DNA of 64,000 nt, taken from IMG/VR virus record IMGVR_UViG_3300020469_000009; one strand, written 5' to 3'. Each line of letters starts with the position of its first letter. Positions within the stretch are counted from its first letter, which is position 1. The stretch comes from a virus. Below are positions 1 to 64,000 of this stretch, in pieces. The position numbers and the translations under genes were made by a program. The notes below the pieces were generated by a model. The model was not told the origin of the DNA. It saw nothing but the letters and a program-made list of their open reading frames with translations, and searched no databases.

Positions 1-1063
1 CAACTGGTATACCTAATGCTGTAGCAATTACACCTGCAAGAAGCATAAATCCTTTAAATATTAGACCTATAGTTTTTCCAATCATACCTTTTGGACCAAA
101 CATAAAGAGTAAAGAACCAACAATTAAAGCAGCATCACCTATCATACTTTCACCTTCTTGTCTATCTCTTAATCCAGTGACATTACCAAATGCCGCAACT
201 ATTCTTTTTAAGAAATTCATTACACCATTGATATAATATGCAGCATTTTCTGCAACACCTTTAGCTTCTTCATCTGTAAGACCTGTAAATGCTTGAACAA
301 TACCAGCTAATCCAGATGCTAACTTATCACCAAATGATGCATTTTCACCAAACCACGCAAATGCGTTATTCCATCCACTCATAAATCCTTGCAAAGCAGT
401 AAGACCACCAAATAATACTAAACCAAATTTAATAATATCAAATATAAATGCAAAGCCATCTTTTACTTTGTCACTAATTTTTGTGCCTACTTCTCCTGCT
501 TTATCCATTGCGCCTCCACCAAGTTTACTAATAAACTGTTTGAAGTCTCCCATAGTACCAAAGTATTTTCTAAAGGCATCCATAGTGGTTTCATCAGCAG
601 CATCTTCTGCATATTGAAGTTGTGCATTTGCTGCATTTTCTAAAGCACCTAATTTTTCTATTTGCTCTTTATCAGCATCAGACATTTCAACACCTTCTTC
701 TTGTCTTCCAATAATCTCTTCTGCTTGAGCAATAGCATTCTCAACTACTTTTTCTAATCCACCTGTTCCAGTAAATCCTTCTTCGCCTTCAAAGTCAGTT
801 TCTCCAGTAAACTGGCCTTGTTCGTTTCGTACTTGATTTAATTGAATAGAAGATTTTTTAAAATACTCATCTAATATAGATTTGTTTTCATCAGAAGCAT
901 CACCCATCATTGCTCTTAAATCTTTGATGTTTTGAGCAGCAGCTCTTCTAGCAGCTGTATTTTCTGCAGCTTGTTCTTTGAAAGTTTTCACACTGTCAGC
1001 TTGACCTTTAGCTAGCTTTTCTACAGTGCCTGTTAATGCTTCTATTTGTTTATCGTCTGCCAT
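1..1063 (-). CDS. Tape-measure / baseplate hub (gp29-like) protein, runs off the window edge
   Basis: Not in the ORF track. ATG at 1063 opens MADDKQIEALTGTVEKLAKGQ..., apparently open to position 1. Helical Ala/Gly-rich with hydrophobic segments; lies downstream of gp26/gp51. Confidence 0.6.
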   Translation of the reverse strand, partial: MADDKQIEALTGTVEKLAKGQADSVKTFKEQAAENTAARRAAAQNIKDLRAMMGDASDENKSILDEYFKKSSIQLNQVRNEQGQFTGETDFEGEEGFTGTGGLEKVVENAIAQAEEIIGRQEEGVEMSDADKEQIEKLGALENAANAQLQYAEDAADETTMDAFRKYFGTMGDFKQFISKLGGGAMDKAGEVGTKISDKVKDGFAFIFDIIKFGLVLFGGLTALQGFMSGWNNAFAWFGENASFGDKLASGLAGIVQAFTGLTDEEAKGVAENAAYYINGVMNFLKRIVAAFGNVTGLRDRQEGESMIGDAALIVGSLLFMFGPKGMIGKTIGLIFKGFMLLAGVIATALGIPV

Positions 1064-1802
1064 TTGTTCTGAATGCTTTTCGTAATAGAGTATTTAATCC
1101 GTCAGGGCCACCTGGCGCTTCATGATGATAATCATGTCCATGTTCTCCATAATAAAAAGGGTACATCAAATTAATCTTACCGTCAATTCCTTCAATATGT
1201 TGTCCTACTAATAATGAATGACCTAGCAATGTGTAAATTACAGGTATTATGTAAAAGTAGATTACCAATGATGGATGTATAACGCTTAATAATATAATGT
1301 ACATCAGAGTAATAACGAGATAGTTCTTCTCAAAAAATAATAGTACAGGGTCGCGTATGAGATGCTTTATTCTTAATAGAAATTTTTTCTTTTCAGTGAC
1401 TGTTAACTTATCCATCACTAAAGCAAATGATGGTGCAAAATAAAATAACATAGTTTTCCAACCATATACATTTGGATTTTGAGGGTCTTTATCAGTACCA
1501 AAATGCTGATGGTGCATGATATGAGTTGCTGCCCAACCTATTGGAGGTGAGGCTGCTGATATGGAACCTATAATACAGTAAAATATTTTGATATAATCAT
1601 TTGGCTTTGCAACATTGTGAGATAGAATTCTATGAAAACTAGCCATGGTTATAATCCAAAACACATAACCGGTAAGTAAACCAGCAATGACTAATAACCA
1701 ATTGATAGGAAATACTATAAAATAAGATACAAGAAAGATAGGCAAGGCCATTTGAATTAAGCCCATAGTCTTTAATCTATTTCTTACAAATGAATGCTTC
1801 AT
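1050..1802 (-). CDS. Membrane fatty-acid desaturase (delta-9-like)
   Basis: His boxes HRILSH, HIMHH, HGHDYHH plus TM segments. Likely start ATG 1802 (MKHSF), overlapping the upstream stop as ATGA. Confidence 0.85.
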   Translation of the reverse strand: MKHSFVRNRLKTMGLIQMALPIFLVSYFIVFPINWLLVIAGLLTGYVFWIITMASFHRILSHNVAKPNDYIKIFYCIIGSISAASPPIGWAATHIMHHQHFGTDKDPQNPNVYGWKTMLFYFAPSFALVMDKLTVTEKKKFLLRIKHLIRDPVLLFFEKNYLVITLMYIILLSVIHPSLVIYFYIIPVIYTLLGHSLLVGQHIEGIDGKINLMYPFYYGEHGHDYHHEAPGGPDGLNTLLRKAFRTNGRR

Positions 1803-1990
1803 CGTCTTGCTTTCTGAGCTTGCTGTCTTTGCTTCTCTTCTTCCAAGAATTGCTTTAATAGTCCTGTGTATATATCCCTTTCCCACGGTATCATTCCTTC
1901 AATTTCTTCTACACCCCAGTGGTGATGCTGCTTAAGACCAAATATAAGTCTATAATAGCTAGCTAAATCGATGTGTGAAAGGGCTATTAA
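1799..1990 (-). CDS. gp51-like baseplate hub assembly segment, probably the -1 frameshift extension of gp26
   Basis: Manual translation LIALSHIDLASYYRLIFGLKQHHHWGVEEIEGMIPWERDIYTGLLKQFLEEEKQRQQAQKARR*. The MxPWERxIY motif is typical of gp51 in marine T4-like phages; no upstream ATG in frame. Confidence 0.75.
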   Translation of the reverse strand, partial: LIALSHIDLASYYRLIFGLKQHHHWGVEEIEGMIPWERDIYTGLLKQFLEEEKQRQQAQKARR

Positions 1991-2682
1991 AAAAAATTTT
2001 CTAAACCCTCTAGCCTTCGACTATTCACAGTTCCACATTTTGTACAAGTAAATTCTACATCACAGTAAGCTCTTGGTAAATTATCAAACCAAGGTCTAAC
2101 CTTACTAGTAATAGTAGATGGCCATTCACTAATCGTCTTAATAAGTTCAGCATCGTTTGACTTATCAATATTGATTACTTCATCACCATTGATTACTTGC
2201 TCTATGGATTTTGATAAAGCCTTAATGAAATCTTTTGTTCCATCAATTTTACCAGCTTCATCAATAGGCATATGTTTCATTTTAATAGCAACATCATCAG
2301 TTAACTTTATAAGTGGGTCAATCTCTTCAACCTCACTTATTTTTACAGATTCTAAATCCAAATCAATTTTGTTTTTTTCTCCACAATCTGTATTTTCGCA
2401 AACTGCCATTATTGTTGACACTTCACCGACTGATTTTGCTCTTATTTTTAGAAACAAATACTCATAGTCAAAGTAAGCTAGATTCACATCATCCACTATA
2501 CACTTATTGACAACATTCCTTAATGCATTAATAACTTGCTTCTGGTCTTTACTTTCAGCAGCAATCATTAATGTTTTTTCATCTCCAACTTTAAATGGTC
2601 TCAACTTGATAGTTTCGCCGGTTGAAGGAATGATTTCATCGTATTCTGGAGTAGTAAATTTAATATTACTTAGTTCGCCCAT
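1987..2682 (-). CDS. Baseplate hub subunit gp26-like
   Basis: P.Y...IPSTG..I..RPF.V..EK.L; FD.EYLFLKIRAKSVGE; Cys pairs; ends LEGLENFF. Confidence 0.85.
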   Translation of the reverse strand: MGELSNIKFTTPEYDEIIPSTGETIKLRPFKVGDEKTLMIAAESKDQKQVINALRNVVNKCIVDDVNLAYFDYEYLFLKIRAKSVGEVSTIMAVCENTDCGEKNKIDLDLESVKISEVEEIDPLIKLTDDVAIKMKHMPIDEAGKIDGTKDFIKALSKSIEQVINGDEVINIDKSNDAELIKTISEWPSTITSKVRPWFDNLPRAYCDVEFTCTKCGTVNSRRLEGLENFF

Positions 2683-2684
2683 AA

Positions 2685-3371
2685 TTAATCTATCCTCTCA
2701 TAATTTCTAAATTTAAACGATATTCCTAATTTAAGAATATCCTGTTCATTATTTAATCCAATTTCAGCAACATTACTACAGTATGCTTCATTGAATTGAT
2801 AATGAGCTTCTTTCTTAGTCATACTGGCATTTAACTTAATTACTTCTACTCGACTTATATAGTCATCATAGAATCCTGTTGCTACATTGTCTCTACTATA
2901 AACAATGTCTTGCCAGCTTTCAAAGAACTTTCTTTCAGCTAAAGATTCACTACAATAGTACTGCATTTCCAAATTGTTTTGAATATGCTTGAATCCCATA
3001 GACCTTTGTTCACCTTCTGTTTTTCTTACAACTTCTGCTATATCTCTAGAAGGTATTGTGACTTCAGATGTGAACATATTAATTTTTCTTAATCCTTCAT
3101 TTTCTCCTGATAGTGAAAATCCTAATGTTGGTATATTAGGATTATAGTTTACATTAACACCACCAAGATTAATATCAATATCATTTAAAGCACCAACAGC
3201 ATTATCAATTGCATCAAATATTGGTAGGTTAATATTAAAATTACCACCTAACAAACCACCTAATGCTTTACCAGAAGCAGTTAGTCCTCTTGGTGGGTGT
3301 ACTTGTACAATCCACTTATTACTACGGGCTAATCCTGATGCTGCAACTTGTGCTTTAAATTCTTGTATCAC
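2685..3371 (-). CDS. Baseplate tail-tube initiator gp54-like (tail-tube fold)
   Basis: GLARSNKW..., V.IPSR, ERKFFESWQD, FYDDY; synteny with gp26. Confidence 0.7.
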   Translation of the reverse strand: MIQEFKAQVAASGLARSNKWIVQVHPPRGLTASGKALGGLLGGNFNINLPIFDAIDNAVGALNDIDINLGGVNVNYNPNIPTLGFSLSGENEGLRKINMFTSEVTIPSRDIAEVVRKTEGEQRSMGFKHIQNNLEMQYYCSESLAERKFFESWQDIVYSRDNVATGFYDDYISRVEVIKLNASMTKKEAHYQFNEAYCSNVAEIGLNNEQDILKLGISFKFRNYERID

Positions 3372-3529
3372 TATTTTCCTTGTCCTCTATATTTTTTATA
3401 AGAACGTCTTTTATGTTTGTTCATTGTAGACATACCTATTTTTACTTTTCTACCACGTCCTCCCGTTCCTTGGGATGATGATTTTTTAGTTGGCTGATGA
3501 GACGTATAATTCTTAAACATTCTAGCCAT
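3371..3529 (-). CDS. Small basic protein (ends KKYRGQGK), conserved type in marine T4-like phages
   Basis: Likely start MARMFK at 3529; very Lys/Arg rich. Confidence 0.6.
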   Translation of the reverse strand: MARMFKNYTSHQPTKKSSSQGTGGRGRKVKIGMSTMNKHKRRSYKKYRGQGK

Positions 3530-4058
3530 TCGCTTTCCTCCATACTGATGATTGGTTAATTTTAACAAAACCTTCAAATGGTAATTGTATTGCTATTTCC
3601 CAATCCTTTTGCGGTACACTCTTTGGCTTTGACACACACTGAGTAGCTATATATCTATGTAAAGCTGGTTTACCAAAACGAGAATTGCCAATAGCTTTTG
3701 CTATCTTTAATCCAGCATTTGTTTTTACATTAGTATCTGCTAATAATCTAGCTCTCACTTGTGGAGCGAGATAATGTAAATTTAAACCATACCAACCGTT
3801 ATCAGTCATTTCAATAATCATAGTACAAGGAAACCTATCATAATATTGTAAGGTATCTTTGAACTTTGGGTTGTACTCATATATCATGAGTTTACCTGGT
3901 GCAACACCGTCACCTTTTAAAGATTCATATGCCTTTCCAAAACTGGTTCTATCTTTTCTTATACGCTTTCTAAACCAATCTACAGACGTTTTAGTATTCC
4001 TACTAACCCCTGCTTTTCTGGCTGCTTCTGCATATCTTTGATAAATAGATTGTGGCAT
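3522..4058 (-). CDS. DNA end protector protein gp2
   Basis: Y.PK.KD.L.YYDRFP, GLNLHYL, W..AI.LP.E.F motifs. Confidence 0.85.
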   Translation of the reverse strand: MPQSIYQRYAEAARKAGVSRNTKTSVDWFRKRIRKDRTSFGKAYESLKGDGVAPGKLMIYEYNPKFKDTLQYYDRFPCTMIIEMTDNGWYGLNLHYLAPQVRARLLADTNVKTNAGLKIAKAIGNSRFGKPALHRYIATQCVSKPKSVPQKDWEIAIQLPFEGFVKINQSSVWRKANG

Positions 4059-4062
4059 AGTA

Positions 4063-4070
4063 TATTTATA
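4063..4070 (-). promoter_or_regulatory. T4-type late promoter TATAAATA
   Basis: Exact TATAAATA just upstream of the gp2 ATG. Confidence 0.65.
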
Positions 4071-4103
4071 CCATAATTAGTATAATAGTTTAAGGAGAAT
4101 TAA

Positions 4104-4268
4104 ATGGAATATTCAAAATTAGTCTTAAAGTCAGCAAGGAAAGCTTGGGATAGAATCAATATTATTACTGAGGATAAACCTACTATATTTAAAAATGACA
4201 AAGAGTTTAGTCAGTTTTATAATGAATTACAAGATAGATTAAACGAAAAACAAAAAAGGAAAAATTGA
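4104..4268 (+). CDS. Small hypothetical protein (MEYSKLVLKS...)
   Basis: AAGGAG SD upstream; TGA overlaps next ATG. Below the ORF-track cutoff. Confidence 0.55.
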   Translation: MEYSKLVLKSARKAWDRINIITEDKPTIFKNDKEFSQFYNELQDRLNEKQKRKN

Positions 4269-4507
4269 TGCCAATGTATACCGCTAAAAATAAGAAGACT
4301 GAAGAAACACAAGATGTTATGTGTTCTTATGATGACAAAAAACAATGGGAAAAAGATAATCCAGGTTGGGAGTTTATTTTATCTACACCACAAATTATAT
4401 CAGGGACATCGTCTTCCGGAGGTAAATTACCCGAAGGTTTCAAAGATAAGATGAGAGAAGCAAAAAAACTACACCCTCTTTCAAAGGGACTAGACCACTT
4501 AATATAA
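4268..4507 (+). CDS. Conserved small phage protein (FmdB-like MPxY start)
   Basis: MPMYTAKN...; typical small T4-like ORF. Confidence 0.55.
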   Translation: MPMYTAKNKKTEETQDVMCSYDDKKQWEKDNPGWEFILSTPQIISGTSSSGGKLPEGFKDKMREAKKLHPLSKGLDHLI

Positions 4508-4924
4508 ATGGCATATTCAGATAAGGTAGTGGAACGGTTTGAATCCGTCCTTAAAAATCCACAAAAACATGCAGTTGGTAGATTTGACCCAAATGACCCA
4601 AACGTAGCTACAGGTTTAGTTGGTGCTCCAGCTTGTGGAGATGTAATGAAGCTACAGTTAAAACTTGATGAAGATAGTATAATAGAAGATGTAAAGTTTA
4701 AAACGTATGGCTGTGGTAGTGCCATAGCATCATCAACTATGTTTGTTGATATGTTAAAAGGTAAAACCATAGATGAAGCAAAACAAATAAAGGATAAAGA
4801 AATTGCAGACGCTCTTGAATTACCATCAATCAAATTACACTGTTCAATTCTTGCTGAAGAAGGTATCAAAAAAGCTATTGAGGATTGGGAAAGTAAAGAA
4901 TCACATAGAAAGCATAATCAATGA
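4508..4924 (+). CDS. iscU: Fe-S cluster scaffold IscU/NifU-N
   Basis: GAPACGDVMKLQ, FKTYGCGSAIASS, LPSIKLHCS: three conserved Cys. Confidence 0.95.
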   Translation: MAYSDKVVERFESVLKNPQKHAVGRFDPNDPNVATGLVGAPACGDVMKLQLKLDEDSIIEDVKFKTYGCGSAIASSTMFVDMLKGKTIDEAKQIKDKEIADALELPSIKLHCSILAEEGIKKAIEDWESKESHRKHNQ

Positions 4925-6051
4925 CACTAGCACGTGAAGATAGAGAATTTTTACTAAACAATATAGACAAAGTAAGAGAAAAGCTTGGTCTATATACTGT
5001 AAAAACAGAACTTAAATTCGAATTACCTACACCTAAAGAAATTTACAATTATTTAGATGACTATGTTATAAGTCAAGAAAGAGCTAAGAAAGTTTTAGCT
5101 GTTGGAGCTCATAATCATTATAAAAGACTAATGATATACAAAGAAGATGATTTTGATGAAACAAAGAAAATTGATAAAACTAATGTTATGCTTTTAGGTC
5201 CTACGGGTTCTGGTAAAACGTACCTTGTAAAGAAATTAGCTGAAATGATGAAGGTACCTTATTACATAGCTGATGCAAACAATATGACTGCATCTGGATA
5301 TGTGGGTAAAGATGTAGAGACAGTAATTGATGGATTGTTTCAAAATGCTAGAGGTAATTTTGATGCTGCAGCTACAGGCATAGTATTCATAGATGAGTTT
5401 GATAAGATATGTAGCAAGACTGATGGTGTCCAAGGTAGAAAAGATGTAGGTGGAGAAGCTGTCCAACAAGCTTTACTAAAACTAATTGAAGGCACTGAAA
5501 TTGAAATGGAAAGGCAACAAGGGTTATCTAAGGTAAGATTTGTTGTAGATACATCAAACATAATGTTTATTGTTGGTGGTGCATTTACAGGTTTGGATGA
5601 AATCATTGGTAATCGACTTAACTTAGGTAAAAGAGGTATTGGTTTTGGTGCCAAATTTGCAGGAGACATAGAAGAAGAACCTAATATCTTTAACCATGTG
5701 CAACCAGAAGATTTAGAAAAGTATGGATTTATACCAGAGATTTTAGGACGTATACCTACAATAGCACCTTTACAAGAATTAACTGAAGATAATTTAATAG
5801 AAATATTATGTAAAGTAAAGAACAATGTAATAAATCAGTACACAAGATTGTTCAAACATTCAGGTCAAGAACTTAAAATATCAAATAAAGGTTTAAAGAT
5901 TATTGCTCAACGCGCTCTCAAAAAGGGAGTGGGTGCAAGAGGTCTAAAATCATTGGTTGAGACAGTATTATTAGACTATATGTTTAATTTAGAATCAGCT
6001 ATTTTAGACGAAAAAGATGTGGAAAAATTATTAGATGAAGTTCAAACATGA
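4921..6051 (+). CDS. clpX: ClpX AAA+ unfoldase lacking the N-terminal Zn-binding domain
   Basis: GPTGSGKT, GYVG.DVE, IVFIDEFDKI, DVGGEAVQQALLK, IGF loop, GARGL. Confidence 0.95.
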   Translation: MTLAREDREFLLNNIDKVREKLGLYTVKTELKFELPTPKEIYNYLDDYVISQERAKKVLAVGAHNHYKRLMIYKEDDFDETKKIDKTNVMLLGPTGSGKTYLVKKLAEMMKVPYYIADANNMTASGYVGKDVETVIDGLFQNARGNFDAAATGIVFIDEFDKICSKTDGVQGRKDVGGEAVQQALLKLIEGTEIEMERQQGLSKVRFVVDTSNIMFIVGGAFTGLDEIIGNRLNLGKRGIGFGAKFAGDIEEEPNIFNHVQPEDLEKYGFIPEILGRIPTIAPLQELTEDNLIEILCKVKNNVINQYTRLFKHSGQELKISNKGLKIIAQRALKKGVGARGLKSLVETVLLDYMFNLESAILDEKDVEKLLDEVQT

Positions 6052-6700
6052 TTTTATTACGGTTCCAAAACTCAAACAAGTTACGAACCCAAACGAAAGA
6101 TATTACGAAGATAAAGATGGGAGTAGGTTTCCATCAATAACAACAGTACTTGGTCAAACAAAAGACATGACCCAGTTAATGGAGTGGAAAAAAAGAGTTG
6201 GTGAAAAAGAAGCAAATAGAATTAGTAAGCAAGCTACTACACACGGGACTAAGTTTCATAAGGAATGTGAAAGATATTTACTTAATGAAGACTTCGAGCC
6301 TAGCCTTTTATTTAGAGCTGTACGTCCCACCCTTGATAGGATACGTAGTGTTAAGTGTTTAGAAACTACATTATATAGTACTTACCTAGGTGTTGCAGGT
6401 ACTGTGGATTGTATAGCTGAAATGGATGGAGACATCAGTGTCATTGATTTTAAAACTAGTAGAAAAACAAAAAAAGAGGAATGGATAGAAGATTACTTTA
6501 TACAAGCAGCCTTCTATTTCTATGCATTTTATGAACGTACAAACATACTTCCAGCAAATACAAAAATCATTATCACAACTAATGAAGGGAAAATCCAAGA
6601 GTTCACACAATCAGCTAGAAACAATAAGTATTGGGTTGAACGACTTAAGACAAGAATCAGTTTATATCAATCAAAAAGACAGGAGAGTCAATATGGATAG
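6035..6700 (+). CDS. PD-(D/E)XK phage exonuclease
   Basis: PSITTVL, GT.FH, AGTVDC, IDFKTS, Q...Y. Confidence 0.85.
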   Translation: MKFKHDFITVPKLKQVTNPNERYYEDKDGSRFPSITTVLGQTKDMTQLMEWKKRVGEKEANRISKQATTHGTKFHKECERYLLNEDFEPSLLFRAVRPTLDRIRSVKCLETTLYSTYLGVAGTVDCIAEMDGDISVIDFKTSRKTKKEEWIEDYFIQAAFYFYAFYERTNILPANTKIIITTNEGKIQEFTQSARNNKYWVERLKTRISLYQSKRQESQYG

Positions 6701-6917
6701 CTTTATAGGTCCAACACAAGTAGAAAAAGTAATGGTAGACATTACAACTTATTGGGAGACTAGCAAAGCTCCTGAAAAAGAAAAAATAAGAATATTACAA
6801 TTAGTAGAAGATTATTATAGAACAAGAAACTTAAATGATATGGATATTGTCATATCAAACTTATGTAAAAGTGTATTACAAAGCAAAGGTGTAAAGGATA
6901 ATCCAGAACTAATATGA
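6693..6917 (+). CDS. Hypothetical protein
   Basis: Likely start MDSFIG after AGGAG; packed between neighbours. Confidence 0.55.
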   Translation: MDSFIGPTQVEKVMVDITTYWETSKAPEKEKIRILQLVEDYYRTRNLNDMDIVISNLCKSVLQSKGVKDNPELI

Positions 6918-7204
6918 TAGGATTAGATGAAAAAGATACATTGCCATCACAAACAGTAAAGAAAGGTACACTGTCTGACAGTGACTTTCAAATAAAAGTA
7001 AAACAATTACCAAAAGAGATAGAAGAAATTGTTGCAAAAGGTAAAGGTGTTAATTACATAGATGCAGTTATATATGTATGTGAGAAATATGGTTTAGAAG
7101 TAGAAGGCATGAAAGCTATGCTTCCTAGTAATATAAAAGAGAAGATAGAAAAAGATGCTTCTGATTTAAACATGTTAAAATATAAGGTGAATAGTCTTGT
7201 CTGA
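6914..7204 (+). CDS. Late transcription coactivator gp33-like
   Basis: YIDAV..CE...E.E....IKEKIE.DA pattern; gp33-(insert)-gp59-gp32 synteny. Confidence 0.75.
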   Translation: MIGLDEKDTLPSQTVKKGTLSDSDFQIKVKQLPKEIEEIVAKGKGVNYIDAVIYVCEKYGLEVEGMKAMLPSNIKEKIEKDASDLNMLKYKVNSLV

Positions 7205-7760
7205 TTGGTTTGCAAAAACAATGACTAAATTTTTTAGGTTTATAGCTGATACTTTTTTTGCGAAAAGATACGGTCATAGAGCTGTGGTATTAGAGACTAT
7301 TGCTGGAGTTCCTGGTATAGTAGCAGGTGTATGGCTACATATGAAGTCACTTCGAAAGATGGAAGCAGGTCTTGGACCAAAAATAAGAGAAATGATAGCT
7401 GAAGCTGAAAATGAAAGAATGCATCTTATGATTTTTATTGATATTGCAAAACCAACTTGGTTAGAAAGATGGTTAGTATTATTTGCACAAGGTATCTTTC
7501 TTGTCTTTTACTTTTTTTTATTTGTATTCTTTCCAAAAACTGCACATCGTATGATACATTACTTTGAAGAAGAAGCAGTAAAATCTTACACACAATATTT
7601 ACACATGGTAGATTCTGGCCAAGCAGAAAATATACCAGCAACTCCATTAGCTAAACAGTATTATAATTTAGATGACAACGCAAGATTAAAAGATATAATT
7701 ATTAAGATAAGAGCTGATGAAGAGAAACATGCAAAAATTAACTATGAATACAGTTTATGA
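7197..7760 (+). CDS. aox: Alternative oxidase (di-iron quinol oxidase)
   Basis: LETIAGVPG, EAENERMHL, YFEEEAV.SY, IRADEE.H. Confidence 0.92.
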   Translation: MSDWFAKTMTKFFRFIADTFFAKRYGHRAVVLETIAGVPGIVAGVWLHMKSLRKMEAGLGPKIREMIAEAENERMHLMIFIDIAKPTWLERWLVLFAQGIFLVFYFFLFVFFPKTAHRMIHYFEEEAVKSYTQYLHMVDSGQAENIPATPLAKQYYNLDDNARLKDIIIKIRADEEKHAKINYEYSL

Positions 7761-7905
7761 TTGATTTTACTACAGTATTAGTACAAATGGGTGTTGCTAG
7801 TTTTGTGTTAGGAGCAGCTTTGTATTTTGTTTGGCTCACAAATAATTATAAATTATTCTTTGCTTGCTGTCTGACTTTTTTAGGCCTGATGGTAATTGCA
7901 TATTC

Positions 7906-8493
7906 ATGACAAAAACTGGATACGAAATCTACATAAAGTATCTTGCTCTTCAAAAGCATTTCAGTACAGATTATGATTACTTTAAATTTAATGGTAGAGT
8001 AAAAGCTGGTGTAGATGCATATAATAGAAGAAATGATGTATATGCATTTGAAAAACTATCTAAAATTATTTCAATGGATGACTTAGAAGATTTTCTTATT
8101 GCTCACTTTTTAGACAATCCAAAAGAATGGATTAAAAATATGAGTAGACCTACAATGGATGTTTATAAATCTAAAATGAGAAGAATGCCATCATTGTTTA
8201 AAGAAGACATGCATTATATTAAAGAGCATAGCCCATCACAAATGATGTCAGTAGCTCATGACAAAATACCTGATATTCATAATGCAGTAATTAAAAAAGA
8301 TTTACAGATAGAAAGTATAATTCTATTAGATAATTTTTATCCATTTATAGATAAACATGATAAAGCAGTTGACATACCTTTTGTTTGGCCTGATTATATT
8401 AGGAAAGTCAAGAAGTATAAACCGTTTGTTTTATCTAAATTGGAGTATAAATATTATGAGGATATCGCAAGGGATATTCTTATATCAAGCTAG
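7906..8493 (+). CDS. Helicase loader gp59-like
   Basis: Y..YLAL..HF...YDYFKFNG.V; immediately before gp32. Likely start MTKTG. Confidence 0.8.
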   Translation: MTKTGYEIYIKYLALQKHFSTDYDYFKFNGRVKAGVDAYNRRNDVYAFEKLSKIISMDDLEDFLIAHFLDNPKEWIKNMSRPTMDVYKSKMRRMPSLFKEDMHYIKEHSPSQMMSVAHDKIPDIHNAVIKKDLQIESIILLDNFYPFIDKHDKAVDIPFVWPDYIRKVKKYKPFVLSKLEYKYYEDIARDILISS

Positions 8494-8549
8494 AATCTTG
8501 TTAAACTTATCTGAAACGAAAAATCGAAACGACGAAACGGAGGAAAATT

Positions 8550-9452
8550 ATGTCATTTGATGATTATCTAAAAAACCGCTCAAGCCAATTTGAGCAACTT
8601 AAAACATCCCTACAAAAAAATACTGAGAAGAAAAGTTACGACGATGATCGTATCTGGAAAGCTCGTATGGGTAAAGACGGCACTGGTTATGCAGTTGTCA
8701 GATTCTTACCTGGTAAGGATGCCACAAAAACACCTTGGGTGACTATATACGATCATGGTTTCCAAGGACCTACTGGTAAATGGTACATTGAAAATTCTTT
8801 GACAACCATTAACCAAAATGACCCAGTGTCAGAATATAATTCCAAGTTATGGAATTCTGGTATTGAGGAAAATAAAGAAATAGCTCGTAAGCAGAAAAGA
8901 CGTACATCTTATTATGCAAACGTTCTTGTTCTTAATGACCCACAAGAAACTTCTCATGAAGGTAAAGTTAAAATCTTTAAGTTTGGACAAAAAATCTTTG
9001 AAAAGATTATGGCGTCTATGCAGCCTGAGTTTGAAGATGAAACTCCAGTAAATCCATTTGATTTAATTGAAGGTGCAAACTTTAGAATTAAAATTAAAAT
9101 GGTTGGTGGATATTGGAACTATGACTCTTCATCTTTTGAAAAGCCAGGTGCCATTGTTGAGGGTGAAGACAAGATGAAAGCTGTTTTCGAAGCACAACAT
9201 GATGTTCATGATTTAGTTGCTGAAGACAAGTTCAAATCTTATGATGAACTTAAAACAAAACTAAATGAAGTGCTTGGTGAAACTGAAGTTTCTGCAGCAG
9301 TTAGTACAACTACCAAAGAGGTACCTACAGCTGAAACATCTTCAACTGAGTCTAATGATTTTCAAGAGGTTTTTGAATCAAAAACTGAGGAAGTCAAAAA
9401 AGAGGATGATGAAGATTTAGAAGATTACTTTAAATCTTTAGCTCAAGACTAA
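8550..9452 (+). CDS. Single-stranded DNA-binding protein gp32
   Basis: DDRIW, GYAVVRFLP, HGFQGPTGKWYIENSLTT, GANF..K, acidic tail. Confidence 0.95.
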   Translation: MSFDDYLKNRSSQFEQLKTSLQKNTEKKSYDDDRIWKARMGKDGTGYAVVRFLPGKDATKTPWVTIYDHGFQGPTGKWYIENSLTTINQNDPVSEYNSKLWNSGIEENKEIARKQKRRTSYYANVLVLNDPQETSHEGKVKIFKFGQKIFEKIMASMQPEFEDETPVNPFDLIEGANFRIKIKMVGGYWNYDSSSFEKPGAIVEGEDKMKAVFEAQHDVHDLVAEDKFKSYDELKTKLNEVLGETEVSAAVSTTTKEVPTAETSSTESNDFQEVFESKTEEVKKEDDEDLEDYFKSLAQD

Positions 9453-11299
9453 CTTATAAGGGAGGGCTTATAAATTGTTATAAGCTCTTCTTTACCTTTT
9501 ACTTTTATTTTATCCACTTCGATAGAGTCAATATTACTTAATAAGCTTTTAGTATATTGTGAGTATAATAATGGTATTACATTACCGTTGTCATCTTTGT
9601 AATTTCTTGTTTGTGCTTCTAGTCTAGCTGCTAAGTTAACAGCATCACCTATTACAGAATAATCTAATCTCATTTCACTACCCATATTACCAACAATACA
9701 AGTACCTGAATTTACTCCACTACCTATATTAATTTCTGGTAAACCTTTTGCTTTAAATTCTTTTTTAATCTCTTCAGTTTCTTGTGCACATTCAATAGCT
9801 GTTTTTACTGCCATTTCAGCATGATTGTCACAATCAAGTGGTGCATTCCAAAATGCCATAATACAATCACCCATATATTTGTCTATTGTACCACCATTCT
9901 TTAAAACAATTTTAGTCATTCTATCTAAGTAATCATTTATTACTTTGACTAATCCTTCCGGGTCATCATTATTTTTGTAATGTTCAGAAATAGGTGTAAA
10001 TCCTACAATGTCCATAAATAAGAAACTCATATCTTTTCTATCACCACCTAATTTTATTTTATCAGGATTTTTCTGTAGTATAGCTACTTGCCTTGGGTCT
10101 AAATACTTTTCAAATTGTTTTCTTATTTGTTGTTTTAAATTAAATTCTAATATGAACCTATTGAATATAGAATGCATTGCAACAATAGTGAATGTAATTA
10201 TAAACCAACTAATATCATATAACGTAAGTGATTGATTGAACATAAACACTACAAAGTAAACACTACCAATATAAACACCAATTGTAAATAAACCTATTAG
10301 CCAGTACGGTGCTATTCTTACAATTGCAATTAATAATGCTGCTATTAAAACACATAAAATCATTTCAATTAAAAAACTAGTATCATCTCTTTTAATATGA
10401 GTACCATCAATAATTGTTTGTAAACTTGATGCAATAATATAATGATTATATTGTTCACCTGCAGATGTAGCAACTAATGGTGACAAACCTTCTGCAGTTA
10501 AAGATACAATTACTGTTTTACCTTCTGTTAATGCAAATTCTAAATCATCATCTGCGATTGAGATACTATCAAATGTCTTATTATGATTAATCCAAATTCT
10601 AGCATTCCTATCAGTTTTTATTGTAGCAAAACCAGGAACTCTTACAGCAATGATACCATTTGCATCAGCTTTAACTTGATAAGATGGGTCACCTGTAATA
10701 GCTCTTATAGTTTCAATTGCCATTGCTGGAAATACATCATCACCAACTCTCATTAGTAAAGGTAATCTTCTAACTAATCCATCTATTTCTGGTGCTGTAT
10801 TAATAACACCAACACCATTTGCTTCTAGTTCAGGTATAGGACCTAACATTCCACCCCATGAAAATAAGAAAGGTAAAGGGTCACCGATTTTAGCTATTCC
10901 TCTAGGTACCGCATTTTTATTAGTTTGATTTGTACCAACTTGTGCTATTACTGTACCATATTGTAATGCTTCAGAAAATATTAAGTCTCCACCTTGTCTA
11001 TCATTTTCAGAAAATAACATAGGGAATAATATCATACCAGCATTTGCTTGCCTTAACTTTATTATAAGTTCAGAATATATTTCTCTATTGAAAGGATATT
11101 GCCCATATTTTTCTATAGCTTTTTCATCTATCTCTACAATAACAATATCTTTTGAATAAGTTTTTTCTTGTGAATTTATAATTGTATCAAAACCTTTCAA
11201 CCTTAATACTTCTTTTAAATATGGGTCTTGCCAACCATAAAACGTAATTGCTGCCAATGTAAGAAATGCTATTGTCCAATGTGTAAATATTTTTATCAT
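9449..11299 (-). CDS. CHASE2-domain class III adenylate/guanylate cyclase
   Basis: IVIVEIDE...YG.YP..R, DG.VRR.PL, three TM helices, FMDIVGFT, DKYMGDCIMAFWNAP, DYSVIGDAVNLAARLE. Confidence 0.93.
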   Translation of the reverse strand: MIKIFTHWTIAFLTLAAITFYGWQDPYLKEVLRLKGFDTIINSQEKTYSKDIVIVEIDEKAIEKYGQYPFNREIYSELIIKLRQANAGMILFPMLFSENDRQGGDLIFSEALQYGTVIAQVGTNQTNKNAVPRGIAKIGDPLPFLFSWGGMLGPIPELEANGVGVINTAPEIDGLVRRLPLLMRVGDDVFPAMAIETIRAITGDPSYQVKADANGIIAVRVPGFATIKTDRNARIWINHNKTFDSISIADDDLEFALTEGKTVIVSLTAEGLSPLVATSAGEQYNHYIIASSLQTIIDGTHIKRDDTSFLIEMILCVLIAALLIAIVRIAPYWLIGLFTIGVYIGSVYFVVFMFNQSLTLYDISWFIITFTIVAMHSIFNRFILEFNLKQQIRKQFEKYLDPRQVAILQKNPDKIKLGGDRKDMSFLFMDIVGFTPISEHYKNNDDPEGLVKVINDYLDRMTKIVLKNGGTIDKYMGDCIMAFWNAPLDCDNHAEMAVKTAIECAQETEEIKKEFKAKGLPEINIGSGVNSGTCIVGNMGSEMRLDYSVIGDAVNLAARLEAQTRNYKDDNGNVIPLLYSQYTKSLLSNIDSIEVDKIKVKGKEELITIYKPSLIS

Positions 11300-12615
11300 T
11301 AGTTCTGTGTCACCGTTGCTGAACAACTTGGGTTAGTACAATTCTGGTCTAAGTGATAATTCTGTGCTGTTGAACTATCTTGTGTTAATGTAAGTGATGA
11401 ACTATTACCAGTTAAATTTAAGTATGCATTGTGACTACCTGAGCCATCTTGATTTACATTAACTGTATGACTATCTCCTAAGTTGATGTCTAAAAAGTGA
11501 TTTCCTGTACCTTGTTGCAATGTTGTGACATTATTACTATTGCCAATATCTATGAAGAGTATTTTATCACCAGTTTCTTTTTGCCATAAACTTAATACGT
11601 TATTATTACCATCTATATCTATGTCTGCAAAGTGTTCACCATTATTGTTTAGATGTTCTTGTTTTAAACTTAAAGTATTAGATGTACCAACAATATCCAC
11701 AATTGCTCTTTGATTTTGATTTTGCCATATATCTATGTCATTTGAATTACCATTTACATCAATACCAAGTATATTGTTATTACCATATTGCGCAATATCT
11801 AAATCTATATTATCACCAGTAATTACACTAGCGGCTGATAAGTTAGTACCTATCACTGCATTATTATCACCATCTTGTAAAATATCTAAATCAATACCAC
11901 TGCCACTTTGTGTGACATAGATACTATTTGTAGTGCTTGTAGTATTCTTTGTATTTGTGACTGTTGTTTGTTGTGATGATGTAATGCCTGATAGAACTGA
12001 TAGAGTTAAAGCAAAATGATCACTATTCATATCTAACCAACCACTTGTAGAGTTTAAACTTAAATTAGATAAACTATAATGAATATCCATATTGGCAGAA
12101 CCTGTCCATTCATACCAGTTAATTTGTATTGGGTACCATTGTCCACCTACACCAGAAAATGAACCATTAGAGTTCCAATATCTTGGACCTTGTTGAGCCC
12201 AGTCAGATATTACTTTAGTATTATTGATGTTGACAATAAGGCCATCATCATTACGACCAGCAAAATATACTGTAGATGTTTGACCTGTGGTTCCTGGATG
12301 TTGCCAATAACCGGTAATAACTACCATTCTCTGATTACCACCATAATTATTATTATGAAGAACTATGTTTCCACTATTCCAGTTATAATTTAAACTGTCA
12401 ATAGTACCAGTTCCTTGTGATGTACCTACATAAGCTGGATTAGTATTATTACAGGTAGACAGATATGTATAGTTATTATAACAAGGTGCTTCTACATAAG
12501 GTGCATAATGACTAATAGCAAACACCTCATAGTTTAATGAACCAGCTTCTGCCTTTTCATTAATTAAAAGAACAAGAAATAAAACACTAATTACTTTGAT
12601 AAATGCGAATCTCAT
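11299..12615 (-). CDS. Secreted PA14-like domain plus curlin repeats (CsgB-like)
   Basis: Signal peptide; NDDG and WYE..G.A PA14-like motifs; repeated I.Q.G..N curlin units. Confidence 0.75.
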   Translation of the reverse strand: MRFAFIKVISVLFLVLLINEKAEAGSLNYEVFAISHYAPYVEAPCYNNYTYLSTCNNTNPAYVGTSQGTGTIDSLNYNWNSGNIVLHNNNYGGNQRMVVITGYWQHPGTTGQTSTVYFAGRNDDGLIVNINNTKVISDWAQQGPRYWNSNGSFSGVGGQWYPIQINWYEWTGSANMDIHYSLSNLSLNSTSGWLDMNSDHFALTLSVLSGITSSQQTTVTNTKNTTSTTNSIYVTQSGSGIDLDILQDGDNNAVIGTNLSAASVITGDNIDLDIAQYGNNNILGIDVNGNSNDIDIWQNQNQRAIVDIVGTSNTLSLKQEHLNNNGEHFADIDIDGNNNVLSLWQKETGDKILFIDIGNSNNVTTLQQGTGNHFLDINLGDSHTVNVNQDGSGSHNAYLNLTGNSSSLTLTQDSSTAQNYHLDQNCTNPSCSATVTQN

Positions 12616-13714
12616 TTCCTTGTCCTCCCAATTCAAAGTCATATACTTCAAAATCTTCTTGTGTAAAACTTATAATATAACCATACTCTTTATCAAGTCT
12701 TAATTCAAAATATGTTGATGCACCTTCTCTTGCATATACCCAGTCCGGGTCTTCATCTAAAATTATAATACCTGTTTCAGGGTCTTTACCTAATCTTATA
12801 CCATCAATGGAAGCTTCTTCTTGTTTTGTAAACTCACTTCTCATAGCTTTAGCAAGTTCTTTATTAATTTGTGCTAATACATCTACTAAAAAATTTTGTT
12901 CTAAAAAATCTATATCTAAACCCGTTGTCCAGGTATCATTGTCTATTTCTAATTCATCTACTTCTAAATCATTAAATTCTAAAAAGTCTATATCTAAAGC
13001 ATTTGCAACTTCATTATATTCAGCTTTTTCTTGTTGGTCTACAATTTCTTGAGGTTTCTGTATTATCAATAAATTGCCAATCATATTTTCATCTAAATCT
13101 AAAATAACTGGCTTCATTGGTTTTGCTTCACCAGTTGTGACTACAGTTGCTTGAAAAGCTTGATTCATTATTACAAAACCAGCATCTGTTTCAACTTCAA
13201 TTTCTCCTACATAACAATAACCCTTTGTATCGCATGACGGTAATAGGATTATTGTTGAACCACCAATCTCATCTACAGTCATAGTAAAATCAGTACCTCT
13301 TACACCTATGGTGGCAGTTGGTGTTTCAATGTTTACATTTTGAGCATAGTTCTTAGCAATTTGCCCTGATGCATAACGCACGGTACCTAATGTCGCTTTA
13401 ATAGAGAGAGAACCCATGTTATTAGCTGGGTCATATACAAACTCATCAATTATAAGTTTTGAATGTTCTGTGACATCTACGCGAGTGTCGTCAATAAAGG
13501 ATATAGCTGTTTTACCATTCCCTGTCTTAACGACATCATAAGAAAATACATTTAATCCTTCGATTGATATATTTTCTTCACCACTTTGTTCTATAACAGC
13601 ATTGCCTTCTTGGAGAATTACATCTCCTATAGATTGTCCATATACTTCTTTACCATAAAAAAGTAAAAACACAATACCTATTAAAAAGGCAATAACTCTT
13701 ATTAGAGCACGCAT
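12587..13714 (-). CDS. FecR-domain periplasmic protein
   Basis: D.V.TG.G...I.F.D.T, G.VRY.SG, TPTATIGVRGTDF. Confidence 0.88.
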   Translation of the reverse strand: MRALIRVIAFLIGIVFLLFYGKEVYGQSIGDVILQEGNAVIEQSGEENISIEGLNVFSYDVVKTGNGKTAISFIDDTRVDVTEHSKLIIDEFVYDPANNMGSLSIKATLGTVRYASGQIAKNYAQNVNIETPTATIGVRGTDFTMTVDEIGGSTIILLPSCDTKGYCYVGEIEVETDAGFVIMNQAFQATVVTTGEAKPMKPVILDLDENMIGNLLIIQKPQEIVDQQEKAEYNEVANALDIDFLEFNDLEVDELEIDNDTWTTGLDIDFLEQNFLVDVLAQINKELAKAMRSEFTKQEEASIDGIRLGKDPETGIIILDEDPDWVYAREGASTYFELRLDKEYGYIISFTQEDFEVYDFELGGQGNEIRIYQSN

Positions 13715-14400
13715 TAGTCTGTTTGACTTATATCGATATCGTGGCCATTACCAATAGTAGTCAAGTTTATAATGGCATCATTAATACCACTTTGAACTAT
13801 ATCTACATCAGCTGTACCGCCGGTATGAGAATGGATTAATGTATGGCCATTAATATCTCCATTTCCATCTATATCAATCAACCAGTTATTTGTATCTCCA
13901 TTTACAGATAATGTTAAGATTGCAGATGTACCATCAACAGTAGCGGCTATAACGTTTGAATCAGAACCACTGGCTCCAGTTATAGTCACTCCACCGTTTG
14001 CAGCATCAGCAGTCTGACCAATATCGATATCTAAATCGTTACTGGAACCCACCATTGTTATGCTAGATGTGACTGTTGCACATGAGGAATTGTTCCCAGT
14101 GCTATCACAGTTAAAGTCAATATTGTTGCTACCACCCGTGACATTAAATGTTCCAGTGTATGTAGCACCGTTAACATCAAATGTAAGGACGTTAGAGTTT
14201 CCTACCTGGTCAATATCAATAGTAGATGTAGCACCTACAACTGATGATGATGTGGTAGAATTACCAACAGTATTGTTTTGTCCATCTTGAGTAATATCTA
14301 AGTCAAGTGTATTACCACTTTGTGTGACGTAAATATCATTCGCCCATAATGTACCTGTAAACAAGATAGATAATAATATAAGGTTAATGAATTGTTTCAT
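13714..14400 (-). CDS. Curlin subunit (CsgA/CsgB-like)
   Basis: Signal peptide followed by I.Q.G..N repeats (DITQDGQNN, DIDQVGNSN, DIVQSG). Confidence 0.8.
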   Translation of the reverse strand: MKQFINLILLSILFTGTLWANDIYVTQSGNTLDLDITQDGQNNTVGNSTTSSSVVGATSTIDIDQVGNSNVLTFDVNGATYTGTFNVTGGSNNIDFNCDSTGNNSSCATVTSSITMVGSSNDLDIDIGQTADAANGGVTITGASGSDSNVIAATVDGTSAILTLSVNGDTNNWLIDIDGNGDINGHTLIHSHTGGTADVDIVQSGINDAIINLTTIGNGHDIDISQTD

Positions 14401-15205
14401 CGTTTTTATCCTCCTTCATTTTCCACAGACCTTGGTCTGTTCCTTGTTTGATTACTTCAATTACGCAATACTCTATTGCGGATCGTATTGCGTAATTTAC
14501 TGGCTCATTCATTGCAACACCGCTTTCTATTTCTAAAGCCTTAGTTCCCATGTCTAAGAATCTAAAAACATCAGTTCCTGAACGATGACTAGCTATAGTT
14601 TTAGTACCTGAAACGGTAAGTAAAACTTCTCCAGTCTGAACAGCAACTACTCTCATAGCGACAGTGACTTGGTCTACCCGATATTCTTCAGATATTCCAA
14701 TGCCAAAGTATCTTGCACCGTTGCCGCCTGATTCTATATTAGTATCATAAGCAACAACACCACCTTCTAATATTAAGCCTGCAAATATTAAAGGTTTAAG
14801 TGAATTCTTGTTAGCATCATTTCCATCATATGCTTCTCTTGTACTTCTTATAAGTTGTCTTTCTTTTATTACATTATCCAATCCCATTCTTTCAACAACC
14901 TTAAACCAAGTACCATCTCCTGCTTCTTTTAAAGCTTGTATTACCCACACATCCACACCTTGTGATATTGCTGTTGATAGCTGTGAAAATTTATCACTAG
15001 GTTTTCTTTGTCCTGTTTCATCTAAAAATGAATACACTGCAATAGTAATAACTTCACCATCTAATGCTGGTAAGTTTACTAATAATTCTGATGTGGGTGT
15101 AGCATGCTGCTGAGGTGGCAGGTCTTTATAATAGTCTATTTTATCAGGTGTGCTGACGCATCCTGTGATAACTATAGTCAATATTAATGCTAAGAGTGTC
15201 TTCAT
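14384..15205 (-). CDS. csgG: Curli secretion channel lipoprotein CsgG
   Basis: Lipobox ITGC; AVYSF.D.TGQRK, FKVVER.GLDN..KERQLIR, Y..D.VTV..R.V...TGEVL. Confidence 0.92.
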   Translation of the reverse strand: MKTLLALILTIVITGCVSTPDKIDYYKDLPPQQHATPTSELLVNLPALDGEVITIAVYSFLDETGQRKPSDKFSQLSTAISQGVDVWVIQALKEAGDGTWFKVVERMGLDNVIKERQLIRSTREAYDGNDANKNSLKPLIFAGLILEGGVVAYDTNIESGGNGARYFGIGISEEYRVDQVTVAMRVVAVQTGEVLLTVSGTKTIASHRSGTDVFRFLDMGTKALEIESGVAMNEPVNYAIRSAIEYCVIEVIKQGTDQGLWKMKEDKNDETIH

Positions 15206-15224
15206 ATAAGTTCATTTTTTTCTA

Positions 15225-15734
15225 TTAGAATAGAAAGTCTCCAATGGGCACGGTGATCGTTGTGACATTTCCGGTCTCATCTGTGACTGTCAAACTAATA
15301 GTTTCTGTTGTATCATCTCTTACCCAGTATATTGTGGCTCCTTCTACTAAAGCAGTACCAGAAGTTTCACATGTTATTTCAGATGTGTTGATACAATTTG
15401 TACCAAACATATTATCAACTAATTGTTTAGATAAATTAGCATAAATACGTGATTCAACATTCTTAATGAACTTATTAATTGTTGTGTTATCAATTTCTCT
15501 CTGAGCAGAAGCATCGGCTGACTTTTGGTCTTTATCAACATCTCTTTTACGTGAGTAATTAAGTTGCTCAATAGATAAGACATGGGACGAGTAGCCTTGC
15601 TTTGAAAATGCTGGATTGCCAAACTGAAAGTTAAGCTCACTAGCTGAGGAAATTGTTGAGAGGGCTGCCAACGTCACCGCAAATAACATAACAACCCAAG
15701 TTCGCAGCACACTGTTTATAAGATGTGCTTTCAT
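15225..15734 (-). CDS. csgF: Curli assembly protein CsgF-like
   Basis: Signal peptide then ASEL.F.F.NPAF; C-terminal VTDETG.VT.I.VP; adjacent to csgG. Confidence 0.8.
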   Translation of the reverse strand: MKAHLINSVLRTWVVMLFAVTLAALSTISSASELNFQFGNPAFSKQGYSSHVLSIEQLNYSRKRDVDKDQKSADASAQREIDNTTINKFIKNVESRIYANLSKQLVDNMFGTNCINTSEITCETSGTALVEGATIYWVRDDTTETISLTVTDETGNVTTITVPIGDFLF

Positions 15735-15737
15735 AGT

Positions 15738-16001
15738 CTATTTATTATTTTTCTGTTGCTTTTCTTTTTCTTGTAGTTGAATCACTGCATCTAATTTAGA
15801 ACGTAATCTAATAATATCATTGTCCAACATTCTTATTCTATCTAACAATTTAATTAAAACTACATGAGTCTGACCTAGTGATGGTTTGATTTGTTTAGTT
15901 GTATAATTGTATATCCAATATATGAAATAACCAGCAGCAATAAAACCTAAAGTGGGTACTCCATAATTGTTAATTATTTCTATGATTATTTCTGGTTTCA
16001 T
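15738..16001 (-). CDS. Small single-TM coiled-coil protein
   Basis: YGVP...GYFIYWI then LDRIRMLDND. Confidence 0.65.
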   Translation of the reverse strand: MKPEIIIEIINNYGVPTLGFIAAGYFIYWIYNYTTKQIKPSLGQTHVVLIKLLDRIRMLDNDIIRLRSKLDAVIQLQEKEKQQKNNK

Positions 16002-16282
16002 TAATCTCTTCTTGCATCTTTCTTCCCGTCCGCACGTGAGATACGTTCTTCATCAGGCTTTAAGTTTAAAGCATGAGAAATTTGTATATCTAACTTAATC
16101 ATATCATTGTTCATGGTTTCAACACGGTTATCTAATTGTGTGATAATTGAATGTAATGTTTTAGCTTGACCAACAACTGAACTGAGAATGTACTTTATAA
16201 TAATGTATATGAATATACCCATTGCAATTGCGGCGGCAATTGTGGGACCCAATTCCAATAACAGTTCTAATAAAGCCTTCAT
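16001..16282 (-). CDS. Small single-TM coiled-coil protein (resembles neighbour)
   Basis: G.FIY..I then LDNRV..MNND. Confidence 0.65.
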   Translation of the reverse strand: MKALLELLLELGPTIAAAIAMGIFIYIIIKYILSSVVGQAKTLHSIITQLDNRVETMNNDMIKLDIQISHALNLKPDEERISRADGKKDARRD

Positions 16283-16283
16283 A

Positions 16284-17627
16284 TTATCCAGTTTTTATTG
16301 GGCTACGACCGATTACTTTTTTTCTATATGTACCATCTGGCATTTGTTCTAAAACGTCATCAGGTACTTCTATCTTAGCACCATCGCTATCATATTCAAC
16401 TGGACCGCCCATTTCATCAGCCAGTTGTGCATAAAAGTCTGGAGTTTCATCTATAAACTCTTTAAGCGATTTTTGAGATACCTCTTTTTTAGTTCCTATT
16501 AAATTATAATAGTGGTCTTTCTCATAATCCCTATCAACTTCAGCATCGGGAACTATCGGTTGAATTACTTCTTCAGTTTTTTTTTCTGCTAACTCGTTAA
16601 GAGTTGGCTCTGGTTCTGGAGAGGGTGGTATTGGAGTTGGTCTTTTTGGACGCTCTCTTTTAATAATATCATTCCATGCTATTAATAACGCTACCGCTAA
16701 AGGATCGAATACAATAACTAAAATAATAATTACCCATCTAACAGCGTCTTCAAGAAGTCCTCTATCAACATCTCCATAGATAAGTTCCGCAATATATTTA
16801 ATCGGACCAACTTCTGCTTCTAACTTTCTATACTCTTTTTCATATACAAGTTGTTCAGTTTTTAGTTCATCCTGTAATAACTGTTCAGCATCTATTTTGC
16901 TTTCTAATTCTTCTATCTTTCCATCAATATTTTCTGTCTTTGTTTCTGACTGTACTCTATATGCTTTGATAGTGTCTTGTAAATCTTTTATTTCATCTTT
17001 ATATTTCTTATCAATATTTGCTAATTCTTTTTTTAGTTCAACATTTGCAGCATCTACTTGTTCTCTTTTAGCAGCACCTGAACCAAACCCTGTGACTGTT
17101 TCATTAATTGTTTTTAATTTTTGATTGTAAGCATCATTGGCAGCTTTCTTTTCTTTTTCAATTCTATCATATAACTTATCTAATTGTTGTTGTTCATTTC
17201 CTATTTGTATATCTACTCTTTCACTATTAGGTGTTAACAATCTTTTAATTTCTTCATCCCACCTATCAATTTTAGATTCTGACCTTATTACTTTTTCTTC
17301 AATAGAGTCAACTAAGGCTATTTGTTCTATTGACATGGATGATTGCTCAACATGAGCTTTTGATAAGAATCCAAATATACCAAGTGATGTAATAAACATT
17401 AATAGACCTATTGCAATTATCAAATAGGTTTTTAACATCCATTTAGTTTCAGTCCAATACTGATGCAGATAAACTACACTTACTAGTTTACCTACTTCTA
17501 ACGCAGCACCCATTACTATAATAGGTATCACTGCTGCCGCGAAGATAGTAGCCAATCCATATATTGAATAGTAGGCTGCAATCGCGGAAATTGTTAAGGC
17601 TACAGGAAGTAGCATCCATTTCATCAT
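16284..17627 (-). CDS. Multi-TM protein with long coiled coil
   Basis: Three N-terminal TMs, coiled coil, EVGPIKYIAE, IVFDPLA, Pro-rich linker. Confidence 0.7.
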   Translation of the reverse strand: MMKWMLLPVALTISAIAAYYSIYGLATIFAAAVIPIIVMGAALEVGKLVSVVYLHQYWTETKWMLKTYLIIAIGLLMFITSLGIFGFLSKAHVEQSSMSIEQIALVDSIEEKVIRSESKIDRWDEEIKRLLTPNSERVDIQIGNEQQQLDKLYDRIEKEKKAANDAYNQKLKTINETVTGFGSGAAKREQVDAANVELKKELANIDKKYKDEIKDLQDTIKAYRVQSETKTENIDGKIEELESKIDAEQLLQDELKTEQLVYEKEYRKLEAEVGPIKYIAELIYGDVDRGLLEDAVRWVIIILVIVFDPLAVALLIAWNDIIKRERPKRPTPIPPSPEPEPTLNELAEKKTEEVIQPIVPDAEVDRDYEKDHYYNLIGTKKEVSQKSLKEFIDETPDFYAQLADEMGGPVEYDSDGAKIEVPDDVLEQMPDGTYRKKVIGRSPIKTG

Positions 17628-17631
17628 AATG

Positions 17632-17639
17632 TATTTATA
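17632..17639 (-). promoter_or_regulatory. T4-type late promoter TATAAATA heading the curli/cyclase operon
   Basis: Exact TATAAATA 4 nt upstream of ATG 17627. Confidence 0.6.
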
Positions 17640-17762
17640 GCATAAATCCATTTGATATTGCACTCTTAGAGAATTTTAAAAAAAATGTTGTGATGGGTAT
17701 AATCTATTCGTATGTTAAATTTTTTATTACATATGTTTAATTACGAAAGTAAGGAGGGCCAA

Positions 17763-18026
17763 ATGGCTAATCGTAAAACTCAAGAGCAAAAAGTAATTGA
17801 TGCTCTTTCCGGAGGTGCTGAATTAACTGCCGCTCAAATGAGAGACAGGTTTAATTTAGTAAACCCAACTGCTGTAGTGACAAACCTTAGACAAAAAGGT
17901 TTTGCTATTTACGGCAACAAACCTGCTAAATCTAGCAGAAGCAGAGTGACAAGGTATCGTATGGGTACCCCTACTCGTGCAGTTGTAGCAGCAGGCTACA
18001 AAGCAATTGCTCAAGGCTTAATTTAG
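17763..18026 (+). CDS. Small winged-HTH DNA-binding protein
   Basis: AAGGAGG SD then MANRKTQ; LT...R.RF.L.NP.A.V..LR..G. Confidence 0.7.
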   Translation: MANRKTQEQKVIDALSGGAELTAAQMRDRFNLVNPTAVVTNLRQKGFAIYGNKPAKSSRSRVTRYRMGTPTRAVVAAGYKAIAQGLI

Positions 18027-18043
18027 TCTTTAGTTAGCTAACT

Positions 18044-18069
18044 AAAGGGAGCTTCGGCTCCCTTTTTTT
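18044..18069 (+). terminator. Rho-independent terminator with C(UUCG)G tetraloop
   Basis: AAAGGGAGC-TTCG-GCTCCCTTT followed by a T run. Confidence 0.9.
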
Positions 18070-18081
18070 ATAGGAGAATAT

Positions 18082-18363
18082 ATGAAAAAAAATTATTATG
18101 ATATTATAATGAATGACAGAGTAAACGCTCTAAAAGATTTACCATTCCAAGTAAAGTTTATGTCTATGCAAATACTTGCATGGATGTGGTCTGCTGTATT
18201 TGGGATTTATATTATAGAAAGCATCTATGCTTTTGGTATATCTGCATTAGCTCATGCTTTGTTTATTACTATGACTGTACTAACAGCTTTATATTTCAAA
18301 CAAATCCAGAAACAAAAAGTTGATGGTATTCTTACAAGAGGTAAAGGGGGAGAACACGAATAA
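18082..18363 (+). CDS. Small two-TM membrane protein
   Basis: N.L..LP....M.ILAWMWS..F; AGGAG SD. Confidence 0.65.
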   Translation: MKKNYYDIIMNDRVNALKDLPFQVKFMSMQILAWMWSAVFGIYIIESIYAFGISALAHALFITMTVLTALYFKQIQKQKVDGILTRGKGGEHE

Positions 18364-18614
18364 TGGGAAAACATTTAAAAACATCTATGGATGAAAAAGT
18401 TATAGATTACTTAGCAATAGAAGTCTATAAGCTTGACCCTGAAAATCCAGTCTTAAAAAAGTTTCTAAAGATGGATAATTTTGAAGGTACTGAATTAACA
18501 AAAACTATAAGAGAGTTTAAAAAGACTGGTAAACATCCAGACCATTACAATACTGATGGTACATGGAAACATGATAGTGGCCGTATTACTTATGAAGACT
18601 TTTGCAAGGATTAA
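18363..18614 (+). CDS. Hypothetical protein
   Basis: TAATG coupling with the upstream gene. Confidence 0.55.
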   Translation: MGKHLKTSMDEKVIDYLAIEVYKLDPENPVLKKFLKMDNFEGTELTKTIREFKKTGKHPDHYNTDGTWKHDSGRITYEDFCKD

Positions 18615-18712
18615 AAAAAAGTAAATAGATGGTATAACTATAATAACTTGGTGAGCTACTTTGCTCCAAACAATAAACTCACCTTAATAAACTGATATAA
18701 AGGAGAAAGAAT

Positions 18713-20011
18713 ATGTCAAAAATAAAAGTAGGAATCATTGGAATTGGTTCCTGTGCCAAAAGCCTAGTTGAAGGCATTCAATACTACAACGAAAATCCAG
18801 AAGATAAAGTCGGTCTTATGTACGAAGATATCGGTGGATATGGAACTAAAGATATCGAATTTGTCTTAGGATTTGATATTGATGTAAGAAAAGTAAACAA
18901 ACCATTAGCTGAAGCTTTAAGAGCTGCACCAAATTGTTCAATGAATCATGTTAGTTCAATTTATACAAATGGTGATAGTAATTCTAGTTGTGTAAAATCT
19001 AAAGCAATGGTTTATTCAGCACCAGAACTAGATGGGATAGCACCTCACATGCATGATTATCCTGATGAAGTCACATTTGTAAATGGTGCAATACCAGCAG
19101 AATCATTTGAAAGAACTGTAGAGTTAATAAAGTATCATGATGTAGATGTTCTTATTAATTATTTACCAGTGGGTTCTGAAGATGCTACAAAATATTGGAT
19201 TGATGTTGCATTAGATGCAGGTGTTAATTTTGTTAATTGTATACCTACATTAATATCTACTGAAGAAGCTATGGCAACTGAACAAAGATTTATAGATGCA
19301 GGTTTAACAATTGTTGGAAGTGATATGCGTTCAGCTTGGGGAGCATCTCGTATGTCAGAAGTATTACAAGGTGCAATGCTTGATTCTGGTTTACAGGTCA
19401 CACAACACATTCAAATGAATATGGCAGCTGGTTCTACACAAGGTCAAGAAACTATACGTACGGGACGTACAGCAAATACAGACTTTTTGAATATGGCTAA
19501 ACAAGATAGATTAAAATCTAAACATATTTCTAAAGAAAATGTTTTAAAAGGTCAGAATATTGTAAGGGATGAAACAACAGCAGGTATGACACTATTTGCT
19601 GGTCCATCTTTAACAGTACAACAAAAACCAGGTGGTGAATACATTCCATCAGATAATAAGATAGCAAACTTTGATATAGTTGCTTATGGATTTGGTGGTG
19701 CAAGGTATGAAATGTCAGCTAGGTTATCAGTTCAAGATAGTCCAAACTCTGGTGGTGTTGTAGTATCAGCCATTAGGTTCTGTAGAGTTGCTAATGAAAT
19801 GGGTATTGTTGGTTATCTAAGAGGTCCAAGTGCATGGACACAGAAATCTCCACCAGTACAATTAAAAACTGATGTTGCAAAAGCTGAATGTGATGCTTTA
19901 GCAGAAAGAAAATTTACTGAAATGACTACAGCTCAAATAAAAGATAATAGACCTAAAGCAAAAGACTTACCACATACATTTCAAGCTGGAAAGACTGATT
20001 ATGAAAATTAA
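18713..20011 (+). CDS. ino1: Myo-inositol-1-phosphate synthase (Ino1/MIPS family)
   Basis: GIIGIGSCA..LV.G, YLPVGS..AT, FVNCIP, NTDFLNM, SK.ISK, DSPNSGG, KSPP. Confidence 0.9.
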   Translation: MSKIKVGIIGIGSCAKSLVEGIQYYNENPEDKVGLMYEDIGGYGTKDIEFVLGFDIDVRKVNKPLAEALRAAPNCSMNHVSSIYTNGDSNSSCVKSKAMVYSAPELDGIAPHMHDYPDEVTFVNGAIPAESFERTVELIKYHDVDVLINYLPVGSEDATKYWIDVALDAGVNFVNCIPTLISTEEAMATEQRFIDAGLTIVGSDMRSAWGASRMSEVLQGAMLDSGLQVTQHIQMNMAAGSTQGQETIRTGRTANTDFLNMAKQDRLKSKHISKENVLKGQNIVRDETTAGMTLFAGPSLTVQQKPGGEYIPSDNKIANFDIVAYGFGGARYEMSARLSVQDSPNSGGVVVSAIRFCRVANEMGIVGYLRGPSAWTQKSPPVQLKTDVAKAECDALAERKFTEMTTAQIKDNRPKAKDLPHTFQAGKTDYEN

Positions 20012-20381
20012 TACTTTTGATATTGATGGTGTTATAGACTTTGGTGATACGTACACGGGTGTACGGCCGTGTGCAAATGATATTATTATTACAGGTAGGT
20101 CTGTACATAGTGAAAGAGAAGCTACTGAAAAAATGCTTCATGCCCGCGGCATAAATAATATGTTATTTATGAATGACTTGCGAAAAGATGACCCTGAGTA
20201 CGGCCGTGAAGCTAGTGGAAGGTTCAAAGCAAAAATGATTACAATGTTAAAGAAACAAGGTTATGATATTGGTATGCATTTTGAAGATGATGAAATACAA
20301 ATCAAAGAAATTAAAAAAGAACATCCTGAATTACATATTGTACACTTGGTAAGACAAGACGGTATACATCCTTATGAATAA
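20001..20381 (+). CDS. Minimal (capless) HAD phosphatase
   Basis: FDIDGV, ITGR, K, HFEDD motifs I-IV. Confidence 0.85.
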   Translation: MKINTFDIDGVIDFGDTYTGVRPCANDIIITGRSVHSEREATEKMLHARGINNMLFMNDLRKDDPEYGREASGRFKAKMITMLKKQGYDIGMHFEDDEIQIKEIKKEHPELHIVHLVRQDGIHPYE

Positions 20382-21435
20382 ACTATTAGAAAAAAGAAAC
20401 GAAAATAACTTTCTAATATTTAATGAGTGGGTCAAAGAGTTCTTTAAAAGAGAATACCTAAGAGACTTTGGTGACCTAAATGATTATACACCCAGCCATG
20501 TTGCAATGAGAGAAGAAGTAAAGTATTGGAATCCTAATAGGTCTAAACATGCTGAAGTACATTGGTTAGAGAACTATGTGTTTGGTAGAGATGATATTAG
20601 TCTTAGAAACAAAATACTAAATGCAATGGCAGTTAAATTTGTAGGTATGCCAACACTTACATTAGTTGCTAGTAATTCAGCTGATTATAGTAATATTATA
20701 GACTTTGATAGATATGAAAAAGAAACAATATACAGACTTTTCATACAAAAAAATCTAAATGAAAATAAACATAAACTAGCTGTGTGGGGTTCAACACAAC
20801 TACAAACATCATTACAAACTGCAGCAAGAAATTATTGTAGAAGAACATACAATGACCCTGAGAAAAAGTTTCAATTATCAGATATGATTGACTGGATGTG
20901 TCATTTAGATAGACTTGGTTTATCTAGGACTGTGACAGACCAACAATCTACACTTGGTACTGTTTGTGAACACTTAAAACAGCATAGAGGTATTGGTCCA
21001 TATTTTTCTTATCATCCACCATGCAATTTTAGTAGAGCTGATGAATTACCATGTATTGATGAAGATGATGAGTATTGTTTAGTAGGGCCAGGTGCAAAAA
21101 GAGGTTTAGAATTTGTATTTCCAGATGTAAAATTTAGCAACAATGATATTATGGAAGAATATATTTTAGCTGTAAGAGATAATCAACATGAATTTTTTGA
21201 ATTTAAAAATGATACTGAACATGATTATTATAGAAACAATTTAGAGCGTGGTGGCAATTTAACTACCTTTGGTACAGAAATTACTTTTTGTCAGTTTAAT
21301 GTATTTCTTAGTATAAAAGATAATGAAAGAGCACAACAAAAAAGAATTGTACCATTAACATTTGATAGTTTTGAAACCATAGCAGAAAATTTAAACAAAG
21401 AAATGAATAAACCAACATTAGAGGCTTTTGTATGA
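20374..21435 (+). CDS. aGPT-Pplase-like (alpha-glutamyl/putrescinyl-thymine pyrophosphorylase clade) DNA base-hypermodification transferase
   Basis: HhH-like GIGPYFSY, D....VGPGAKRGL, E..FCQF pattern. Confidence 0.65.
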   Translation: MNKLLEKRNENNFLIFNEWVKEFFKREYLRDFGDLNDYTPSHVAMREEVKYWNPNRSKHAEVHWLENYVFGRDDISLRNKILNAMAVKFVGMPTLTLVASNSADYSNIIDFDRYEKETIYRLFIQKNLNENKHKLAVWGSTQLQTSLQTAARNYCRRTYNDPEKKFQLSDMIDWMCHLDRLGLSRTVTDQQSTLGTVCEHLKQHRGIGPYFSYHPPCNFSRADELPCIDEDDEYCLVGPGAKRGLEFVFPDVKFSNNDIMEEYILAVRDNQHEFFEFKNDTEHDYYRNNLERGGNLTTFGTEITFCQFNVFLSIKDNERAQQKRIVPLTFDSFETIAENLNKEMNKPTLEAFV

Positions 21436-21537
21436 TAGACTTTTTCTTTGTATTATTAATTATTCTTGGCTGTTTTAGTTTTTGTATTTTAGGACTATCT
21501 GGTAGATTACATTGGAAGAAAAAAAATAAAGGTAAGG

Positions 21538-22548
21538 GTGATGGAGGCTGGTAATATACTTAATTGCCCATTTATTCCTGTGGCAAAAAGAATAGCATCT
21601 CATAGAGGTGCTCAAGGTGTTATGTATGGTGACATGATTAAACAAGCTTATGGACAGTGTGATGTAAACTACGGTGGTGAAATACAAGAACATAATGATT
21701 ATGACACAATGTGGGTATATCATGGTAATGATTTTAGTGGAGGACTAAATATGTTTGGTGGTGTATATGGGTTTCCTTATGTACAAAACACTGTTAACTT
21801 TTCTAAGTTCAAAGGGAAGATAAAATCTATTGCTATTGATTTTCCACCTTACCATGAATGGATTAAAGATAAATTATCTAAAGCTAAAAAAGACCCACAA
21901 CCAGAATGGGCAAATGTAGATTTAGATAATTTAGAAAGAATGCATAAAGAAGCTGAAACTATAATACATCCAAATCAAACTAACAAATTAGTTATAGGTG
22001 ATTCACATTCTATTTGTATGTATAGACCTGGATGGACTATAAAAAGTATACCATTTAAAACACTCAATGGTATATTAAATGAGGGAATAGCTAATTACAT
22101 TCCAGATGAAGGTTTAAACTATAATGAAATAGAATTATACTTTGGCAATATTGATATAAGACATCATATTTGTAGAATGGATATTGATGTAAAAGAATTA
22201 GCTGATAGATATATTGAACAAGCAAAACAATTAGATGCAAAGATATATGAATTGTTGCCTATTGAAAATGAATCTAGAAAATTACCACAATCAGGTTATT
22301 ATAAAGGACAACCATTCTGGGGTACATGGCAAGAAAGAACTGATGCAAGAAATGAATTTAATGATTATATTGATAGCAAATATAGTATTATTAGATGGAC
22401 TGATAAATTACTAAATAGTAAAGGTGAATTAGATTTTGATTGTATGGAAAAACCTAAGTCAATACATTTAAGCAGAGAATACTATCCACATTGGAATGGT
22501 GTAGAATCAGATGCAATGTCACAAAGTTTGGAGGGTTTCTTTGGATAA
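21538..22548 (+). CDS. Conserved phage protein with SGNH-like C-terminal domain
   Basis: VIGDSHS, FGNIDIRHH, D...SIHL. Confidence 0.55.
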   Translation: MMEAGNILNCPFIPVAKRIASHRGAQGVMYGDMIKQAYGQCDVNYGGEIQEHNDYDTMWVYHGNDFSGGLNMFGGVYGFPYVQNTVNFSKFKGKIKSIAIDFPPYHEWIKDKLSKAKKDPQPEWANVDLDNLERMHKEAETIIHPNQTNKLVIGDSHSICMYRPGWTIKSIPFKTLNGILNEGIANYIPDEGLNYNEIELYFGNIDIRHHICRMDIDVKELADRYIEQAKQLDAKIYELLPIENESRKLPQSGYYKGQPFWGTWQERTDARNEFNDYIDSKYSIIRWTDKLLNSKGELDFDCMEKPKSIHLSREYYPHWNGVESDAMSQSLEGFFG

Positions 22549-23740
22549 TTTTACTTATGCAAGTATTGTGCCTCTTATAGGCGGTGAAACAATAGCAATG
22601 GAAAATGTTTTTGGTAAAAGACCTGAACATATTATGAGTTATTCAGGTTTCCAAGCTAATGAAGAACATTTGCTTAACCATTATAATAATGAAGTACCAT
22701 ATCATATTTTAGATGAAGGTAATCCTAAACCTAGTAAAGTGAATGTAGTAAATACTGTATGTCCATGTGCTGGTTTATCATCATTGTCACCACAAGCAAG
22801 TAGTGAGAATCATAATAATGATTGGATGAAAAAATCTACTGATTATGTTTTAAGTACTATGCAACCAGATGTTTTGTGGGGAGAGAATGCACCGAGGTTA
22901 GCATCTAAAATGGGTAGACCTGTAGTAGCTGAATTAAGAAAAATGGCTGATAAGTATGGTTATACATTTAGTATCTATCAAACAAAATCTATATTGCATG
23001 GATTAAGTCAAGTAAGAGATAGAACATTTTATTTCTTTTGGAAAGGTGATAAAGTACCTGTTATAGATTGGATTCATGAACCACATGAAAAAATAGAGGA
23101 TGCAATACGTAATGTTAAGTTATGTCCTGCTGATCCAATGAGTACTATACTTACAAATGAAAGAAAACCAACTGGCAATCCATTTTATAAGTATTGTTTA
23201 GAAGAACTTGAAGGTGGTATTACACATTCAGAATTTCAAGATAAAATAGAAAAATCTACTAATCCTTTAGACCATATTGAAAAACATACTAACTATAAAG
23301 TAGTTGGTGAATGGATGAAGAAGAATGGTTATGAAGGTGAATCAAAAAAATGTGAACGTATGTATGAAAAGTTAAAGTCAGGTGGTAATATAATGAGAAA
23401 AACTACTGAGATACCTAAAGATTACATTGGTGCTTTTGTAGGTCATATGCCAAGTTCACTTACACACCCAGATGAAGATAGATACTTATATGTAAGAGAA
23501 GCTTTATCTATGATGAGAATGCCAGAAGACTTTCAATTGTTGAATCCTAAAAGGTCACTTAATCATATATGTCAAAATGTACCTGTCACTACAGCTGAAC
23601 ATGCAGCAAGAGGTGTAAAAGCATTCCTTGAGGGAAGACTAGATAATAGAATGCTTGATACAAATTTTTTACTTCAAAATAATAAAGCACAAAAATTAGA
23701 TTACCAATCTAATACTTCACTGGAGGAGTTCTTTGGCTAA
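22511..23740 (+). CDS. DNA cytosine-C5 methyltransferase-like protein with degenerate SAM motif
   Basis: PCAGLS (motif IV), ENAP (VI), QVRDRTF (VIII), R.L.VRE....M..PEDF (IX), QNVP (X). Motif I reads VPLIGG rather than FxGxGG. Confidence 0.75.
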   Translation: MQCHKVWRVSLDNFTYASIVPLIGGETIAMENVFGKRPEHIMSYSGFQANEEHLLNHYNNEVPYHILDEGNPKPSKVNVVNTVCPCAGLSSLSPQASSENHNNDWMKKSTDYVLSTMQPDVLWGENAPRLASKMGRPVVAELRKMADKYGYTFSIYQTKSILHGLSQVRDRTFYFFWKGDKVPVIDWIHEPHEKIEDAIRNVKLCPADPMSTILTNERKPTGNPFYKYCLEELEGGITHSEFQDKIEKSTNPLDHIEKHTNYKVVGEWMKKNGYEGESKKCERMYEKLKSGGNIMRKTTEIPKDYIGAFVGHMPSSLTHPDEDRYLYVREALSMMRMPEDFQLLNPKRSLNHICQNVPVTTAEHAARGVKAFLEGRLDNRMLDTNFLLQNNKAQKLDYQSNTSLEEFFG

Positions 23741-24713
23741 GGTACTTATCACAGGTGGATATGGTCTAGTTGGTCATAGGGTTTGTGCTGAGCTAATGTC
23801 TGACAGTGATGTTAAACATGAAGTAGTTGTAGTTGATAACTATAATGACTATGGTGTAATACCTGAAAATGAAATGGAGTATACTTATAGAGCTAGAAAA
23901 GCTGTAATAGGTCATGTAAAAGATTACAATGTTGATATATGTTCTCATGATTTTGATGCTGTATTAGTAAAAGAAAAACCTGATATAGTGATACACTTAG
24001 CTTCATATCCAAGACAAGCAGTTGTAAATAAAAATCCACAACTAGCATCTCAAGTAATTATAGGTGGAACAATTAATGTAATTGAATCCTGTAAAAGACA
24101 TAATGTTAAAAGAATTGTATTAGCATCTAGTAGTATGGTATATGGAGAATTTGATGATGGTCAAAAAGAAACTGCCATTTGTAAACCGCAAGGTACTTAC
24201 GCAATAGCCAAACTAGCATGTGAACACTTAGTAAAAGACAGTGGGCTGGATTATACAATTGTAAGACCATCAGCAATTTATGGTGAATTAGATGTTAAAG
24301 ATAGAGTCATAAGTATATTTTTAATTAAGGCTATGTGTAATGAGACTCTCAAAGTAAATGGTGAGAATGAAAAGTTAGATTTTACTTATGTAGGAGATGT
24401 AGCAAAAGGTATGGCACAAATTATTAATAGTGATAAAACAATTAATGAAACTTTTAATCTTACAAAGAGTCATTCATGGACATTATATAGAGCTGCTCAA
24501 ATTGCCGTAAGTCTTGCCCAGTCAGGTTATATTGAAGTGGGAGATAAACATCCTGACTTTCCAAGTCGTGGTTCACTAGATATTACAAAGGCTAAAAAAG
24601 CATTTGACTTTTCCCCACGTGTAGACGTGGATGATGGATTTAGACTGTATTACCATTGGTTAAAAAATAGCCAATTCTGGTATAATTATATTACTGAAAG
24701 GAAAAAACTATGA
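23733..24713 (+). CDS. NAD-dependent NDP-sugar epimerase/dehydratase
   Basis: ITGGYGLVG, HLA, SSSMVYG, YAIAK, DFTYV.D. Confidence 0.92.
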   Translation: MAKVLITGGYGLVGHRVCAELMSDSDVKHEVVVVDNYNDYGVIPENEMEYTYRARKAVIGHVKDYNVDICSHDFDAVLVKEKPDIVIHLASYPRQAVVNKNPQLASQVIIGGTINVIESCKRHNVKRIVLASSSMVYGEFDDGQKETAICKPQGTYAIAKLACEHLVKDSGLDYTIVRPSAIYGELDVKDRVISIFLIKAMCNETLKVNGENEKLDFTYVGDVAKGMAQIINSDKTINETFNLTKSHSWTLYRAAQIAVSLAQSGYIEVGDKHPDFPSRGSLDITKAKKAFDFSPRVDVDDGFRLYYHWLKNSQFWYNYITERKKL

Positions 24714-25150
24714 GCAATCACATTAACGATATGAAAGTAGGCAAAGTAGTCGTCTTTGGATTACCTGGTGCTTTCACACCTACCTGTTCTTCAACTCACC
24801 TGCCTGGATATGAAGAAAAATATGATCAAATAATAGAAGCCGGTGCAAGAGAAGTTTACTGTGTATCAGTAAATGATTCTTTTGTTATGGATGCTTGGGC
24901 AAAAGACTTAGGTATTAGTAAAGTAAAAATGGTACCAGACGGAAATCTAGAATTCACTGACAAAATGAATATGAGAGTTTCAAAATCTAATATAGGTTTT
25001 GGTGATAGGTCTTGGAGATATTCAGTTGTTTTGCAAGATGGTGTTATAACAAAGTTATTTGAAGAAGAAGGTAAAGCCAATAATTTTGAGGGTGACCCAT
25101 TTAAAGTATCTGGTGCAGATAATATGTTGTCATTTTTAAAAGGAGAATAA
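24710..25150 (+). CDS. Peroxiredoxin (Prx5-like)
   Basis: PGAFTPTCS..HLP, SVND.FVM.AW, RSWRY. Confidence 0.93.
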   Translation: MSNHINDMKVGKVVVFGLPGAFTPTCSSTHLPGYEEKYDQIIEAGAREVYCVSVNDSFVMDAWAKDLGISKVKMVPDGNLEFTDKMNMRVSKSNIGFGDRSWRYSVVLQDGVITKLFEEEGKANNFEGDPFKVSGADNMLSFLKGE

Positions 25151-25408
25151 ATGGGACAATATGAAAATGAGGCCATGCCTCAGAAGGTAGTTATATACAG
25201 TAAACCCAACTGTGGATATTGTATCTCTGCAAAAAATATGTGTGAAACAAAAGGTATTAATTATGAATATCTTATGTTAGATGAAGATTATACTTTTGAT
25301 AAGTTTCAAGAGGAGTTTCCTAGTGCTAGAACTTTTCCACAAATAATATGTGATGATAAAAAAGTTGGAGGATTTCATGAATTTCAGCAAGTAATTGGTG
25401 GAGGATAA
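25151..25408 (+). CDS. Glutaredoxin
   Basis: CGYC, TFPQI, VGG. Confidence 0.9.
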   Translation: MGQYENEAMPQKVVIYSKPNCGYCISAKNMCETKGINYEYLMLDEDYTFDKFQEEFPSARTFPQIICDDKKVGGFHEFQQVIGGG

Positions 25409-25866
25409 TGAATACCATAGAAGCAGCTGATAAAAAATTTAATAACTGGGTTGGTAAAAAACATACTTCTAACTGGAAGAATATAGACCAAGAGTGGATA
25501 CAACTCTATGCCGGTCTTATGGGTGATGACCAACCTATCCATGTTGATGAAACTTATGCAAAGGCTACACCTTATGGAGGTATCATTGCACATGGATTTC
25601 TAATATTAGGTTTACTACCAGCATTTTCATATGAATTAGTACCACCATTTGCAGGACAAGTATTTGCTATGAATGTGGGTGTTGAGAATCTAAGAAATAG
25701 AAACTATGTAAAAGCTGGTTCAAATGTAAGAGCACACTTTACTTTAGAATCATATAAGAAAATTGGTAAACGTTTTAGAACTAATATTGCAATTGAAATA
25801 GAGATTGAAGGAGAGAAAAAACCAGCTCTTACTTGCAATTGGATCAACATGCATTACTTTGCATAA
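25408..25866 (+). CDS. MaoC-like hotdog dehydratase
   Basis: GD.QPIHVD..A...PYGG.IAHG.L. Confidence 0.88.
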   Translation: MNTIEAADKKFNNWVGKKHTSNWKNIDQEWIQLYAGLMGDDQPIHVDETYAKATPYGGIIAHGFLILGLLPAFSYELVPPFAGQVFAMNVGVENLRNRNYVKAGSNVRAHFTLESYKKIGKRFRTNIAIEIEIEGEKKPALTCNWINMHYFA

Positions 25867-25884
25867 CCTTGCTTTTTTATGGGC

Positions 25885-25998
25885 CATTGTAATATCAATT
25901 ACTTAAACTATACCTAACCTTGAAATTTCATGTTGTTTTTTTGTTTACAATGGACAAAAAGCATGATAGAATGAAGGTAATTTAACAAGGAGAACTGT
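25885..25998 (+). promoter_or_regulatory. Early sigma70-type promoter module, copy 1
   Basis: TTTACA (25944)-17 nt-TAGAAT (25967) with extended TG; conserved upstream block. Confidence 0.8.
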
Positions 25999-26244
25999 AT
26001 GCCAAAATACACAAAAGAAAACAAAACGGAATTATTATACCAACCATTCCAAAAACTTAAAACCAAAAAATCAAAAATCAAATTTTTGGAAACATTGCTT
26101 CAAGAAAGAATAGACAATCCTGAAAACTTCAGGGGTTTAAAACTAACTCAAAAACAAATCAAAAATCTTATCAAAAGGTGGCAAGAAAAAGCCACCACCA
26201 AAGAGTCGGAAAAGGATTCTCCTACTCTGGCAGATATGAAATAA
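25999..26244 (+). CDS. Hypothetical early protein
   Basis: AAGGAG SD directly behind the promoter. Confidence 0.6.
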   Translation: MPKYTKENKTELLYQPFQKLKTKKSKIKFLETLLQERIDNPENFRGLKLTQKQIKNLIKRWQEKATTKESEKDSPTLADMK

Positions 26245-26333
26245 ATATAGGAGATATATATGACAAAAAGCATTATATTACTTGTAGCATTTTTAGCACT
26301 TGTACTATTCATCTTATCAACAGTGGCTGGTAT

Positions 26334-26972
26334 ATGATAGTAGATTATAAAGAGTATAAAGACCAAGTTAATTCTAGAGAAGATATTTTAGTAGGTGAGC
26401 AAAGAGCTTATATAAGGTATCTCAATTCCCACAAAAAGAAACACTCCATGAATCGTATGGCACTTAGCCGTGATACAGAAACCGGTAAAGTGTATAAAGC
26501 TGAAAGAGCTTGGTTAAGAAATAAATGGGTCCAGGTTAAAAATAAAGACTATGATTCTCTTAAAGAGATGCAAAAGAGATGTAATCAAATCACTAGGTCT
26601 CAAACTTATAAAAAGATAGATAAAAAAGGTGGCCATAAAGTTAAATTGCGTGAGAAATCTAACTATCACGGTAGAGGCTGTCATGGGTGGGCACATACAT
26701 ATGAAATTACTTTAGACAAAATAAATGGTTTCAATGAGTATACTTTAATCCATGAACTAGCACACACGGCGGGAGAAATGCATCATGGTAGAGAATTTAG
26801 AAATGCTTTACTTAGTCTTGTATCTGTCTTTATGGGTTCCAAAGCTGGTAAAGAACTAAAGAAAGAGTTCAAAGTTAGAAAGCTAAAGTTAGGTTCACAT
26901 CCCAATCCATACACTTTTGAACGTTGGTCAGCCGCTAGAGAAAAAATGGCTGCAATGAGGTCAAAGTTATAA
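26334..26972 (+). CDS. HExxH zinc metallopeptidase-like (SprT/MPTase-like)
   Basis: LIHELAH....HHG.EF. Likely start MIVDY. Confidence 0.7.
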   Translation: MIVDYKEYKDQVNSREDILVGEQRAYIRYLNSHKKKHSMNRMALSRDTETGKVYKAERAWLRNKWVQVKNKDYDSLKEMQKRCNQITRSQTYKKIDKKGGHKVKLREKSNYHGRGCHGWAHTYEITLDKINGFNEYTLIHELAHTAGEMHHGREFRNALLSLVSVFMGSKAGKELKKEFKVRKLKLGSHPNPYTFERWSAAREKMAAMRSKL

Positions 26973-27007
26973 TTGTATAACATCTGGTTATACATTGAAA
27001 AAAAGTG

Positions 27008-27066
27008 TTTACAATCGACCAAAATCGTGATAGAATGTTCTTATAAATTAATAAAAACGAGGCAAA
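27008..27066 (+). promoter_or_regulatory. Early promoter, copy 2 (core only)
   Basis: TTTACA (27008)-17 nt-TAGAAT (27031), then TATAAATTAATAAAAACGAGG as in copy 4. Confidence 0.8.
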
Positions 27067-27411
27067 ATGCGAAAAGAAACTAAATATCCAAAAACAAAAG
27101 AGCAATTAGAAACTCAAGTAGTTGAGATTGCAGGTAGGGAGTATAAAAGAATGGGAGAGTTCTTTGACTTCTGTTTTAACACAACTGATAATGCAGTTGA
27201 AAAATACGAAAATGATTTCTATATCGATGGTGATATAGTATTATGGAAATCGAATGATAGAGAACCATTTGGTGATTTATTGTTAGACTTTTATGAAGCA
27301 GGTCTTATTACTTGGAGACAGGTAGTTAGAACATGTGAAAAGAAAGAAAAAGAAACCGATGAGTTTTGGGAAAATGTTTTCTCAGCTCAAGACATGAAGG
27401 AGGCATCATAA
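27067..27411 (+). CDS. Hypothetical early protein
   Basis: ORF with SD behind the promoter. Confidence 0.6.
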   Translation: MRKETKYPKTKEQLETQVVEIAGREYKRMGEFFDFCFNTTDNAVEKYENDFYIDGDIVLWKSNDREPFGDLLLDFYEAGLITWRQVVRTCEKKEKETDEFWENVFSAQDMKEAS

Positions 27412-27590
27412 TGTCACACCCAGTAAATGATACAGTAGCAGACCAAGTACTTGACGAGTACTATAATATGTCTGCTCATGAGAAATCACTCTATCTCTTA
27501 AAGAACAAACTTACTGTTTTAGAAGAAGAGAGTATGGAGAATATTATCGTCCTCCACATGTACGATAAAAGATTTGAACAATCAGTATAA
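27411..27590 (+). CDS. Hypothetical protein
   Basis: Start MSHPVN after AAGGAGG; TAATG coupling. Confidence 0.5.
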   Translation: MSHPVNDTVADQVLDEYYNMSAHEKSLYLLKNKLTVLEEESMENIIVLHMYDKRFEQSV

Positions 27591-27621
27591 TATTAATATA
27601 ATCAAATAAAGGAGCACCAAT

Positions 27622-28074
27622 ATGTTATTTGAAACATTACAAAGAGTCATCGAAGATAATTGTTATGATGACGAAAAAATAATCAGAGTTCAAGGAGTAC
27701 GAGATGGTAAAGAATACGTTCTTTATGAAGCGTGGTCCAGTGACGGAGAACTTGTCTTATCTGTAGCTGAAAAAGGAAGCAATGACTATAATAGAGTTGT
27801 GGATGAGCATACTAAAAAGCAAGCTCAAGAAAAATATAAAGAAAAAATAAATGAGTTTGAAAATATCATGTATAAAATTTGGGAGTTAGTAGACCATAGT
27901 GATCCAATACATGATAAGGTTGATGAAGCAGTCAGAAATCTTGAACATGAAACTGATTGGATAAATTCTTTTCAAGATGTAGAAGACACTCTTAGAATAA
28001 ACAAAGGCAAGATCGATTTTCTAAATGAAACACTTGCTAATTCTGAAAAATTAAATGCAGGATATGCATCATGA
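27622..28074 (+). CDS. Hypothetical protein
   Basis: AAGGAG SD; coiled-coil C-terminus. Confidence 0.55.
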   Translation: MLFETLQRVIEDNCYDDEKIIRVQGVRDGKEYVLYEAWSSDGELVLSVAEKGSNDYNRVVDEHTKKQAQEKYKEKINEFENIMYKIWELVDHSDPIHDKVDEAVRNLEHETDWINSFQDVEDTLRINKGKIDFLNETLANSEKLNAGYAS

Positions 28075-28853
28075 TTTTACTCTCGGGTCCATGTCAACAT
28101 GAGTCAGTGGAACACAGTGACTTTATGTATAAAGAAATAGCTTCAACTATAGATATGGTTGGCTTAAAAAGAAAAGATGAACATTATTTTAAAGCATCTT
28201 TTGATAAAGCAAATCGTAGTTCAATACAAGGTAAAAGAGGTGTTGGATTAGAACAAACACTAGCTGATTTTGAACAATTGAAACGTCAAAATCCTTTTAT
28301 GAAAATTATTACTGATGTACATGAATGTTGGCAAGTTGAAGTCATAGCTGAAGTAGTTGATGCAATTCAAATACCAGCATTTTTATGTAGGCAAACTGAT
28401 TTATTAGTAGAAGCTGGTAAGACAGGATTACCTGTGAATATAAAAAAAGGACAATTCTTATCTTATGAAGAAGTACCAGGTGTACTTTCTAAAATGGACC
28501 CTGACGGTCAAGTATGGATTACTGAAAGAGGTACAACATTTGGTTATAATAATCTAGTTGTAGACTTTAGAGGATTAGAATATATGAAACAATTTAAAGA
28601 TGATAATCCTAATTTCAAAGTTATATTTGATGCAACACATTCAGTTCAACAACCAGGAGCTGGCAACGGCAAAAGTTTAGGTAAAAGAGAATTTGTAGCA
28701 CCTTTATCCAGAGCTGCTGCAGCAGTAGGTGTTGATGGTTTTTTTCATGAGGTACATGATGCTCCTGATAGAGCACCATCAGACGGACCTAATATGTTAA
28801 CACCAGGACAATATCATAATATACTAGAACAAATTTTAAATGTCGGTCATTAG
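28071..28853 (+). CDS. kdsA: KDO-8-phosphate synthase
   Basis: GPC..ES, KASFDKANRSS, QIPAFLCRQTDL, KKGQF, ERG..FGY, DATHSVQ.PG, SDG. Confidence 0.95.
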   Translation: MILLSGPCQHESVEHSDFMYKEIASTIDMVGLKRKDEHYFKASFDKANRSSIQGKRGVGLEQTLADFEQLKRQNPFMKIITDVHECWQVEVIAEVVDAIQIPAFLCRQTDLLVEAGKTGLPVNIKKGQFLSYEEVPGVLSKMDPDGQVWITERGTTFGYNNLVVDFRGLEYMKQFKDDNPNFKVIFDATHSVQQPGAGNGKSLGKREFVAPLSRAAAAVGVDGFFHEVHDAPDRAPSDGPNMLTPGQYHNILEQILNVGH

Positions 28854-29424
28854 TGAAAGCAACTCAACTCAGAGAAACTGGAATCTAGATAAAAAGATAC
28901 CTTTAAATGTGTATGAGGAAATATATGAAGCTCTCATAGGTGCACCTTCAAAACAAAACTTACCGTACTATAAAGTTCATATCATACAAAATAGAGACTT
29001 GCTTGAAAAAATACATGCAAACACTATGGGTTATTTTGATGAGCAAGGAATCATAAGACCTAATGACCAAGTGCTTGCTAACATGGTAATCGCTTTTGAA
29101 GCATATGAACAGGACAATATTAAGTTCTATGCAGATATGGATGAAGAGCAGTATAATTATGTAGTGAAAAGAGACCAACAAATGGCAGTAGGTATAGCAA
29201 GTGGATATGTAAATCTTATTGCACATCAAAATGGTTTAAAAACTGGCTATTGTGCATGTTATCAAGATGGTCATTTAAAAACTTTATTAAATGCTGATAA
29301 TGATATTATCTCATTACTAGGTGTAGGTTATCCTGATACTAGTAAAGATAAAAATGATTCTCATATTGGTGATTACAAGTATCTACCACAGCCACCAAAA
29401 AGAATTAAGGTGGTACATAAATAA
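28840..29424 (+). CDS. Nitroreductase-family protein
   Basis: QRNW, APSKQN, GIASG...L.A...GL.TG.C, LGVGY. Confidence 0.75.
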   Translation: MSVISESNSTQRNWNLDKKIPLNVYEEIYEALIGAPSKQNLPYYKVHIIQNRDLLEKIHANTMGYFDEQGIIRPNDQVLANMVIAFEAYEQDNIKFYADMDEEQYNYVVKRDQQMAVGIASGYVNLIAHQNGLKTGYCACYQDGHLKTLLNADNDIISLLGVGYPDTSKDKNDSHIGDYKYLPQPPKRIKVVHK

Positions 29425-29909
29425 TGTCAACACAACACGAACAAATGATAATTGCTGATAGTCTTAATTATGAAGTAAGAAACTTTCGTAAAAAAACTCA
29501 GTATTCTTGGAATTGGTCTTGTCAAGTTTGTGGTGATAGTGCTACAAACCAACGCAAGGCTAGGTTCTGGGTAGATGCTAAAGAAGGTTCTTTAGTTTGT
29601 CATTGTTTCAATTGTGGATATAGTTCTGGATTTATTGGATATATAAAAGACTATCATCCTACTCACTATGAGAGATTTAAAAAAGATACAGTACAAATAA
29701 ATGCTCCTGTCAATTTTGACCTTGATGGGTTATTTACTAAAAAAGGTATTGAAAAAGATGACCTTGCAAAACTATTTTTTGTTGATAAGTATTCTGATCC
29801 AAAGCAATGGGCAAAAATACTTATGGACAAAAAAATCAGACTATCTAGGTATAATCTAGATATATTAATTAACTTACACAAAGAGCACCATGCAAAAAGA
29901 ATCAGTTAA
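29424..29909 (+). CDS. Stand-alone T4 gp61-like primase zinc-binding domain
   Basis: CQVCGDS...KAR.W...CHCFNCG; no TOPRIM domain follows. Confidence 0.65.
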   Translation: MSTQHEQMIIADSLNYEVRNFRKKTQYSWNWSCQVCGDSATNQRKARFWVDAKEGSLVCHCFNCGYSSGFIGYIKDYHPTHYERFKKDTVQINAPVNFDLDGLFTKKGIEKDDLAKLFFVDKYSDPKQWAKILMDKKIRLSRYNLDILINLHKEHHAKRIS

Positions 29910-30174
29910 AGTACTTAATGAATGTATTGATTTACAACTAGCTAAATCTAAAGACTATCAAAATCCAAAATCAAATATTAAACAAGCTATGCATTATAGA
30001 CGTGGCGTTGATACTATACATGATATGATACATCAAAAGCTTTTGCGTGCACAGTCATTACTAGAAGCTGATGGTGATGTAAAGTTTGAATCACTAGAAG
30101 ATACATATAAAGATATGATTAACTATTGCTCATTTGCTGTATCATATATGAGAGGAAAAATGGATGGACAATAA
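29890..30174 (+). CDS. Nucleotide-modification-associated domain (Nmad1/DUF1599-like)
   Basis: L...K..DY, K..R, ES.EDT..D.INY. Confidence 0.6.
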   Translation: MQKESVKVLNECIDLQLAKSKDYQNPKSNIKQAMHYRRGVDTIHDMIHQKLLRAQSLLEADGDVKFESLEDTYKDMINYCSFAVSYMRGKMDGQ

Positions 30175-30334
30175 ACAAACATTAAGAATAGAAATACTAG
30201 AAGAAGAAATCAAATATTTCGAAACATTAATAGAACCACATGATTGTGGTTTCATACATACTACTATATCTTTTTTAAAAGATAGAATTGAAAACTTAAA
30301 AGGTAATAAAGATGGCTGGCCATTCAAAAAATAA
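30164..30334 (+). CDS. Small hypothetical protein (MDNKQTLRIE...HDCGFIHT)
   Basis: Manual translation; fills the gap and overlaps both neighbours. Confidence 0.5.
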   Translation: MDNKQTLRIEILEEEIKYFETLIEPHDCGFIHTTISFLKDRIENLKGNKDGWPFKK

Positions 30335-30656
30335 GATAGAATATAAGTTCAATGAAAAGAATCTTATAGATGATTTACAAAGCTATATTGACAAAACATA
30401 TAGTGGACATTATTCTAAAAATAAATTTCAAAGCACAGAATTTATTATTGATTGTGGCCATGGTATGGGTTTTTCACTTGGCAATGTATTAAAGTATGCA
30501 CAAAGGTATGGTAAAAAAGACGGTAAGAATAGAGCTGATATATTAAAGATATTACATTATGCTTTGATAGCTTTACACCAACATGATTTGGACATTGATG
30601 AAATAAAACAAAACGTAAAGAATATACCTTTAGAAAAAATGGGAATGAGAGGCTAA
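30312..30656 (+). CDS. DUF3310-like protein
   Basis: HY, GF..GN.LKY..RYGKK.G...D..K..HY. Confidence 0.7.
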   Translation: MAGHSKNKIEYKFNEKNLIDDLQSYIDKTYSGHYSKNKFQSTEFIIDCGHGMGFSLGNVLKYAQRYGKKDGKNRADILKILHYALIALHQHDLDIDEIKQNVKNIPLEKMGMRG

Positions 30657-30659
30657 AAG

Positions 30660-31070
30660 ATGAGTATCTTTAAAGACATGAATAATATGCATATGAAGTA
30701 TATGGTGCCAGTTGTGGTCAACCGTATGAATCCAGATATGCTACAAAAGTTTATAGCATTTAGACTTGAATGCTGCCAAGAAGAATTAGATGAAACTAAA
30801 AATGCATTGGACAATAGAGACAAAGAAGAAATTGTTGATGGTCTTATTGACCTTATCGTATTTGCTGCTGGCACACTTGATATACTTAAAGTTGATGGTC
30901 AAAAAGCCTGGGAAGAAGTATACAAAGCAAATATGAATAAGCAAGTTGGCATTAAACCAGAACGTCCTAATCCTTATGGATTACCAGACTTAATTAAACC
31001 AGATAATTGGGAGGCACCTACTCATGGCGAAAATACTGGAATTCTCGGCAAAGTCTTTAGCAAAGACTGA
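30660..31070 (+). CDS. MazG-like all-alpha NTP pyrophosphatase
   Basis: EELDE, E.VDGLID, V..ANM.K, KP..W..P. Confidence 0.8.
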   Translation: MSIFKDMNNMHMKYMVPVVVNRMNPDMLQKFIAFRLECCQEELDETKNALDNRDKEEIVDGLIDLIVFAAGTLDILKVDGQKAWEEVYKANMNKQVGIKPERPNPYGLPDLIKPDNWEAPTHGENTGILGKVFSKD

Positions 31071-31770
31071 TTTACACCCTAAAGTTTCTGATGTAAAGTC
31101 TCACTTTATAAGTGAACTTACTAATGAAAAGTTTACCGTTGATAGAAGTGGTTCAAAAACTATAGAATTAATTGGTGCTTCTTTTATAGCTGATGAACCC
31201 GCTATCTTCGGTAAACCCAATCAATCTTATATAGACTATGAAATACAGTGGTATGATTCTATGTCAACTAACGTCTATGACATCTATGGTGAACTTGGTA
31301 AAGAAGGTGATGGTGTTAATTCTCCACCAGCCGCTTGGCTAGCTACAGCTAATCAATGGGGTGAAATCAATTCAAACTATGGTCATCTTATATTTGATAC
31401 AAAATATCACAATCAATATGATTCTGTTTTTCAAGAGCTACAAGCAAACCCAGACTCTCGTAGAGCATGTATGATTTACAATCGTCCAAGTATACAAGTT
31501 GAGTATGATGAAAATGGTAAGAATGATTTTATATGTACTAATGCTGTGACATATTATATTCGTGATAACCAACTACATTGTGTTGTTCAAATGCGTTCCA
31601 ATGATGTTATCTTTGGCTATCGTAATGATTATGCTTGGCAAAAAGAAATACAAACTAGATTGCATGAAGACCTAAGTAATGCCGGTATTGAAGACCTTAA
31701 GATTGGTCAGATGATATGGCAAGTTCAAAACTTACATGTCTATGAAAGACACTTTGATTTAGTCAAATAA
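31024..31770 (+). CDS. dCMP hydroxymethylase (T4 gp42-like, thymidylate synthase fold)
   Basis: G.INSNYG, DFICTN.V.Y.IRD, MRSND..FG.RNDYAW (Asp at the TS Asn177 position), LHVYERHF. Confidence 0.85.
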   Translation: MAKILEFSAKSLAKTDLHPKVSDVKSHFISELTNEKFTVDRSGSKTIELIGASFIADEPAIFGKPNQSYIDYEIQWYDSMSTNVYDIYGELGKEGDGVNSPPAAWLATANQWGEINSNYGHLIFDTKYHNQYDSVFQELQANPDSRRACMIYNRPSIQVEYDENGKNDFICTNAVTYYIRDNQLHCVVQMRSNDVIFGYRNDYAWQKEIQTRLHEDLSNAGIEDLKIGQMIWQVQNLHVYERHFDLVK

Positions 31771-31920
31771 ATATACTATGGCAGATAAAATGCTTTACAT
31801 GAAGATGAGTAATGGCGATTACATTTATGGTTCTAATCTGGACATCGGTAAATACTCAGTAAAATTTGATCCACCACTTGAATGTGTAGAAGAATATGAC
31901 TTTAAATTCATTGGAAAGAA

Positions 31921-33078
31921 ATGACTAAAGTAGCTTTTATAGGTGCAGGAAAATTAGGTGGTCCAGTCTCAGAAATTATGTCGGAACACTATGAAGTAAA
32001 AGTGCACGACCCCAAACTCAACACTGATATGAAAGAGGTTTGCGAAGATGCAGACATAATCTTTGTTGCTGTTCCGACACCTCATCAACCTGCATACGGC
32101 GGTGATAAACCTACATACAATTTACCAGCTACAGACTTTAATTATGAAATACTAAAAGATGTATTAATTGATTTGAATGACTATGCAAGAGAAGATGCTT
32201 TAGTTGCAGTTATATCTACAGTATTACCAACCACATTTAGAAAACAACTTATTGACATACCAAAAAAATATAGATTAGTTTACAATCCATACTTAATAGC
32301 AATGGGTACAGTAAAAGAAGACTTTTTAAATCCAGAAATGATGATTGCTGGTGGAGACCCAGGTGATAGGGCTGAACTTATAGCATTCTATCAAGAAATT
32401 ATTACAACACCAGTAAGATGGGAAACAGGTACCTTTGAAGAAGCTGAATGTATCAAAGTTTTTTACAATACATTTATATCTATGAAAATATCTTTTGTGA
32501 ATATGATACAAGATATTGCTATGGAAATAGGTAATATGGATGCTAATATAGTATGTAATGCATTAGCTAAATCAAATATAAGAATTACATCAGAAAAATA
32601 TATGAGACCAGGACTTGGAGATGGTGGTCCATGCCACCCAAGAGATAATATTGCATTACGTAAACTAGCTGAAGATGTTAAATTAAAGTATGATTTGTTT
32701 GCATCAATAATGGAAGCAAGAGATTTTCAAGCTAAACGTATGTCAGAATATTTAGAAACATTTCAAATGCCAATTGTCATATTAGACTTTGGATTTAAAA
32801 TGGAATCAGATTTAACAGATGGTTCACCATCTTTGTTAGTAAGTTCTTTTATAGAAGAAGAAGAGCCGGATATGTTTAACAATCCGGATGTAAAGTATGA
32901 TACGTATCTTAGCTCACCGGCTGTTTATTTAGCAAGCCGAGGACCTAATCAAAACATGATAGATAATGTAGCTCATGGTTCAATAATAGTAGACCCGTGG
33001 GGAGATGACACAAGCGAGTTAGAGGTACCTGAATCAATTAAGATTATCAGATACGGTACCCAAGAATGTTTCCATTAA
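31921..33078 (+). CDS. ugd: UDP-glucose/GDP-mannose 6-dehydrogenase family
   Basis: GAGKLG, VAVPTP, STV.P, NP, E..K...N, GDGGPCHPRD. Confidence 0.85.
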   Translation: MTKVAFIGAGKLGGPVSEIMSEHYEVKVHDPKLNTDMKEVCEDADIIFVAVPTPHQPAYGGDKPTYNLPATDFNYEILKDVLIDLNDYAREDALVAVISTVLPTTFRKQLIDIPKKYRLVYNPYLIAMGTVKEDFLNPEMMIAGGDPGDRAELIAFYQEIITTPVRWETGTFEEAECIKVFYNTFISMKISFVNMIQDIAMEIGNMDANIVCNALAKSNIRITSEKYMRPGLGDGGPCHPRDNIALRKLAEDVKLKYDLFASIMEARDFQAKRMSEYLETFQMPIVILDFGFKMESDLTDGSPSLLVSSFIEEEEPDMFNNPDVKYDTYLSSPAVYLASRGPNQNMIDNVAHGSIIVDPWGDDTSELEVPESIKIIRYGTQECFH

Positions 33079-34109
33079 AAATATCTAACAATTATCAACA
33101 ACCATCAAGTTCGATATGGCAGCCTCTACTAGAGACTCTAAGAGAGAAGAAAGCTGTATATTGTTTTGAATATATGGGTGGTATGCATAAAGATAATTTA
33201 AAAGTTGCTAAAGACTTTTGGGAAGAACACTATGATAAAGACGGATATAAGATATTCAATATTGGTTTGGAACCTTGGTTTCAACAGTGGTTTCCATTAA
33301 AAGATGAATATCCATTTGATAAATGTACTTGGTGGCATTCACATGCTGGTCCACTCACTATGAACAATTGGATATATGCTCCATATTGGAAAAAGTCTGT
33401 AGATTGTACATTAGAACATGACCCATATAAACCAGTGCATCATAGAGTTGGAGCTGCATTGGTATCAAATCAAAAACAAAGAATGTTTACTTGGAATCGT
33501 AGACCACATCCTTGGAGAGTTGCTATGATACAAGGACTCTTAGAGAGAAACTTAGAGATGGAAATACGTATGCCACATCATAATGAAGAACCTGAAAGGC
33601 CTGGTGCTTTTAAACCACTGAAAGAACTCATACCACAGTGGGGTAAGTACAAACAAAGGATTACAAATGAAGGTGTTGATATTGAACCTGGTGAGAATGG
33701 AGCATTAAAAAACTCTTGGGAAGGAAGATGTGAACATACCTTTGAGGTGATATCAGAAACTACAGTTGAACGTGGTGGATTAGTCACCTTTGCTAGTGAA
33801 AAGACATTTAGAGCTTTAAGGTCTGGTAATCTATTCTTAGTGTGGGGACAACAAGGCCATGCTGCAAATTTAAGAACAAGAGGATGGAAATTATTTGAAA
33901 AATATATCAATTATGAGTATGATTTAATAGAGAATAATAAACTTCGTTTACAAAAGTTTTTAGATGAAGTTGAACGTATCTATAATATGTCAGATGATGA
34001 CTATGAAGATATGTGGAGTAATACGTATAAAGATAGAAAACATAACCAAGAGTATTCCTTACATTGGAATGCTTCAATAGATAGGTGGATGAATGAAGAA
34101 GCTCGGTAA
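33066..34109 (+). CDS. Putative glycosyltransferase-like protein
   Basis: C-terminal ISET...F.SEKT.R....F...G....L...G...F..YD pattern; follows ugd. Confidence 0.5.
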   Translation: MFPLKISNNYQQPSSSIWQPLLETLREKKAVYCFEYMGGMHKDNLKVAKDFWEEHYDKDGYKIFNIGLEPWFQQWFPLKDEYPFDKCTWWHSHAGPLTMNNWIYAPYWKKSVDCTLEHDPYKPVHHRVGAALVSNQKQRMFTWNRRPHPWRVAMIQGLLERNLEMEIRMPHHNEEPERPGAFKPLKELIPQWGKYKQRITNEGVDIEPGENGALKNSWEGRCEHTFEVISETTVERGGLVTFASEKTFRALRSGNLFLVWGQQGHAANLRTRGWKLFEKYINYEYDLIENNKLRLQKFLDEVERIYNMSDDDYEDMWSNTYKDRKHNQEYSLHWNASIDRWMNEEAR

Positions 34110-35331
34110 AATGAAAGGAACTGGTAAGAAGACATTACCACTTGGACAGTATGCCTGGGTCATAGGTAATGGTGTGACACGTCAGGGTAAAGATATGAAG
34201 AAGCTCAAAGACTATGGTATCTTATATGCTTGCAATTGGTTCTATAAAAAAGAATTTGCACCACATGTCTTAGTGGCATCTGATGAACCTATGACAAGAA
34301 CAATATTAAAGACAACACCAGGCTGGCCAAGAAACAATTGGTTCTATACTTGGTTTCCTAAACCTGGGTCTGGTGCAAAGAAGATACCCACACCAGAGAA
34401 GTTTGCAGCTGGTCCATCAGCCTGTTATATTGCGGCTAAAGTCCATCAACATAAGAAGATATTTCTGATTGGTAATGATTTCTTTGGAAAGGGTAGTACC
34501 TTTGATGTCAATAATCCAGATGATAATGGTATTATGAATAATCTATATGAGGGTGAGAAGCATTATGCTAAAGTAAAAGATGGTATGTTAAATGGAGCAC
34601 CAACATTTAGAAACTGGCAAAGACGATATCAATGGATTATTAAACAATTTCCTGATACTGAGTTCTATCATGTGGAACCTTTTGAAGGTAAGAGTCCACC
34701 AAGAATGATTGGCTTTGATAACTTTCATCAAATTACTTGGGATAATCTTATGGACCATATTGATAATGATGCAGAACTTATTGACATAAAGGTGATTACC
34801 GATGAGGATAAGGCCATTGCTTATAGTGATAACCCTGATGATATTAAAGCTGCAGTGGAAAGACAAATGGCTGGACAAGAAAATGTTATCTATCCTGACC
34901 TTATGCATGCCGAAGATGTATTGAAACTCAGAATACAAGCCAAACGTGAACAGCAAAAGCATGGAGATAAAGGTAAGGACATACTTTTAGAGTGTGATAT
35001 TAGTACACAGGCTGGACAATTTAAGATACAAGTACCCTGGATGGGAATGAAAACACCAGGAGGTGCCTATGTCTATCCCACCGATCAAGAGCAGCAGATG
35101 TTCTTTAATAAGGAACTTGAAGACCGTATGAGATTACGTATGGCCTATACTGGTAGTGAAAATGCCTTAAACGGTTTGCCCCGCGCAATAGTTCCCGAGG
35201 AGGCTTCGAAACCTAAAGACATATTCTTAACAGCTCCGCCTCCACCGAATATCCCAGGAGCACAGCCGATTATACCGTTTGAAGATAATGATACACAGAA
35301 ATCGGTATTACCACCACCACCAATCATATAA
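34093..35331 (+). CDS. Maf/DUF115 (sialyltransferase-like fold) protein with Pro-rich tail
   Basis: VIGNG..R, YACN, LV..D, IFLIG.DF. Confidence 0.55.
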   Translation: MKKLGKMKGTGKKTLPLGQYAWVIGNGVTRQGKDMKKLKDYGILYACNWFYKKEFAPHVLVASDEPMTRTILKTTPGWPRNNWFYTWFPKPGSGAKKIPTPEKFAAGPSACYIAAKVHQHKKIFLIGNDFFGKGSTFDVNNPDDNGIMNNLYEGEKHYAKVKDGMLNGAPTFRNWQRRYQWIIKQFPDTEFYHVEPFEGKSPPRMIGFDNFHQITWDNLMDHIDNDAELIDIKVITDEDKAIAYSDNPDDIKAAVERQMAGQENVIYPDLMHAEDVLKLRIQAKREQQKHGDKGKDILLECDISTQAGQFKIQVPWMGMKTPGGAYVYPTDQEQQMFFNKELEDRMRLRMAYTGSENALNGLPRAIVPEEASKPKDIFLTAPPPPNIPGAQPIIPFEDNDTQKSVLPPPPII

Positions 35332-35543
35332 TGAATCGAGATATAATTGAAAGCCTTATTGATATTGGCAGCGGATTTATATTAGCAATAGTAATCCAAT
35401 TGACAATCTTTCCATACTATAATATCAGTGTATCGATATTCGAAAACTTCCAAATTGCACTGATATTCCTCTTAGTATCATTAACACGTTCAGCATTATG
35501 GAGAAGATTCTTTAGAAAGAGGAAAGAGTTTACAAAACCGTAA
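35331..35543 (+). CDS. Small membrane protein
   Basis: ES..D.G.G; S..R....RR.F. Confidence 0.6.
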   Translation: MNRDIIESLIDIGSGFILAIVIQLTIFPYYNISVSIFENFQIALIFLLVSLTRSALWRRFFRKRKEFTKP

Positions 35544-35882
35544 CACAGATGAAACAAATCTGTCACAAACAGTATAAATTAAGTATGGCTAATATAATAA
35601 TCAATACAATGATACTCCTCAGTCTACCATTCGGTATCTATGGGTTCTATATACTACTAGGCGATAAGCTTGATAACTTAATGAAAGCATCACGAATACA
35701 CAGAGTAGTAAACAACTTTATCAAATAAAAATTTCTTCCGGAAAAATTTTAAGGCTATCGTACCGTGAAAGGTCTAGTCACAGAGAACTGCTAGGCACTA
35801 CGCAAATGAGATCAAAGTCTCTGCGTGATTGCAGATTATACCTAGCTCACTGAGTATCGTTGCTGACGGTCGTCTCTGTCCC

Positions 35883-36401
35883 TTATTCGCCTATCTCAGA
35901 CACCAATCTCTCATTGATGTCCATGATTTCATCCCTGATATTATTAAGGGACTTACGCTTTGCGCCTGGTTTACTATTGATATCTTTAGCGATTTCGTCA
36001 AATGTATACCCTTCTGTACGCATACGGACTAGGCTCTGCTCATATTCGTTTAATTTACTAAACTCTTGAAGAGCATGAAAGGCGTCCATACTGTGTTCGT
36101 AGCCATTATCTGGAGCCCACTCTTCTGGTACTGTGGTATTATCCCATTTCCAGAAAGGGTCAACTGTATTCTGTATCTTCTTACGTATATAGAACCAAGC
36201 ATATGTCGTAAAGGATGCGCCCTTGCTATGATCGAACTTTTCCCATGCTTCACAGATACCCATATAGCCGTCCTGCATAAGGTCTTCGTATATGTGATAA
36301 TGATTACGTGTATATTTACGTGCGAACTTACGCACAACCGGTGTCATAACCTTAACGGCCTCGTCTAGAGTGTTAGGCTGCTTATATCCTGATTTTGCCA
36401 T
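35883..36401 (-). CDS. Sigma-70 family RNA polymerase sigma factor (regions 2 and 4 only)
   Basis: EDL.Q.G..G..EA.EKFD.SKG..F.TYA...IR; L...E...G.TF.EIA. Confidence 0.85.
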   Translation of the reverse strand: MAKSGYKQPNTLDEAVKVMTPVVRKFARKYTRNHYHIYEDLMQDGYMGICEAWEKFDHSKGASFTTYAWFYIRKKIQNTVDPFWKWDNTTVPEEWAPDNGYEHSMDAFHALQEFSKLNEYEQSLVRMRTEGYTFDEIAKDINSKPGAKRKSLNNIRDEIMDINERLVSEIGE

Positions 36402-36513
36402 TATATATTGTCTCCAAAAATGTCTTTAGTGTGTAGGTAAAGGGCAACACAAGCACAATAGATTGTGAAACCCATAAGGGGAAATAGAACCCAGTATAAG
36501 ATTGCTTCTAACA

Positions 36514-36702
36514 TTATATGATACCTATTTCAGATGCAGTCTCAGCTTCTTGGTTAAAGATACCGGCAGCATCTTCGCCATACATATCTAGGAAGGCATC
36601 CTTAGCATCCATTAATGTAAAGTACTTTTTATCCGCATAATCAGATATAAAGTCTTGTGCTCTTTCGCTTAGTTCTAAATAAAGGTTTCCCATTTTACTC
36701 AT
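36514..36702 (-). CDS. Hypothetical early protein
   Basis: AGGAG SD behind early promoter copy 3. Confidence 0.6.
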   Translation of the reverse strand: MSKMGNLYLELSERAQDFISDYADKKYFTLMDAKDAFLDMYGEDAAGIFNQEAETASEIGII

Positions 36703-36714
36703 ATTATTTCTCCT

Positions 36715-36835
36715 GTTTTAATTAATTATAGGTACATTCTATCACAGTTCTACCCCATTGTAAAGGTTTTTTTTCAAATTATTTCCATGTTTACTATAGT
36801 TTAAACCATTGATAACACAACTATATGCAAAAAAG
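36715..36835 (-). promoter_or_regulatory. Early promoter module, copy 3
   Basis: TTTACA (36764-36759)-17 nt-TAGAAT (36741-36736) plus upstream block. Confidence 0.8.
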
Positions 36836-36976
36836 TTTACTGCATATAACAGAAAGATAGGCACGAAAGTGCTCAGAACTCGAGCTCGCACACTTAAGTT
36901 GCAATTCTCTGAGATGTTCTGATCGTATAGAGGTCGCAGCTGCATTGTTTTTTTCATTGATTTAATCGCAAGGATT

Positions 36977-37282
36977 TTACGAGAAAAGCGCTAGGACATC
37001 AGCGATTATCATACAGACCGCAATGAATCCCATTATGAGTACAGTTCCGACTACTACGAGTAGACCTTTCATTACACTGATATTGTTATATGTGTATGTC
37101 TCCTCATTTGGTAGTTTATGCTTTATCCACTTTTCTGAATCGTTTACTGAATACTTGTTTGGTACTCCGAATATCGTACCATATCCTTTACTCATGTTAT
37201 ATACCGCTTTCGCTAAATCACTATCACTCATCGGTGCCGCCTCCTCGAAAACACGGCTCGCGCCATGTGTTTTTTTACTCAT
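36977..37282 (-). CDS. Hypothetical protein with C-terminal TM
   Basis: ORF track; hydrophobic C-terminus. Confidence 0.45.
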   Translation of the reverse strand: MSKKTHGASRVFEEAAPMSDSDLAKAVYNMSKGYGTIFGVPNKYSVNDSEKWIKHKLPNEETYTYNNISVMKGLLVVVGTVLIMGFIAVCMIIADVLALFS

Positions 37283-37339
37283 GCTGGTGGTCCATTCATG
37301 AAAATCAGGAGTGTACCGAGATAAAGTATCAATAATAAC

Positions 37340-37663
37340 TCAAGTGGGGTCATACATCTGATAGGTTAATGTCAGTTCTTCTCCTGCGTTTATCTTACAT
37401 TTTGTCCATAGATACTTACATTCATAAATATCGATGACTTCATCAGTCTGTTCTAATGTTCCTATTTTTAAGATACAGTTAGAATTTTCAGGCTCATGAT
37501 TGACAAAACCTCCTAATGGCGTTCTGATTAATTTACTATCCAACAATACATGTGTCACGCCTAAACATATATTTGCTTCGATATCTGCCACAGCCATAAG
37601 ACCCAAGCCATGTATTACTGACTTGCCAATTGTTAATCTGTCATCTAAGGGCTTATATGTCAA
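37340..37663 (-). CDS. SET-domain protein (lysine methyltransferase-like)
   Basis: S.IHGLGL.A, GGFVNH....NC, GEELTL.Y. Confidence 0.85.
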   Translation of the reverse strand: MTYKPLDDRLTIGKSVIHGLGLMAVADIEANICLGVTHVLLDSKLIRTPLGGFVNHEPENSNCILKIGTLEQTDEVIDIYECKYLWTKCKINAGEELTLTYQMYDPT

Positions 37664-38103
37664 GATATCACCTTGCTTTGTGAAAGTTCTTTAAGCATAT
37701 GTACAAGTTGTACATCTTCAAACTCTTCTTTCAGTTCCATCTTATCAATATACCAACCAGCCATAGCTCTACCATCTCTTGTACGGATCATCTTAGGTCT
37801 ACGTGCATCATCGGTCTTTGGACATTCCCACACTTTAAGAGTGTCACTGTTGTCATATTCTAAGAACATCAACCGATCGACATCCATGCATTTACTGACC
37901 TGATTAGTGTGTTTCATATTGACTGTAAAGAAACCTGCCGGATGACGATTCTGAGTCTTAATTTCGACATTAAGTCCATCAGCATCTTTCGCATCTTTTT
38001 CCATATCATATTTGTCATCCGACAGGACGAGGTCATAACGAGCAGCCAGGCATTCTTCGCCTAACTGACCCATTAATTCTTTATTGGTTTTTTGCTTCTG
38101 CAT
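37660..38103 (-). CDS. Putative PD-(D/E)XK nuclease-fold protein
   Basis: G.LGE, D.......VEIKT. Start uncertain. Confidence 0.45.
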   Translation of the reverse strand: MQKQKTNKELMGQLGEECLAARYDLVLSDDKYDMEKDAKDADGLNVEIKTQNRHPAGFFTVNMKHTNQVSKCMDVDRLMFLEYDNSDTLKVWECPKTDDARRPKMIRTRDGRAMAGWYIDKMELKEEFEDVQLVHMLKELSQSKVIS

Positions 38104-38281
38104 AAGAATCTTCAAACTTTTTGACAGCTTGTGTATTATCATGTATCTTATCGTCACATAACTCTAAGACTTTAGCATAGTCTTTTTCTTCTGCAGCATT
38201 TCTTATCTTGTATAGTAATGCTATTTCTTCTAGTACATCAATCATATATTTACCTCGCTTTATTATTATACTATTGTGTTG

Positions 38282-38733
38282 TTAAAAATTTCCTCTTTCG
38301 GGTTGAAAGGTCTTAATGGCATTTTCTCTCCACATGTCTACTACTGAGTCACGGTCATCAAATGCCATTTCTGGGAAGTCACCATCAAAATGTAGAATCA
38401 TATCCTGTAAATGATCACGTTTTAGCTCCACATCTGGTCTAAAATCAGTGTCACTCCTAAAGTATGACCTGTATGGTACTAACCCAGAATCTTTAAGTTG
38501 CTGTAAAGTCTTATCTCTAAGCTTTTTCTTTCTACCACTAGAAACTACAATCTTATATCCAGCATATTCTAGTAAAGCAGCCAGAGTAAAGACTTCTTTT
38601 ACAGGTTTGTCCATAGATACCTTTTCAGGGTCATTGAATGAATCCCAGTCTTTTGGTCTCTGTTCTACAAATCTACGTCTTTCATTGATGTTCATAAGTG
38701 TACCATCAACATCAAAAACTACATATTTACTCA
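38282..38733 (-). CDS. HAD 3'-phosphatase (T4 PseT C-terminal-like)
   Basis: FDVDGTL, SGR, D.RPD..LK, FDDR..VVDMWR. Start approximate (MSKYVV). Confidence 0.8.
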
Positions 38734-38822
38734 TATTACTATCCAACCTTCTGCTAATGCGATTAAAATTCCAATGAACGGTGTAAAACCAATCAAAAAC
38801 CAAATCAATCTTTCTTTATTAC

Positions 38823-39248
38823 TCATGCAACCTTCTCTTTCCTGTACTCGTTTTTATAAATTACTTTACCTGTATTCAGGTTATCATGGTAAACATATCC
38901 ACCACGGTCACCATCAAATCTTCTAATCTTAATCCAATGACCATCTTCATTCTTAAAGAGTCTTGGCTCATAGTAAATGCTAGATTCAGAGAATTCTTTT
39001 TGTGATTTCTCATAAGATGGTACCCAATTATCAGTTTCTACTGACCATTCTAGCACATATTCTCTAGACATTGCATTATCATATTCAATCAATGGTATAA
39101 CTTCTGCTACCACTGATTGAATATTATTAACATCGACATCATCAATAATAAAGTCATGACCACCTTTGTATTTCCAATGACCTTCTTTAGTCAATTGGTC
39201 TACATCGTAGTTTTCCATATATTGTGTTTGTATTACTAATTTTGCCAT
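38823..39248 (-). CDS. Conserved hypothetical phage protein
   Basis: I.TQY.ENY...WK.KGG; SD present. Confidence 0.65.
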   Translation of the reverse strand: MAKLVIQTQYMENYDVDQLTKEGHWKYKGGHDFIIDDVDVNNIQSVVAEVIPLIEYDNAMSREYVLEWSVETDNWVPSYEKSQKEFSESSIYYEPRLFKNEDGHWIKIRRFDGDRGGYVYHDNLNTGKVIYKNEYRKEKVA

Positions 39249-39277
39249 GTTTATCTCCTTGCTATTATTATTATACT

Positions 39278-39580
39278 CTAAGAGCGTCCTTTTTTTCGGT
39301 ACACTGCAAAAGTATCTGCATATTCTTTATGACAGTGCTCTTGTGGCCTAATATATCCAATATCAAGCTTTGAAGTACCTCTGTATTTGATTAAGTAGCC
39401 TTTGCCAAATAACAGTTTAAATGTATCAAGATACTTGATTGGTATACTCTTAAAGATGGATTGCTCCTTGTATGGACTTTTATATCTTTTTATGAATATA
39501 TCACGGGCATTTAAAGCAGCACCGTGAAATAATGCCAATTGATTTTCAAAGCCAATATCTGTAATTCCTGCTTTTATCAT
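39278..39580 (-). CDS. Hypothetical protein
   Basis: ORF track; operon packing. Confidence 0.5.
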   Translation of the reverse strand: MIKAGITDIGFENQLALFHGAALNARDIFIKRYKSPYKEQSIFKSIPIKYLDTFKLLFGKGYLIKYRGTSKLDIGYIRPQEHCHKEYADTFAVYRKKGRS

Positions 39581-39581
39581 G

Positions 39582-39869
39582 TTATACTACCTCCATGATT
39601 GTTAATGGACAATTCCATCTTTGACCATCAATATCAACAATGGCTTTCGATCTTTTGATTTCAAGAATAGTACCAAATTGATCAGCAAATCTTGAGTCGG
39701 AAGTGAATTTGACTTTATCACCTACAACCATAGTTGCTCTAGCATTTCTGTTATTAGCAACTTTAAGATGTCTTTGTGTTTGTTTAACACAATCAATCAC
39801 ATCATTTAGTTCAGCTATCGTTTCGATATCTACCAAAAGTTTAGCTATTTTACTTACTGTTTTACTCAT
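39582..39869 (-). CDS. Hypothetical protein with SH3/KOW-like C-terminus
   Basis: VGDKV.F...G.I..I....A.V...W. Confidence 0.55.
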   Translation of the reverse strand: MSKTVSKIAKLLVDIETIAELNDVIDCVKQTQRHLKVANNRNARATMVVGDKVKFTSDSRFADQFGTILEIKRSKAIVDIDGQRWNCPLTIMEVV

Positions 39870-39878
39870 ATTTTCTCC

Positions 39879-40151
39879 TTATGATTTGTTAGTTAATAAT
39901 TGTTTTCTTGCAGCAAAGTCATTTGCATCAAAGACTGAAAAGTATACTGGTACTTTTTTCTTTGTACCATCTTCTTGTTCTTTCTCTCTGAATCTAACTA
40001 GTCTAGCTACTGCTTTAAGACCTTTTACATTAGAACCTGAAATACCAAAGTATTTGATACCTTGTTTGAAAGTACAAACTTCTTCAACATCACCACATGC
40101 ATCTGCATTTGATCCGCTGTATTCATATCCAGTTGTTATATTAATTGTCAT
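39879..40151 (-). CDS. ArdC N-terminal-like ssDNA-binding domain protein
   Basis: N.TTG..Y.G.N, TFKQ, VKG.K, F.VF pattern. Confidence 0.5.
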   Translation of the reverse strand: MTINITTGYEYSGSNADACGDVEEVCTFKQGIKYFGISGSNVKGLKAVARLVRFREKEQEDGTKKKVPVYFSVFDANDFAARKQLLTNKS

Positions 40152-40159
40152 AGTTTTTT

Positions 40160-40285
40160 TACCTCGTTTTTATTAATTTATAGGTACATTCTATCACGAT
40201 TACGGCCAATTGTAAAGGTTTATTTTGAAAAAAATTCAAGGTTTACTATAGTTTAAGCCATTGATATTACAACTTATGCAAAAAA
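40160..40285 (-). promoter_or_regulatory. Early promoter module, copy 4
   Basis: TTTACA (40216-40211)-17 nt-TAGAAT (40193-40188) plus upstream block. Confidence 0.8.
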
Positions 40286-40302
40286 GTTATATCTTTATAA
40301 CC

Positions 40303-40324
40303 AAAAGTGGCCCTTTCGGGCCAC
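40303..40324 (-). terminator. Rho-independent terminator (GAAA tetraloop)
   Basis: GTGGCCC-GAAA-GGGCCAC-TTTT on the minus strand after the glucosaminidase. Confidence 0.85.
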
Positions 40325-40338
40325 CATTTTGATCAATT

Positions 40339-40899
40339 TTAGTCTATTAATGACACATGTTTGACTCGGTTCTTGACTAGAACCGTGTAGTCGGGATTGG
40401 TGGACCAAGCTTCTAAGTGGTCTACCATATCATATAAGTCAGCTCTAAATGCATAGTACATACTTCTTGCATCTCTAAACTTCTCATAAAAATGTAAGTT
40501 GTTTAGTATTCTCATCATGTCTTGTACACTATGACATTTGGTTTCATACTTTTTAACAGCCCATTTAGTACTAGAGTAGTTAAGTGGTTTTACATGTGGG
40601 CTTTTAAGGTCCCATGTGCGAATGCCAAATAAGTTATTTGCTTCATGAGCAAATCTACTAGTACCATAACCTGTTTCTAGTACTGCCATTGCGGCTACTA
40701 TTTCTACAGGTATTTGGTCTTGTTCATCTAATAATGTATTATGATATGTTGCACACTCTTTAACTGCTAATACAAAGCTATCATTATCATCATAGACAAT
40801 TTTAGGTTGTCCTGTGCTATTAGCATTGTGGGGTATTAACATAAAAAATAGGAACATCATAAACAATGCTCCCCATATTATTAGTTTTTCTTTTATCAT
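40339..40899 (-). CDS. Glucosaminidase (GH73/Bax-like) peptidoglycan hydrolase with N-terminal TM/signal
   Basis: A.LETG.G.SRFA...NNLFGI; W.T.PDY. Confidence 0.85.
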   Translation of the reverse strand: MIKEKLIIWGALFMMFLFFMLIPHNANSTGQPKIVYDDNDSFVLAVKECATYHNTLLDEQDQIPVEIVAAMAVLETGYGTSRFAHEANNLFGIRTWDLKSPHVKPLNYSSTKWAVKKYETKCHSVQDMMRILNNLHFYEKFRDARSMYYAFRADLYDMVDHLEAWSTNPDYTVLVKNRVKHVSLID

Positions 40900-41207
40900 T
40901 TGAAGTAATCCTCCTCTTTCTTCTTTATGTAAGCTTTAAGTTCATGCATATAAGATATTAAGGTCTCGTAAGACTTCTTATGAAATTGATCACGGGTCCT
41001 GTGAAACTTGACCTCATGTAATTCAATTACCTTATTTATAGCAATTATTGAGCTCTCATAGTCTTGTCGGATATACTTCCAAGCTGGAACATCATAGTCA
41101 TCTGTTGATTTTACTGTTTCAACTAACTTACCACGGGTTCCATCTTTCTTTTGTTCATACACAGTTTCTCCACCATCAGGTGATATGTAGATTTTTTCAT
41201 CAGGCAC
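40896..41207 (-). CDS. Hypothetical protein
   Basis: IY.SPDGG.TVY motif. Confidence 0.55.
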   Translation of the reverse strand: MPDEKIYISPDGGETVYEQKKDGTRGKLVETVKSTDDYDVPAWKYIRQDYESSIIAINKVIELHEVKFHRTRDQFHKKSYETLISYMHELKAYIKKKEEDYFK

Positions 41208-41356
41208 TAGACTTCTCCTTTATTATTGCTAACTTGTCAGATAATTCTTGTATTATTTGTCGGTAATCTGCTATTTGTACTCGATAGCTACCACAATCAC
41301 GTTCTAATTCAGTGATTCGGTGTTTAAGTGATTCTACTTCTGGATGTGCTTCCATA

Positions 41357-42865
41357 TTAAACCTCGCTTTCTGTAATTATTATACTATCTCGAAATGATT
41401 TTAATTCAGGAAATGTAGCATTGAAATCAGTGTCTCTACGCTTATCATATTCAGCAATATATTTTACAAAGTCTTGTTCGTTTTGTTGTCTGAACGCATC
41501 TGACCATCTCGTATCACCCTTGAGTGTAGTGATTAACCTATCAATCTTTGTTATCTCATGGTCATTAAATCTACCAATCCTTGCATAGTACTTAGCATCT
41601 TCTAACCATTTTACAGCTGTTGGCATCATTTCTCTTTGAAACAAAAATATCGATAAAAAAGATGGATTACGTAGATATGGAAAATCTATAGTTAGTCTAC
41701 TATACTTTGGTATATTCTTAAGACCCATTTTCGGTGTATCTCTCATAGATGCCATAGATTTTACCCTTGCAACATCTTTTATAAACTCTGTGTATGATGG
41801 CAGACTTAGTGCATTTACTGTAGACATAATTGTGACATGAGACGGTGCATAATCTGTATCAGGCATATTCATAACATACCATTCCAGGTTCCTAATCCAC
41901 TTGTCATAGTCCATGCCAAATCTAATCCATTCTGATGCTGAGCCAAAAGCTTCAGCTGATGTATACATGTGTAGTTTCTTAATTTTCTTTTCAATAACTA
42001 GTCTCTTCAACATACCCATGACTCTTTCCCATAACTTATCTACTATACAAAAGTTAGAGTTAATGTGTAGTTCCATATTCGGTGCTGGATTATCAGTCAA
42101 GAATTCTAGTACTTTGATAGTGTCTTTTGACATAAATGGTTCACCACCAGTTATACGAAATACTTCTAACTTGTCATAGATATCTGGAAACCACTTCCAA
42201 AATGCTTCTACATATCTGTTAGGCTGATTGTTTGGTATTGGCATTTGATTTTGTGATTCAATATACTCTAGATTATTAAATTTACCAGATGTAGGATATG
42301 GACCATGCGACTTTATTTCTTGCATCCATTTAGAAGATATATGTGGTGCACAATACATACATTTAAAATTACATACATTACTAAATGATACTTCTAAATA
42401 AGATGGTGGTATATCAGCAGTAGAATCATTCTTTAATATTTCTGGTATGTATTTTGTAGCCCAAAAATCTCTTGACTTATAATATCTATCAGACAATGCA
42501 TCATCTTTTTTCTTACGGGCATCTTCTACCCGCCAACAATATTCACATTCACGTGGTCTAAATCCGTGTTTCATCTGATCACGCATTTTCATTTTATATT
42601 GTGTGTTATGCAAAGCACTAGGTCTGTTTAATAGTTCTGTCCAAGGTACTTTGTGAGTCCCTGGGTGGTGACAACTTTGTGTATGACCGTTTTGTAAGTG
42701 CAGTGTAGTTTGTTTCCATTTAGCTACACAAAAGGTGGGTGATATTTTATCTAAAGCTGATGCAAAATCTGTATCAGAGACAGCATTTCTACCATGCCTA
42801 ACATTTGATATACGTTCTAGGCTATCGCTATCTAAGTGCTTTAGATTTATTTTTCGATTTTCCAT
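41357..42865 (-). CDS. Radical SAM protein with auxiliary Cys-rich (SPASM/twitch-like) region
   Basis: CNFKCMYC, TGGEP; N-terminal C..KW, SCHH, CEYC. Confidence 0.88.
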   Translation of the reverse strand: MENRKINLKHLDSDSLERISNVRHGRNAVSDTDFASALDKISPTFCVAKWKQTTLHLQNGHTQSCHHPGTHKVPWTELLNRPSALHNTQYKMKMRDQMKHGFRPRECEYCWRVEDARKKKDDALSDRYYKSRDFWATKYIPEILKNDSTADIPPSYLEVSFSNVCNFKCMYCAPHISSKWMQEIKSHGPYPTSGKFNNLEYIESQNQMPIPNNQPNRYVEAFWKWFPDIYDKLEVFRITGGEPFMSKDTIKVLEFLTDNPAPNMELHINSNFCIVDKLWERVMGMLKRLVIEKKIKKLHMYTSAEAFGSASEWIRFGMDYDKWIRNLEWYVMNMPDTDYAPSHVTIMSTVNALSLPSYTEFIKDVARVKSMASMRDTPKMGLKNIPKYSRLTIDFPYLRNPSFLSIFLFQREMMPTAVKWLEDAKYYARIGRFNDHEITKIDRLITTLKGDTRWSDAFRQQNEQDFVKYIAEYDKRRDTDFNATFPELKSFRDSIIITESEV

Positions 42866-43043
42866 TATATACTCGATGTGGCTTTACATCTCCTGATTCA
42901 AATAAACTAAGGTCAGTTTGAGCTTCACCTTCAGTCATATATGGTCCAGAAACTTCTTCCCATTCATTATTATTTATTTGTATTATTGTATAAGCACCGC
43001 CGAATGTAGGTACTACTTTATATTTCGCTGTATTGTGCTGCAT
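42828..43043 (-). CDS. Hypothetical protein
   Basis: ORF overlapping both neighbours in the operon. Confidence 0.45.
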   Translation of the reverse strand: MQHNTAKYKVVPTFGGAYTIIQINNNEWEEVSGPYMTEGEAQTDLSLFESGDVKPHRVYNGKSKNKSKALR

Positions 43044-43689
43044 AAGTACTTTCTTTCATAGCTTCATGCATATTTTGCTTTTGCTTTGCTTGCTGTTTTT
43101 CTTGCAAAAACATTTGTACACCTGCTTCATCTAATTTTTTGAACCATGAAGGCATTGGTGTACCCTTATTCCAATCGCATGGCATATAACTTTGTTTGGC
43201 CATATAGTAATTACGGTATGACTCAACAGGGTCAGGAGTAATACATTCTGGTAAATTAGACATAGCCATAGCAAAATTTGTAAACCCTCTATCTCTAGGT
43301 ATATTGACTGGTGGTTTTTTTAGTCTCTCTAGGAGTAACGATTCAGTTAAATGTGTCTTTTTAAAACGTTTAGTAAATTCATTGCATAGTTCTGCAAATA
43401 ATTCATAGTGCCAATTGTAATTATTTAGTGATTCTCTAGTCCATATAGTGCATGGGTGATTATGATGAACTGCTTTGTATAATAGTTCTTCATCAAGAGG
43501 GTCTGGATGTTCCCAGTACTTTATAATACGTTTGCCTGACTTAGATGGTTTCATAATAGTACTACCATCGCACATACGGTGGGCAGTAGAAATCATTTGT
43601 GCAGATTCTACAATCATCTTTGGGACATGTTTGTCGCAATGCATTTGTGCTGCAATTACTGGGTCTTCATGTAATACAAATACGTTCAC
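43018..43689 (-). CDS. Pyrimidine-dimer DNA glycosylase (DenV-like family)
   Basis: MN.F.L..DP..AA..HCDKH..KM..ESAQ..ST, H.NHPCTIW, YR.YY. Confidence 0.8.
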   Translation of the reverse strand: MNVFVLHEDPVIAAQMHCDKHVPKMIVESAQMISTAHRMCDGSTIMKPSKSGKRIIKYWEHPDPLDEELLYKAVHHNHPCTIWTRESLNNYNWHYELFAELCNEFTKRFKKTHLTESLLLERLKKPPVNIPRDRGFTNFAMAMSNLPECITPDPVESYRNYYMAKQSYMPCDWNKGTPMPSWFKKLDEAGVQMFLQEKQQAKQKQNMHEAMKESTYAAQYSEI

Positions 43690-43892
43690 GTATTATCACC
43701 TTCTGTATAAGTTGCTGTTTTCTGCATATCAAATACACCTTTTGTTTTTTTCGGTGCTTGGTCTTTTGTAATATCAAACAAAGTATATGTTTTTATTCTT
43801 TTGTCTTGTAATGTAAAAATACTCATTGCAACAATAGCCATAGCTAAAGGTGAAAGTATTACTATATAAGCTTGTATTTCGTGTATATCCAT
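43686..43892 (-). CDS. Small TM protein
   Basis: N-terminal hydrophobic helix. Confidence 0.45.
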   Translation of the reverse strand: MDIHEIQAYIVILSPLAMAIVAMSIFTLQDKRIKTYTLFDITKDQAPKKTKGVFDMQKTATYTEGDNT

Positions 43893-44276
43893 TTATAAAT
43901 TATACCACGGATAATGAAAAGTTTTCTTTGGTTCACCTTCCGCATATATTTCCTCCATCACAAAGTGTTTTGGTATAGTTAACAACTGATGTGTTTCTTC
44001 CATCCTATAATTTACAAAACTTAAATCACAGAATTTACTGTTATCTACATGAAATGCTAAGTAAAATGCAGGTAAATCTGCATGTCCAGGTAATATGTTT
44101 ATACCTAGTTTTTTAGCAATTAAGTAAGCTGGTATAATGTCAATAGCTTCTACAGGAAAAATAGCTTTAACATCTTTATCTTTACTTGAAGCAATTTGGT
44201 CAGCTATCTGACTTGACCAACTTACTACTTCTTCCCAGCTTACTGCTGTGCTGCTGCTGTTTGGTTTGAATGCCAT
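43893..44276 (-). CDS. Degenerate phosphoribosyltransferase-like protein
   Basis: SWEE.....IA..I, IPA.LIA..L, C-terminal YPW; PRPP-binding motif not evident. Confidence 0.4.
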   Translation of the reverse strand: MAFKPNSSSTAVSWEEVVSWSSQIADQIASSKDKDVKAIFPVEAIDIIPAYLIAKKLGINILPGHADLPAFYLAFHVDNSKFCDLSFVNYRMEETHQLLTIPKHFVMEEIYAEGEPKKTFHYPWYNL

Positions 44277-44716
44277 ATCTTTTCGTACTCCTTTAATACA
44301 CTATTAGCTACAGGTAATTGTAGAAAGTATGCTTCTATTTCCCAGGGACAGTCTTTGTAATTTACTTTCCTAGTGTCAAATAGTTCACCTTTCCATATCT
44401 TTTTATCTACACTAATATCTCTAACTTCTTTTCTTAAATACTGTTTAATGTGTATACACTCATGTGTAATTGTCACTATTAATTCTTCTAAGTCTTGTAA
44501 TATAGCCTGACTAATAATAATGTTAAATTCATCATCATCTTCTTCATGCATATATCCTACTGCTCTACCCATATCTTCTTCAAGGCCAACTTCTACATTA
44601 ATATAAATTGGTTTTACTCTACGTGGCATAAGTATATCAAATGCATTTTTTATAGCATCATGAATAGCAACACCTTGTCTTGGATCGTTAATACCTACAA
44701 TATCAAGTTCTATCAT
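44240..44716 (-). CDS. HExxH metallopeptidase-like protein
   Basis: THECIHIKQ, Y...PWE.EAY. Confidence 0.75.
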   Translation of the reverse strand: MIELDIVGINDPRQGVAIHDAIKNAFDILMPRRVKPIYINVEVGLEEDMGRAVGYMHEEDDDEFNIIISQAILQDLEELIVTITHECIHIKQYLRKEVRDISVDKKIWKGELFDTRKVNYKDCPWEIEAYFLQLPVANSVLKEYEKIWHSNQTAAAQQ

Positions 44717-45339
44717 TTTCTTTTATACCTCAAAGTTAGTCCTGTTTTTTTACCTGTAAAATTATTAGTACAATGTATTTTTTTATTATCAAATATAATT
44801 ATACTGTTTTCTTCAAATCTATATGTCTTACCTGATAAGTGTTGCCAACACCAAGTTGGAAACTGTGTAAGATGTTCTTTATAAAAAAATTCGTCTATCT
44901 TTCTACCTGTTTTATCTGTAATATTATAATCAAATGGACATCCACTTAATGCTGTATTTACACTGAACCTAGTGACTGGATGTATCATCATCCAAGTTTT
45001 GCTGTCCTCTTCCCATTTTTGGTCAAATATTACTAAACGACCTGTACCATTTGTTTCATCTTGTAATGGTATGACAATATTGACACTATCTTTCCATTCT
45101 TTCTGAAAATCTGTATGTGGATAAAAAGGTTTTGTGTGGCTATAATAATTACCTGATACATAGATAAAATCTGTACCAAGACACTGCCTTATAGTTTCTT
45201 GTACTAAATCTAAAGTCTCAGGTGTGACTGGTGCTTTAGCCATCTCAAATGTGTCATATTCATCAAAGCTATGGTAGATATCTAATAGTTTATTTCTAGT
45301 GTCGTCACTAAATATTTCACTAAGTTGTGCGGTGCGCAT
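44713..45339 (-). CDS. 2OG-Fe(II) oxygenase-like protein
   Basis: PHTD, N.VIPL, IIFD...IHC, K. Confidence 0.6.
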   Translation of the reverse strand: MRTAQLSEIFSDDTRNKLLDIYHSFDEYDTFEMAKAPVTPETLDLVQETIRQCLGTDFIYVSGNYYSHTKPFYPHTDFQKEWKDSVNIVIPLQDETNGTGRLVIFDQKWEEDSKTWMMIHPVTRFSVNTALSGCPFDYNITDKTGRKIDEFFYKEHLTQFPTWCWQHLSGKTYRFEENSIIIFDNKKIHCTNNFTGKKTGLTLRYKRK

Positions 45340-45343
45340 ATTA

Positions 45344-45577
45344 TTACTTTCGTAATAGCTTTCTAAGTATTCTTAGACCTGTTTCTTGTACCCATGAATT
45401 GTCTGGATTTTTATTCATCCATCTTTCAATTTTAGATTCAGCTTCTTCAGTTAAATACTTTTTCTTATACCAAGATGCAAACTCTGGTTCTTCTTTGAAT
45501 AACTCATATACCTCTTTTGCAGGTACTTGGTCTGATCTGATACAGTCAGCATATACTTGAAATTCTTTTTCTTGCAT
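45344..45577 (-). CDS. Hypothetical protein
   Basis: ADCIRSDQVP motif; operon packing. Confidence 0.55.
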   Translation of the reverse strand: MQEKEFQVYADCIRSDQVPAKEVYELFKEEPEFASWYKKKYLTEEAESKIERWMNKNPDNSWVQETGLRILRKLLRK

Positions 45578-46002
45578 TAGTTTCTCCTCATATTTGCTAT
45601 ATCTATAGCAGATTGTTTATCAATAACAGGTACAGCATTAGATTTATGCATTTGAGCAATACCTTTAACTAGTGTACCTGTATATCTTTGTGGCTCTTTC
45701 TTAAATGTATTACCACTCATACCATTCGAAACTGAAGGATACTGCTTTGATGATTTATGTGGAGATTCAGGTTGTTGATATAACTTTCTAGGTGCAGCCT
45801 GTACTTGTACTTTGTACTTGCCGTGGCAATAGTCAATATAGTCATCAAAAGAAAGTATAAAGTCATGTAAGCGATTTGACTTAGCCCATTTGTTATGCTT
45901 TTTCCATTGCACTTGATACTTTGCAATTTTAGCTTTAGTCATTTTGATTTTAGGTTTTTTAGTGTTGAGACCTGGTGTGCCTCTTAGTAAATGCATAGTC
46001 AT
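45577..46002 (-). CDS. Conserved basic phage protein
   Basis: YTG...KGIA.MHKSNAVPV...MRR. Confidence 0.7.
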   Translation of the reverse strand: MTMHLLRGTPGLNTKKPKIKMTKAKIAKYQVQWKKHNKWAKSNRLHDFILSFDDYIDYCHGKYKVQVQAAPRKLYQQPESPHKSSKQYPSVSNGMSGNTFKKEPQRYTGTLVKGIAQMHKSNAVPVIDKQSAIDIANMRRN

Positions 46003-46038
46003 AATAATATCTCCTGTAATATTATTATACTGTTTACG

Positions 46039-47037
46039 TTATAAATTATCGCCAAAGTCCATTGGTTGACTTGATTGTAAGAAGTTTTCTTGTGCCTGTA
46101 TTGAAGCACCATTATTTTTCAATATCTTTCTCATTGCCTTTTGTTCTTCAGATAATGTGGCTGAATTTGGGATATATACTGTTGTTGGAACCCCACAGAT
46201 GAGTGCTAGCAATGCTAATCCATTCAATGAGCCATGGTAATATTTACTATTTTTCAATTTTTTGACAACAGAAATCAAGTCTGTGTTTGTATCACTATCA
46301 AAATTCCATGCATCTGTGTTTTCAGTTTTCCATTTAGTCTTGAACTCTTCACTGAGTCCTACACCTTCACTATCATCACCAAACTTATGTGCATGTGTGT
46401 AATGTGTTTCACCACTACGATATCTTGGTTGTAAGTCAGTTCTTAGTTTTGGAAATGTAAGTGCAGTTGAACCACTACTCTTAAAGAATAAAGATTGGAA
46501 TATATCCATACTTACAGTTATTATCTTATTATCTACACCTCCAGTGGATAATACTTTATCAAGAACAAATTGTACTTCTCTTTTATGCAACTCTGAATCT
46601 GTAGATGCATTATACATATCCACACTATTACCTGTATCACTATCTATCCAAAATACATGTTCATTTGCTAATTCATTATAATTATCTTTGTAAGGTACAA
46701 ATGGTAGCCATCTCATCATTGGATTATTTACCCAGTCACTATCAAAGATAGAGTCCATAGATTTTCTACGATATAATATCTGACCATTACCATCAGAATC
46801 AGGGTACAATACTTTAAATATAGGACTCCATGCTTCTGAATCAGCTCTTTGTGTAGCATTTGGAAAGTAATCTACTAATTGTGATTGTAAGCAAAGCGAA
46901 TGAAATAAACCAAAGTTCACATTATCAGAATCAGTATACTGATAACCTTTTCTACGAGCTTGTTTAGCTTTATGTCTATGTCTTAATAAGACACGAAAAT
47001 TAATGTTTGTAATAAACTTATTTTTATCATCAGCCAT
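46039..47037 (-). CDS. Glycosyltransferase-like (GT9-like C-terminus), DSD-rich
   Basis: YHGS.NGL..LA...GVPT; eight DS[D/E] motifs. Confidence 0.45.
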   Translation of the reverse strand: MADDKNKFITNINFRVLLRHRHKAKQARRKGYQYTDSDNVNFGLFHSLCLQSQLVDYFPNATQRADSEAWSPIFKVLYPDSDGNGQILYRRKSMDSIFDSDWVNNPMMRWLPFVPYKDNYNELANEHVFWIDSDTGNSVDMYNASTDSELHKREVQFVLDKVLSTGGVDNKIITVSMDIFQSLFFKSSGSTALTFPKLRTDLQPRYRSGETHYTHAHKFGDDSEGVGLSEEFKTKWKTENTDAWNFDSDTNTDLISVVKKLKNSKYYHGSLNGLALLALICGVPTTVYIPNSATLSEEQKAMRKILKNNGASIQAQENFLQSSQPMDFGDNL

Positions 47038-47924
47038 TAGATGTCAGCCTCTTTAAATTTAGCACCAGAACGTTTTGCTAAATGTTTCATCATCTTCTCT
47101 TCCGCTGTTAATTTATGTCTTTTGTTAATCCATATTGTTGTAGGTATATCCATAGACAGTGCTAAAAATGATAACCCACCAAGTGTCCCATGAAACTCTT
47201 TTACTTTAGACATTTGTCTAATTACTTTATCTAATTTACCTTTAAACTTAAAAAAATCAAATCTACTTGTAGGATAATCAGCTTCAAATTTTTCTCTAAA
47301 TTTAGCTGACATAGTTTTATTAGGATTACTAGATGCAAAATGATAACCTGCTTCTATAATAGGATTTCTGTATTTGTACATTGGTTTAGGTAATGCCCAG
47401 TATGGTTCAAAGCATCTGTCTATATTGCATGGAATATAATGGTCATTATTATCAGTCCCAAATGTTGGTGCGAATGACATATATGTTTTAGTATCACCTG
47501 GCATTGCACAACTAAATCTTGTTTTTTTATCTAATTCACTTTCGTAATCACATTCGTTAGACGGTAGATATGAATCATACACAGTAGAAAGATGCGGTTC
47601 AGCATTCATATTTTGTACACCATCAAAGTTTTCTGTTAAATCATCTACTCTAAGACATTCAGTACCATCTTTTAATTTTGGATAGTATACGGTTGCTTGT
47701 TTAGAGTCATAATTGTATGCCCACAGACCAGCAATACATAAAGTATGTGCTAAACCAAAAGAAAATTTAGGTCTGTTCTTTGCATCTTCACTACCAAGTA
47801 CATTTATGTGTTGATAACACTGCACTTCATATATGTTTCTAAGTACTGACTTATACTTATCTTCTTTATATAAATGTTTTTTACCTTGAGCAAATGCTTT
47901 ATTTTTTAATTCTTTGCCGTCCAT
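47037..47924 (-). CDS. Paralog of the adjacent GT-like protein
   Basis: Shared FGL.H.LC, P.YR, FHG.L.GL..LAL...PT..I. Confidence 0.45.
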   Translation of the reverse strand: MDGKELKNKAFAQGKKHLYKEDKYKSVLRNIYEVQCYQHINVLGSEDAKNRPKFSFGLAHTLCIAGLWAYNYDSKQATVYYPKLKDGTECLRVDDLTENFDGVQNMNAEPHLSTVYDSYLPSNECDYESELDKKTRFSCAMPGDTKTYMSFAPTFGTDNNDHYIPCNIDRCFEPYWALPKPMYKYRNPIIEAGYHFASSNPNKTMSAKFREKFEADYPTSRFDFFKFKGKLDKVIRQMSKVKEFHGTLGGLSFLALSMDIPTTIWINKRHKLTAEEKMMKHLAKRSGAKFKEADI

Positions 47925-47940
47925 ATCATATTTATTCCCA

Positions 47941-48186
47941 TTATAAGTCTGTGTATGTCTTTGACTCGCAGAAGTACTCCCAACTTAATAGGTGATTTCC
48001 TTTATCATCTTCTAAGTGTTTTTCAAATAATCCTAATGTAAGCATTACTTTATTAGATTGCAGAAACTCTCTACATTCGTATAACGTTTCAAACTCACCA
48101 CCTGGCCAGTCTGTTTGCATTTGAATAGGATTATTGGCATACCATAACAAAGCAGTTATTATTACTACAGTTTTCATTTTTGCCAT
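47941..48186 (-). CDS. Hypothetical protein
   Basis: F.T..EC..F...C pattern. Confidence 0.5.
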   Translation of the reverse strand: MAKMKTVVIITALLWYANNPIQMQTDWPGGEFETLYECREFLQSNKVMLTLGLFEKHLEDDKGNHLLSWEYFCESKTYTDL

Positions 48187-49400
48187 CCTTTCATGACGTC
48201 ATCAGAAAAATTATTGTATGAGAATTCTAATCTATCTACAAACTTAACAGCTTCACCTTTCTTAGAATTAATAGCAACAAAACCCTCTGGGTTAGTCACT
48301 TTAAATCCTTTGCTTGTTTTAATGAACTGTTTTTGTTTATCTAATGACACTAGTTTTTTTATTATCAAAACTTTAGCTTGTGTAATGTAATCTACAAATT
48401 GAAATGCTTTTTTTAATATATCAGCATTTTTACCTAACTCACTACGTAGTTGGCTTTTTGCAGCTATTTTAGTTTCTTTAGCTGCATCTGTTTTTAGTTT
48501 ACTTACCACTTTGTCTTGATAATATGTATCTACATACTCAATATAATCTTTTACTGGATTTTTTTGAGCCATTGGCAATTTGCCTTTTCTAATATTTGAA
48601 TTGATATAAGTTTTTATACCTGCACCTACAGCAGTAGATGGTATCATATCCATAATTGCTTTTAATTTATCAAATCCACCAATTAAATTTTGTGCTTGTG
48701 CTAATAGACTTTCTACATCAGTTTTTTCTGTATCTGTAAATGCTACATTAGCACCTTTAAAGTATGCATCATCCATAAACACTGAACGTGTAGCTTTTAG
48801 TTTTTTTACATTTACACCAAATCTAGCTTTATACTTTTGCAAATCGTCTCTTCCAGAGTATGTGGTATGCCACACTACACCAATATCTGCATTTCTAATA
48901 TTTTTACCTGCTTCGCTTTCTACATCCCAAGCATATACTATTGTATTTGGATGTACTGTAATAAATCTTTTACCATCAATTGTTTCATACTTTTGTTCAC
49001 CTTTTGTAAATAGTAAATCACCCTGTATGACTACACCTGTTGGTATGTTTAATTTTTGGAATTCTTTATGTGCTATTGCTAACTTAGCACCAGTTGCAAA
49101 CTTACTTTTATCTTGTGGACCTTTATATGTAAGTGGTGTTTTATTGAATACACCTTTTGTTGATACAAAAAACTGACCATCAGCAGGGTCTACACCTGCA
49201 AATATAGCTGGTGCACCGTCCCATTTTAAGGTAAGTTGAGTTTCGCCTGTACCAAGACCACCAACAATATTTCTACAGGATTCAATAGCAGCTCTTGCAC
49301 CTATATCTCCTCTTTCAAAGAGGTCTTCATCAACATGCGTTAAATGTAAATTTTTGCCACTATCAGCTGCTTCACTTAAAAAATTCTTAACCGAATTCAT
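48174..49400 (-). CDS. Conserved T4-like protein with ligase-type nucleotidyltransferase motifs
   Basis: KN.HL.H, KWDGAPA, QGD, EGFV, K.VDRLEFS..NF. Confidence 0.7.
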   Translation of the reverse strand: MNSVKNFLSEAADSGKNLHLTHVDEDLFERGDIGARAAIESCRNIVGGLGTGETQLTLKWDGAPAIFAGVDPADGQFFVSTKGVFNKTPLTYKGPQDKSKFATGAKLAIAHKEFQKLNIPTGVVIQGDLLFTKGEQKYETIDGKRFITVHPNTIVYAWDVESEAGKNIRNADIGVVWHTTYSGRDDLQKYKARFGVNVKKLKATRSVFMDDAYFKGANVAFTDTEKTDVESLLAQAQNLIGGFDKLKAIMDMIPSTAVGAGIKTYINSNIRKGKLPMAQKNPVKDYIEYVDTYYQDKVVSKLKTDAAKETKIAAKSQLRSELGKNADILKKAFQFVDYITQAKVLIIKKLVSLDKQKQFIKTSKGFKVTNPEGFVAINSKKGEAVKFVDRLEFSYNNFSDDVMKGWQK

Positions 49401-50445
49401 GTCCTGCTACTCTTTTCATTTGTTTTTTGAACTCTGCAAAATCAGGTTTTTCTTTATAAAGCTTTATACTGATTTCATCACGGTCCTTACCTTTAATACG
49501 CCAATTGTAGCCATCTTTTTTATGTTCAGGGTCTGTAGTTTTTACAACACGTCTTTTAAAACCATCTTCCCACTCTTCAGTACCTTCCTTGAATGTACCA
49601 AAACTAATTAATTCTCTATTTGATATGATTTCAAAATATGTTTTAGATTCCGCACCATTAAGTTTATTATAGTTTTTTAACTCTACTTCAGACATAGTTG
49701 GTCTATATGTAAATACTTTGTCTTTAGGATTAAGCATAATTTGTCCAGTAGTTCTCATCACACCTTTACCTTTGTTTATTCGTATAGGATTCATTTGTGG
49801 ATTACTTTTCGGAGCTACACCTAGTGCATTTAATAATGCCTGAGGGTCTTTTGCTTTTTTAACTTCAGCTGTAGCTATTTTTAATCTGCTTTCAGATGAC
49901 AGTCTATCAGGCTTTTGGTCTGGGTCTGACATTTTATATCCAGTCCATGGTAATTCAAGACCATGATTTGTTCTCACACATATATCTTTAGGATTAATTT
50001 TTTTAACAACACTATGATATTTTTGGTCTGGTTTTTCATAGTTAGTAAATGCACCTTCTAAAAGATAACATATATTACCGTCAGTTATAAGTGTATTACC
50101 AGGAATTTGTGATTTTAGTAGACTTTTGACAGCTGCATCTACTGTTTTTTGATATAATGCTCTTCTAATTCTTTGTCCATCAGGTGATGTCCAGTTCTGA
50201 GAATCTGATGCTCTACCTCCACCTTCTTTTTCATCTTTCTTTACCATTACAGATGCTGATACTATAGCAATACCATATTCATTTAGGCCTTCACTATAAC
50301 CAGTAGTAGTATCTCTTAGGAATAATCTTTCTATACCTGCTCTTTGTGATTGAACAAGTTTTACTTCAGTAGGATAGTTTCTATCTCTGTTTTTTACTAA
50401 TATCCAACCAGTATCTTTAAAATGCTTTGCAGCTACAACACACAT
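49387..50445 (-). CDS. Ntn-hydrolase (N-terminal Cys; C45/NRDE-like)
   Basis: MC...KNRDR, EG.NE.G, RTNH, SS..R. Confidence 0.75.
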   Translation of the reverse strand: MCVVAAKHFKDTGWILVKNRDRNYPTEVKLVQSQRAGIERLFLRDTTTGYSEGLNEYGIAIVSASVMVKKDEKEGGGRASDSQNWTSPDGQRIRRALYQKTVDAAVKSLLKSQIPGNTLITDGNICYLLEGAFTNYEKPDQKYHSVVKKINPKDICVRTNHGLELPWTGYKMSDPDQKPDRLSSESRLKIATAEVKKAKDPQALLNALGVAPKSNPQMNPIRINKGKGVMRTTGQIMLNPKDKVFTYRPTMSEVELKNYNKLNGAESKTYFEIISNRELISFGTFKEGTEEWEDGFKRRVVKTTDPEHKKDGYNWRIKGKDRDEISIKLYKEKPDFAEFKKQMKRVAGHEFG

Positions 50446-50958
50446 TTACTCACCGTTTAAACGTGAGTTAACCTTGTCCCAATCTATAATTTCAAATACT
50501 GACTCTATAAATGCTGCTCTGTCATGACCGAAAGTATATGCATAAGCATGTTCCCAACAATCAATAATCATCGCAACATTATCTACTATTCTATAATTTG
50601 GAATAATATTTACATACCCTTGCATGTTCATAAATACCCAACCAGAACCTTGTAGCCTAGAAGCTTGTTCTTGAACTTGCTTCTTAAAGTTAGCATTATT
50701 GCCGTAACGCTGACTAATAATATGCTCGGCTTTACCAATTGGAACGTTGTTATCTCTTCGTTCCCTTAAGTTATCGAAGTACAATCCGTGAAGATGTGCT
50801 CCGGCTTTGTTAAATGCAAAGTCGCCTACACCATTGTTAAAATCGTCTACTAAACCACGATATATCTTATTATAATGTACATCGAAACCAACTTCATTAA
50901 TTGCTGGTTTTAATTGGCCTATATCGTGACCAAATTTCACGCATTCTAGTGGTTGCAT
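50446..50958 (-). CDS. Fe/Mn superoxide dismutase
   Basis: L.P.I....H...Y, H..YF, GSGW, DCWEHAY, IDW..V..R. Confidence 0.85.
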   Translation of the reverse strand: MQPLECVKFGHDIGQLKPAINEVGFDVHYNKIYRGLVDDFNNGVGDFAFNKAGAHLHGLYFDNLRERRDNNVPIGKAEHIISQRYGNNANFKKQVQEQASRLQGSGWVFMNMQGYVNIIPNYRIVDNVAMIIDCWEHAYAYTFGHDRAAFIESVFEIIDWDKVNSRLNGE

Positions 50959-50967
50959 AATCTACCC

Positions 50968-51543
50968 TTATATCGCTTTAGCTTTGTCGGCTAATTCCTT
51001 TGCTAAACTATTTAATCCTTTTGCTTCTTCTTTTAAAGCTTTGACTTGTGCCAAAAGGTCCTCTTTTTGTTCTTCAGCTGTAGGTTCAGGGATGTCTTCA
51101 GCAACTAACCCCATATCAGGATATGCTGCATTTACTACATCTTCTGTAATATCTGATATTTCACTTAGGTTTCCATCCTTGGCATGACATATCATTTCAG
51201 CTTCTTGTAAATCCAAAGCTTGAAGCATTTCAATAAACAAGTTTTCTCTTTTTAATTCAGGTAATTGTTTACCCTGTGCAGAGTTTACAAAACTAGGAAA
51301 TAGTTTTAGATAGGACCACAAGTTTTGTGGTGAGTCACCGTCTTTATCTTCTTTATCAAATGGTGGTTCACCTTCGGGTAGCATTGATTGAATAGACTTG
51401 TCAAAGTTCCATCTAAGTACATATTGTAATGGTGTGTGATTACTATACTTAGTTCTAATTAAGTCTACTTTTCTTTGTTTGGTGGTACAAGCATTTAGTT
51501 CTTCTAGAATTTCAAACACTTGCATGTCTTGTGGTTTTGTCAT
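50968..51543 (-). CDS. Conserved T4-like hypothetical protein
   Basis: LPEGEPP, KRE.LFI.ML..L...EAE. Confidence 0.7.
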   Translation of the reverse strand: MTKPQDMQVFEILEELNACTTKQRKVDLIRTKYSNHTPLQYVLRWNFDKSIQSMLPEGEPPFDKEDKDGDSPQNLWSYLKLFPSFVNSAQGKQLPELKRENLFIEMLQALDLQEAEMICHAKDGNLSEISDITEDVVNAAYPDMGLVAEDIPEPTAEEQKEDLLAQVKALKEEAKGLNSLAKELADKAKAI

Positions 51544-51553
51544 AATATAGTCC

Positions 51554-52090
51554 TTATAAATTTTTTCTTATTGTATCATATACTTTTTTAGCATTTCTTT
51601 GTAGCGGTCCTGGGAGACCTTTTTTAAATAAATCAAAGTCATCATCTGTTGCTGCCTGCCTCATTTTACTGGCTGACATTCCAGCTAAACCTTCTTCATC
51701 TGGGTCTCTTTGTCCCGCGCTTGTAATAGTTATACTATCAAAGTCATATTCTTTTCCATTATATTTATTTAAAAGTGACTCAAATTCTGATACTCTATCT
51801 GAACCTACTACCATATTAACACTATCAAAGCGTTTTTCTAGGTCTTTCATTAAATCAAATATATTGCGACCTTTGTGGTCTTGTACAATATTGCCAAATG
51901 CATTTTTAGCATATTTTAATTTGTCTCTGTATAATAGTGGATTTTTCTTTTTGTCTGATGTTTTAGACAAAAATACGTAAGGTGTACCTTTTACGATTTT
52001 ACTCACCTTACGTATTTTGTTTACCAGTTTTTCATGACCTACAGTGGGTGGATTCATTCTACCGAATGTAAAGACCGCTGTCTTCGCCAT
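51554..52090 (-). CDS. Cytidylyltransferase-like nucleotidyltransferase
   Basis: FGRMNPPT.GH, KNPL, VGSDR, SAG.RDPD, MSASKMR. Confidence 0.85.
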   Translation of the reverse strand: MAKTAVFTFGRMNPPTVGHEKLVNKIRKVSKIVKGTPYVFLSKTSDKKKNPLLYRDKLKYAKNAFGNIVQDHKGRNIFDLMKDLEKRFDSVNMVVGSDRVSEFESLLNKYNGKEYDFDSITITSAGQRDPDEEGLAGMSASKMRQAATDDDFDLFKKGLPGPLQRNAKKVYDTIRKNL

Positions 52091-52100
52091 ATTAAACTAC

Positions 52101-52751
52101 CTATATCTTGAATTTAGCTGTTGGTGCATCTACGACTGTTCCAGCAAATTCAATATCTTGACCTTTATGCTGTTGGTTTGAAGTAGTATATTTCCAAGCT
52201 GCTGTACCGTCAAAACCCTGCCAGTTTCCTGATACCGGACGAATCTGAATATCATTATTACCAGCTGTTTTACCAGTGACATAGCCTTCGTAATAAACTC
52301 CACCACCTTGAACTGCTACGACATAGTCTCCTACGCCACAATCAGAATCTCTAGTTGCGAATTTTAATGTGTATATACCATTTTCAACTTGAACATCAGT
52401 AGAAGTTCCTAGGTCTGTACCAAATACGCCCTCTCCATCAGAATCTGCAATAGATGTAGTTCCTTTTGATGAGTCGCCTTTCATGTACCAACCTGGCAGC
52501 GCTTCCAAGATTTCTAATGATTTGACTGTTCCTTTGTTTCCATCGGAATCCGAAGTTGCTACAGTATTTGGGCTTGCTTTTCTAGAAGTGACTGCATGTG
52601 TGACTCCAAAACCGCCGACTGTAGCTAACGTATTATCGTCAGAATCAGTAGTCCCCGTGGTAGTCGTATCAACAGAGCCCACGTACTGCAGAGCTGTCTC
52701 TGAGTCTGAACCTCTAAATACGAATGGTTTTCTATAACCTTTATATGCCAT
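52101..52751 (-). CDS. Probable virion structural protein (Gly/Thr/Asp-rich, DSD motifs)
   Basis: Composition; AAGGAG SD; late-like TAAATA upstream (~52790). Confidence 0.5.
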   Translation of the reverse strand: MAYKGYRKPFVFRGSDSETALQYVGSVDTTTTGTTDSDDNTLATVGGFGVTHAVTSRKASPNTVATSDSDGNKGTVKSLEILEALPGWYMKGDSSKGTTSIADSDGEGVFGTDLGTSTDVQVENGIYTLKFATRDSDCGVGDYVVAVQGGGVYYEGYVTGKTAGNNDIQIRPVSGNWQGFDGTAAWKYTTSNQQHKGQDIEFAGTVVDAPTAKFKI

Positions 52752-52796
52752 TTGGAGTCTCCTTAAAATTAAATGTTATTGTCGACAGTCTATTTA

Positions 52797-53648
52797 TTAA
52801 TGTCGAATCTCAAAATCGTCTAAAGATTCAAGGAGAAGCTTCATTTTGTGCTTCATAAGGTAGTTCATCCACAACTGAATGTTGCCTTTTGACTCTGTAT
52901 TGAACTGTTCTTCTATTTGATTCTTGTATTCAGGTGGTGTCATTTGTAAATCAATTAAGTCTTTATTGCGTATCCAGTTTTTTTGGATTTTTGTAGGCCA
53001 ATCATTTGGGTCTGTGTCCAATAGTCTTAATTGTTTTTGTGTGACTGGTGTTTGTCTTGCACCTTCTGTAATTAGAACTTCATCATCAGATAATATGTTT
53101 GGTACACCATCACCTGTATCACCTTTGATAATCTTTAACCTTAGTTCATCTACAGCATTATTACACTTTACCCATTTCTTTTGGATATTTGAAAATTGTG
53201 CAACATTATCATAACACTGTAGCTGTTTGAAATCATTATCTGGTGATACAATTAATATATGGTCATTGTTTTTATGTTCATTGTGTACAATCCAACCAAT
53301 TGCATCATCGGCTTCACAGCCATCTACAAATATGCATCTATATGGACTAAGTTCAATAATATCTTCACGTACTTGATTAACCATTTTAAAGATACCATTC
53401 CAATCATGTATGCTATTATCACGACCTTTGCGTCTACTAGCTTTATATGGTGGAAACTGCTGTCTACGCCAAGAATTACCAGCATCAAAACATATTACAG
53501 TCTCTCCGTACTTGCCTCTATAATCAACATTATACTTACGTATAATATTCAACATTGTGTGGCGAATTAAGTCTTTATCTTCATCATAATCATCAATACG
53601 TGGGAATATTGACGACATTGCAATACTACTAAAATCTAATAGAATCAT
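52797..53648 (-). CDS. rnh: T4-type RNase H / 5'-3' exonuclease
   Basis: WR...P.YK..R, EADD.I, S.D.DF.QL, GD.GDGVPN. Confidence 0.92.
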   Translation of the reverse strand: MILLDFSSIAMSSIFPRIDDYDEDKDLIRHTMLNIIRKYNVDYRGKYGETVICFDAGNSWRRQQFPPYKASRRKGRDNSIHDWNGIFKMVNQVREDIIELSPYRCIFVDGCEADDAIGWIVHNEHKNNDHILIVSPDNDFKQLQCYDNVAQFSNIQKKWVKCNNAVDELRLKIIKGDTGDGVPNILSDDEVLITEGARQTPVTQKQLRLLDTDPNDWPTKIQKNWIRNKDLIDLQMTPPEYKNQIEEQFNTESKGNIQLWMNYLMKHKMKLLLESLDDFEIRH

Positions 53649-53675
53649 ATTATCTCCTTTGCTATTAGAATTATA

Positions 53676-55046
53676 CTAGTTCCAATCGATATTTAATGAT
53701 GGCTGTGGAGTTGATGCTTGTTTACCTGCTGTATTTTGAGCTTCTATGTGAGAAGGTTGGTCTTTAATATCAGTGACTTTCATATGTTCATAATCGACAC
53801 CCAACAGCCAGTTACGTCTGTCTGCTGGGTCACCATATCGATTTTTAAGTTGACTAAACCTGATTAAGTTATCATCTCTTAATTGGTCATTTGTAGTCAT
53901 AGCAAAGAAATAATCTGCAGTCATTGGTAAACCAAAAGACTCTGATACATCAGTCATACCGACATCAGCATCAGTCATACCTTGCCTATTTGTTTGAGTT
54001 GCTGTAAGAATAGGAATATTAAATTCCATAGCCATTGCTCTTAATTCTTCAGCAATTGCTTTGATTTTTTCATAACTATTTGCATTCTTAGATACGCTTA
54101 GTGAATTACAAATATTAAGGTAATCAATACAAATTAACTCAGGAACAAAATTCTTTTTCATATCAAGTTCTTTTAATAAACTTCTAAAGTGTGCTGCCGT
54201 TGGCATACCAGTTGGATATTCTTTTACAATTAACTTACCTTGTGTTTTAGTTCTAAGATTTTGAAACCTTTTTAAGAAACTATCTTTACCAATACTATCA
54301 AGTTCTTCTTGTGTCATATCAAGTAAATTTTGGTCAATACGTTGTGCAATTTTTTCTTCAGCCATTTCCATAGAAATATACAAAACATTTCTACCACGTT
54401 CTAGTAAACTAGATGATATTGAACACATAAATAAAGACTTACCAACACCTGTACCAGCCATAATTACACCAAGTGTTTTTTCTGGTATACCGCCACGTAA
54501 AATATAATCTATATGTTCTAAACCTGTTTCTAATTTGTTTTCTTTCTTATTATAGTAATCCCATCTTTCTTCAACTTCATCTGTATAATCATGACCAACT
54601 GATTTATCAAATGATGTTGCAATTGCGTCATGTAATAATTCAGGTAATGCTGTCATAGGTGTTTTCTTATCATCACCACCAATAACATTTACCGCTTGAT
54701 AAACTGCATTTACAATGGCTCTTTCTTGACACCAAGATTCTGTTTTATTTACCAACCATTCTGTTTTATTAATAGGTTCTACTTTCTTTGTAAGAAACTC
54801 TTGTACTGAATTGTAAATAGGTTCAGTCAAATCAGTTCTTGATTCAACTTCAATTTGTAATGCTGTGGAATTAGGTAATGAATTGTTCTTGTTAAAGTAT
54901 CTAACAATCTCTTCAAATATTACCTTTTCATGTTTTTCAGAAAAGTAATCATCTTTTACAAATGGTGCAACTTTACGACAGTACTCTTCATTTACCATCA
55001 TATTGTATAGTATGCCTTTTCGTAACTCTGATGAATCAATACTCAT
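53676..55046 (-). CDS. Replicative helicase gp41
   Basis: AGTGVGKS, S.EM.EE, KEYPT, IDYLNI, ATQ.NR, SESFGLP.TAD, KNRY. Confidence 0.95.
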   Translation of the reverse strand: MSIDSSELRKGILYNMMVNEEYCRKVAPFVKDDYFSEKHEKVIFEEIVRYFNKNNSLPNSTALQIEVESRTDLTEPIYNSVQEFLTKKVEPINKTEWLVNKTESWCQERAIVNAVYQAVNVIGGDDKKTPMTALPELLHDAIATSFDKSVGHDYTDEVEERWDYYNKKENKLETGLEHIDYILRGGIPEKTLGVIMAGTGVGKSLFMCSISSSLLERGRNVLYISMEMAEEKIAQRIDQNLLDMTQEELDSIGKDSFLKRFQNLRTKTQGKLIVKEYPTGMPTAAHFRSLLKELDMKKNFVPELICIDYLNICNSLSVSKNANSYEKIKAIAEELRAMAMEFNIPILTATQTNRQGMTDADVGMTDVSESFGLPMTADYFFAMTTNDQLRDDNLIRFSQLKNRYGDPADRRNWLLGVDYEHMKVTDIKDQPSHIEAQNTAGKQASTPQPSLNIDWN

Positions 55047-55325
55047 ATATCAGTAATAATACTTGGTGCTTCGTTCTTTTTAACATTTAATATATCTGCT
55101 ATAATATCACTAGCCATATTTTGAAATTTATCTTCTCTTGCATATTTTTCAGCATCTTCTACAGTTAAGAACTCTACTTGGAAATTAAATTTATCTCCAT
55201 CTAAACTCATATCAACTGGTCTCCAAGTGACATTTTCATATTTATGACCCTTGCCAGTGATTTTTATCCATTCACCACCTTCTGGGTCTACCCACGCTTT
55301 AAAATTTTTAGGATTTTGTTTTGAC
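55043..55325 (-). CDS. Hypothetical protein (gp40 position in T4 synteny)
   Basis: Lies between the uvsX region and gp41. Start approximate. Confidence 0.5.
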
Positions 55326-56150
55326 ATTCCACGGCCTTTCATAGTTAATTGTTGTTAAAAATTCGTCTGTAAATACTCCATCAACCCGTATTGTATAGGT
55401 CCATTTAGGACTTGGGTCGACACCGTGGTAATTAAGGTCATGAAACACATAACAATTACTATCCACGTAATGCTGTTTATCGTTTTCTTGGTCATAAATA
55501 AATCCTTTTTTCTCCATATTAGGACTAATCATTATTGAATTATGGTCTTCTAACATTACAAAGGGATTATTATCTCTATGTACTGTCACATGTTGGCAAC
55601 TATCTACTCCAAATATATTAATTCTACCTATTTGTTTAAATGGTAATTTTTCTAATATCCAATCTATTAAAAATGGGAAATACTTTTTTGCTTCTGCTCT
55701 GATGTATTTTCCTGCTGTAGAGCTTTGTTCATTCCAGGGGGACCACATGATTGGATATACGTCTCTCCAAGGATAGTAAGCTCCTTTTTTATACTTGATA
55801 TATTTTTCAAGAATTTTCTGTTTCTTATAATCATTTTCAGGTAATGTTTTAACTCTATGTATTTCTTCATCATATAATTTTGCTCTTGCATATTTGACAT
55901 CTAAATAATCACTGTCAAAGAATTTTGTAAATGCATCTCCTCTAGAATAATCATCACCTACACTAAATATAAGGTCATCACTTCTAGCCATACCCCAGCA
56001 AACTTCATCATTAATTTTAACTGCAGCATCTTTTGTTAATAAATCTAAATGATGAAATGGTTTACCATTGATTTTGATTAAAGGCTGTATTCTTTTTTTC
56101 TTTGGAGGATTTGCAATAAAATCATCTCTAGACTTAAATTGATAATCCAT
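55308..56150 (-). CDS. Fe(II) oxygenase / cupin-like protein
   Basis: IGRI, HRD, F.D..YHGV, R.DG. Confidence 0.55.
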   Translation of the reverse strand: MDYQFKSRDDFIANPPKKKRIQPLIKINGKPFHHLDLLTKDAAVKINDEVCWGMARSDDLIFSVGDDYSRGDAFTKFFDSDYLDVKYARAKLYDEEIHRVKTLPENDYKKQKILEKYIKYKKGAYYPWRDVYPIMWSPWNEQSSTAGKYIRAEAKKYFPFLIDWILEKLPFKQIGRINIFGVDSCQHVTVHRDNNPFVMLEDHNSIMISPNMEKKGFIYDQENDKQHYVDSNCYVFHDLNYHGVDPSPKWTYTIRVDGVFTDEFLTTINYERPWNVKTKS

Positions 56151-57202
56151 TACTCTTCTTCTACTTCTTCTACTTCCTCTACCACTGCTTTTGTACTAGT
56201 ACCAATTGCATATCTATCTTTAATTGCATCAGCAAAACCAGCTTTAAACATAGGAATCCAAAATTCAGAATGTGATGTATCAGCTTTACGCTTTTTATCT
56301 GTAATTACTTCACCCGTTTTAGGATTAGTACCTTCAAACCAACCTACTGAAGGTTTGTTTACCCAGCCTAATTCTAATCCAATGTCAAGTAAACCAGACC
56401 ATTTGTTAATACCACCTTCCCAGGTGACACTTAAAGGTAATCTAGTTTTTTCTCTTACAAATCTAGATTTTTCTACACCCATCATAAAGTGATAACCTGC
56501 TATTTCAGTACCTTCTTTTTCTTGCTGCCTACCCATAAATAATATTTGATTTGCAGAATAGTAAATACCAGTACCACCACCCATTACATCTTTAGGAAAC
56601 ATTCCAATCTCTTTATAAGTGTGATTGACTGCAACTAAAGGTATATCTCTTGTTGTAAGATAAGGTGTACAAATTCTAAATAATGATTTAAGTGCTTTAG
56701 CTCTTGACATATCTGCTACTGATTTACCATCAAGTGCATCTTCTAATTCTTTTTTAGATGCTAAATTACCGACTGAATCAATTACAATAATAACTTTATC
56801 ACCTTTATCTATTTCTTCTAATTGTTTTGTAATATCAAACTTAAGTTGTTCTACATGTTCAATTGGTGTGTGTATACATCTTTGTGGGTCTACACCCATA
56901 CTTTCTAAGTATTCAGGTGTGATACCAAACTCTGTATCATATAATAAACAAACAGCTTCTGGATATTTTTTCATATAAGCATGAGCCATAAGTAATGCCA
57001 GGTTTGATTTGAAATGTTTTGATGGACCTGCTAAGACAGTAAGTCCAGGTGTTAATCCTCCATCAATAGAACCAGATAATGCAATATTCAAAACCGGTAC
57101 ATCTGTTGGTACCATATCTTTTTTATTGAATAATGCTGAATCTGATAAGACTGCTGTGGATTTTACGGTTGAAGTTTTTTTAAGCTTTTCTAGTAGCGAC
57201 AT
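56150..57202 (-). CDS. uvsX: RecA-like recombinase UvsX
   Basis: NIALSG..DGG, GPSKHFKS, YDTEFG, IDS.GNLAS.KE. Confidence 0.95.
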   Translation of the reverse strand: MSLLEKLKKTSTVKSTAVLSDSALFNKKDMVPTDVPVLNIALSGSIDGGLTPGLTVLAGPSKHFKSNLALLMAHAYMKKYPEAVCLLYDTEFGITPEYLESMGVDPQRCIHTPIEHVEQLKFDITKQLEEIDKGDKVIIVIDSVGNLASKKELEDALDGKSVADMSRAKALKSLFRICTPYLTTRDIPLVAVNHTYKEIGMFPKDVMGGGTGIYYSANQILFMGRQQEKEGTEIAGYHFMMGVEKSRFVREKTRLPLSVTWEGGINKWSGLLDIGLELGWVNKPSVGWFEGTNPKTGEVITDKKRKADTSHSEFWIPMFKAGFADAIKDRYAIGTSTKAVVEEVEEVEEE

Positions 57203-57252
57203 AATGTTTCCTTTGTTGGTTGTTTTATTCAGCGTATACCAACGCCGTACTA

Positions 57253-57260
57253 TATTTATA
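57253..57260 (-). promoter_or_regulatory. TATAAATA late-type promoter upstream of uvsX
   Basis: Exact octamer in the intergenic gap. Confidence 0.5.
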
Positions 57261-57283
57261 CCACTACTAGAAGCTTTTTTATG

Positions 57284-57712
57284 TTAGCCTTTGAGATATT
57301 CAGGCTCACCTTTATTAATCTTAATGGCTTTGGGCTTCTTTTCTTCTGGAAGCTTATATTCCAATTCGACTACTAACAAACCATTTGTAATGGCTGCATT
57401 GGTGACTTCAATATATTCTTGAAGTTTAAAAGTCTTAACAAATTTACGAGATGAAATACCTTTGTGTAAATATTCTTTCTCTTTGCCATCAACTTTGCCT
57501 GTGATGATTAACTCGCCATCTTTGACTGTGACATCAATATCTTTCTCACCAAAACCAGCAATAGCAAGTTCGATTGCGAACTTATCTTCACCTGTTTTTA
57601 CAATATTGTGTGGTGGATAGGACTCGATGTTTGTCCAGTGTGTTGAGTTTAATTCATCGAAAAGACGGTCAAATCCAATAAAGGCAGACCGCGGGAATGT
57701 AATTGCGTTCAT
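57284..57712 (-). CDS. Small heat-shock protein Hsp20 (IbpA-like)
   Basis: IGFDRLF, YPP.NI, IELA.AGF, YLHKGI..R.F, NGLL, PEE.KP..I.I. Start ATG 57712. Confidence 0.95.
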   Translation of the reverse strand: MNAITFPRSAFIGFDRLFDELNSTHWTNIESYPPHNIVKTGEDKFAIELAIAGFGEKDIDVTVKDGELIITGKVDGKEKEYLHKGISSRKFVKTFKLQEYIEVTNAAITNGLLVVELEYKLPEEKKPKAIKINKGEPEYLKG

Positions 57713-57765
57713 AGTTTCCTCCTTATTAAGCAAGTTTACAAATGAGTCCCATAATTGGCAACTCG
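57710..57765 (-). promoter_or_regulatory. ROSE-like RNA thermometer in the hsp20 5' UTR
   Basis: CTTGCTT-AAT-AAGGAG pairs over the SD with a bulged G; preceded by hairpin GAGTTGCCA/TGGGACTC; TATAAATA at 57776-57769. Confidence 0.65.
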
Positions 57766-58184
57766 TATTATTTATACTATATGGTGGTCTGTTTTTAGGT
57801 GATATCTATGCTACAACTTCGGTTGAAATTGTTTTTACTTAGTAGTAGCCGTAGTTCCCTATTAATGCGAGTATCATGGGCATAGTAATAGTGCCAATCA
57901 AAATCGAGAAATCTCTGATCAATTCACAAACTCTACAGGTTTTGGGATGCTCGGCTTTCCATGTTTTATAGTAAGCTTTCACGTAAATATTTAATAGAAT
58001 TATACTGAGCCCTAGGGCTTTATGATTAATAATTAATTGCCATTATGGCAAATGATCTAAGAATCATTCTTTTAATAACTTTTGGTTATATTTCTTTTTG
58101 CGTGGTATTTGTTTCTTTTTGTTAGGCTCAACTTTATGACCATACGGTTTGTCATGGTCAAATAAAACTTTATGTGTTCTTGTT

Positions 58185-58538
58185 TTATATTTTTGTGCCA
58201 ACGGTTCTTCTCACTATATCGTTGTGGTTAAATTCCGCCCAATATAGTTCAAATGCAACACCGTCTTCAATACCTTCAAATTGATGAACCTTACCAGGTT
58301 TTACCTGTGTAAATTCTCCTGGTCCCAAGATAGTTTCATCTACTAATCCTTCTTGGTCTTCTTGCCATACTCTAATTAGCATTTTTCCTGATTCCACAAA
58401 GAAACCATTCCATTTGAATTTATGTTCATGTTCACTACATTTATATCCCGCTTTGTACTCTATGCGGTGGAATTCAAGTGCGCCGTTAGCAGCTATCAGC
58501 TCAGTTTGACCCCAAATTTTTCCAGCTTTGATACTCAT
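58185..58538 (-). CDS. Cupin (sugar isomerase-like)
   Basis: K.WG, S.H.H..K...F.V.SG, PG..H.F, E......DI.R. Confidence 0.8.
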   Translation of the reverse strand: MSIKAGKIWGQTELIAANGALEFHRIEYKAGYKCSEHEHKFKWNGFFVESGKMLIRVWQEDQEGLVDETILGPGEFTQVKPGKVHQFEGIEDGVAFELYWAEFNHNDIVRRTVGTKI

Positions 58539-58573
58539 AATAAATATAATACTTATATAATGGAGTATTTATT

Positions 58574-58903
58574 ATGGCGAGCAAAAAAAATCATAGAGTC
58601 TATGTGACTTATTTTCCTGATGGCAGATATTATATTGGATATTCAGGTAAGACAGAAAAACAGTTTGAAAAGTATTTTGGTAGCAGTACACTTATTAAAG
58701 AGTATACTGAGGATGACTTATTTAAAGAAGTTATCTTTGAAAGTGAGAAAAAGAATGAAGCTAAAGTACAAGAGTTCTTACTTCAATGGCAGCAAAGAGA
58801 TGACCCTGATTGTTTAAATGATATGATACATATAAGACTTAGATTAAAACACTTAAAAGAATTTACACCAATAAGATGGGAGCCTAGAGACCAACCTGTA
58901 TGA
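58574..58903 (+). CDS. Small GIY-YIG-like nuclease-domain protein
   Basis: VY......YYIG, YFGSS, E, N. Confidence 0.6.
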   Translation: MASKKNHRVYVTYFPDGRYYIGYSGKTEKQFEKYFGSSTLIKEYTEDDLFKEVIFESEKKNEAKVQEFLLQWQQRDDPDCLNDMIHIRLRLKHLKEFTPIRWEPRDQPV

Positions 58904-59643
58904 CAATATCAAATGTACCTAATTGGAAACAATTCGAAATAGATGGCTGGCAAGAATGCTGTGCTGAACTAAAAGAATTTGTTTTACATAAAAAACCTGA
59001 AATTGCATTAGGTATGAGCTTAATGGTGTGGCGTAGATGTTGGCCACAGCCTTACTTACAATTACCAGAAGAATGTCCTAAATTATGGGATTTACTAGAA
59101 CCTACATTTGGTAAAATACGACAAGTAGGTTTTTTTGTAATGCATGATAAATGGACTGCAATACACACTGATAATTATGATGCTATTGCCGATGGTAAAG
59201 GTGCAGCTGGTAGACGTATTAATATGCCAGTTATGAATTGCGAACAATCTGTCACCAGATTTTGGAAACAAAAACCTGTAGAAATATTAGAACAAAATAT
59301 GAAAGATGAAGAACCTCATGATAGAAATGTAAATGGTGCAAGAGTAGCTGTGTCACTTGCAAGTGTAGATGATGATGCACAGGGCCAAAGCCCAGAATGG
59401 GTAGCCGATAGATTAGGTGCTGAAAATTTAAAATGGAAACCAACTAGAATATTAATGCCTGATGGAACTCACTATAATAACTTTGCATATAAAAATATGT
59501 TAGAAATAGATTCAGTTGTAGTAGATAAACCAACAATATTAAGAGTAGATGTACCTCATAATGTGACTGTGACAGGTTGGAATTTTCCAAGAGTCACTGT
59601 GACTGTAGGATTTGAAGATGAAGAACTGCTGGAAACATATTAA
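58900..59643 (+). CDS. Fe(II) oxygenase-like paralog 1
   Basis: IHTD, INMPV.N, DKP...VD.PH.V, FPR. Confidence 0.6.
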   Translation: MTISNVPNWKQFEIDGWQECCAELKEFVLHKKPEIALGMSLMVWRRCWPQPYLQLPEECPKLWDLLEPTFGKIRQVGFFVMHDKWTAIHTDNYDAIADGKGAAGRRINMPVMNCEQSVTRFWKQKPVEILEQNMKDEEPHDRNVNGARVAVSLASVDDDAQGQSPEWVADRLGAENLKWKPTRILMPDGTHYNNFAYKNMLEIDSVVVDKPTILRVDVPHNVTVTGWNFPRVTVTVGFEDEELLETY

Positions 59644-60253
59644 TTTACCTGGCTGGGAAACAGCCCAGGATGAGTTATACAAATACGTTACTGAAGTAGA
59701 AAAAAAGTATGCGTATAATATGGACCTTGAAGTTGTAAGAAACTGTTATCCATATCCACATGATGATATGTTAGATTATGTGCCTGCACTACCAAAATTA
59801 GTAGAACACATTGGTGAAATTAAATCAGTTTCTCTTATATGTTTATACAAACCAATTATGACTATACACACTGATATGTACACTGACAATGAAGGTAATA
59901 CAAATGCAAAATGGAAACTTAATATACCTGTACTAAATGTGCATGAGAAGACTACTACATATTGGTATGAAAGAACAAATCCAAGAAATACAAAAGGTGA
60001 AGATTATCCTTTTCCATATTACATAGCTGCCGGTCATGCTGCAAACAATAAAAAAGTAGCCAGTAATATTATGGAAGCTGATGTAATATTTCATCCAGAT
60101 GAGATGACTAAAATAGATGAAGTAATATTAGACAAACCTGTAATATTTGATTCACATACACCACATAATGTAGTTATTGAAGGTTGGAAGTTTCCTAGAA
60201 TTACAGCATCTGTATACTTTAAAGATAATGAGGCTTTACATGAATACTTATAA
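59612..60253 (+). CDS. Fe(II) oxygenase-like paralog 2
   Basis: IHTD, LNIPVLN, DKP.....PHNV, FPR. Start uncertain. Confidence 0.6.
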   Translation: MKMKNCWKHINLPGWETAQDELYKYVTEVEKKYAYNMDLEVVRNCYPYPHDDMLDYVPALPKLVEHIGEIKSVSLICLYKPIMTIHTDMYTDNEGNTNAKWKLNIPVLNVHEKTTTYWYERTNPRNTKGEDYPFPYYIAAGHAANNKKVASNIMEADVIFHPDEMTKIDEVILDKPVIFDSHTPHNVVIEGWKFPRITASVYFKDNEALHEYL

Positions 60254-60986
60254 GAAAGTAAACATACCACATTATGATACTATAGTAGAAGAACTAAAAG
60301 AGTATACTAAAGTCACACATCCGTACTTATATAGTGGTATTAGTTGGACTGGCAAGAAGATGGATAGAGCCGCTGGTAAAAATGCACAAAAATTATTTGA
60401 ACGTGCTATGATAGAAGAAAAAATAAAAAATGAACACAAAGGACAAGCTGGTTTTTGGAGACAGTGCTACCCAGATATATTTCAAGATACATTAGAAAAA
60501 TGCCCACACTTATCTAAGGGATTAGCAGAATATGGTAATGTAGTTAATGTAGCTTTTTTCTGTATGTGGGATAAACATTCACCAATACATTCTGATGATA
60601 TTGTTATGGATTTACAAACTCAAAGATACCGTATGGACCCAGCAATGGAAGAATATTATGACAAGTTTCCACCATTTCCTATACGTACTAGAATTAATAT
60701 ACCTTTATTTAACTGTGAAAAATCATCAACTAAATGGTGGCAACCACATGTAGATAAACCACCTAAAAGAAATGACTTTAGGTCCTATCAAGAAGATGAG
60801 TGTGATTTAATTAATGAAACAGTATTAGATAAAGCTATGTTAATAAGAGTTGATATACCTCACCAAGTAGTAAATCATTCATGGAGATTTCCAAGAATGG
60901 CAGCAACGATTTCTACTGATAAAGATTTAACAGACTTTATAGATGATTATGATAAATGGGAAGACCCGCTAGGATACGGCTACTGA
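60240..60986 (+). CDS. Fe(II) oxygenase-like paralog 3
   Basis: IHSD, INIPLFN, DK....VD.PH.V, FPR. Likely start MNTYKK. Confidence 0.6.
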   Translation: MNTYKKVNIPHYDTIVEELKEYTKVTHPYLYSGISWTGKKMDRAAGKNAQKLFERAMIEEKIKNEHKGQAGFWRQCYPDIFQDTLEKCPHLSKGLAEYGNVVNVAFFCMWDKHSPIHSDDIVMDLQTQRYRMDPAMEEYYDKFPPFPIRTRINIPLFNCEKSSTKWWQPHVDKPPKRNDFRSYQEDECDLINETVLDKAMLIRVDIPHQVVNHSWRFPRMAATISTDKDLTDFIDDYDKWEDPLGYGY

Positions 60987-61934
60987 ATCCCATCCCCATT
61001 CACCTTCCATACCTGCAACTGAATATTCAGTCACACGTTTTTCAAAGAAGTTGTCATGTGATACTCCATTTAGTACCCAATCTAACCAAGGTAAAGGATT
61101 TTCTTTTGCTTTGAATTTCGCTTTGAGACCAAGTTGAAGCAAACGTCTATCAGCAATATGTCTAATATATTCTTTTACTTCCTCTTCTTCTAAACCTTCC
61201 ACTTTATTATCTTTATATGCTAATGCTATAAATCTATCTTCTAGTTTTACAGCATTTCTAGCCATTTGATAAATTTTGGATTTAAGTTCATCATTTACAA
61301 TTCTAGGATGTTCATCACATAATGTTCTAAACAATTTAGCATTACCTTGTACGTGCAGAGTTTCATCTCTTATAGACCATTCTACAATAGTACCCATGCC
61401 TTTCATTTTACCAAATCTTTGAAAGTTTAGTAGCATTACAAAAGATGCAAATAATGACATGCCTTCATTAAATACTGATTGTGCTAATGCTAGAGCGAGA
61501 CCAGATAATGATGTAATATTACTATCCGCCATGAAGTCTAGCTTATCAGCCATTTCTTTGTATTCAATAAATTTGTGGAAATCTTCTTCTGGTAAACCAA
61601 GAGTGTCATTTAATAAAGCATAAGCTCTTTGATGAACACCCTCTCTATTTGCAAAAGAAGCTAACATGTTTCTAACTTCATTGTTCTTCATTTTAGGTAT
61701 CAAGAACTCATGATAGTTAGAACCAACTTGTACATCTGACTGTGTAAATAAACGTAAGATATTCTCAATGAAATCTTTTTCCTGGACAGACAGTTTTGTC
61801 CTCCAGTCTTGTACATCTTCTGAAAGTTCAGCTTCGTCTTCTACCCAGTGCACCTCTTCATGCTTTTTAGTTAGCTCAACGGCCCACGGGTAAGCAAAAG
61901 GCTTGTAAGCTTTACTTTCGTCTAGTACAGTCAT
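60969..61934 (-). CDS. nrdB: Ribonucleotide reductase class Ia beta subunit
   Basis: KPF.YPW, FTQ.D, E.VH..AY, EG..LF.SF, RDE.LH, NFFE.RV.EY. Confidence 0.95.
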   Translation of the reverse strand: MTVLDESKAYKPFAYPWAVELTKKHEEVHWVEDEAELSEDVQDWRTKLSVQEKDFIENILRLFTQSDVQVGSNYHEFLIPKMKNNEVRNMLASFANREGVHQRAYALLNDTLGLPEEDFHKFIEYKEMADKLDFMADSNITSLSGLALALAQSVFNEGMSLFASFVMLLNFQRFGKMKGMGTIVEWSIRDETLHVQGNAKLFRTLCDEHPRIVNDELKSKIYQMARNAVKLEDRFIALAYKDNKVEGLEEEEVKEYIRHIADRRLLQLGLKAKFKAKENPLPWLDWVLNGVSHDNFFEKRVTEYSVAGMEGEWGWDSVAVS

Positions 61935-61949
61935 ATGTATCTCCTTGAT

Positions 61950-62120
61950 TTACTTTTTGTCGTCTAATACGATTTGCTCTTCCAATGCTTTAATTCGCTC
62001 ATTCATTCTAAAGATAACAGAACACAAAGATTTCATATCTTGTGCATTCGGATTACCTCTAGCAACTGTGCGATCAAGCATCGTCTGAAGCTCCTCGGTA
62101 TAACTAATTTTATCAGCCAT
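61950..62120 (-). CDS. Small coiled-coil protein between nrdA and nrdB
   Basis: AAGGAGG SD; MADKISYTEELQ...DDKK*. Confidence 0.55.
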   Translation of the reverse strand: MADKISYTEELQTMLDRTVARGNPNAQDMKSLCSVIFRMNERIKALEEQIVLDDKK

Positions 62121-62140
62121 ACTTTCCTCCTTCGCTAGGC

Positions 62141-64000
62141 CTAACCTTCACAGGCTCGGCATTCATCGTTTTCCTCATGACCTTTATTTATATGAGCCAT
62201 GAACTCGTCATAACCACCTACATATTCACCTTTAAGATAAATTTGTGGGACAGTCTTAACATCTTTTCTTCCAGTGACTTCCGCAGCTGTTTTACCAAGT
62301 TTTTCAATATCAATAAAATCATACGGTATGTTTAGAATTCTAAATTCTTCTTTTGCCATGTGACAAAATGGACAGTCGTCTTTTCCATATATTACATTTC
62401 TGTCATTATCAACAAGAGCTACTCTTGCAACTTTATCAGATACAGTTTCGGCTCTTACTTTTGATTCAGTACGTAAATAATACAAACCTTTTAATCCTTC
62501 TTTCCAAGCTTTAACATGTACATCATTAACATAACTTCTATCTACACCTGTTGGAAAAAATAAATTAACACTTTGACCTTGGCAAATATATTTTTGTCTA
62601 TCTGCTGCATGTTGTACTACCCATCTTTGGTCTAATTCATCTGCTGTTTTAAATAATGTTTTATCTTCATCAGTTAAAAAAGTTAGATGCTGAACTGAAC
62701 CCTTATTAGTAATAATACTTTTCCATACACCCTTTTTATTTTCTCCAATATTCTCTAATACTCTTTCTAAATATTTGTTTTTTACCAAGAAACTTCCAGC
62801 TCTTGTTCTATGTGTATATGCATTTGCTTTCATCGGTTCAATAGAAGGAGAAGTAGAAAGAATGATACCACTACTAGCGTTGGGAGCAATTGCCAATAAG
62901 TGAGAATTACGTTTACCACTTCCATCACCGTCTAAATAATCTCCTCTTTCTTTTGCCAATAACTCTGTTTGTTCATGTGCTCTTTCATTTATTACTTTAA
63001 ATATATTAGTATTATACTCTCTTGCAACCTCAGTTTGCCAAGAACATCCTTTTCTTTGCAAGTATGAATGGAAACCCATTGCACCAAGACCTATACTTCT
63101 TTCTCTAGCTGCTGAGTATTTTGCTCTTGATATTGTATCTGGTGCATTTTTGATAAAATATTCTAATACATTATCAAGCATTGTAATCAAATCCTGCACT
63201 ATTGTAGTGTCTTTCCAATCGTCATAATACTCTAGGTTGAGTGAAGACAGACAACATACAGCTGTTCTATCCTCACTCGTAGGTAGATGGATTTCATTGC
63301 AGAGATTAGAACCATTGATTTTAAGACCAGCTTTTTTCAATGGTGCAGGAAGATGTTTATTTGCGGTGTCAATAAAGTTTAGATATGGCTCACCAGTTCT
63401 AAATCTTGTTTCTAATATTTGTTGCCATACTTTTCTAGCATTTTGTGTATCGGTGACACGTTGATCGTTAGGGTCTATAAAATCCCATTTTTCATTTGCA
63501 ATCACAGCTTTCATAAAATCATCTGTGATATTAATTGCATTGTGTATATTCAGTGCTTTTCTTTGTACATCACCTGTAGGTATTCTCAACTGCAAAAATT
63601 CCATAACATCGGGATGACCAATATCCATATATGCAGCATAAGAACCTTTTCGGGTTTTACCCTGACGATATGCTATCATATCTGCATCTACTGTATGTAA
63701 AAAAGGTATAGGTCCAGGTGCAATATCAGATATAGTACGGACATCTGACCAGTGGCCACCAACTCCACCACCATAAACTGATAACCATCTTAGTTCAGAT
63801 GAATGACCAATCAAACCTTCTAAGGTATCTGGTACATAAGTTAAAAAACATGATATAGGCATACCTTTGTCTTCATTAGGTTTACCATTTGGTGCATTTG
63901 ATAAAACTGGAGATGCAAACATAAACCATTTTTTGCTAGCATACTCATATAGTCTTTGTGCTAATTCTTTATCTTCTTTATTTTTAAATTTAGACCATGC
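62141..64000 (-). CDS. nrdA: Ribonucleotide reductase alpha subunit with inserted glutaredoxin domain (5' end outside the window)
   Basis: PISCF, SNLCNEI, APNASS, LYYLR; then CPFC...TVPQI...VGG; terminal CRACEG. Frame stays open to the window edge. Confidence 0.95.
   Translation of the reverse strand, partial: AWSKFKNKEDKELAQRLYEYASKKWFMFASPVLSNAPNGKPNEDKGMPISCFLTYVPDTLEGLIGHSSELRWLSVYGGGVGGHWSDVRTISDIAPGPIPFLHTVDADMIAYRQGKTRKGSYAAYMDIGHPDVMEFLQLRIPTGDVQRKALNIHNAINITDDFMKAVIANEKWDFIDPNDQRVTDTQNARKVWQQILETRFRTGEPYLNFIDTANKHLPAPLKKAGLKINGSNLCNEIHLPTSEDRTAVCCLSSLNLEYYDDWKDTTIVQDLITMLDNVLEYFIKNAPDTISRAKYSAARERSIGLGAMGFHSYLQRKGCSWQTEVAREYNTNIFKVINERAHEQTELLAKERGDYLDGDGSGKRNSHLLAIAPNASSGIILSTSPSIEPMKANAYTHRTRAGSFLVKNKYLERVLENIGENKKGVWKSIITNKGSVQHLTFLTDEDKTLFKTADELDQRWVVQHAADRQKYICQGQSVNLFFPTGVDRSYVNDVHVKAWKEGLKGLYYLRTESKVRAETVSDKVARVALVDNDRNVIYGKDDCPFCHMAKEEFRILNIPYDFIDIEKLGKTAAEVTGRKDVKTVPQIYLKGEYVGGYDEFMAHINKGHEENDECRACEG

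Follow-up and report, generated by a model that had tools for sequence, protein, structure and literature searches.

A Candidate Post-Replicative DNA Hypermodification Module with Predicted Cyclitol-Synthesis Genes in a Marine T4-like Phage

A two-gene inositol kit, found beside gp42 and a set of putatively clamp-riding enzymes in a viral genome, points to an inositol-type decoration of DNA. The window analyzed, a 64-kb stretch of viral DNA (IMG/VR record IMGVR_UViG_3300020469_000009), stems from a marine T4-like phage, probably a pelagimyophage. The genes are proposed to constitute a post-replicative DNA hypermodification module in which a cyclitol, probably myo-inositol, would be attached to 5-hydroxymethylcytosine (5hmC) after replication. 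We infer this chemistry, and give the reading a little better than an even chance. The strongest evidence for it, absent from the original prediction for this locus, is the apparent clamp-binding tail shared by three of the proteins. A literature search found neither a report of an inositol-bearing nucleoside nor any publication on such a DNA decoration.

Organization of the Locus

Six ORFs occupy positions 18713-24713, all on the plus strand. They encode a myo-inositol-3-phosphate synthase (MIPS, the Ino1 family), a HAD phosphatase, a helix-hairpin-helix (HhH) protein designated P3, an SGNH-domain protein designated P4, a C5-cytosine-methyltransferase-like protein (C5MT) and an extended SDR. 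An ORF check bore out this packed run, with its coordinates, strand and overlaps, as originally described. The overlaps are 11 nt for MIPS/HAD, 8 nt for HAD/P3, 38 nt for P4/C5MT and 8 nt for C5MT/SDR, and the 102-nt spacer between P3 and P4 is the sole gap. At the head of the plus-strand unit a candidate sigma-70-like early promoter (17675-17703, plus strand; TTTAAA-17-TATAAT) was found by consensus match only, in a region where promoter-like sites are as numerous as in shuffled sequences. It is followed by a terminator-like hairpin at 18044-18065, beyond which no plus-strand terminator was seen up to 26 kb. No Walker-A or P-loop kinase was found within the 64-kb window, in agreement with the earlier remark that no 5hm-pyrimidine DNA kinase is visible, and the known activation route is thus missing there.

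Enzymes Predicted to Act on DNA

P3 (20374-21435, plus strand) matches the Pfam family HMUDK_hel with 36.1 bits, the cut-off being 25 bits. The top PDB match of its AF2 model (pLDDT 87) is 8Z2N, the 5-PmdU glycinyltransferase gp46 of phage PaMx11 (Z 9.4 over 239 residues), followed by OGG-type HhH glycosylases and DUF2419, while the BFVD matches include the 5-hmdU DNA kinase of SP10 and Pplase1. The aGPT-Pplase/HhH fold that had been predicted for this ORF is therefore present. The clade-2 type was rejected, since a comparison with the amino-acid:DNA transferase family PF18724 of clade 2 gave no match even at an E-value of 10, and P3 falls in the HMUDK_hel/aGPT-Pplase clade-1 branch; the description of P3 as aGPT-Pplase-like thus stands for fold and clade-1 family, but not for a clade-2 transferase. 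To our knowledge, no catalytic activity has been demonstrated for the clade-1/HMUDK_hel helical-domain branch.

P4 (21538-22548, plus strand, with a likely start at the ATG at 21541) has an N-terminal alpha/beta domain of no recognized family and a C-terminal SGNH/GDSL hydrolase domain, identified by structure match. Both Foldseek and VIA place the SGNH fold at residues 147-320 (Z 11.5), and GDSH, GN.D and His310 are invariant. C5MT (22511-23740, plus strand) matches PF00145 at 8e-12, a match that spans model positions 64-320 only. Its catalytic motifs are intact and its motif I is non-canonical; PLIGGE, CPCAGL, GENAPR, Q.R.R.FYFFW and QNVP are invariant among 20 orthologues, down to 43% identity.

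The three proteins share a type of C-terminal tail (TLEAFV in P3, SLEGFFG in P4 and SLEEFFG in C5MT) that is retained in all relatives, and the DNA polymerases of related module-carrying phages end in TATLDEFFG or NTIEDFFA. The tail of the T4 polymerase gp43 binds the gp45 clamp. In one lineage the tails co-vary, with EAAGLF in gp43, ESDGLF in P3 and EATGLF in P4, and a tail of the polymerase type is absent from MIPS, HAD and gp42. Such polymerase-like tails, co-varying between lineages, indicate that P3, P4 and C5MT are probably tethered to the clamp and act on DNA. Complex prediction with a clamp trimer and the C5MT tail from the locus L045 lends weak support (0.48 against 0.00 for the best control; 61% contact agreement, partner pLDDT about 40). 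Among reference cases, 51 of 78 solved complexes attain the mark used, as do 2 of 108 mismatches; scores of 0.60 or lower account for only 5 passes among the 78 solved complexes, but for every one of the 4 mismatches that passed. As an RB69 clamp-peptide complex has been solved, the L045 pass may be a memorized one.

Supply of 5-Hydroxymethylcytosine and Cyclitol

The gene at 31024-31770 (plus strand) encodes an orthologue of the T4 dCMP hydroxymethylase gp42 (E 1.1e-65 to 1B49/1B5E) that retains the catalytic Cys in FICTN and Asp179 in RNDYAW, in line with the suggestion that the gp42-like gene is the hydroxymethyl source. In most relatives it lies directly upstream of MIPS. A MazG-like nucleotide pyrophosphohydrolase, a candidate dCTPase (30660-31070, plus strand; phrog_671, 5e-22), precedes gp42 here and by synteny in relatives too. 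No T4-type glucosyltransferase was recognized among the ORFs searched around gp42.

The MIPS (18713-20011, plus strand; 432 aa) is divergent. It matches PF01658 at 5e-10 and Ino1 of M. tuberculosis (1GR0) at 1.6e-54 across residues 3-394, and retains the NAD motif, N.DF.NM, SK.ISK, DSPNS and KSPP. Its TIGR03450 score of 211 bits is, however, well under the equivalog cut-off of 638, it carries GSDMRS in place of the GDDIKS of Ino1, and its second PDB match is 6K96, a five-membered-cyclitol-phosphate synthase. Its product may for these reasons be something other than myo-inositol. The HAD protein (20001-20381, plus strand; 126 aa) is a minimal phosphatase invariably paired with MIPS. It matches phrog_415, a PNK phosphatase domain, at 1.5e-7 and Acid_phosphat_B weakly, and the motifs DxDGV, TGR, K and EDD are invariant across 39 orthologues, including those of phages Cr30, RP13 and Marzo.

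Conservation and Genomic Context

Co-occurrence was counted in the 72 nearest IMG/VR loci with MIPS and sufficient flank. HAD accompanies MIPS in 65 of 66 cases, P3 in 51 of 53, P4 in 43 of 45 and C5MT in 36 of 39, with gp42 upstream in 52 of 58; the grouping is not due to chance. The order gp42-MIPS-HAD-P3-P4-C5MT is retained in about 45 contigs and also in abundant TARA contigs; these many syntenic contigs represent one lineage and not independent events. Distant P3 relatives display another order (P4-MIPS-HAD-FkbM-P3), and lineages that lack the C5MT-like gene still hold MIPS, HAD, P3 and P4.

The SDR (23733-24713, plus strand; PF01370, 1e-37), of the NDP-sugar epimerase/dehydratase family, had been counted as an operon member. 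Most related loci lack an orthologue at this place, although L029, L049 and L062, with three further gene orders, again have divergent SDRs next to the module, and the SDR is better regarded as an accessory neighbor. Genes for KDO-8-P synthase and UDP-glucose dehydrogenase also lie in the plus-strand region of the MIPS run, within 14 kb of one another and the SDR, and sugar genes of pelagimyophages have been interpreted as acting on LPS (PMC7029224). The cluster might accordingly consist of auxiliary metabolic genes, with inositol, epimerase, KDO-8-P synthase and UDP-glucose dehydrogenase feeding the LPS or capsule of the host and not DNA. We hold this to be very unlikely, since in addition to the inconstant SDR the KDO-8-P synthase is present in one related locus, no linked glycosyltransferase or lipid gene was recognized, and the conserved partners of MIPS and HAD are a gp42 orthologue and proteins with HhH DNA-glycosylase and C5-cytosine-methyltransferase folds. 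The latter two bear the polymerase tail, and the partners are situated among the replication genes, where clamp, clamp loader and polymerase are their neighbors.

MIPS and HAD are also found among the genes of other DNA-modification systems. Caulobacter phage Cr30 encodes an amino-acid:DNA transferase (AADT; PF18724, 1e-52), a TAGT-like gene, MIPS, two small ORFs and HAD, while the order in Ralstonia phage RP13, whose DNA is heavily modified in an unidentified manner (PMC13697223), is HMUDK_hel (3e-47), MIPS, HAD, HMUD2 kinase. In Stenotrophomonas phage Marzo it is FolE, small ORF, MIPS, HAD, QueC, DpdA, and in the marine contig L138 DpdA, MIPS, HAD, QueC, with a MIPS 73% identical to the one studied here. 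In L135 the two 7-deazaguanine genes are found within 10 kb, and DpdA is present in L140. As anticipated in the original prediction, the company of ino1 in several phage groups that are unrelated to one another thus consists of DNA-modification genes, and not of lipid or glycan genes.

It is nevertheless conceivable, if rather unlikely, that the clamp-tethered enzymes modify 5hmC DNA with a methyl, acyl or other small group and that MIPS and HAD supply no adduct. Their inositol would then, on this equally improbable view, serve another purpose, as a drain on the glucose-6-phosphate of the host, an osmolyte, a cofactor or a regulator, and the two genes would have no more than the early operon in common with the rest. 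Aeromonas phages contain a P4-P3 fusion (phrog_17781) and gp42 without MIPS or HAD, SGNH enzymes usually act as acyl esterases or transferases, and no route for activating inositol towards the base is evident. C5MT and FkbM, both methyltransferase folds, alternate among relatives, which could mean plain methyl transfer. MIPS and HAD, however, stay beside P3 and P4 despite deep divergence and gene reordering, and in two other DNA-modification systems the pair has been inserted between genes that are linked in function. A pair that plays no role in modifying bases would hardly be expected there. The Aeromonas fusion adjoins a vSGLT-type Na+/sugar symporter gene, which in the absence of MIPS agrees with the idea that the donor is a small polyol or sugar, synthesized in some phages and imported in others.

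Proposed Pathway

In the cyclitol pathway that we favor, the gp42 orthologue would, as its orthology supports, make 5-hydroxymethyl-dCMP, so that the DNA would carry 5hmC. The predicted MIPS, going by homology and conserved motifs, would cyclize glucose-6-phosphate to inositol-3-phosphate, and the paired HAD would remove the phosphate, be it before transfer, from the free cyclitol, or afterwards. The three tail-bearing enzymes would then work on new DNA, a targeting that the tails support. P3, the HhH module that handles 5-hydroxymethyl-pyrimidines in amino-acid:DNA transferases and 5-hmdU DNA kinases, would present the base. Activation of the hydroxymethyl carbon, and its coupling to the cyclitol, would fall to P4 and/or C5MT. 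Attack of the conserved Cys on C6 would give an exocyclic methylene, and the pathway would end in 5-(inosityl-oxymethyl)cytosine, an ether-linked adduct that adds 162 Da to 5hmdC. The adduct may be further tailored by accessory enzymes, here the SDR, and in relatives the FkbM-type methyltransferase that replaces C5MT.

C5MT might instead join C5 of unmodified cytosine to the carbonyl of an oxidized cyclitol, an inosose from MIPS or the SDR. The result would be a cyclitol-cytosine with a C-C link, and the hydroxymethyl group would not be used. Liutkeviciute and colleagues reportedly found in 2009 that C5-methyltransferases are able to couple aldehydes to C5 of cytosine in vitro; C5MT combines an invariant Cys, ENA and Q.R.R with a non-canonical motif I, and an NAD-dependent SDR is often adjacent. 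We consider this reading extremely unlikely, as the tight linkage of gp42 means that 5hmC has probably taken the place of cytosine beforehand, and lineages devoid of C5MT keep the other four genes.

Of the inositol-to-5hm-pyrimidine scheme first put forward, the fold of P3, the linkage of ino1 and the orthology of gp42 thus hold, but not the clade-2 type or the SDR as a core member. The likely role of the ether-linked cyclitol would be to shield phage DNA from host nucleases, although the published analysis of pelagimyophages notes that few restriction systems occur in SAR11 (PMC7029224).

Relation to Known Systems

The MIPS-HAD cassette is shared with 7-deazaguanine clusters (FolE, QueC, DpdA) of Stenotrophomonas Menderavirus phages and marine T4-like contigs. 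These clusters concern another base and other transfer enzymes, none of their genes are found in the window, and we know of no cyclitol-bearing 7-deazaguanine.

In the arabinosylated 5-hydroxycytosine system of RB69/DLP3 (PMC13326640) and in TET-dependent 5hmC glycosylation (bioRxiv 10.1101/2023.12.21.572611), found in T4-like or other phages, a cytosine-C5 precursor enzyme is likewise clustered with donor-synthesis genes, a small HAD phosphatase among them, but these systems employ GT-B glycosyltransferases and NDP-sugars. The TS homologue of RB69 type yields 5hoC and, according to the table in PMC13326640, resembles MilA, while the gp42-like protein has no match to MilA, against 1e-65 to T4 gp42.

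The T-even 5hmC pathway (gp42, the gp56 dCTPase and alpha- and beta-glucosyltransferases) has in common with the present module a gp42 with the catalytic Cys and Asp179, a pyrophosphatase, here of MazG type and upstream, a T4-like replication apparatus and decoration of 5hmC after replication. Here, however, no glucosyltransferase is recognized, the model requires no NDP-sugar donor, and the proposed decoration is a carbocyclic polyol from MIPS and HAD, attached by enzymes other than glycosyltransferases.

Thymidine hypermodification by 5-hmdU DNA kinase and the amino-acid:DNA transferases of aGPT-Pplase clade 2 (phages ViI, M6, PaMx11, PhiW-14 and SP10; PMC8989533; 8Z2N) differs in that it starts from 5hmU and not 5hmC, and in the P-loop kinase and PF18724 matches that the present module lacks. 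SGNH-domain and C5-methyltransferase-fold partners with clamp-binding tails are found here instead, and the proposed donor is a cyclitol and not an amino acid or polyamine. Both systems would nevertheless act post-replicatively at a pyrimidine 5-hydroxymethyl group provided by a TS-fold enzyme, and both use the same HhH superfamily: among solved structures PaMx11 gp46 is the best match of P3, and the Pfam family to which P3 belongs corresponds to the kinase's helical domain. Thymidine hypermodification also includes O-linked adducts (serine in ViI), and in both cases donor-making genes adjoin those of the transferases.

The modification module and its setting

The six open reading frames (ORFs) at 18713-24713 on the plus strand in all likelihood constitute a DNA-modification module, and a cyclitol is the slightly favoured candidate for the group that is added to the base. 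The coordinates given in the original prediction were borne out, and the genes are tightly packed: the ORFs overlap by 11, 8, 38 and 8 nt, and there is a single gap of 102 nt. A sigma-70-like promoter candidate at 17675-17703 (plus strand) heads a gene run reaching about 25.9 kb, but the promoter scan found the same number of sigma-70-like sites in the sequence as in shuffles. The scan found no late promoter (TATAAATA) inside the operon. A terminator-like hairpin is found at 18044-18065 on the plus strand, and past it no terminator-like sites were found on this strand in the run to about 25.9 kb.

The window has a G+C content of about 33% and encodes T4-type replication proteins, including a gp32-like SSB, a gp41-like helicase, UvsX, and both ribonucleotide reductase subunits. 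The helicase is nearest to those of marine cyanomyophages and of the Methylophilales phage Melnitz. Because of these replication genes and the affinity of the helicase the source is assigned to the marine T4-like phages. It is probably a pelagimyophage, a group for which a curli operon has been described (PMC7029224). Megablast of the 6-kb module region gave zero matches among the GenBank phages searched.

The cyclitol phosphate synthase and the phosphatase

The first gene (18713-20011, plus strand) encodes a divergent inositol-3-phosphate synthase (MIPS). It matches PF01658 with 39.9 bits against a cut-off of 27, and M. tuberculosis Ino1 (1GR0) over near full length (query residues 3-394, E = 1.6e-54). 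The NAD-binding glycine motif and most of the active-site motifs are retained: GIIGIGSCA, N.DF.NM, SK.ISK, DSPNS, and KSPP can be aligned to 1GR0 and show no variation between the phage copies. The GDDIKS motif of Ino1 is changed to GSDMRS, as it is in most phage copies. The protein fails the NCBIfam equivalog threshold (TIGR03450, 211 bits vs 638), and its second PDB match is a five-membered-cyclitol-phosphate synthase. It is a divergent branch of the Ino1 family, and its predicted product is a cyclitol phosphate, probably inositol-3-phosphate. The careful term cyclitol phosphate is used here because of the sub-equivalog score, the GSDMRS change, and the five-membered-cyclitol relative in the PDB.

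The second gene (20001-20381, plus strand) encodes a minimal HAD phosphatase with the four HAD motifs. D7, D9, G10, V11, the TGR block, a lysine, and the EDD block show no variation across 39 orthologues. The best match to a phage family is weak (phrog_415, polynucleotide kinase phosphatase domain, 1.5e-7), and the match to PF03767 is under its cut-off. In one sub-lineage (contigs L017-L026 and L035) the HAD protein has the C-terminus QLSLF, like the consensus by which bacterial proteins bind the beta clamp, a hint that the tailed enzyme may also work on DNA in that sub-lineage. The HAD protein of the window is without this tail.

The P3 and P4 proteins

The third gene (20374-21435, plus strand; P3) was originally proposed to encode an aGPT-Pplase. 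The HhH fold and the family match speak for this, but the profile of the clade-2 transferases is not matched. P3 matches PF18723 (HMUDK_hel, the helical domain of 5-hmdU DNA kinases) with 36.1 bits against a gathering score of 25, the match spanning only positions 148-268 of the 281 in the model, and a precomputed HMUDK_hel match is present in all close P3 homologues. An AF2 model of the protein (pLDDT 87) is glycosylase-like, and its top solved match is 8Z2N, the 5-phosphomethyl-dU glycinyltransferase gp46 of PaMx11 (Z 9.4, rmsd 4.5, 239 residues aligned). MjOgg follows with Z 9.3, and some 40 of the best-ranked entries have the HhH glycosylase fold, most of them DNA glycosylases. Among the viral models in BFVD, P3 matches the SP10 kinase (TM 0.61) as well as clade-1 Pplase1. 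When it comes to PF18724, the amino-acid:DNA transferase family (aGPT-Pplase clade 2), P3 gave no match at E values up to 10, and in the same library the MIPS neighbour of Caulobacter phage Cr30 scores 1e-52. Clade 2 is the clade for which transferase activity has been demonstrated (PMC8989533). Three cysteines (C217, C235, and C306) and two glutamates (E230 and E302) are invariant in P3. Searching the PDB with a profile built from aligned P3 sequences gave nothing meaningful and yielded no residue-level alignment to gp46.

P4 (21538-22548, plus strand) consists of an N-terminal alpha/beta domain and an SGNH hydrolase domain (residues 147-320), the latter recognized from its fold (match over residues 143-321; Z 11.5, rmsd 3.3, 160 residues aligned) and a GDSH motif. 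G154, D155, S156, H157, G203, N204, and H310 are the same in all of 20 sequences compared, and the Asp of the SGNH DxxH motif is replaced by Gln. Residues 1-146 belong to no recognised family, and a feature search of the ESM Atlas with them gave no usable named cluster. A fold search of the Atlas with the whole of P4 found only viral hypothetical clusters.

The C5-methyltransferase-fold protein and the composition of the module

The fifth gene (22511-23740, plus strand) encodes a protein with the C5-cytosine-methyltransferase (C5-MTase) fold, matching PF00145 with 45.6 bits against 22. Its CPCAGL (motif IV, PC), GENAPR (motif VI, ENV-like), and Q.R.R.FYFFW (motif VIII, QxRxR) do not vary among 20 orthologues, even where identity falls to 43%. 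VPLIGGE stands in the place of motif I and is conserved and non-canonical (vs FxGxG), and the Pfam match begins at model position 64 and leaves the N-terminal SAM-binding part uncovered. In several variants of the module an FkbM-type methyltransferase (PF05050) takes the place of this gene (L031:1092-1850, L041:9243-9968, L065:6319-6993, and L067:5634-6353; also proteins P0047, P0070, and P0072). In the nearer variants that lack the C5-MTase-like gene FkbM adjoins P3, and some P3 proteins carry it as an N-terminal fusion. Another protein, found after P3 and P4 in some relatives, was considered as a replacement for the C5-MTase-like protein and rejected, as it is UvsX.

Within the lineage MIPS is accompanied by HAD in 65 of 66 cases, by P3 in 51 of 53, by P4 in 43 of 45, and by the C5-MTase-like protein in 36 of 39, a near-constancy that reflects common descent. 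A profile was run against 1.8 billion proteins to collect distant relatives of P3, and two deep branches of these have the gene orders P4-MIPS-HAD-FkbM-P3 or P4-MIPS-FkbM-HAD-P3. Since the deep branches keep MIPS, HAD, P3, and P4 in other orders, with FkbM standing in for the C5-MTase-like protein, these four form the conserved core. The last gene (23733-24713, plus strand) encodes an SDR of the epimerase family, and in most relatives an orthologue is missing from this position. Divergent SDRs adjoin the module in three other gene arrangements, and because of this recurrence the SDR is probably a tailoring enzyme.

Clamp-type C-terminal tails

Three of the proteins end in similar peptides: TLEAFV in P3, SLEGFFG in P4, and SLEEFFG in the C5-MTase-like protein. 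The DNA polymerases (gp43) of related module-carrying phages, taken from related IMG/VR records, end in TATLDEFFG or NTIEDFFA. The polymerase tail of T4 and RB69 binds the gp45 sliding clamp. In about 45 related loci the tail is always found on P3, P4, and the C5-MTase-like protein, and the L-[DE]-x-F form is never found on MIPS, HAD, or gp42. In one lineage gp43 ends in EAAGLF, P3 in ESDGLF, and P4 in EATGLF; the tails of P3 and P4 thus co-vary with that of gp43, which points to one shared binding partner. Weak support was obtained from a complex prediction in which the clamp trimer of a relative and the tail of its C5-MTase-like protein scored 0.48 vs 0.00 for the best control (contact agreement 61%, partner pLDDT ~40), and as a like complex has already been solved this pass may be memory. 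Judged from these peptides, all three proteins are very probably brought to the DNA by way of its clamps. That the SGNH protein P4 acts on DNA has this tail as its sole direct evidence. The tail may also serve as a sequence mark for spotting DNA-acting enzymes in T4-like phages. A baseplate protein at 1987-2682 on the minus strand (PF12322, 3e-47) ends in LEGLENFF, which is a chance partial match to the pattern.

The base that is probably modified

The proposal that a gp42-like gene (31024-31770, plus strand) is the source of the hydroxymethyl group stood up well. The gene is an orthologue of the T4 gp42 dCMP hydroxymethylase (E = 1.1e-65), and its FICTN and RNDYAW correspond to FMCTN and RNDYAW in T4, so that the catalytic Cys148 and the dCMP-specifying Asp179 are both kept; entries for the D179N mutant read RNNYAW at the latter site. 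The 5-hydroxycytosine synthases of RB69 and DLP3 are listed in a table as resembling MilA (PMC13326640). That the gp42-like protein should be a synthase of the RB69 type is unlikely, since it matches T4 gp42 at 1e-65 and does not match MilA. A MazG-type pyrophosphatase gene is found just upstream of the gp42-like gene, and in most relatives gp42 is directly upstream of MIPS. Module-bearing relatives also encode ThyX (L062:13450-14133, in a TARA contig); they therefore have a source of thymidylate other than the gp42-type enzyme, in keeping with a cytosine-specific role of gp42.

No glucosyltransferase was recognised among the ORFs neighbouring gp42. Among the ORFs searched none belonged to a kinase family, and the only Walker-A proteins in the 64 kb are an AAA ATPase and the gp41 helicase, in agreement with the earlier remark that no 5hm-pyrimidine DNA kinase is visible here.

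MIPS and HAD in other phages

In Caulobacter phage Cr30 MIPS and HAD come after two genes, one for a genuine amino-acid:DNA transferase (1e-52 to PF18724) and one resembling TET-associated glycosyltransferases. In Ralstonia phage RP13 they are located between an HMUDK_hel gene (3e-47) and a HMUD2 kinase gene. The DNA of RP13 is reported to be heavily modified, with a modification of unidentified nature (PMC13697223). The Menderavirus phages of Stenotrophomonas have the pair between FolE and QueC/DpdA, and in a marine contig (L138:7275-12435) it is found between DpdA and QueC, the MIPS being 73% identical to that of the window. Two further contigs have such genes near MIPS, L135 both DpdA and QueC within 10 kb and L140 DpdA. 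Because it recurs in Cr30, RP13, Menderavirus, and the marine 7-deazaguanine clusters, the MIPS and HAD pair behaves as a portable donor-supply cassette serving at least three base-modification chemistries. The DpdA of L138 ends in ISSFF, which is clamp-tail-like. The anti-CBASS genes Acb1 (9e-15, L001:12631-13221, RP13) and Acb3 (2e-68, L061:13855-14655, Cr30) are found within a few kb of the MIPS clusters, which are therefore counter-defence neighbourhoods.

In the 44RR2.8t group of Aeromonas phages gp42 is present and P4 is fused to P3, but MIPS is missing. Directly upstream of the fusion gene in Aeromonas phage 31 is ORF234c (L003:4223-5746), which encodes a full-length vSGLT-type Na+/sugar symporter (PF00474, 7e-53; 2XQ2, 9e-104). 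A phage-borne solute importer beside a DNA-modification enzyme is unusual, and it would fit a donor that is imported instead of synthesised.

A possible route to the modified base

By homology, 5hmC would be made, a cyclitol phosphate could be made and dephosphorylated, and three of the enzymes would go to DNA. P3 might recognise or flip the hydroxymethyl-pyrimidine, as the homologous kinase domain presumably does, and P4 and/or the C5-MTase-fold enzyme might activate the exocyclic carbon. A conserved cysteine would then attack C6 with loss of the hydroxyl, and a hydroxyl of the cyclitol would add to the activated carbon, forming an ether. HAD could act either before or after the transfer. In vitro, C5-MTases attack C6 of 5hmC in this way, with loss of the hydroxyl. 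The same chemistry has been demonstrated for the clade-2 transferases (PMC8989533).

The original prediction that inositol is attached to hydroxymethylated pyrimidines is partly supported, with the orthology of gp42 and the fold of P3 in its favour and the missing match of P3 to clade 2 as a limit. A wider reading is put forward tentatively: abundant SAR11-type T4-like ocean phages may replace cytosine by a new base, 5hmC ether-linked to a phage-made cyclitol, which clamp-tethered HhH, SGNH, and C5-methyltransferase-fold enzymes would install at the replication fork without a kinase or a glycosyltransferase, and the same two-gene cassette may also supply as yet undescribed cyclitol-bearing forms of thymine in Cr30 and RP13, and of 7-deazaguanine in phages of Stenotrophomonas and from the sea. 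The literature searched contained no inositol-bearing DNA base and nothing relevant on inositol in phage DNA modification or in pelagimyophages; the word appeared only within the names of glycosyltransferase structural matches.

If the cyclitol reading is true, carbocyclic polyols would be a new chemical class among phage DNA decorations, and 5hmC would be decorated by a new enzymatic route that dispenses with DNA kinase and glycosyltransferase alike. The module is common: relatives of MIPS are encoded on at least 491 contigs of IMG/VR, and the sequences of P4 form more than 1100 clusters, many of them from TARA Oceans samples. Such a base could therefore be present in a sizeable part of the viral DNA of the sea, with effects on sequencing, on restriction, on targeting by CRISPR, and on how much carbon the viral particles contain. 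MIPS and HAD are found in phages that have been cultured, namely Caulobacter phage Cr30, the Stenotrophomonas Menderavirus phages, and Ralstonia phage RP13, and for the last of these the reported DNA modification may prove to be a cyclitol.

Neighbouring genes

The transcription unit continues after the SDR gene with a peroxiredoxin (PF08534, 5e-24), a small ORF that is glutaredoxin-like from its sequence alone, and a MaoC dehydratase-like protein (24710-25866). This trio is kept in the near-identical contig L008 and is absent in other relatives. Further genes on the strand of the module, at 28071-29424 and 31921-33078, encode a KDO-8-phosphate synthase (DAHP_synth_1, 3e-49), a nitroreductase-family protein, and a UDP-glucose dehydrogenase, the last of which is found near the module again in TARA contigs (L062). 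Downstream of the UDP-glucose dehydrogenase gene are two large ORFs of 347 and 412 amino acids without a Pfam family (33066-35331), one of which has an unnamed PHROG as its sole match.

Follow-up and report, generated by a model that had tools for sequence, protein, structure and literature searches.

A C5-methyltransferase-fold family with an alternative motif I in phages predicted to synthesize hydroxymethylcytosine

Within the 64,000 nucleotides of a marine T4-like phage that were analysed (the window), one gene is best explained, from its conserved motifs, as encoding a predicted catalytically competent enzyme of the C5-methyltransferase fold. We tentatively propose, with somewhat less than even confidence, that this enzyme is tethered to the sliding clamp, uses an adenosyl cofactor and makes 5mC at cytosines that bear no hydroxymethyl group. 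C5-methyltransferases and nucleotide-level hydroxymethylcytosine (hmC) synthesis are usually seen as alternative routes to modified cytosine. It is therefore paradoxical that a conserved and abundant methylase-like clade should be restricted to settings in which C5 already carries a group: either hmC phages fill gaps in their modification, or a new enzyme-catalysed reaction takes place on 5hmC DNA.

The longest open reading frame of the gene (22511..23740, plus strand, 409 residues) begins with an ATG at 22511. The true start is probably the TTG at 22541 instead (22541..23740, plus strand, 399 residues), because a GGAGG (22530–22534) lies 6 nt 5′ of it and because homologues start M.YASIVPLIGG; motif residue numbers below refer to the 399-residue form. 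Judged by its sequence relatives the gene is real, with 2576 homologues at E ≤ 0.001 and a top match of 89% identity. The match to PF00145 (E 8.3e-12, 45.6 bits versus a cut-off of 22) covers profile positions 64–320 only, so that motifs I–III lie outside it; the NCBIfam dcm model TIGR00675 scores below threshold (19.6 bits versus a cut-off of 100.65), and profile-profile alignment with E. coli Dcm takes in motifs IV–VIII only. Source annotations label relatives “site-specific DNA-cytosine methylase”. The AF2 model (pLDDT 95.7) has a predicted two-domain C5 methyltransferase fold, common over its whole length to M.HhaI and M.HaeIII (PF00145). Structural alignment matched it to the M.HhaI ternary complex with a Z score of 25.3 and an rmsd of 3.1 Å over 291 residues (model residues 2–366 onto M.HhaI 10–325), and to M.HaeIII and CmoX with Z scores of 25.2 and 23.4, respectively. 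CmoX, a carboxy-SAM-dependent DNA cytosine C5-carboxymethyltransferase of Synechococcus phage S-B43 (PDB 8yf3; PMC12783734), was the top Foldseek match and the only match, a marginal one, in a single-sequence search of the PDB.

Conservation was counted in 131 relatives of the methylase-like protein (28–57% identity); all motifs are on the plus strand. Motif IV (CPCAGLS, residues 74–80, 22760..22780) contains the predicted catalytic Cys76, present in 130 relatives and followed by Ala, Ser or Gly in 130, a small residue replacing the Gln of canonical PCQ throughout the family. The ENV-type Glu115 of motif VI (GENAP, 22880..22894) is found in all 131 and the adjacent Asn in 129, while motif VIII (QVRDR, of the form QxRxR, 23009..23023) keeps both Arg159 and Arg161 in every relative and its Gln in 128. 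An N-x-W-M sequence (22817..22828) occupies the motif V position (Asn 126/131, Trp 110/131), and its Trp may contact adenine. Motif IX reads RYLYVREAL..PEDF in the methylase-like protein, and motif X (QNVPV, 23573..23587), assigned by conservation and by alignment to 8yf3, comprises Gln345 (128/131) and Asn346 (125/131). The initial annotation had noted that PC, EN and QxRxR are retained beside a motif I of VPLIGG; this is borne out, and RE and QN are kept as well.

Its description of motif I as degenerate does not hold. Motif I (VPLIGG, residues 10–15, 22568..22585), placed by alignments to Dcm and M.HhaI, belongs to a pattern, [IV][IV]PL[IV]GG, that is nearly invariant in the 131 relatives (Pro in 129, Leu in 127, and the two Gly in 129 and 126); on this conservation it is an alternative, invariant motif I and not a decayed one. 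Aligned without gaps to E. coli Dcm, VPLIGG falls opposite FAGIGG, in agreement with the structural alignment, in which Val10, Pro11 and Leu12 are equivalent to Phe18, Ala19 and Gly20 of M.HhaI. The canonical FxGxGG loop is thus replaced by VPLIGG, with the Phe and the first Gly exchanged in all family members. The other SAM contacts, namely the motif II acid, the motif III Asp and the motif X Asn, are present: motif II (ANE, residues 39–41, 22655..22663) has Asn in 122 and Asp or Glu in 127 of the 131 relatives, and the motif III Asp occurs in 97. Canonical C5-methyltransferases hold the ribose of their cofactor with this motif II acid. In CmoX the ribose-binding acid of motif II is Glu-47 (PMC12783734). 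With the motif II N-[DE], the motif III Asp and the motif X Asn conserved, a loss of SAM binding finds no support.

The methylase-like protein has in common with M.HhaI and M.HaeIII the PC Cys, the EN(V) Glu, QxRxR, RE, the motif II acid and the motif X Asn. In contrast, M.HhaI and M.HaeIII have F-x-G-x-G-G, PCQ and a motif X of GNxV where the methylase-like protein has [IV]-P-L-[IV]-G-G, PC[ASG] and QNVP, respectively. The latter also differs from them in its helical, conserved recognition domain, in its C-terminal clamp-type tail, and in belonging to an (almost) phage-only family tied to hmC synthesis. CmoX is likewise a phage enzyme of the C5-methyltransferase fold in which the cofactor or the group transferred has changed and PC is followed by a small residue. 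However, CmoX retains the motif I Phe of canonical enzymes where the methylase-like protein has VPLIGG, has SPPC where the latter has VCPC, and is accompanied by CmoA and an amide ligase instead of gp42-type genes; no CmoA was found among the annotated ORFs. The carboxy-SAM-binding residue of CmoX, Arg350, at the position of HhaI Asn304, is Asn346 in the methylase-like protein (PMC12783734). Carboxy-SAM use was rejected on this ground (Asn, not Arg), and the motif X Asn would count for the use of SAM.

That the phage uses 5hmC, as initially supposed, is supported by a T4 gp42-type 5hm-dCMP synthase (31024–31770, plus strand; PDB 1b49 match at E 1e-65) and an adjoining gene for a MazG-like NTP pyrophosphohydrolase (the two spanning 30660..31770, plus strand), a pair which in most relatives lies directly upstream of the island that contains the methylase-like gene. 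The gp42-type protein has an acidic residue at the position of ThyA L143, Asp at that of D169, and Asp in place of N177, by the signature-residue criteria for thymidylate synthase (TS) homologues (PMC13326640). Whether the clade co-occurs with gp42-like genes, a question raised in the initial annotation, received a strongly positive answer. Wherever the flank is long enough, a dCMP-specific, hydroxymethylase-type TS homologue is found in the same island, and the association extends to every lineage examined, including distant ones (28–35% identity). A TS homologue with the N177-to-Asp change is near the gene in 21 of 22 close loci, 9 of 13 MAG loci and both of two phage isolates; in lineage B the TS homologue is ∼55 kb from the methylase-like gene. 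Synthesis of 5-hydroxy-dCMP instead of 5hm-dCMP was considered and rejected: all 72 dCMP-type TS homologues near the family have Asp at the position of ThyA D169, and none is therefore of the 5-hydroxy-dCMP type (PMC13326640). The family is almost exclusively found in phages: 185,579 species genomes yielded 17 loci, all on MAG contigs, and no member in a cultured bacterial genome or a restriction-modification (R-M) context. S-TIM5-type cyanophages and Pseudoalteromonas phage vB_Psh_XG4 are among the cultured phages that have the gene. A megablast search of phage records gave no match, and a literature search found no paper describing a PLIGG-type methylase-like clade.

The protein ends in SLEEFFG (23717..23737, plus strand), a presumed sliding-clamp docking peptide that resembles the clamp-docking C terminus of T4 gp43, ASLDFLFG. 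In at least five lineages this tail co-varies with those of the DNA polymerase and the AGT, GT-B, aGPT-Pplase-like and SGNH proteins (..SLF/..KLF; ..LLSF/..LLEF; ..LDxFMV/..LEEFFV; ..MEEW/..GDEW/..LDDW), and the AGT homologues in related islands share the tail of the methylase-like protein. T4 α-glucosyltransferase binds gp45. We infer from these likenesses that the tail docks the methylase-like enzyme on the phage sliding clamp. A predicted complex of residues 335–399 (with alignment) and the T4 gp45 trimer scored 0.24 (mark 0.32), a value that speaks neither for nor against binding; the phage's own clamp gene is absent from the 64,000-nt window and from the nearest related record. Tails common to polymerase, glycosyltransferases, aGPT-Pplase-like, SGNH and methylase-like proteins suggest that whole pathways of DNA modification are coupled to the replisome.

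In the mechanism that we propose for 5mC formation, the tail would bind the sliding clamp, as is thought for the tails of phage DNA polymerase and DNA glycosyltransferase, and the enzyme would therefore act on newly replicated phage DNA. A cytosine-type base would be flipped out and attacked at C6 by Cys76, aided by Glu115 and Arg159/Arg161. An adenosyl cofactor, most likely SAM, would still be bound, in a pocket rebuilt by the change of F-x-G to [IV]-P-L in motif I and of PCQ to PCA in motif IV. Methyl transfer would then give 5mC where a cytosine has no hydroxymethyl group, either because it had escaped pre-replicative replacement or because the same enzyme had removed formaldehyde from it; all genomic cytosines would therefore be blocked at C5, whatever the sugar or inositol cassette. 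Against a methylase, a plain enzyme of this kind gives no reason for the motif I and PCQ changes, which together point to more room in the pocket around C5 or the group being transferred. Complete hm-dCTP replacement would leave almost no substrate, which sits ill with the strong conservation of the gene and its tie to gp42-type genes. Unlike sequence-specific methylases, the family members share a conserved target-recognition region, and to our knowledge T-even phages do without a methylase-like enzyme. CpG depletion of the window (rho 0.42; TpG/CpA 1.21) was considered as a footprint of 5mC and rejected, as it is not family-wide: contigs with a family member have CpG rho values between 0.28 and 1.21, which follow GC content, and there is therefore no 5mC footprint.

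A possible, though more doubtful, alternative is that the enzyme acts on 5hmC: Cys76 would add to C6, the hydroxymethyl group would be eliminated or exchanged via an exocyclic methylene, and the former SAM pocket would hold a co-substrate, the product being a further 5-substituted cytosine or the C or 5mC obtained from 5hmC. The tie of the family to hydroxymethylase-type dCMP TS homologues, the remodelling of motifs I and IV near C5 and the cofactor throughout the family, the conserved recognition region and the clamp-type tail, common to genome-wide hmC glycosyltransferases, are all consistent with such a reaction. C5-methyltransferases without SAM catalyse elimination and exchange on 5hmC in vitro. 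Equal chemistry is proven for the non-homologous aGPT-Pplases with phosphorylated 5hmU; in their clade 2 (M6 gp51, ViI gp247) an active-site thiolate attacks C6 of a 5-(phospho)hydroxymethylpyrimidine in DNA, and an amine or hydroxyl traps the exocyclic methylene (PMC8989533). These enzymes resemble the proposed 5hmC reaction in mechanism, and a relative of theirs is encoded two genes upstream of the methylase-like gene, but they have a helix-hairpin-helix fold, act on 5hmU derivatives after a DNA kinase and are not homologous to the methylase-like protein, which belongs to PF00145, the PF18723 match being that at 20374–21435. Action on 5hmC is, however, at odds with the conserved adenosyl-binding motifs II, III and X, and no nucleophile or product is evident that would be common to the cassettes, which include complete 5hmC glycosyltransferases; nor do we know of a natural precedent for C5-methyltransferase-fold chemistry on 5hmC. 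Were the enzyme to act in this way, which we consider possible and no more, it would be the first natural C5-methyltransferase-fold enzyme with a 5hmC-DNA substrate, riding the clamp and remodelling the 5-substituent through a Cys-C6 adduct. It would represent a new cytosine-hypermodification step common to thousands of marine T4-like phages, and a new reaction on 5hmC DNA might find use in 5hmC labelling and sequencing chemistry.

We regard as unlikely a role in post-replicative hydroxymethylation of DNA cytosine, in which the enzyme would convert leftover C to 5hmC with a non-SAM one-carbon donor (methylene-tetrahydrofolate or formaldehyde), so that glycosyltransferases could then complete every site. 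Such an activity would account for the tie to islands with gp42 and glycosyltransferases, for the altered cofactor loop and small residue after PC, and for the undiversified sequence specificity, and C5-methyltransferases do add formaldehyde to C in vitro. However, folate binding is without support, the motif II/III/X pattern is typical of adenosyl cofactors, and we know of no precedent for a post-replicative DNA cytosine hydroxymethylase of this fold. An ordinary orphan, sequence-specific, anti-restriction C5 methylase, its hmC neighbourhood being coincidental, would explain the full catalytic motif set, the Pfam match above cut-off and the labels that relatives bear in their source databases. 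This explanation is improbable given the co-occurrence with dCMP-specific TS homologues in all lineages examined, the absence of the family from cultured bacterial genomes and R-M contexts, the conserved recognition region and the non-canonical motif I in every member.

Islands of this type always close with the methylase-like gene, and their middle cassette differs from one to another. In the window, the plus strand encodes an inositol-3-phosphate synthase homologue and a small HAD phosphatase (18713..20381), an aGPT-Pplase-like protein (PF18723, HMUDK_hel; 20374..21435) ending in TLEAFV, and an SGNH/GDSL-hydrolase-fold protein (21538..22548) that ends in SLEGFFG and overlaps the methylase-like start; downstream, the start of an NAD-dependent epimerase/dehydratase (23733..24713, plus strand) overlaps the methylase-like stop. 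Cassettes in relatives comprise inositol-P synthase/aGPT-Pplase-like/SGNH, a T4 α-glucosyltransferase homologue, or TAGT, in the orders gp42-[MIPS-HAD-aGPT-Pplase-like-SGNH]-DNMT and gp42-cd-[AGT or TAGT plus sugar genes]-DNMT-uvsX. The AGT homologue (PF11440) and TAGT (PF20691) glycosylate 5hmC directly. The SDR/epimerase was rejected as an obligatory partner, since it adjoins the gene in 8 of 79 close and 33 of 81 diverse loci, and the upstream neighbour was rejected as the missing DNA kinase on account of its SGNH-hydrolase fold. No cofactor-synthesis gene recurs across the neighbour clusters.

The proposal of the initial annotation, attachment of inositol (or a sugar) to 5hmC by the methylase-like enzyme so that a DNA kinase becomes superfluous, is in keeping with the inositol-phosphate synthase and phosphatase in the same operon, the PF18723 protein without a kinase domain, and the lack of a P-loop DNA kinase in the cluster, but is very improbable, as the gene is equally present with AGT or TAGT cassettes (∼65% identity in such relatives without inositol genes), its adenosyl-binding motifs are conserved, and the inositol cassette already contains an aGPT-Pplase-like coupling enzyme. 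Constant beside a varying cassette, the methylase-like gene is therefore very probably not the one for inositol coupling; the aGPT-Pplase-like protein of the window, from a family with proven Cys-C6/exocyclic-methylene coupling (PMC8989533), is the better coupling candidate.

No TET was found among those neighbours of the family that were annotated or in the neighbour clusters that recur. TET-associated C5-MTs occur in marine phage cytosine-hypermodification clusters with glycosyltransferases, epimerases and redoxins (PMC8256090) and, compared by description, resemble the methylase-like protein as C5-MTs in such a cluster. The TET-associated enzymes supply 5mC to the TET dioxygenase (PMC8256090), whereas here a nucleotide-level synthase gives 5hmC.

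The methylase-like gene was called as its longest open reading frame (22511..23740, + strand), and its real start is probably TTG 22541, as judged from a GGAGG 6 nt upstream, overlap with the preceding gene's stop, and the N-termini of close homologues (395–399 residues; M.YASIVPLIGG); residues are numbered here on the resulting 399-residue form. The product retains PC (Cys76), GENAP, QVRDR, the RE/PxDF block and QNVPV, and has a full catalytic centre for C6 attack on a cytosine-type base. Pfam PF00145 matches above its cut-off from motif IV onward only. An AlphaFold2 model from 81 relatives (pLDDT 95.7, very confident) aligns across its two domains with DNA-bound M.HhaI (Z 25.3, rmsd 3.1 Å, 291 residues), and likewise with M.HaeIII (Z 25.2), the carboxymethyltransferase CmoX (Z 23.4), and DNMT1.

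Two alignments, one ungapped with E. coli Dcm and one structural (from its residue ranges), agree in placing V10-P11-L12-I13-G14-G15 on the canonical F-A-G-x-G-G, so the initial annotation was correct in reading motif I as VPLIGG in place of FxGxGG. Its description of this motif as degenerate is not apt: among 131 relatives (28–57% identity) the Pro is retained in 129, the Leu in 127, and the two Gly in 129 and 126, which indicates a rebuilt loop forming a distinct motif under strong selection rather than a decayed one. The acidic residue of motif II (N-[DE], 127/131), the motif III Asp (97/131) and the motif X Asn (125/131), which in canonical enzymes contact the adenosyl part of SAM, are conserved. 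Near the reactive centre, the residue after PC (Gln in the canonical PCQ) is always small, and a family-specific N-x-W-M is conserved at the motif V position; its Trp could possibly hold adenine in place of the Phe that motif I has lost. In CmoX, the position of the motif X Asn is occupied by an Arg that holds the additional carboxylate of carboxy-SAM (PMC12783734); as the methylase-like protein has Asn there, it is not a CmoX.

The TS homologue of the window (31024–31770), beside which lies a MazG-like pyrophosphohydrolase, matches T4 gp42 (E 1e-65) and carries all three residues diagnostic of 5hm-dCMP synthases (PMC13326640): an acidic residue at ThyA L143, Asp at D169, and Asp at N177. In relatives, a TS homologue and a MazG-like gene lie directly upstream of the island that ends in the methylase-like gene. 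Of the close loci that extend 7 kb or more upstream, 21 of 22 contain a dCMP-type TS homologue, as do 9/13 MAG loci and both phage isolates; all 72 dCMP-type homologues show D..D, with no case of the 5-hydroxy-dCMP type. The single large lineage with no TS homologue nearby has one of the same signature ~55 kb away in three of four contigs. Co-occurrence with gp42-like genes, raised in the initial annotation, is thus positive as far as fragmentary contigs permit. The reverse association fails, since T4 and its kin have gp42 and lack the methylase-like gene. The S-TIM54 cyanophage 'ThyA' (L001:6129–6971), adjoining an S-TIM5-type methylase-like gene, has Asp at N177 and Cys, not an acidic residue, at L143; its product may be either 5m-dCMP or 5hm-dCMP.

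Homologues (E ≤ 0.001) number 2576 in a clustered protein collection and stem largely from marine metagenomes; clustering at 50% contributed another 702 representatives. In a search of 50,697 phage records, the gene turned up in S-TIM5-type cyanophages and Pseudoalteromonas phage XG4 alone. A prokaryotic survey (one genome each for 185,579 species) returned only 17 loci, each of them on a MAG contig that bears phage genes. In effect the family is confined to phages, is tied to 5hm-dCMP synthases, and stands outside restriction-modification systems.

Gene order in 28 close loci is MazG-like, small ORF, gp42, inositol-3-P synthase, HAD phosphatase, aGPT-Pplase-like, SGNH-fold, methylase-like. 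Elsewhere, the interval from gp42 to the methylase-like gene holds a dCMP deaminase with a T4 alpha-glucosyltransferase (AGT) homologue (PF11440, E 8e-30) or a TET-associated glycosyltransferase (PF20691, E 4e-19), together with epimerases, a mutase or cytidylyltransferases, and uvsX lies 3' of the methylase-like gene. Distant lineages repeat the pattern with GT-B, GT2 and GT1 enzymes. Thus the methylase-like gene stays the same whereas the cassette changes between loci. At least four different hypermodification cassettes replace one another in this slot: those of AGT, TAGT (TET-associated glycosyltransferase) and inositol type, and one with galactofuranose- or heptose-like sugar genes (loci L007, L023, L026, L049, L055, L057, L058, L064–L066, L070, L073, L077).

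The methylase-like protein ends in a replisome-type tail, SLEEFFG, and the two preceding proteins end in SLEGFFG and TLEAFV. In T4 DNA polymerase, the C-terminal peptide ASLDFLFG is the docking element for the gp45 clamp. From lineage to lineage, the methylase-like tail co-varies with those of the DNA polymerase, AGT, GT-B, aGPT-Pplase-like and SGNH proteins encoded on its contig (..KNLF with ..KSLF, ..LLSF with ..LLEF, ..LDQFMV with ..LEEFFV, and ..QMEEW with ..IGDEW and polymerase ..NLDDW). The comparison speaks well for a common docking site, of which the sliding clamp is the simplest candidate; action on replicating phage DNA would follow. In one lineage, an acidic ..[DE][DE]W tail replaces the hydrophobic ..LF or ..FF types; shared lineage-specific tails occur at L140:2511–4966 and 10024–11142, and in L131, L134, L135 and L088–L091.

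For the reaction itself, we tentatively favour adenosyl-cofactor-dependent methyl transfer, which would block C5 wherever the hydroxymethyl group is absent. The chief objection is that a plain methylase would not require the invariant changes in motif I and PCQ and would be short of substrate. Chemistry on 5hmC itself is a lesser possibility. Post-replicative hydroxymethylation of leftover cytosine is improbable, and an unrelated orphan methylase more so. Least probable is the coupling of inositol or a sugar to 5hmC proposed initially, against which the constancy of the gene argues, kept as it is also beside AGT and TET-associated glycosyltransferase cassettes.

The natural candidate for coupling in the window is instead the aGPT-Pplase-like protein, whose family is known to work through an exocyclic methylene and a thiolate at C6 (PMC8989533). 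The earlier remark on the lack of a visible DNA kinase stands: the upstream neighbour (21538–22548, + strand) is not a kinase, its last 200 residues having an SGNH/GDSL-hydrolase fold in which G-D-S-H is invariant. It also carries a clamp-type tail. The missing kinase is a question for the cassette, not for the methylase-like gene. An esterase or acyltransferase directed at DNA would be unusual. In S-TIM5-type phages the SGNH-fold protein is fused to the aGPT-Pplase-like protein (phrog_17781). In lineage B, where the TS homologue is distant, two conserved proteins are encoded in the interval from the methylase-like gene to the polymerase (L096:11245–12255, 336 residues, ..SSVF tail; and 12302–13051, 249 residues, just upstream of the polymerase); neither has a match in Pfam or PHROG.

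The window derives from a marine T4-like phage of low GC (~33%), with gp59, gp32, a gp41-type helicase and uvsX, as well as plastoquinol oxidase and curli-secretion genes. GATC is heavily under-represented (32 observed versus ~199 expected, second-order model), and CpG is depleted (rho 0.42) with TpG/CpA in excess (1.21). The ribonucleotide reductase large subunit (62141–63922, − strand) has a C-terminal glutaredoxin domain, and a radical-SAM protein and a weak match to a WelO5-like 2-oxoglutarate oxygenase are encoded at 41357–42865 and 44713–45339 (both − strand).
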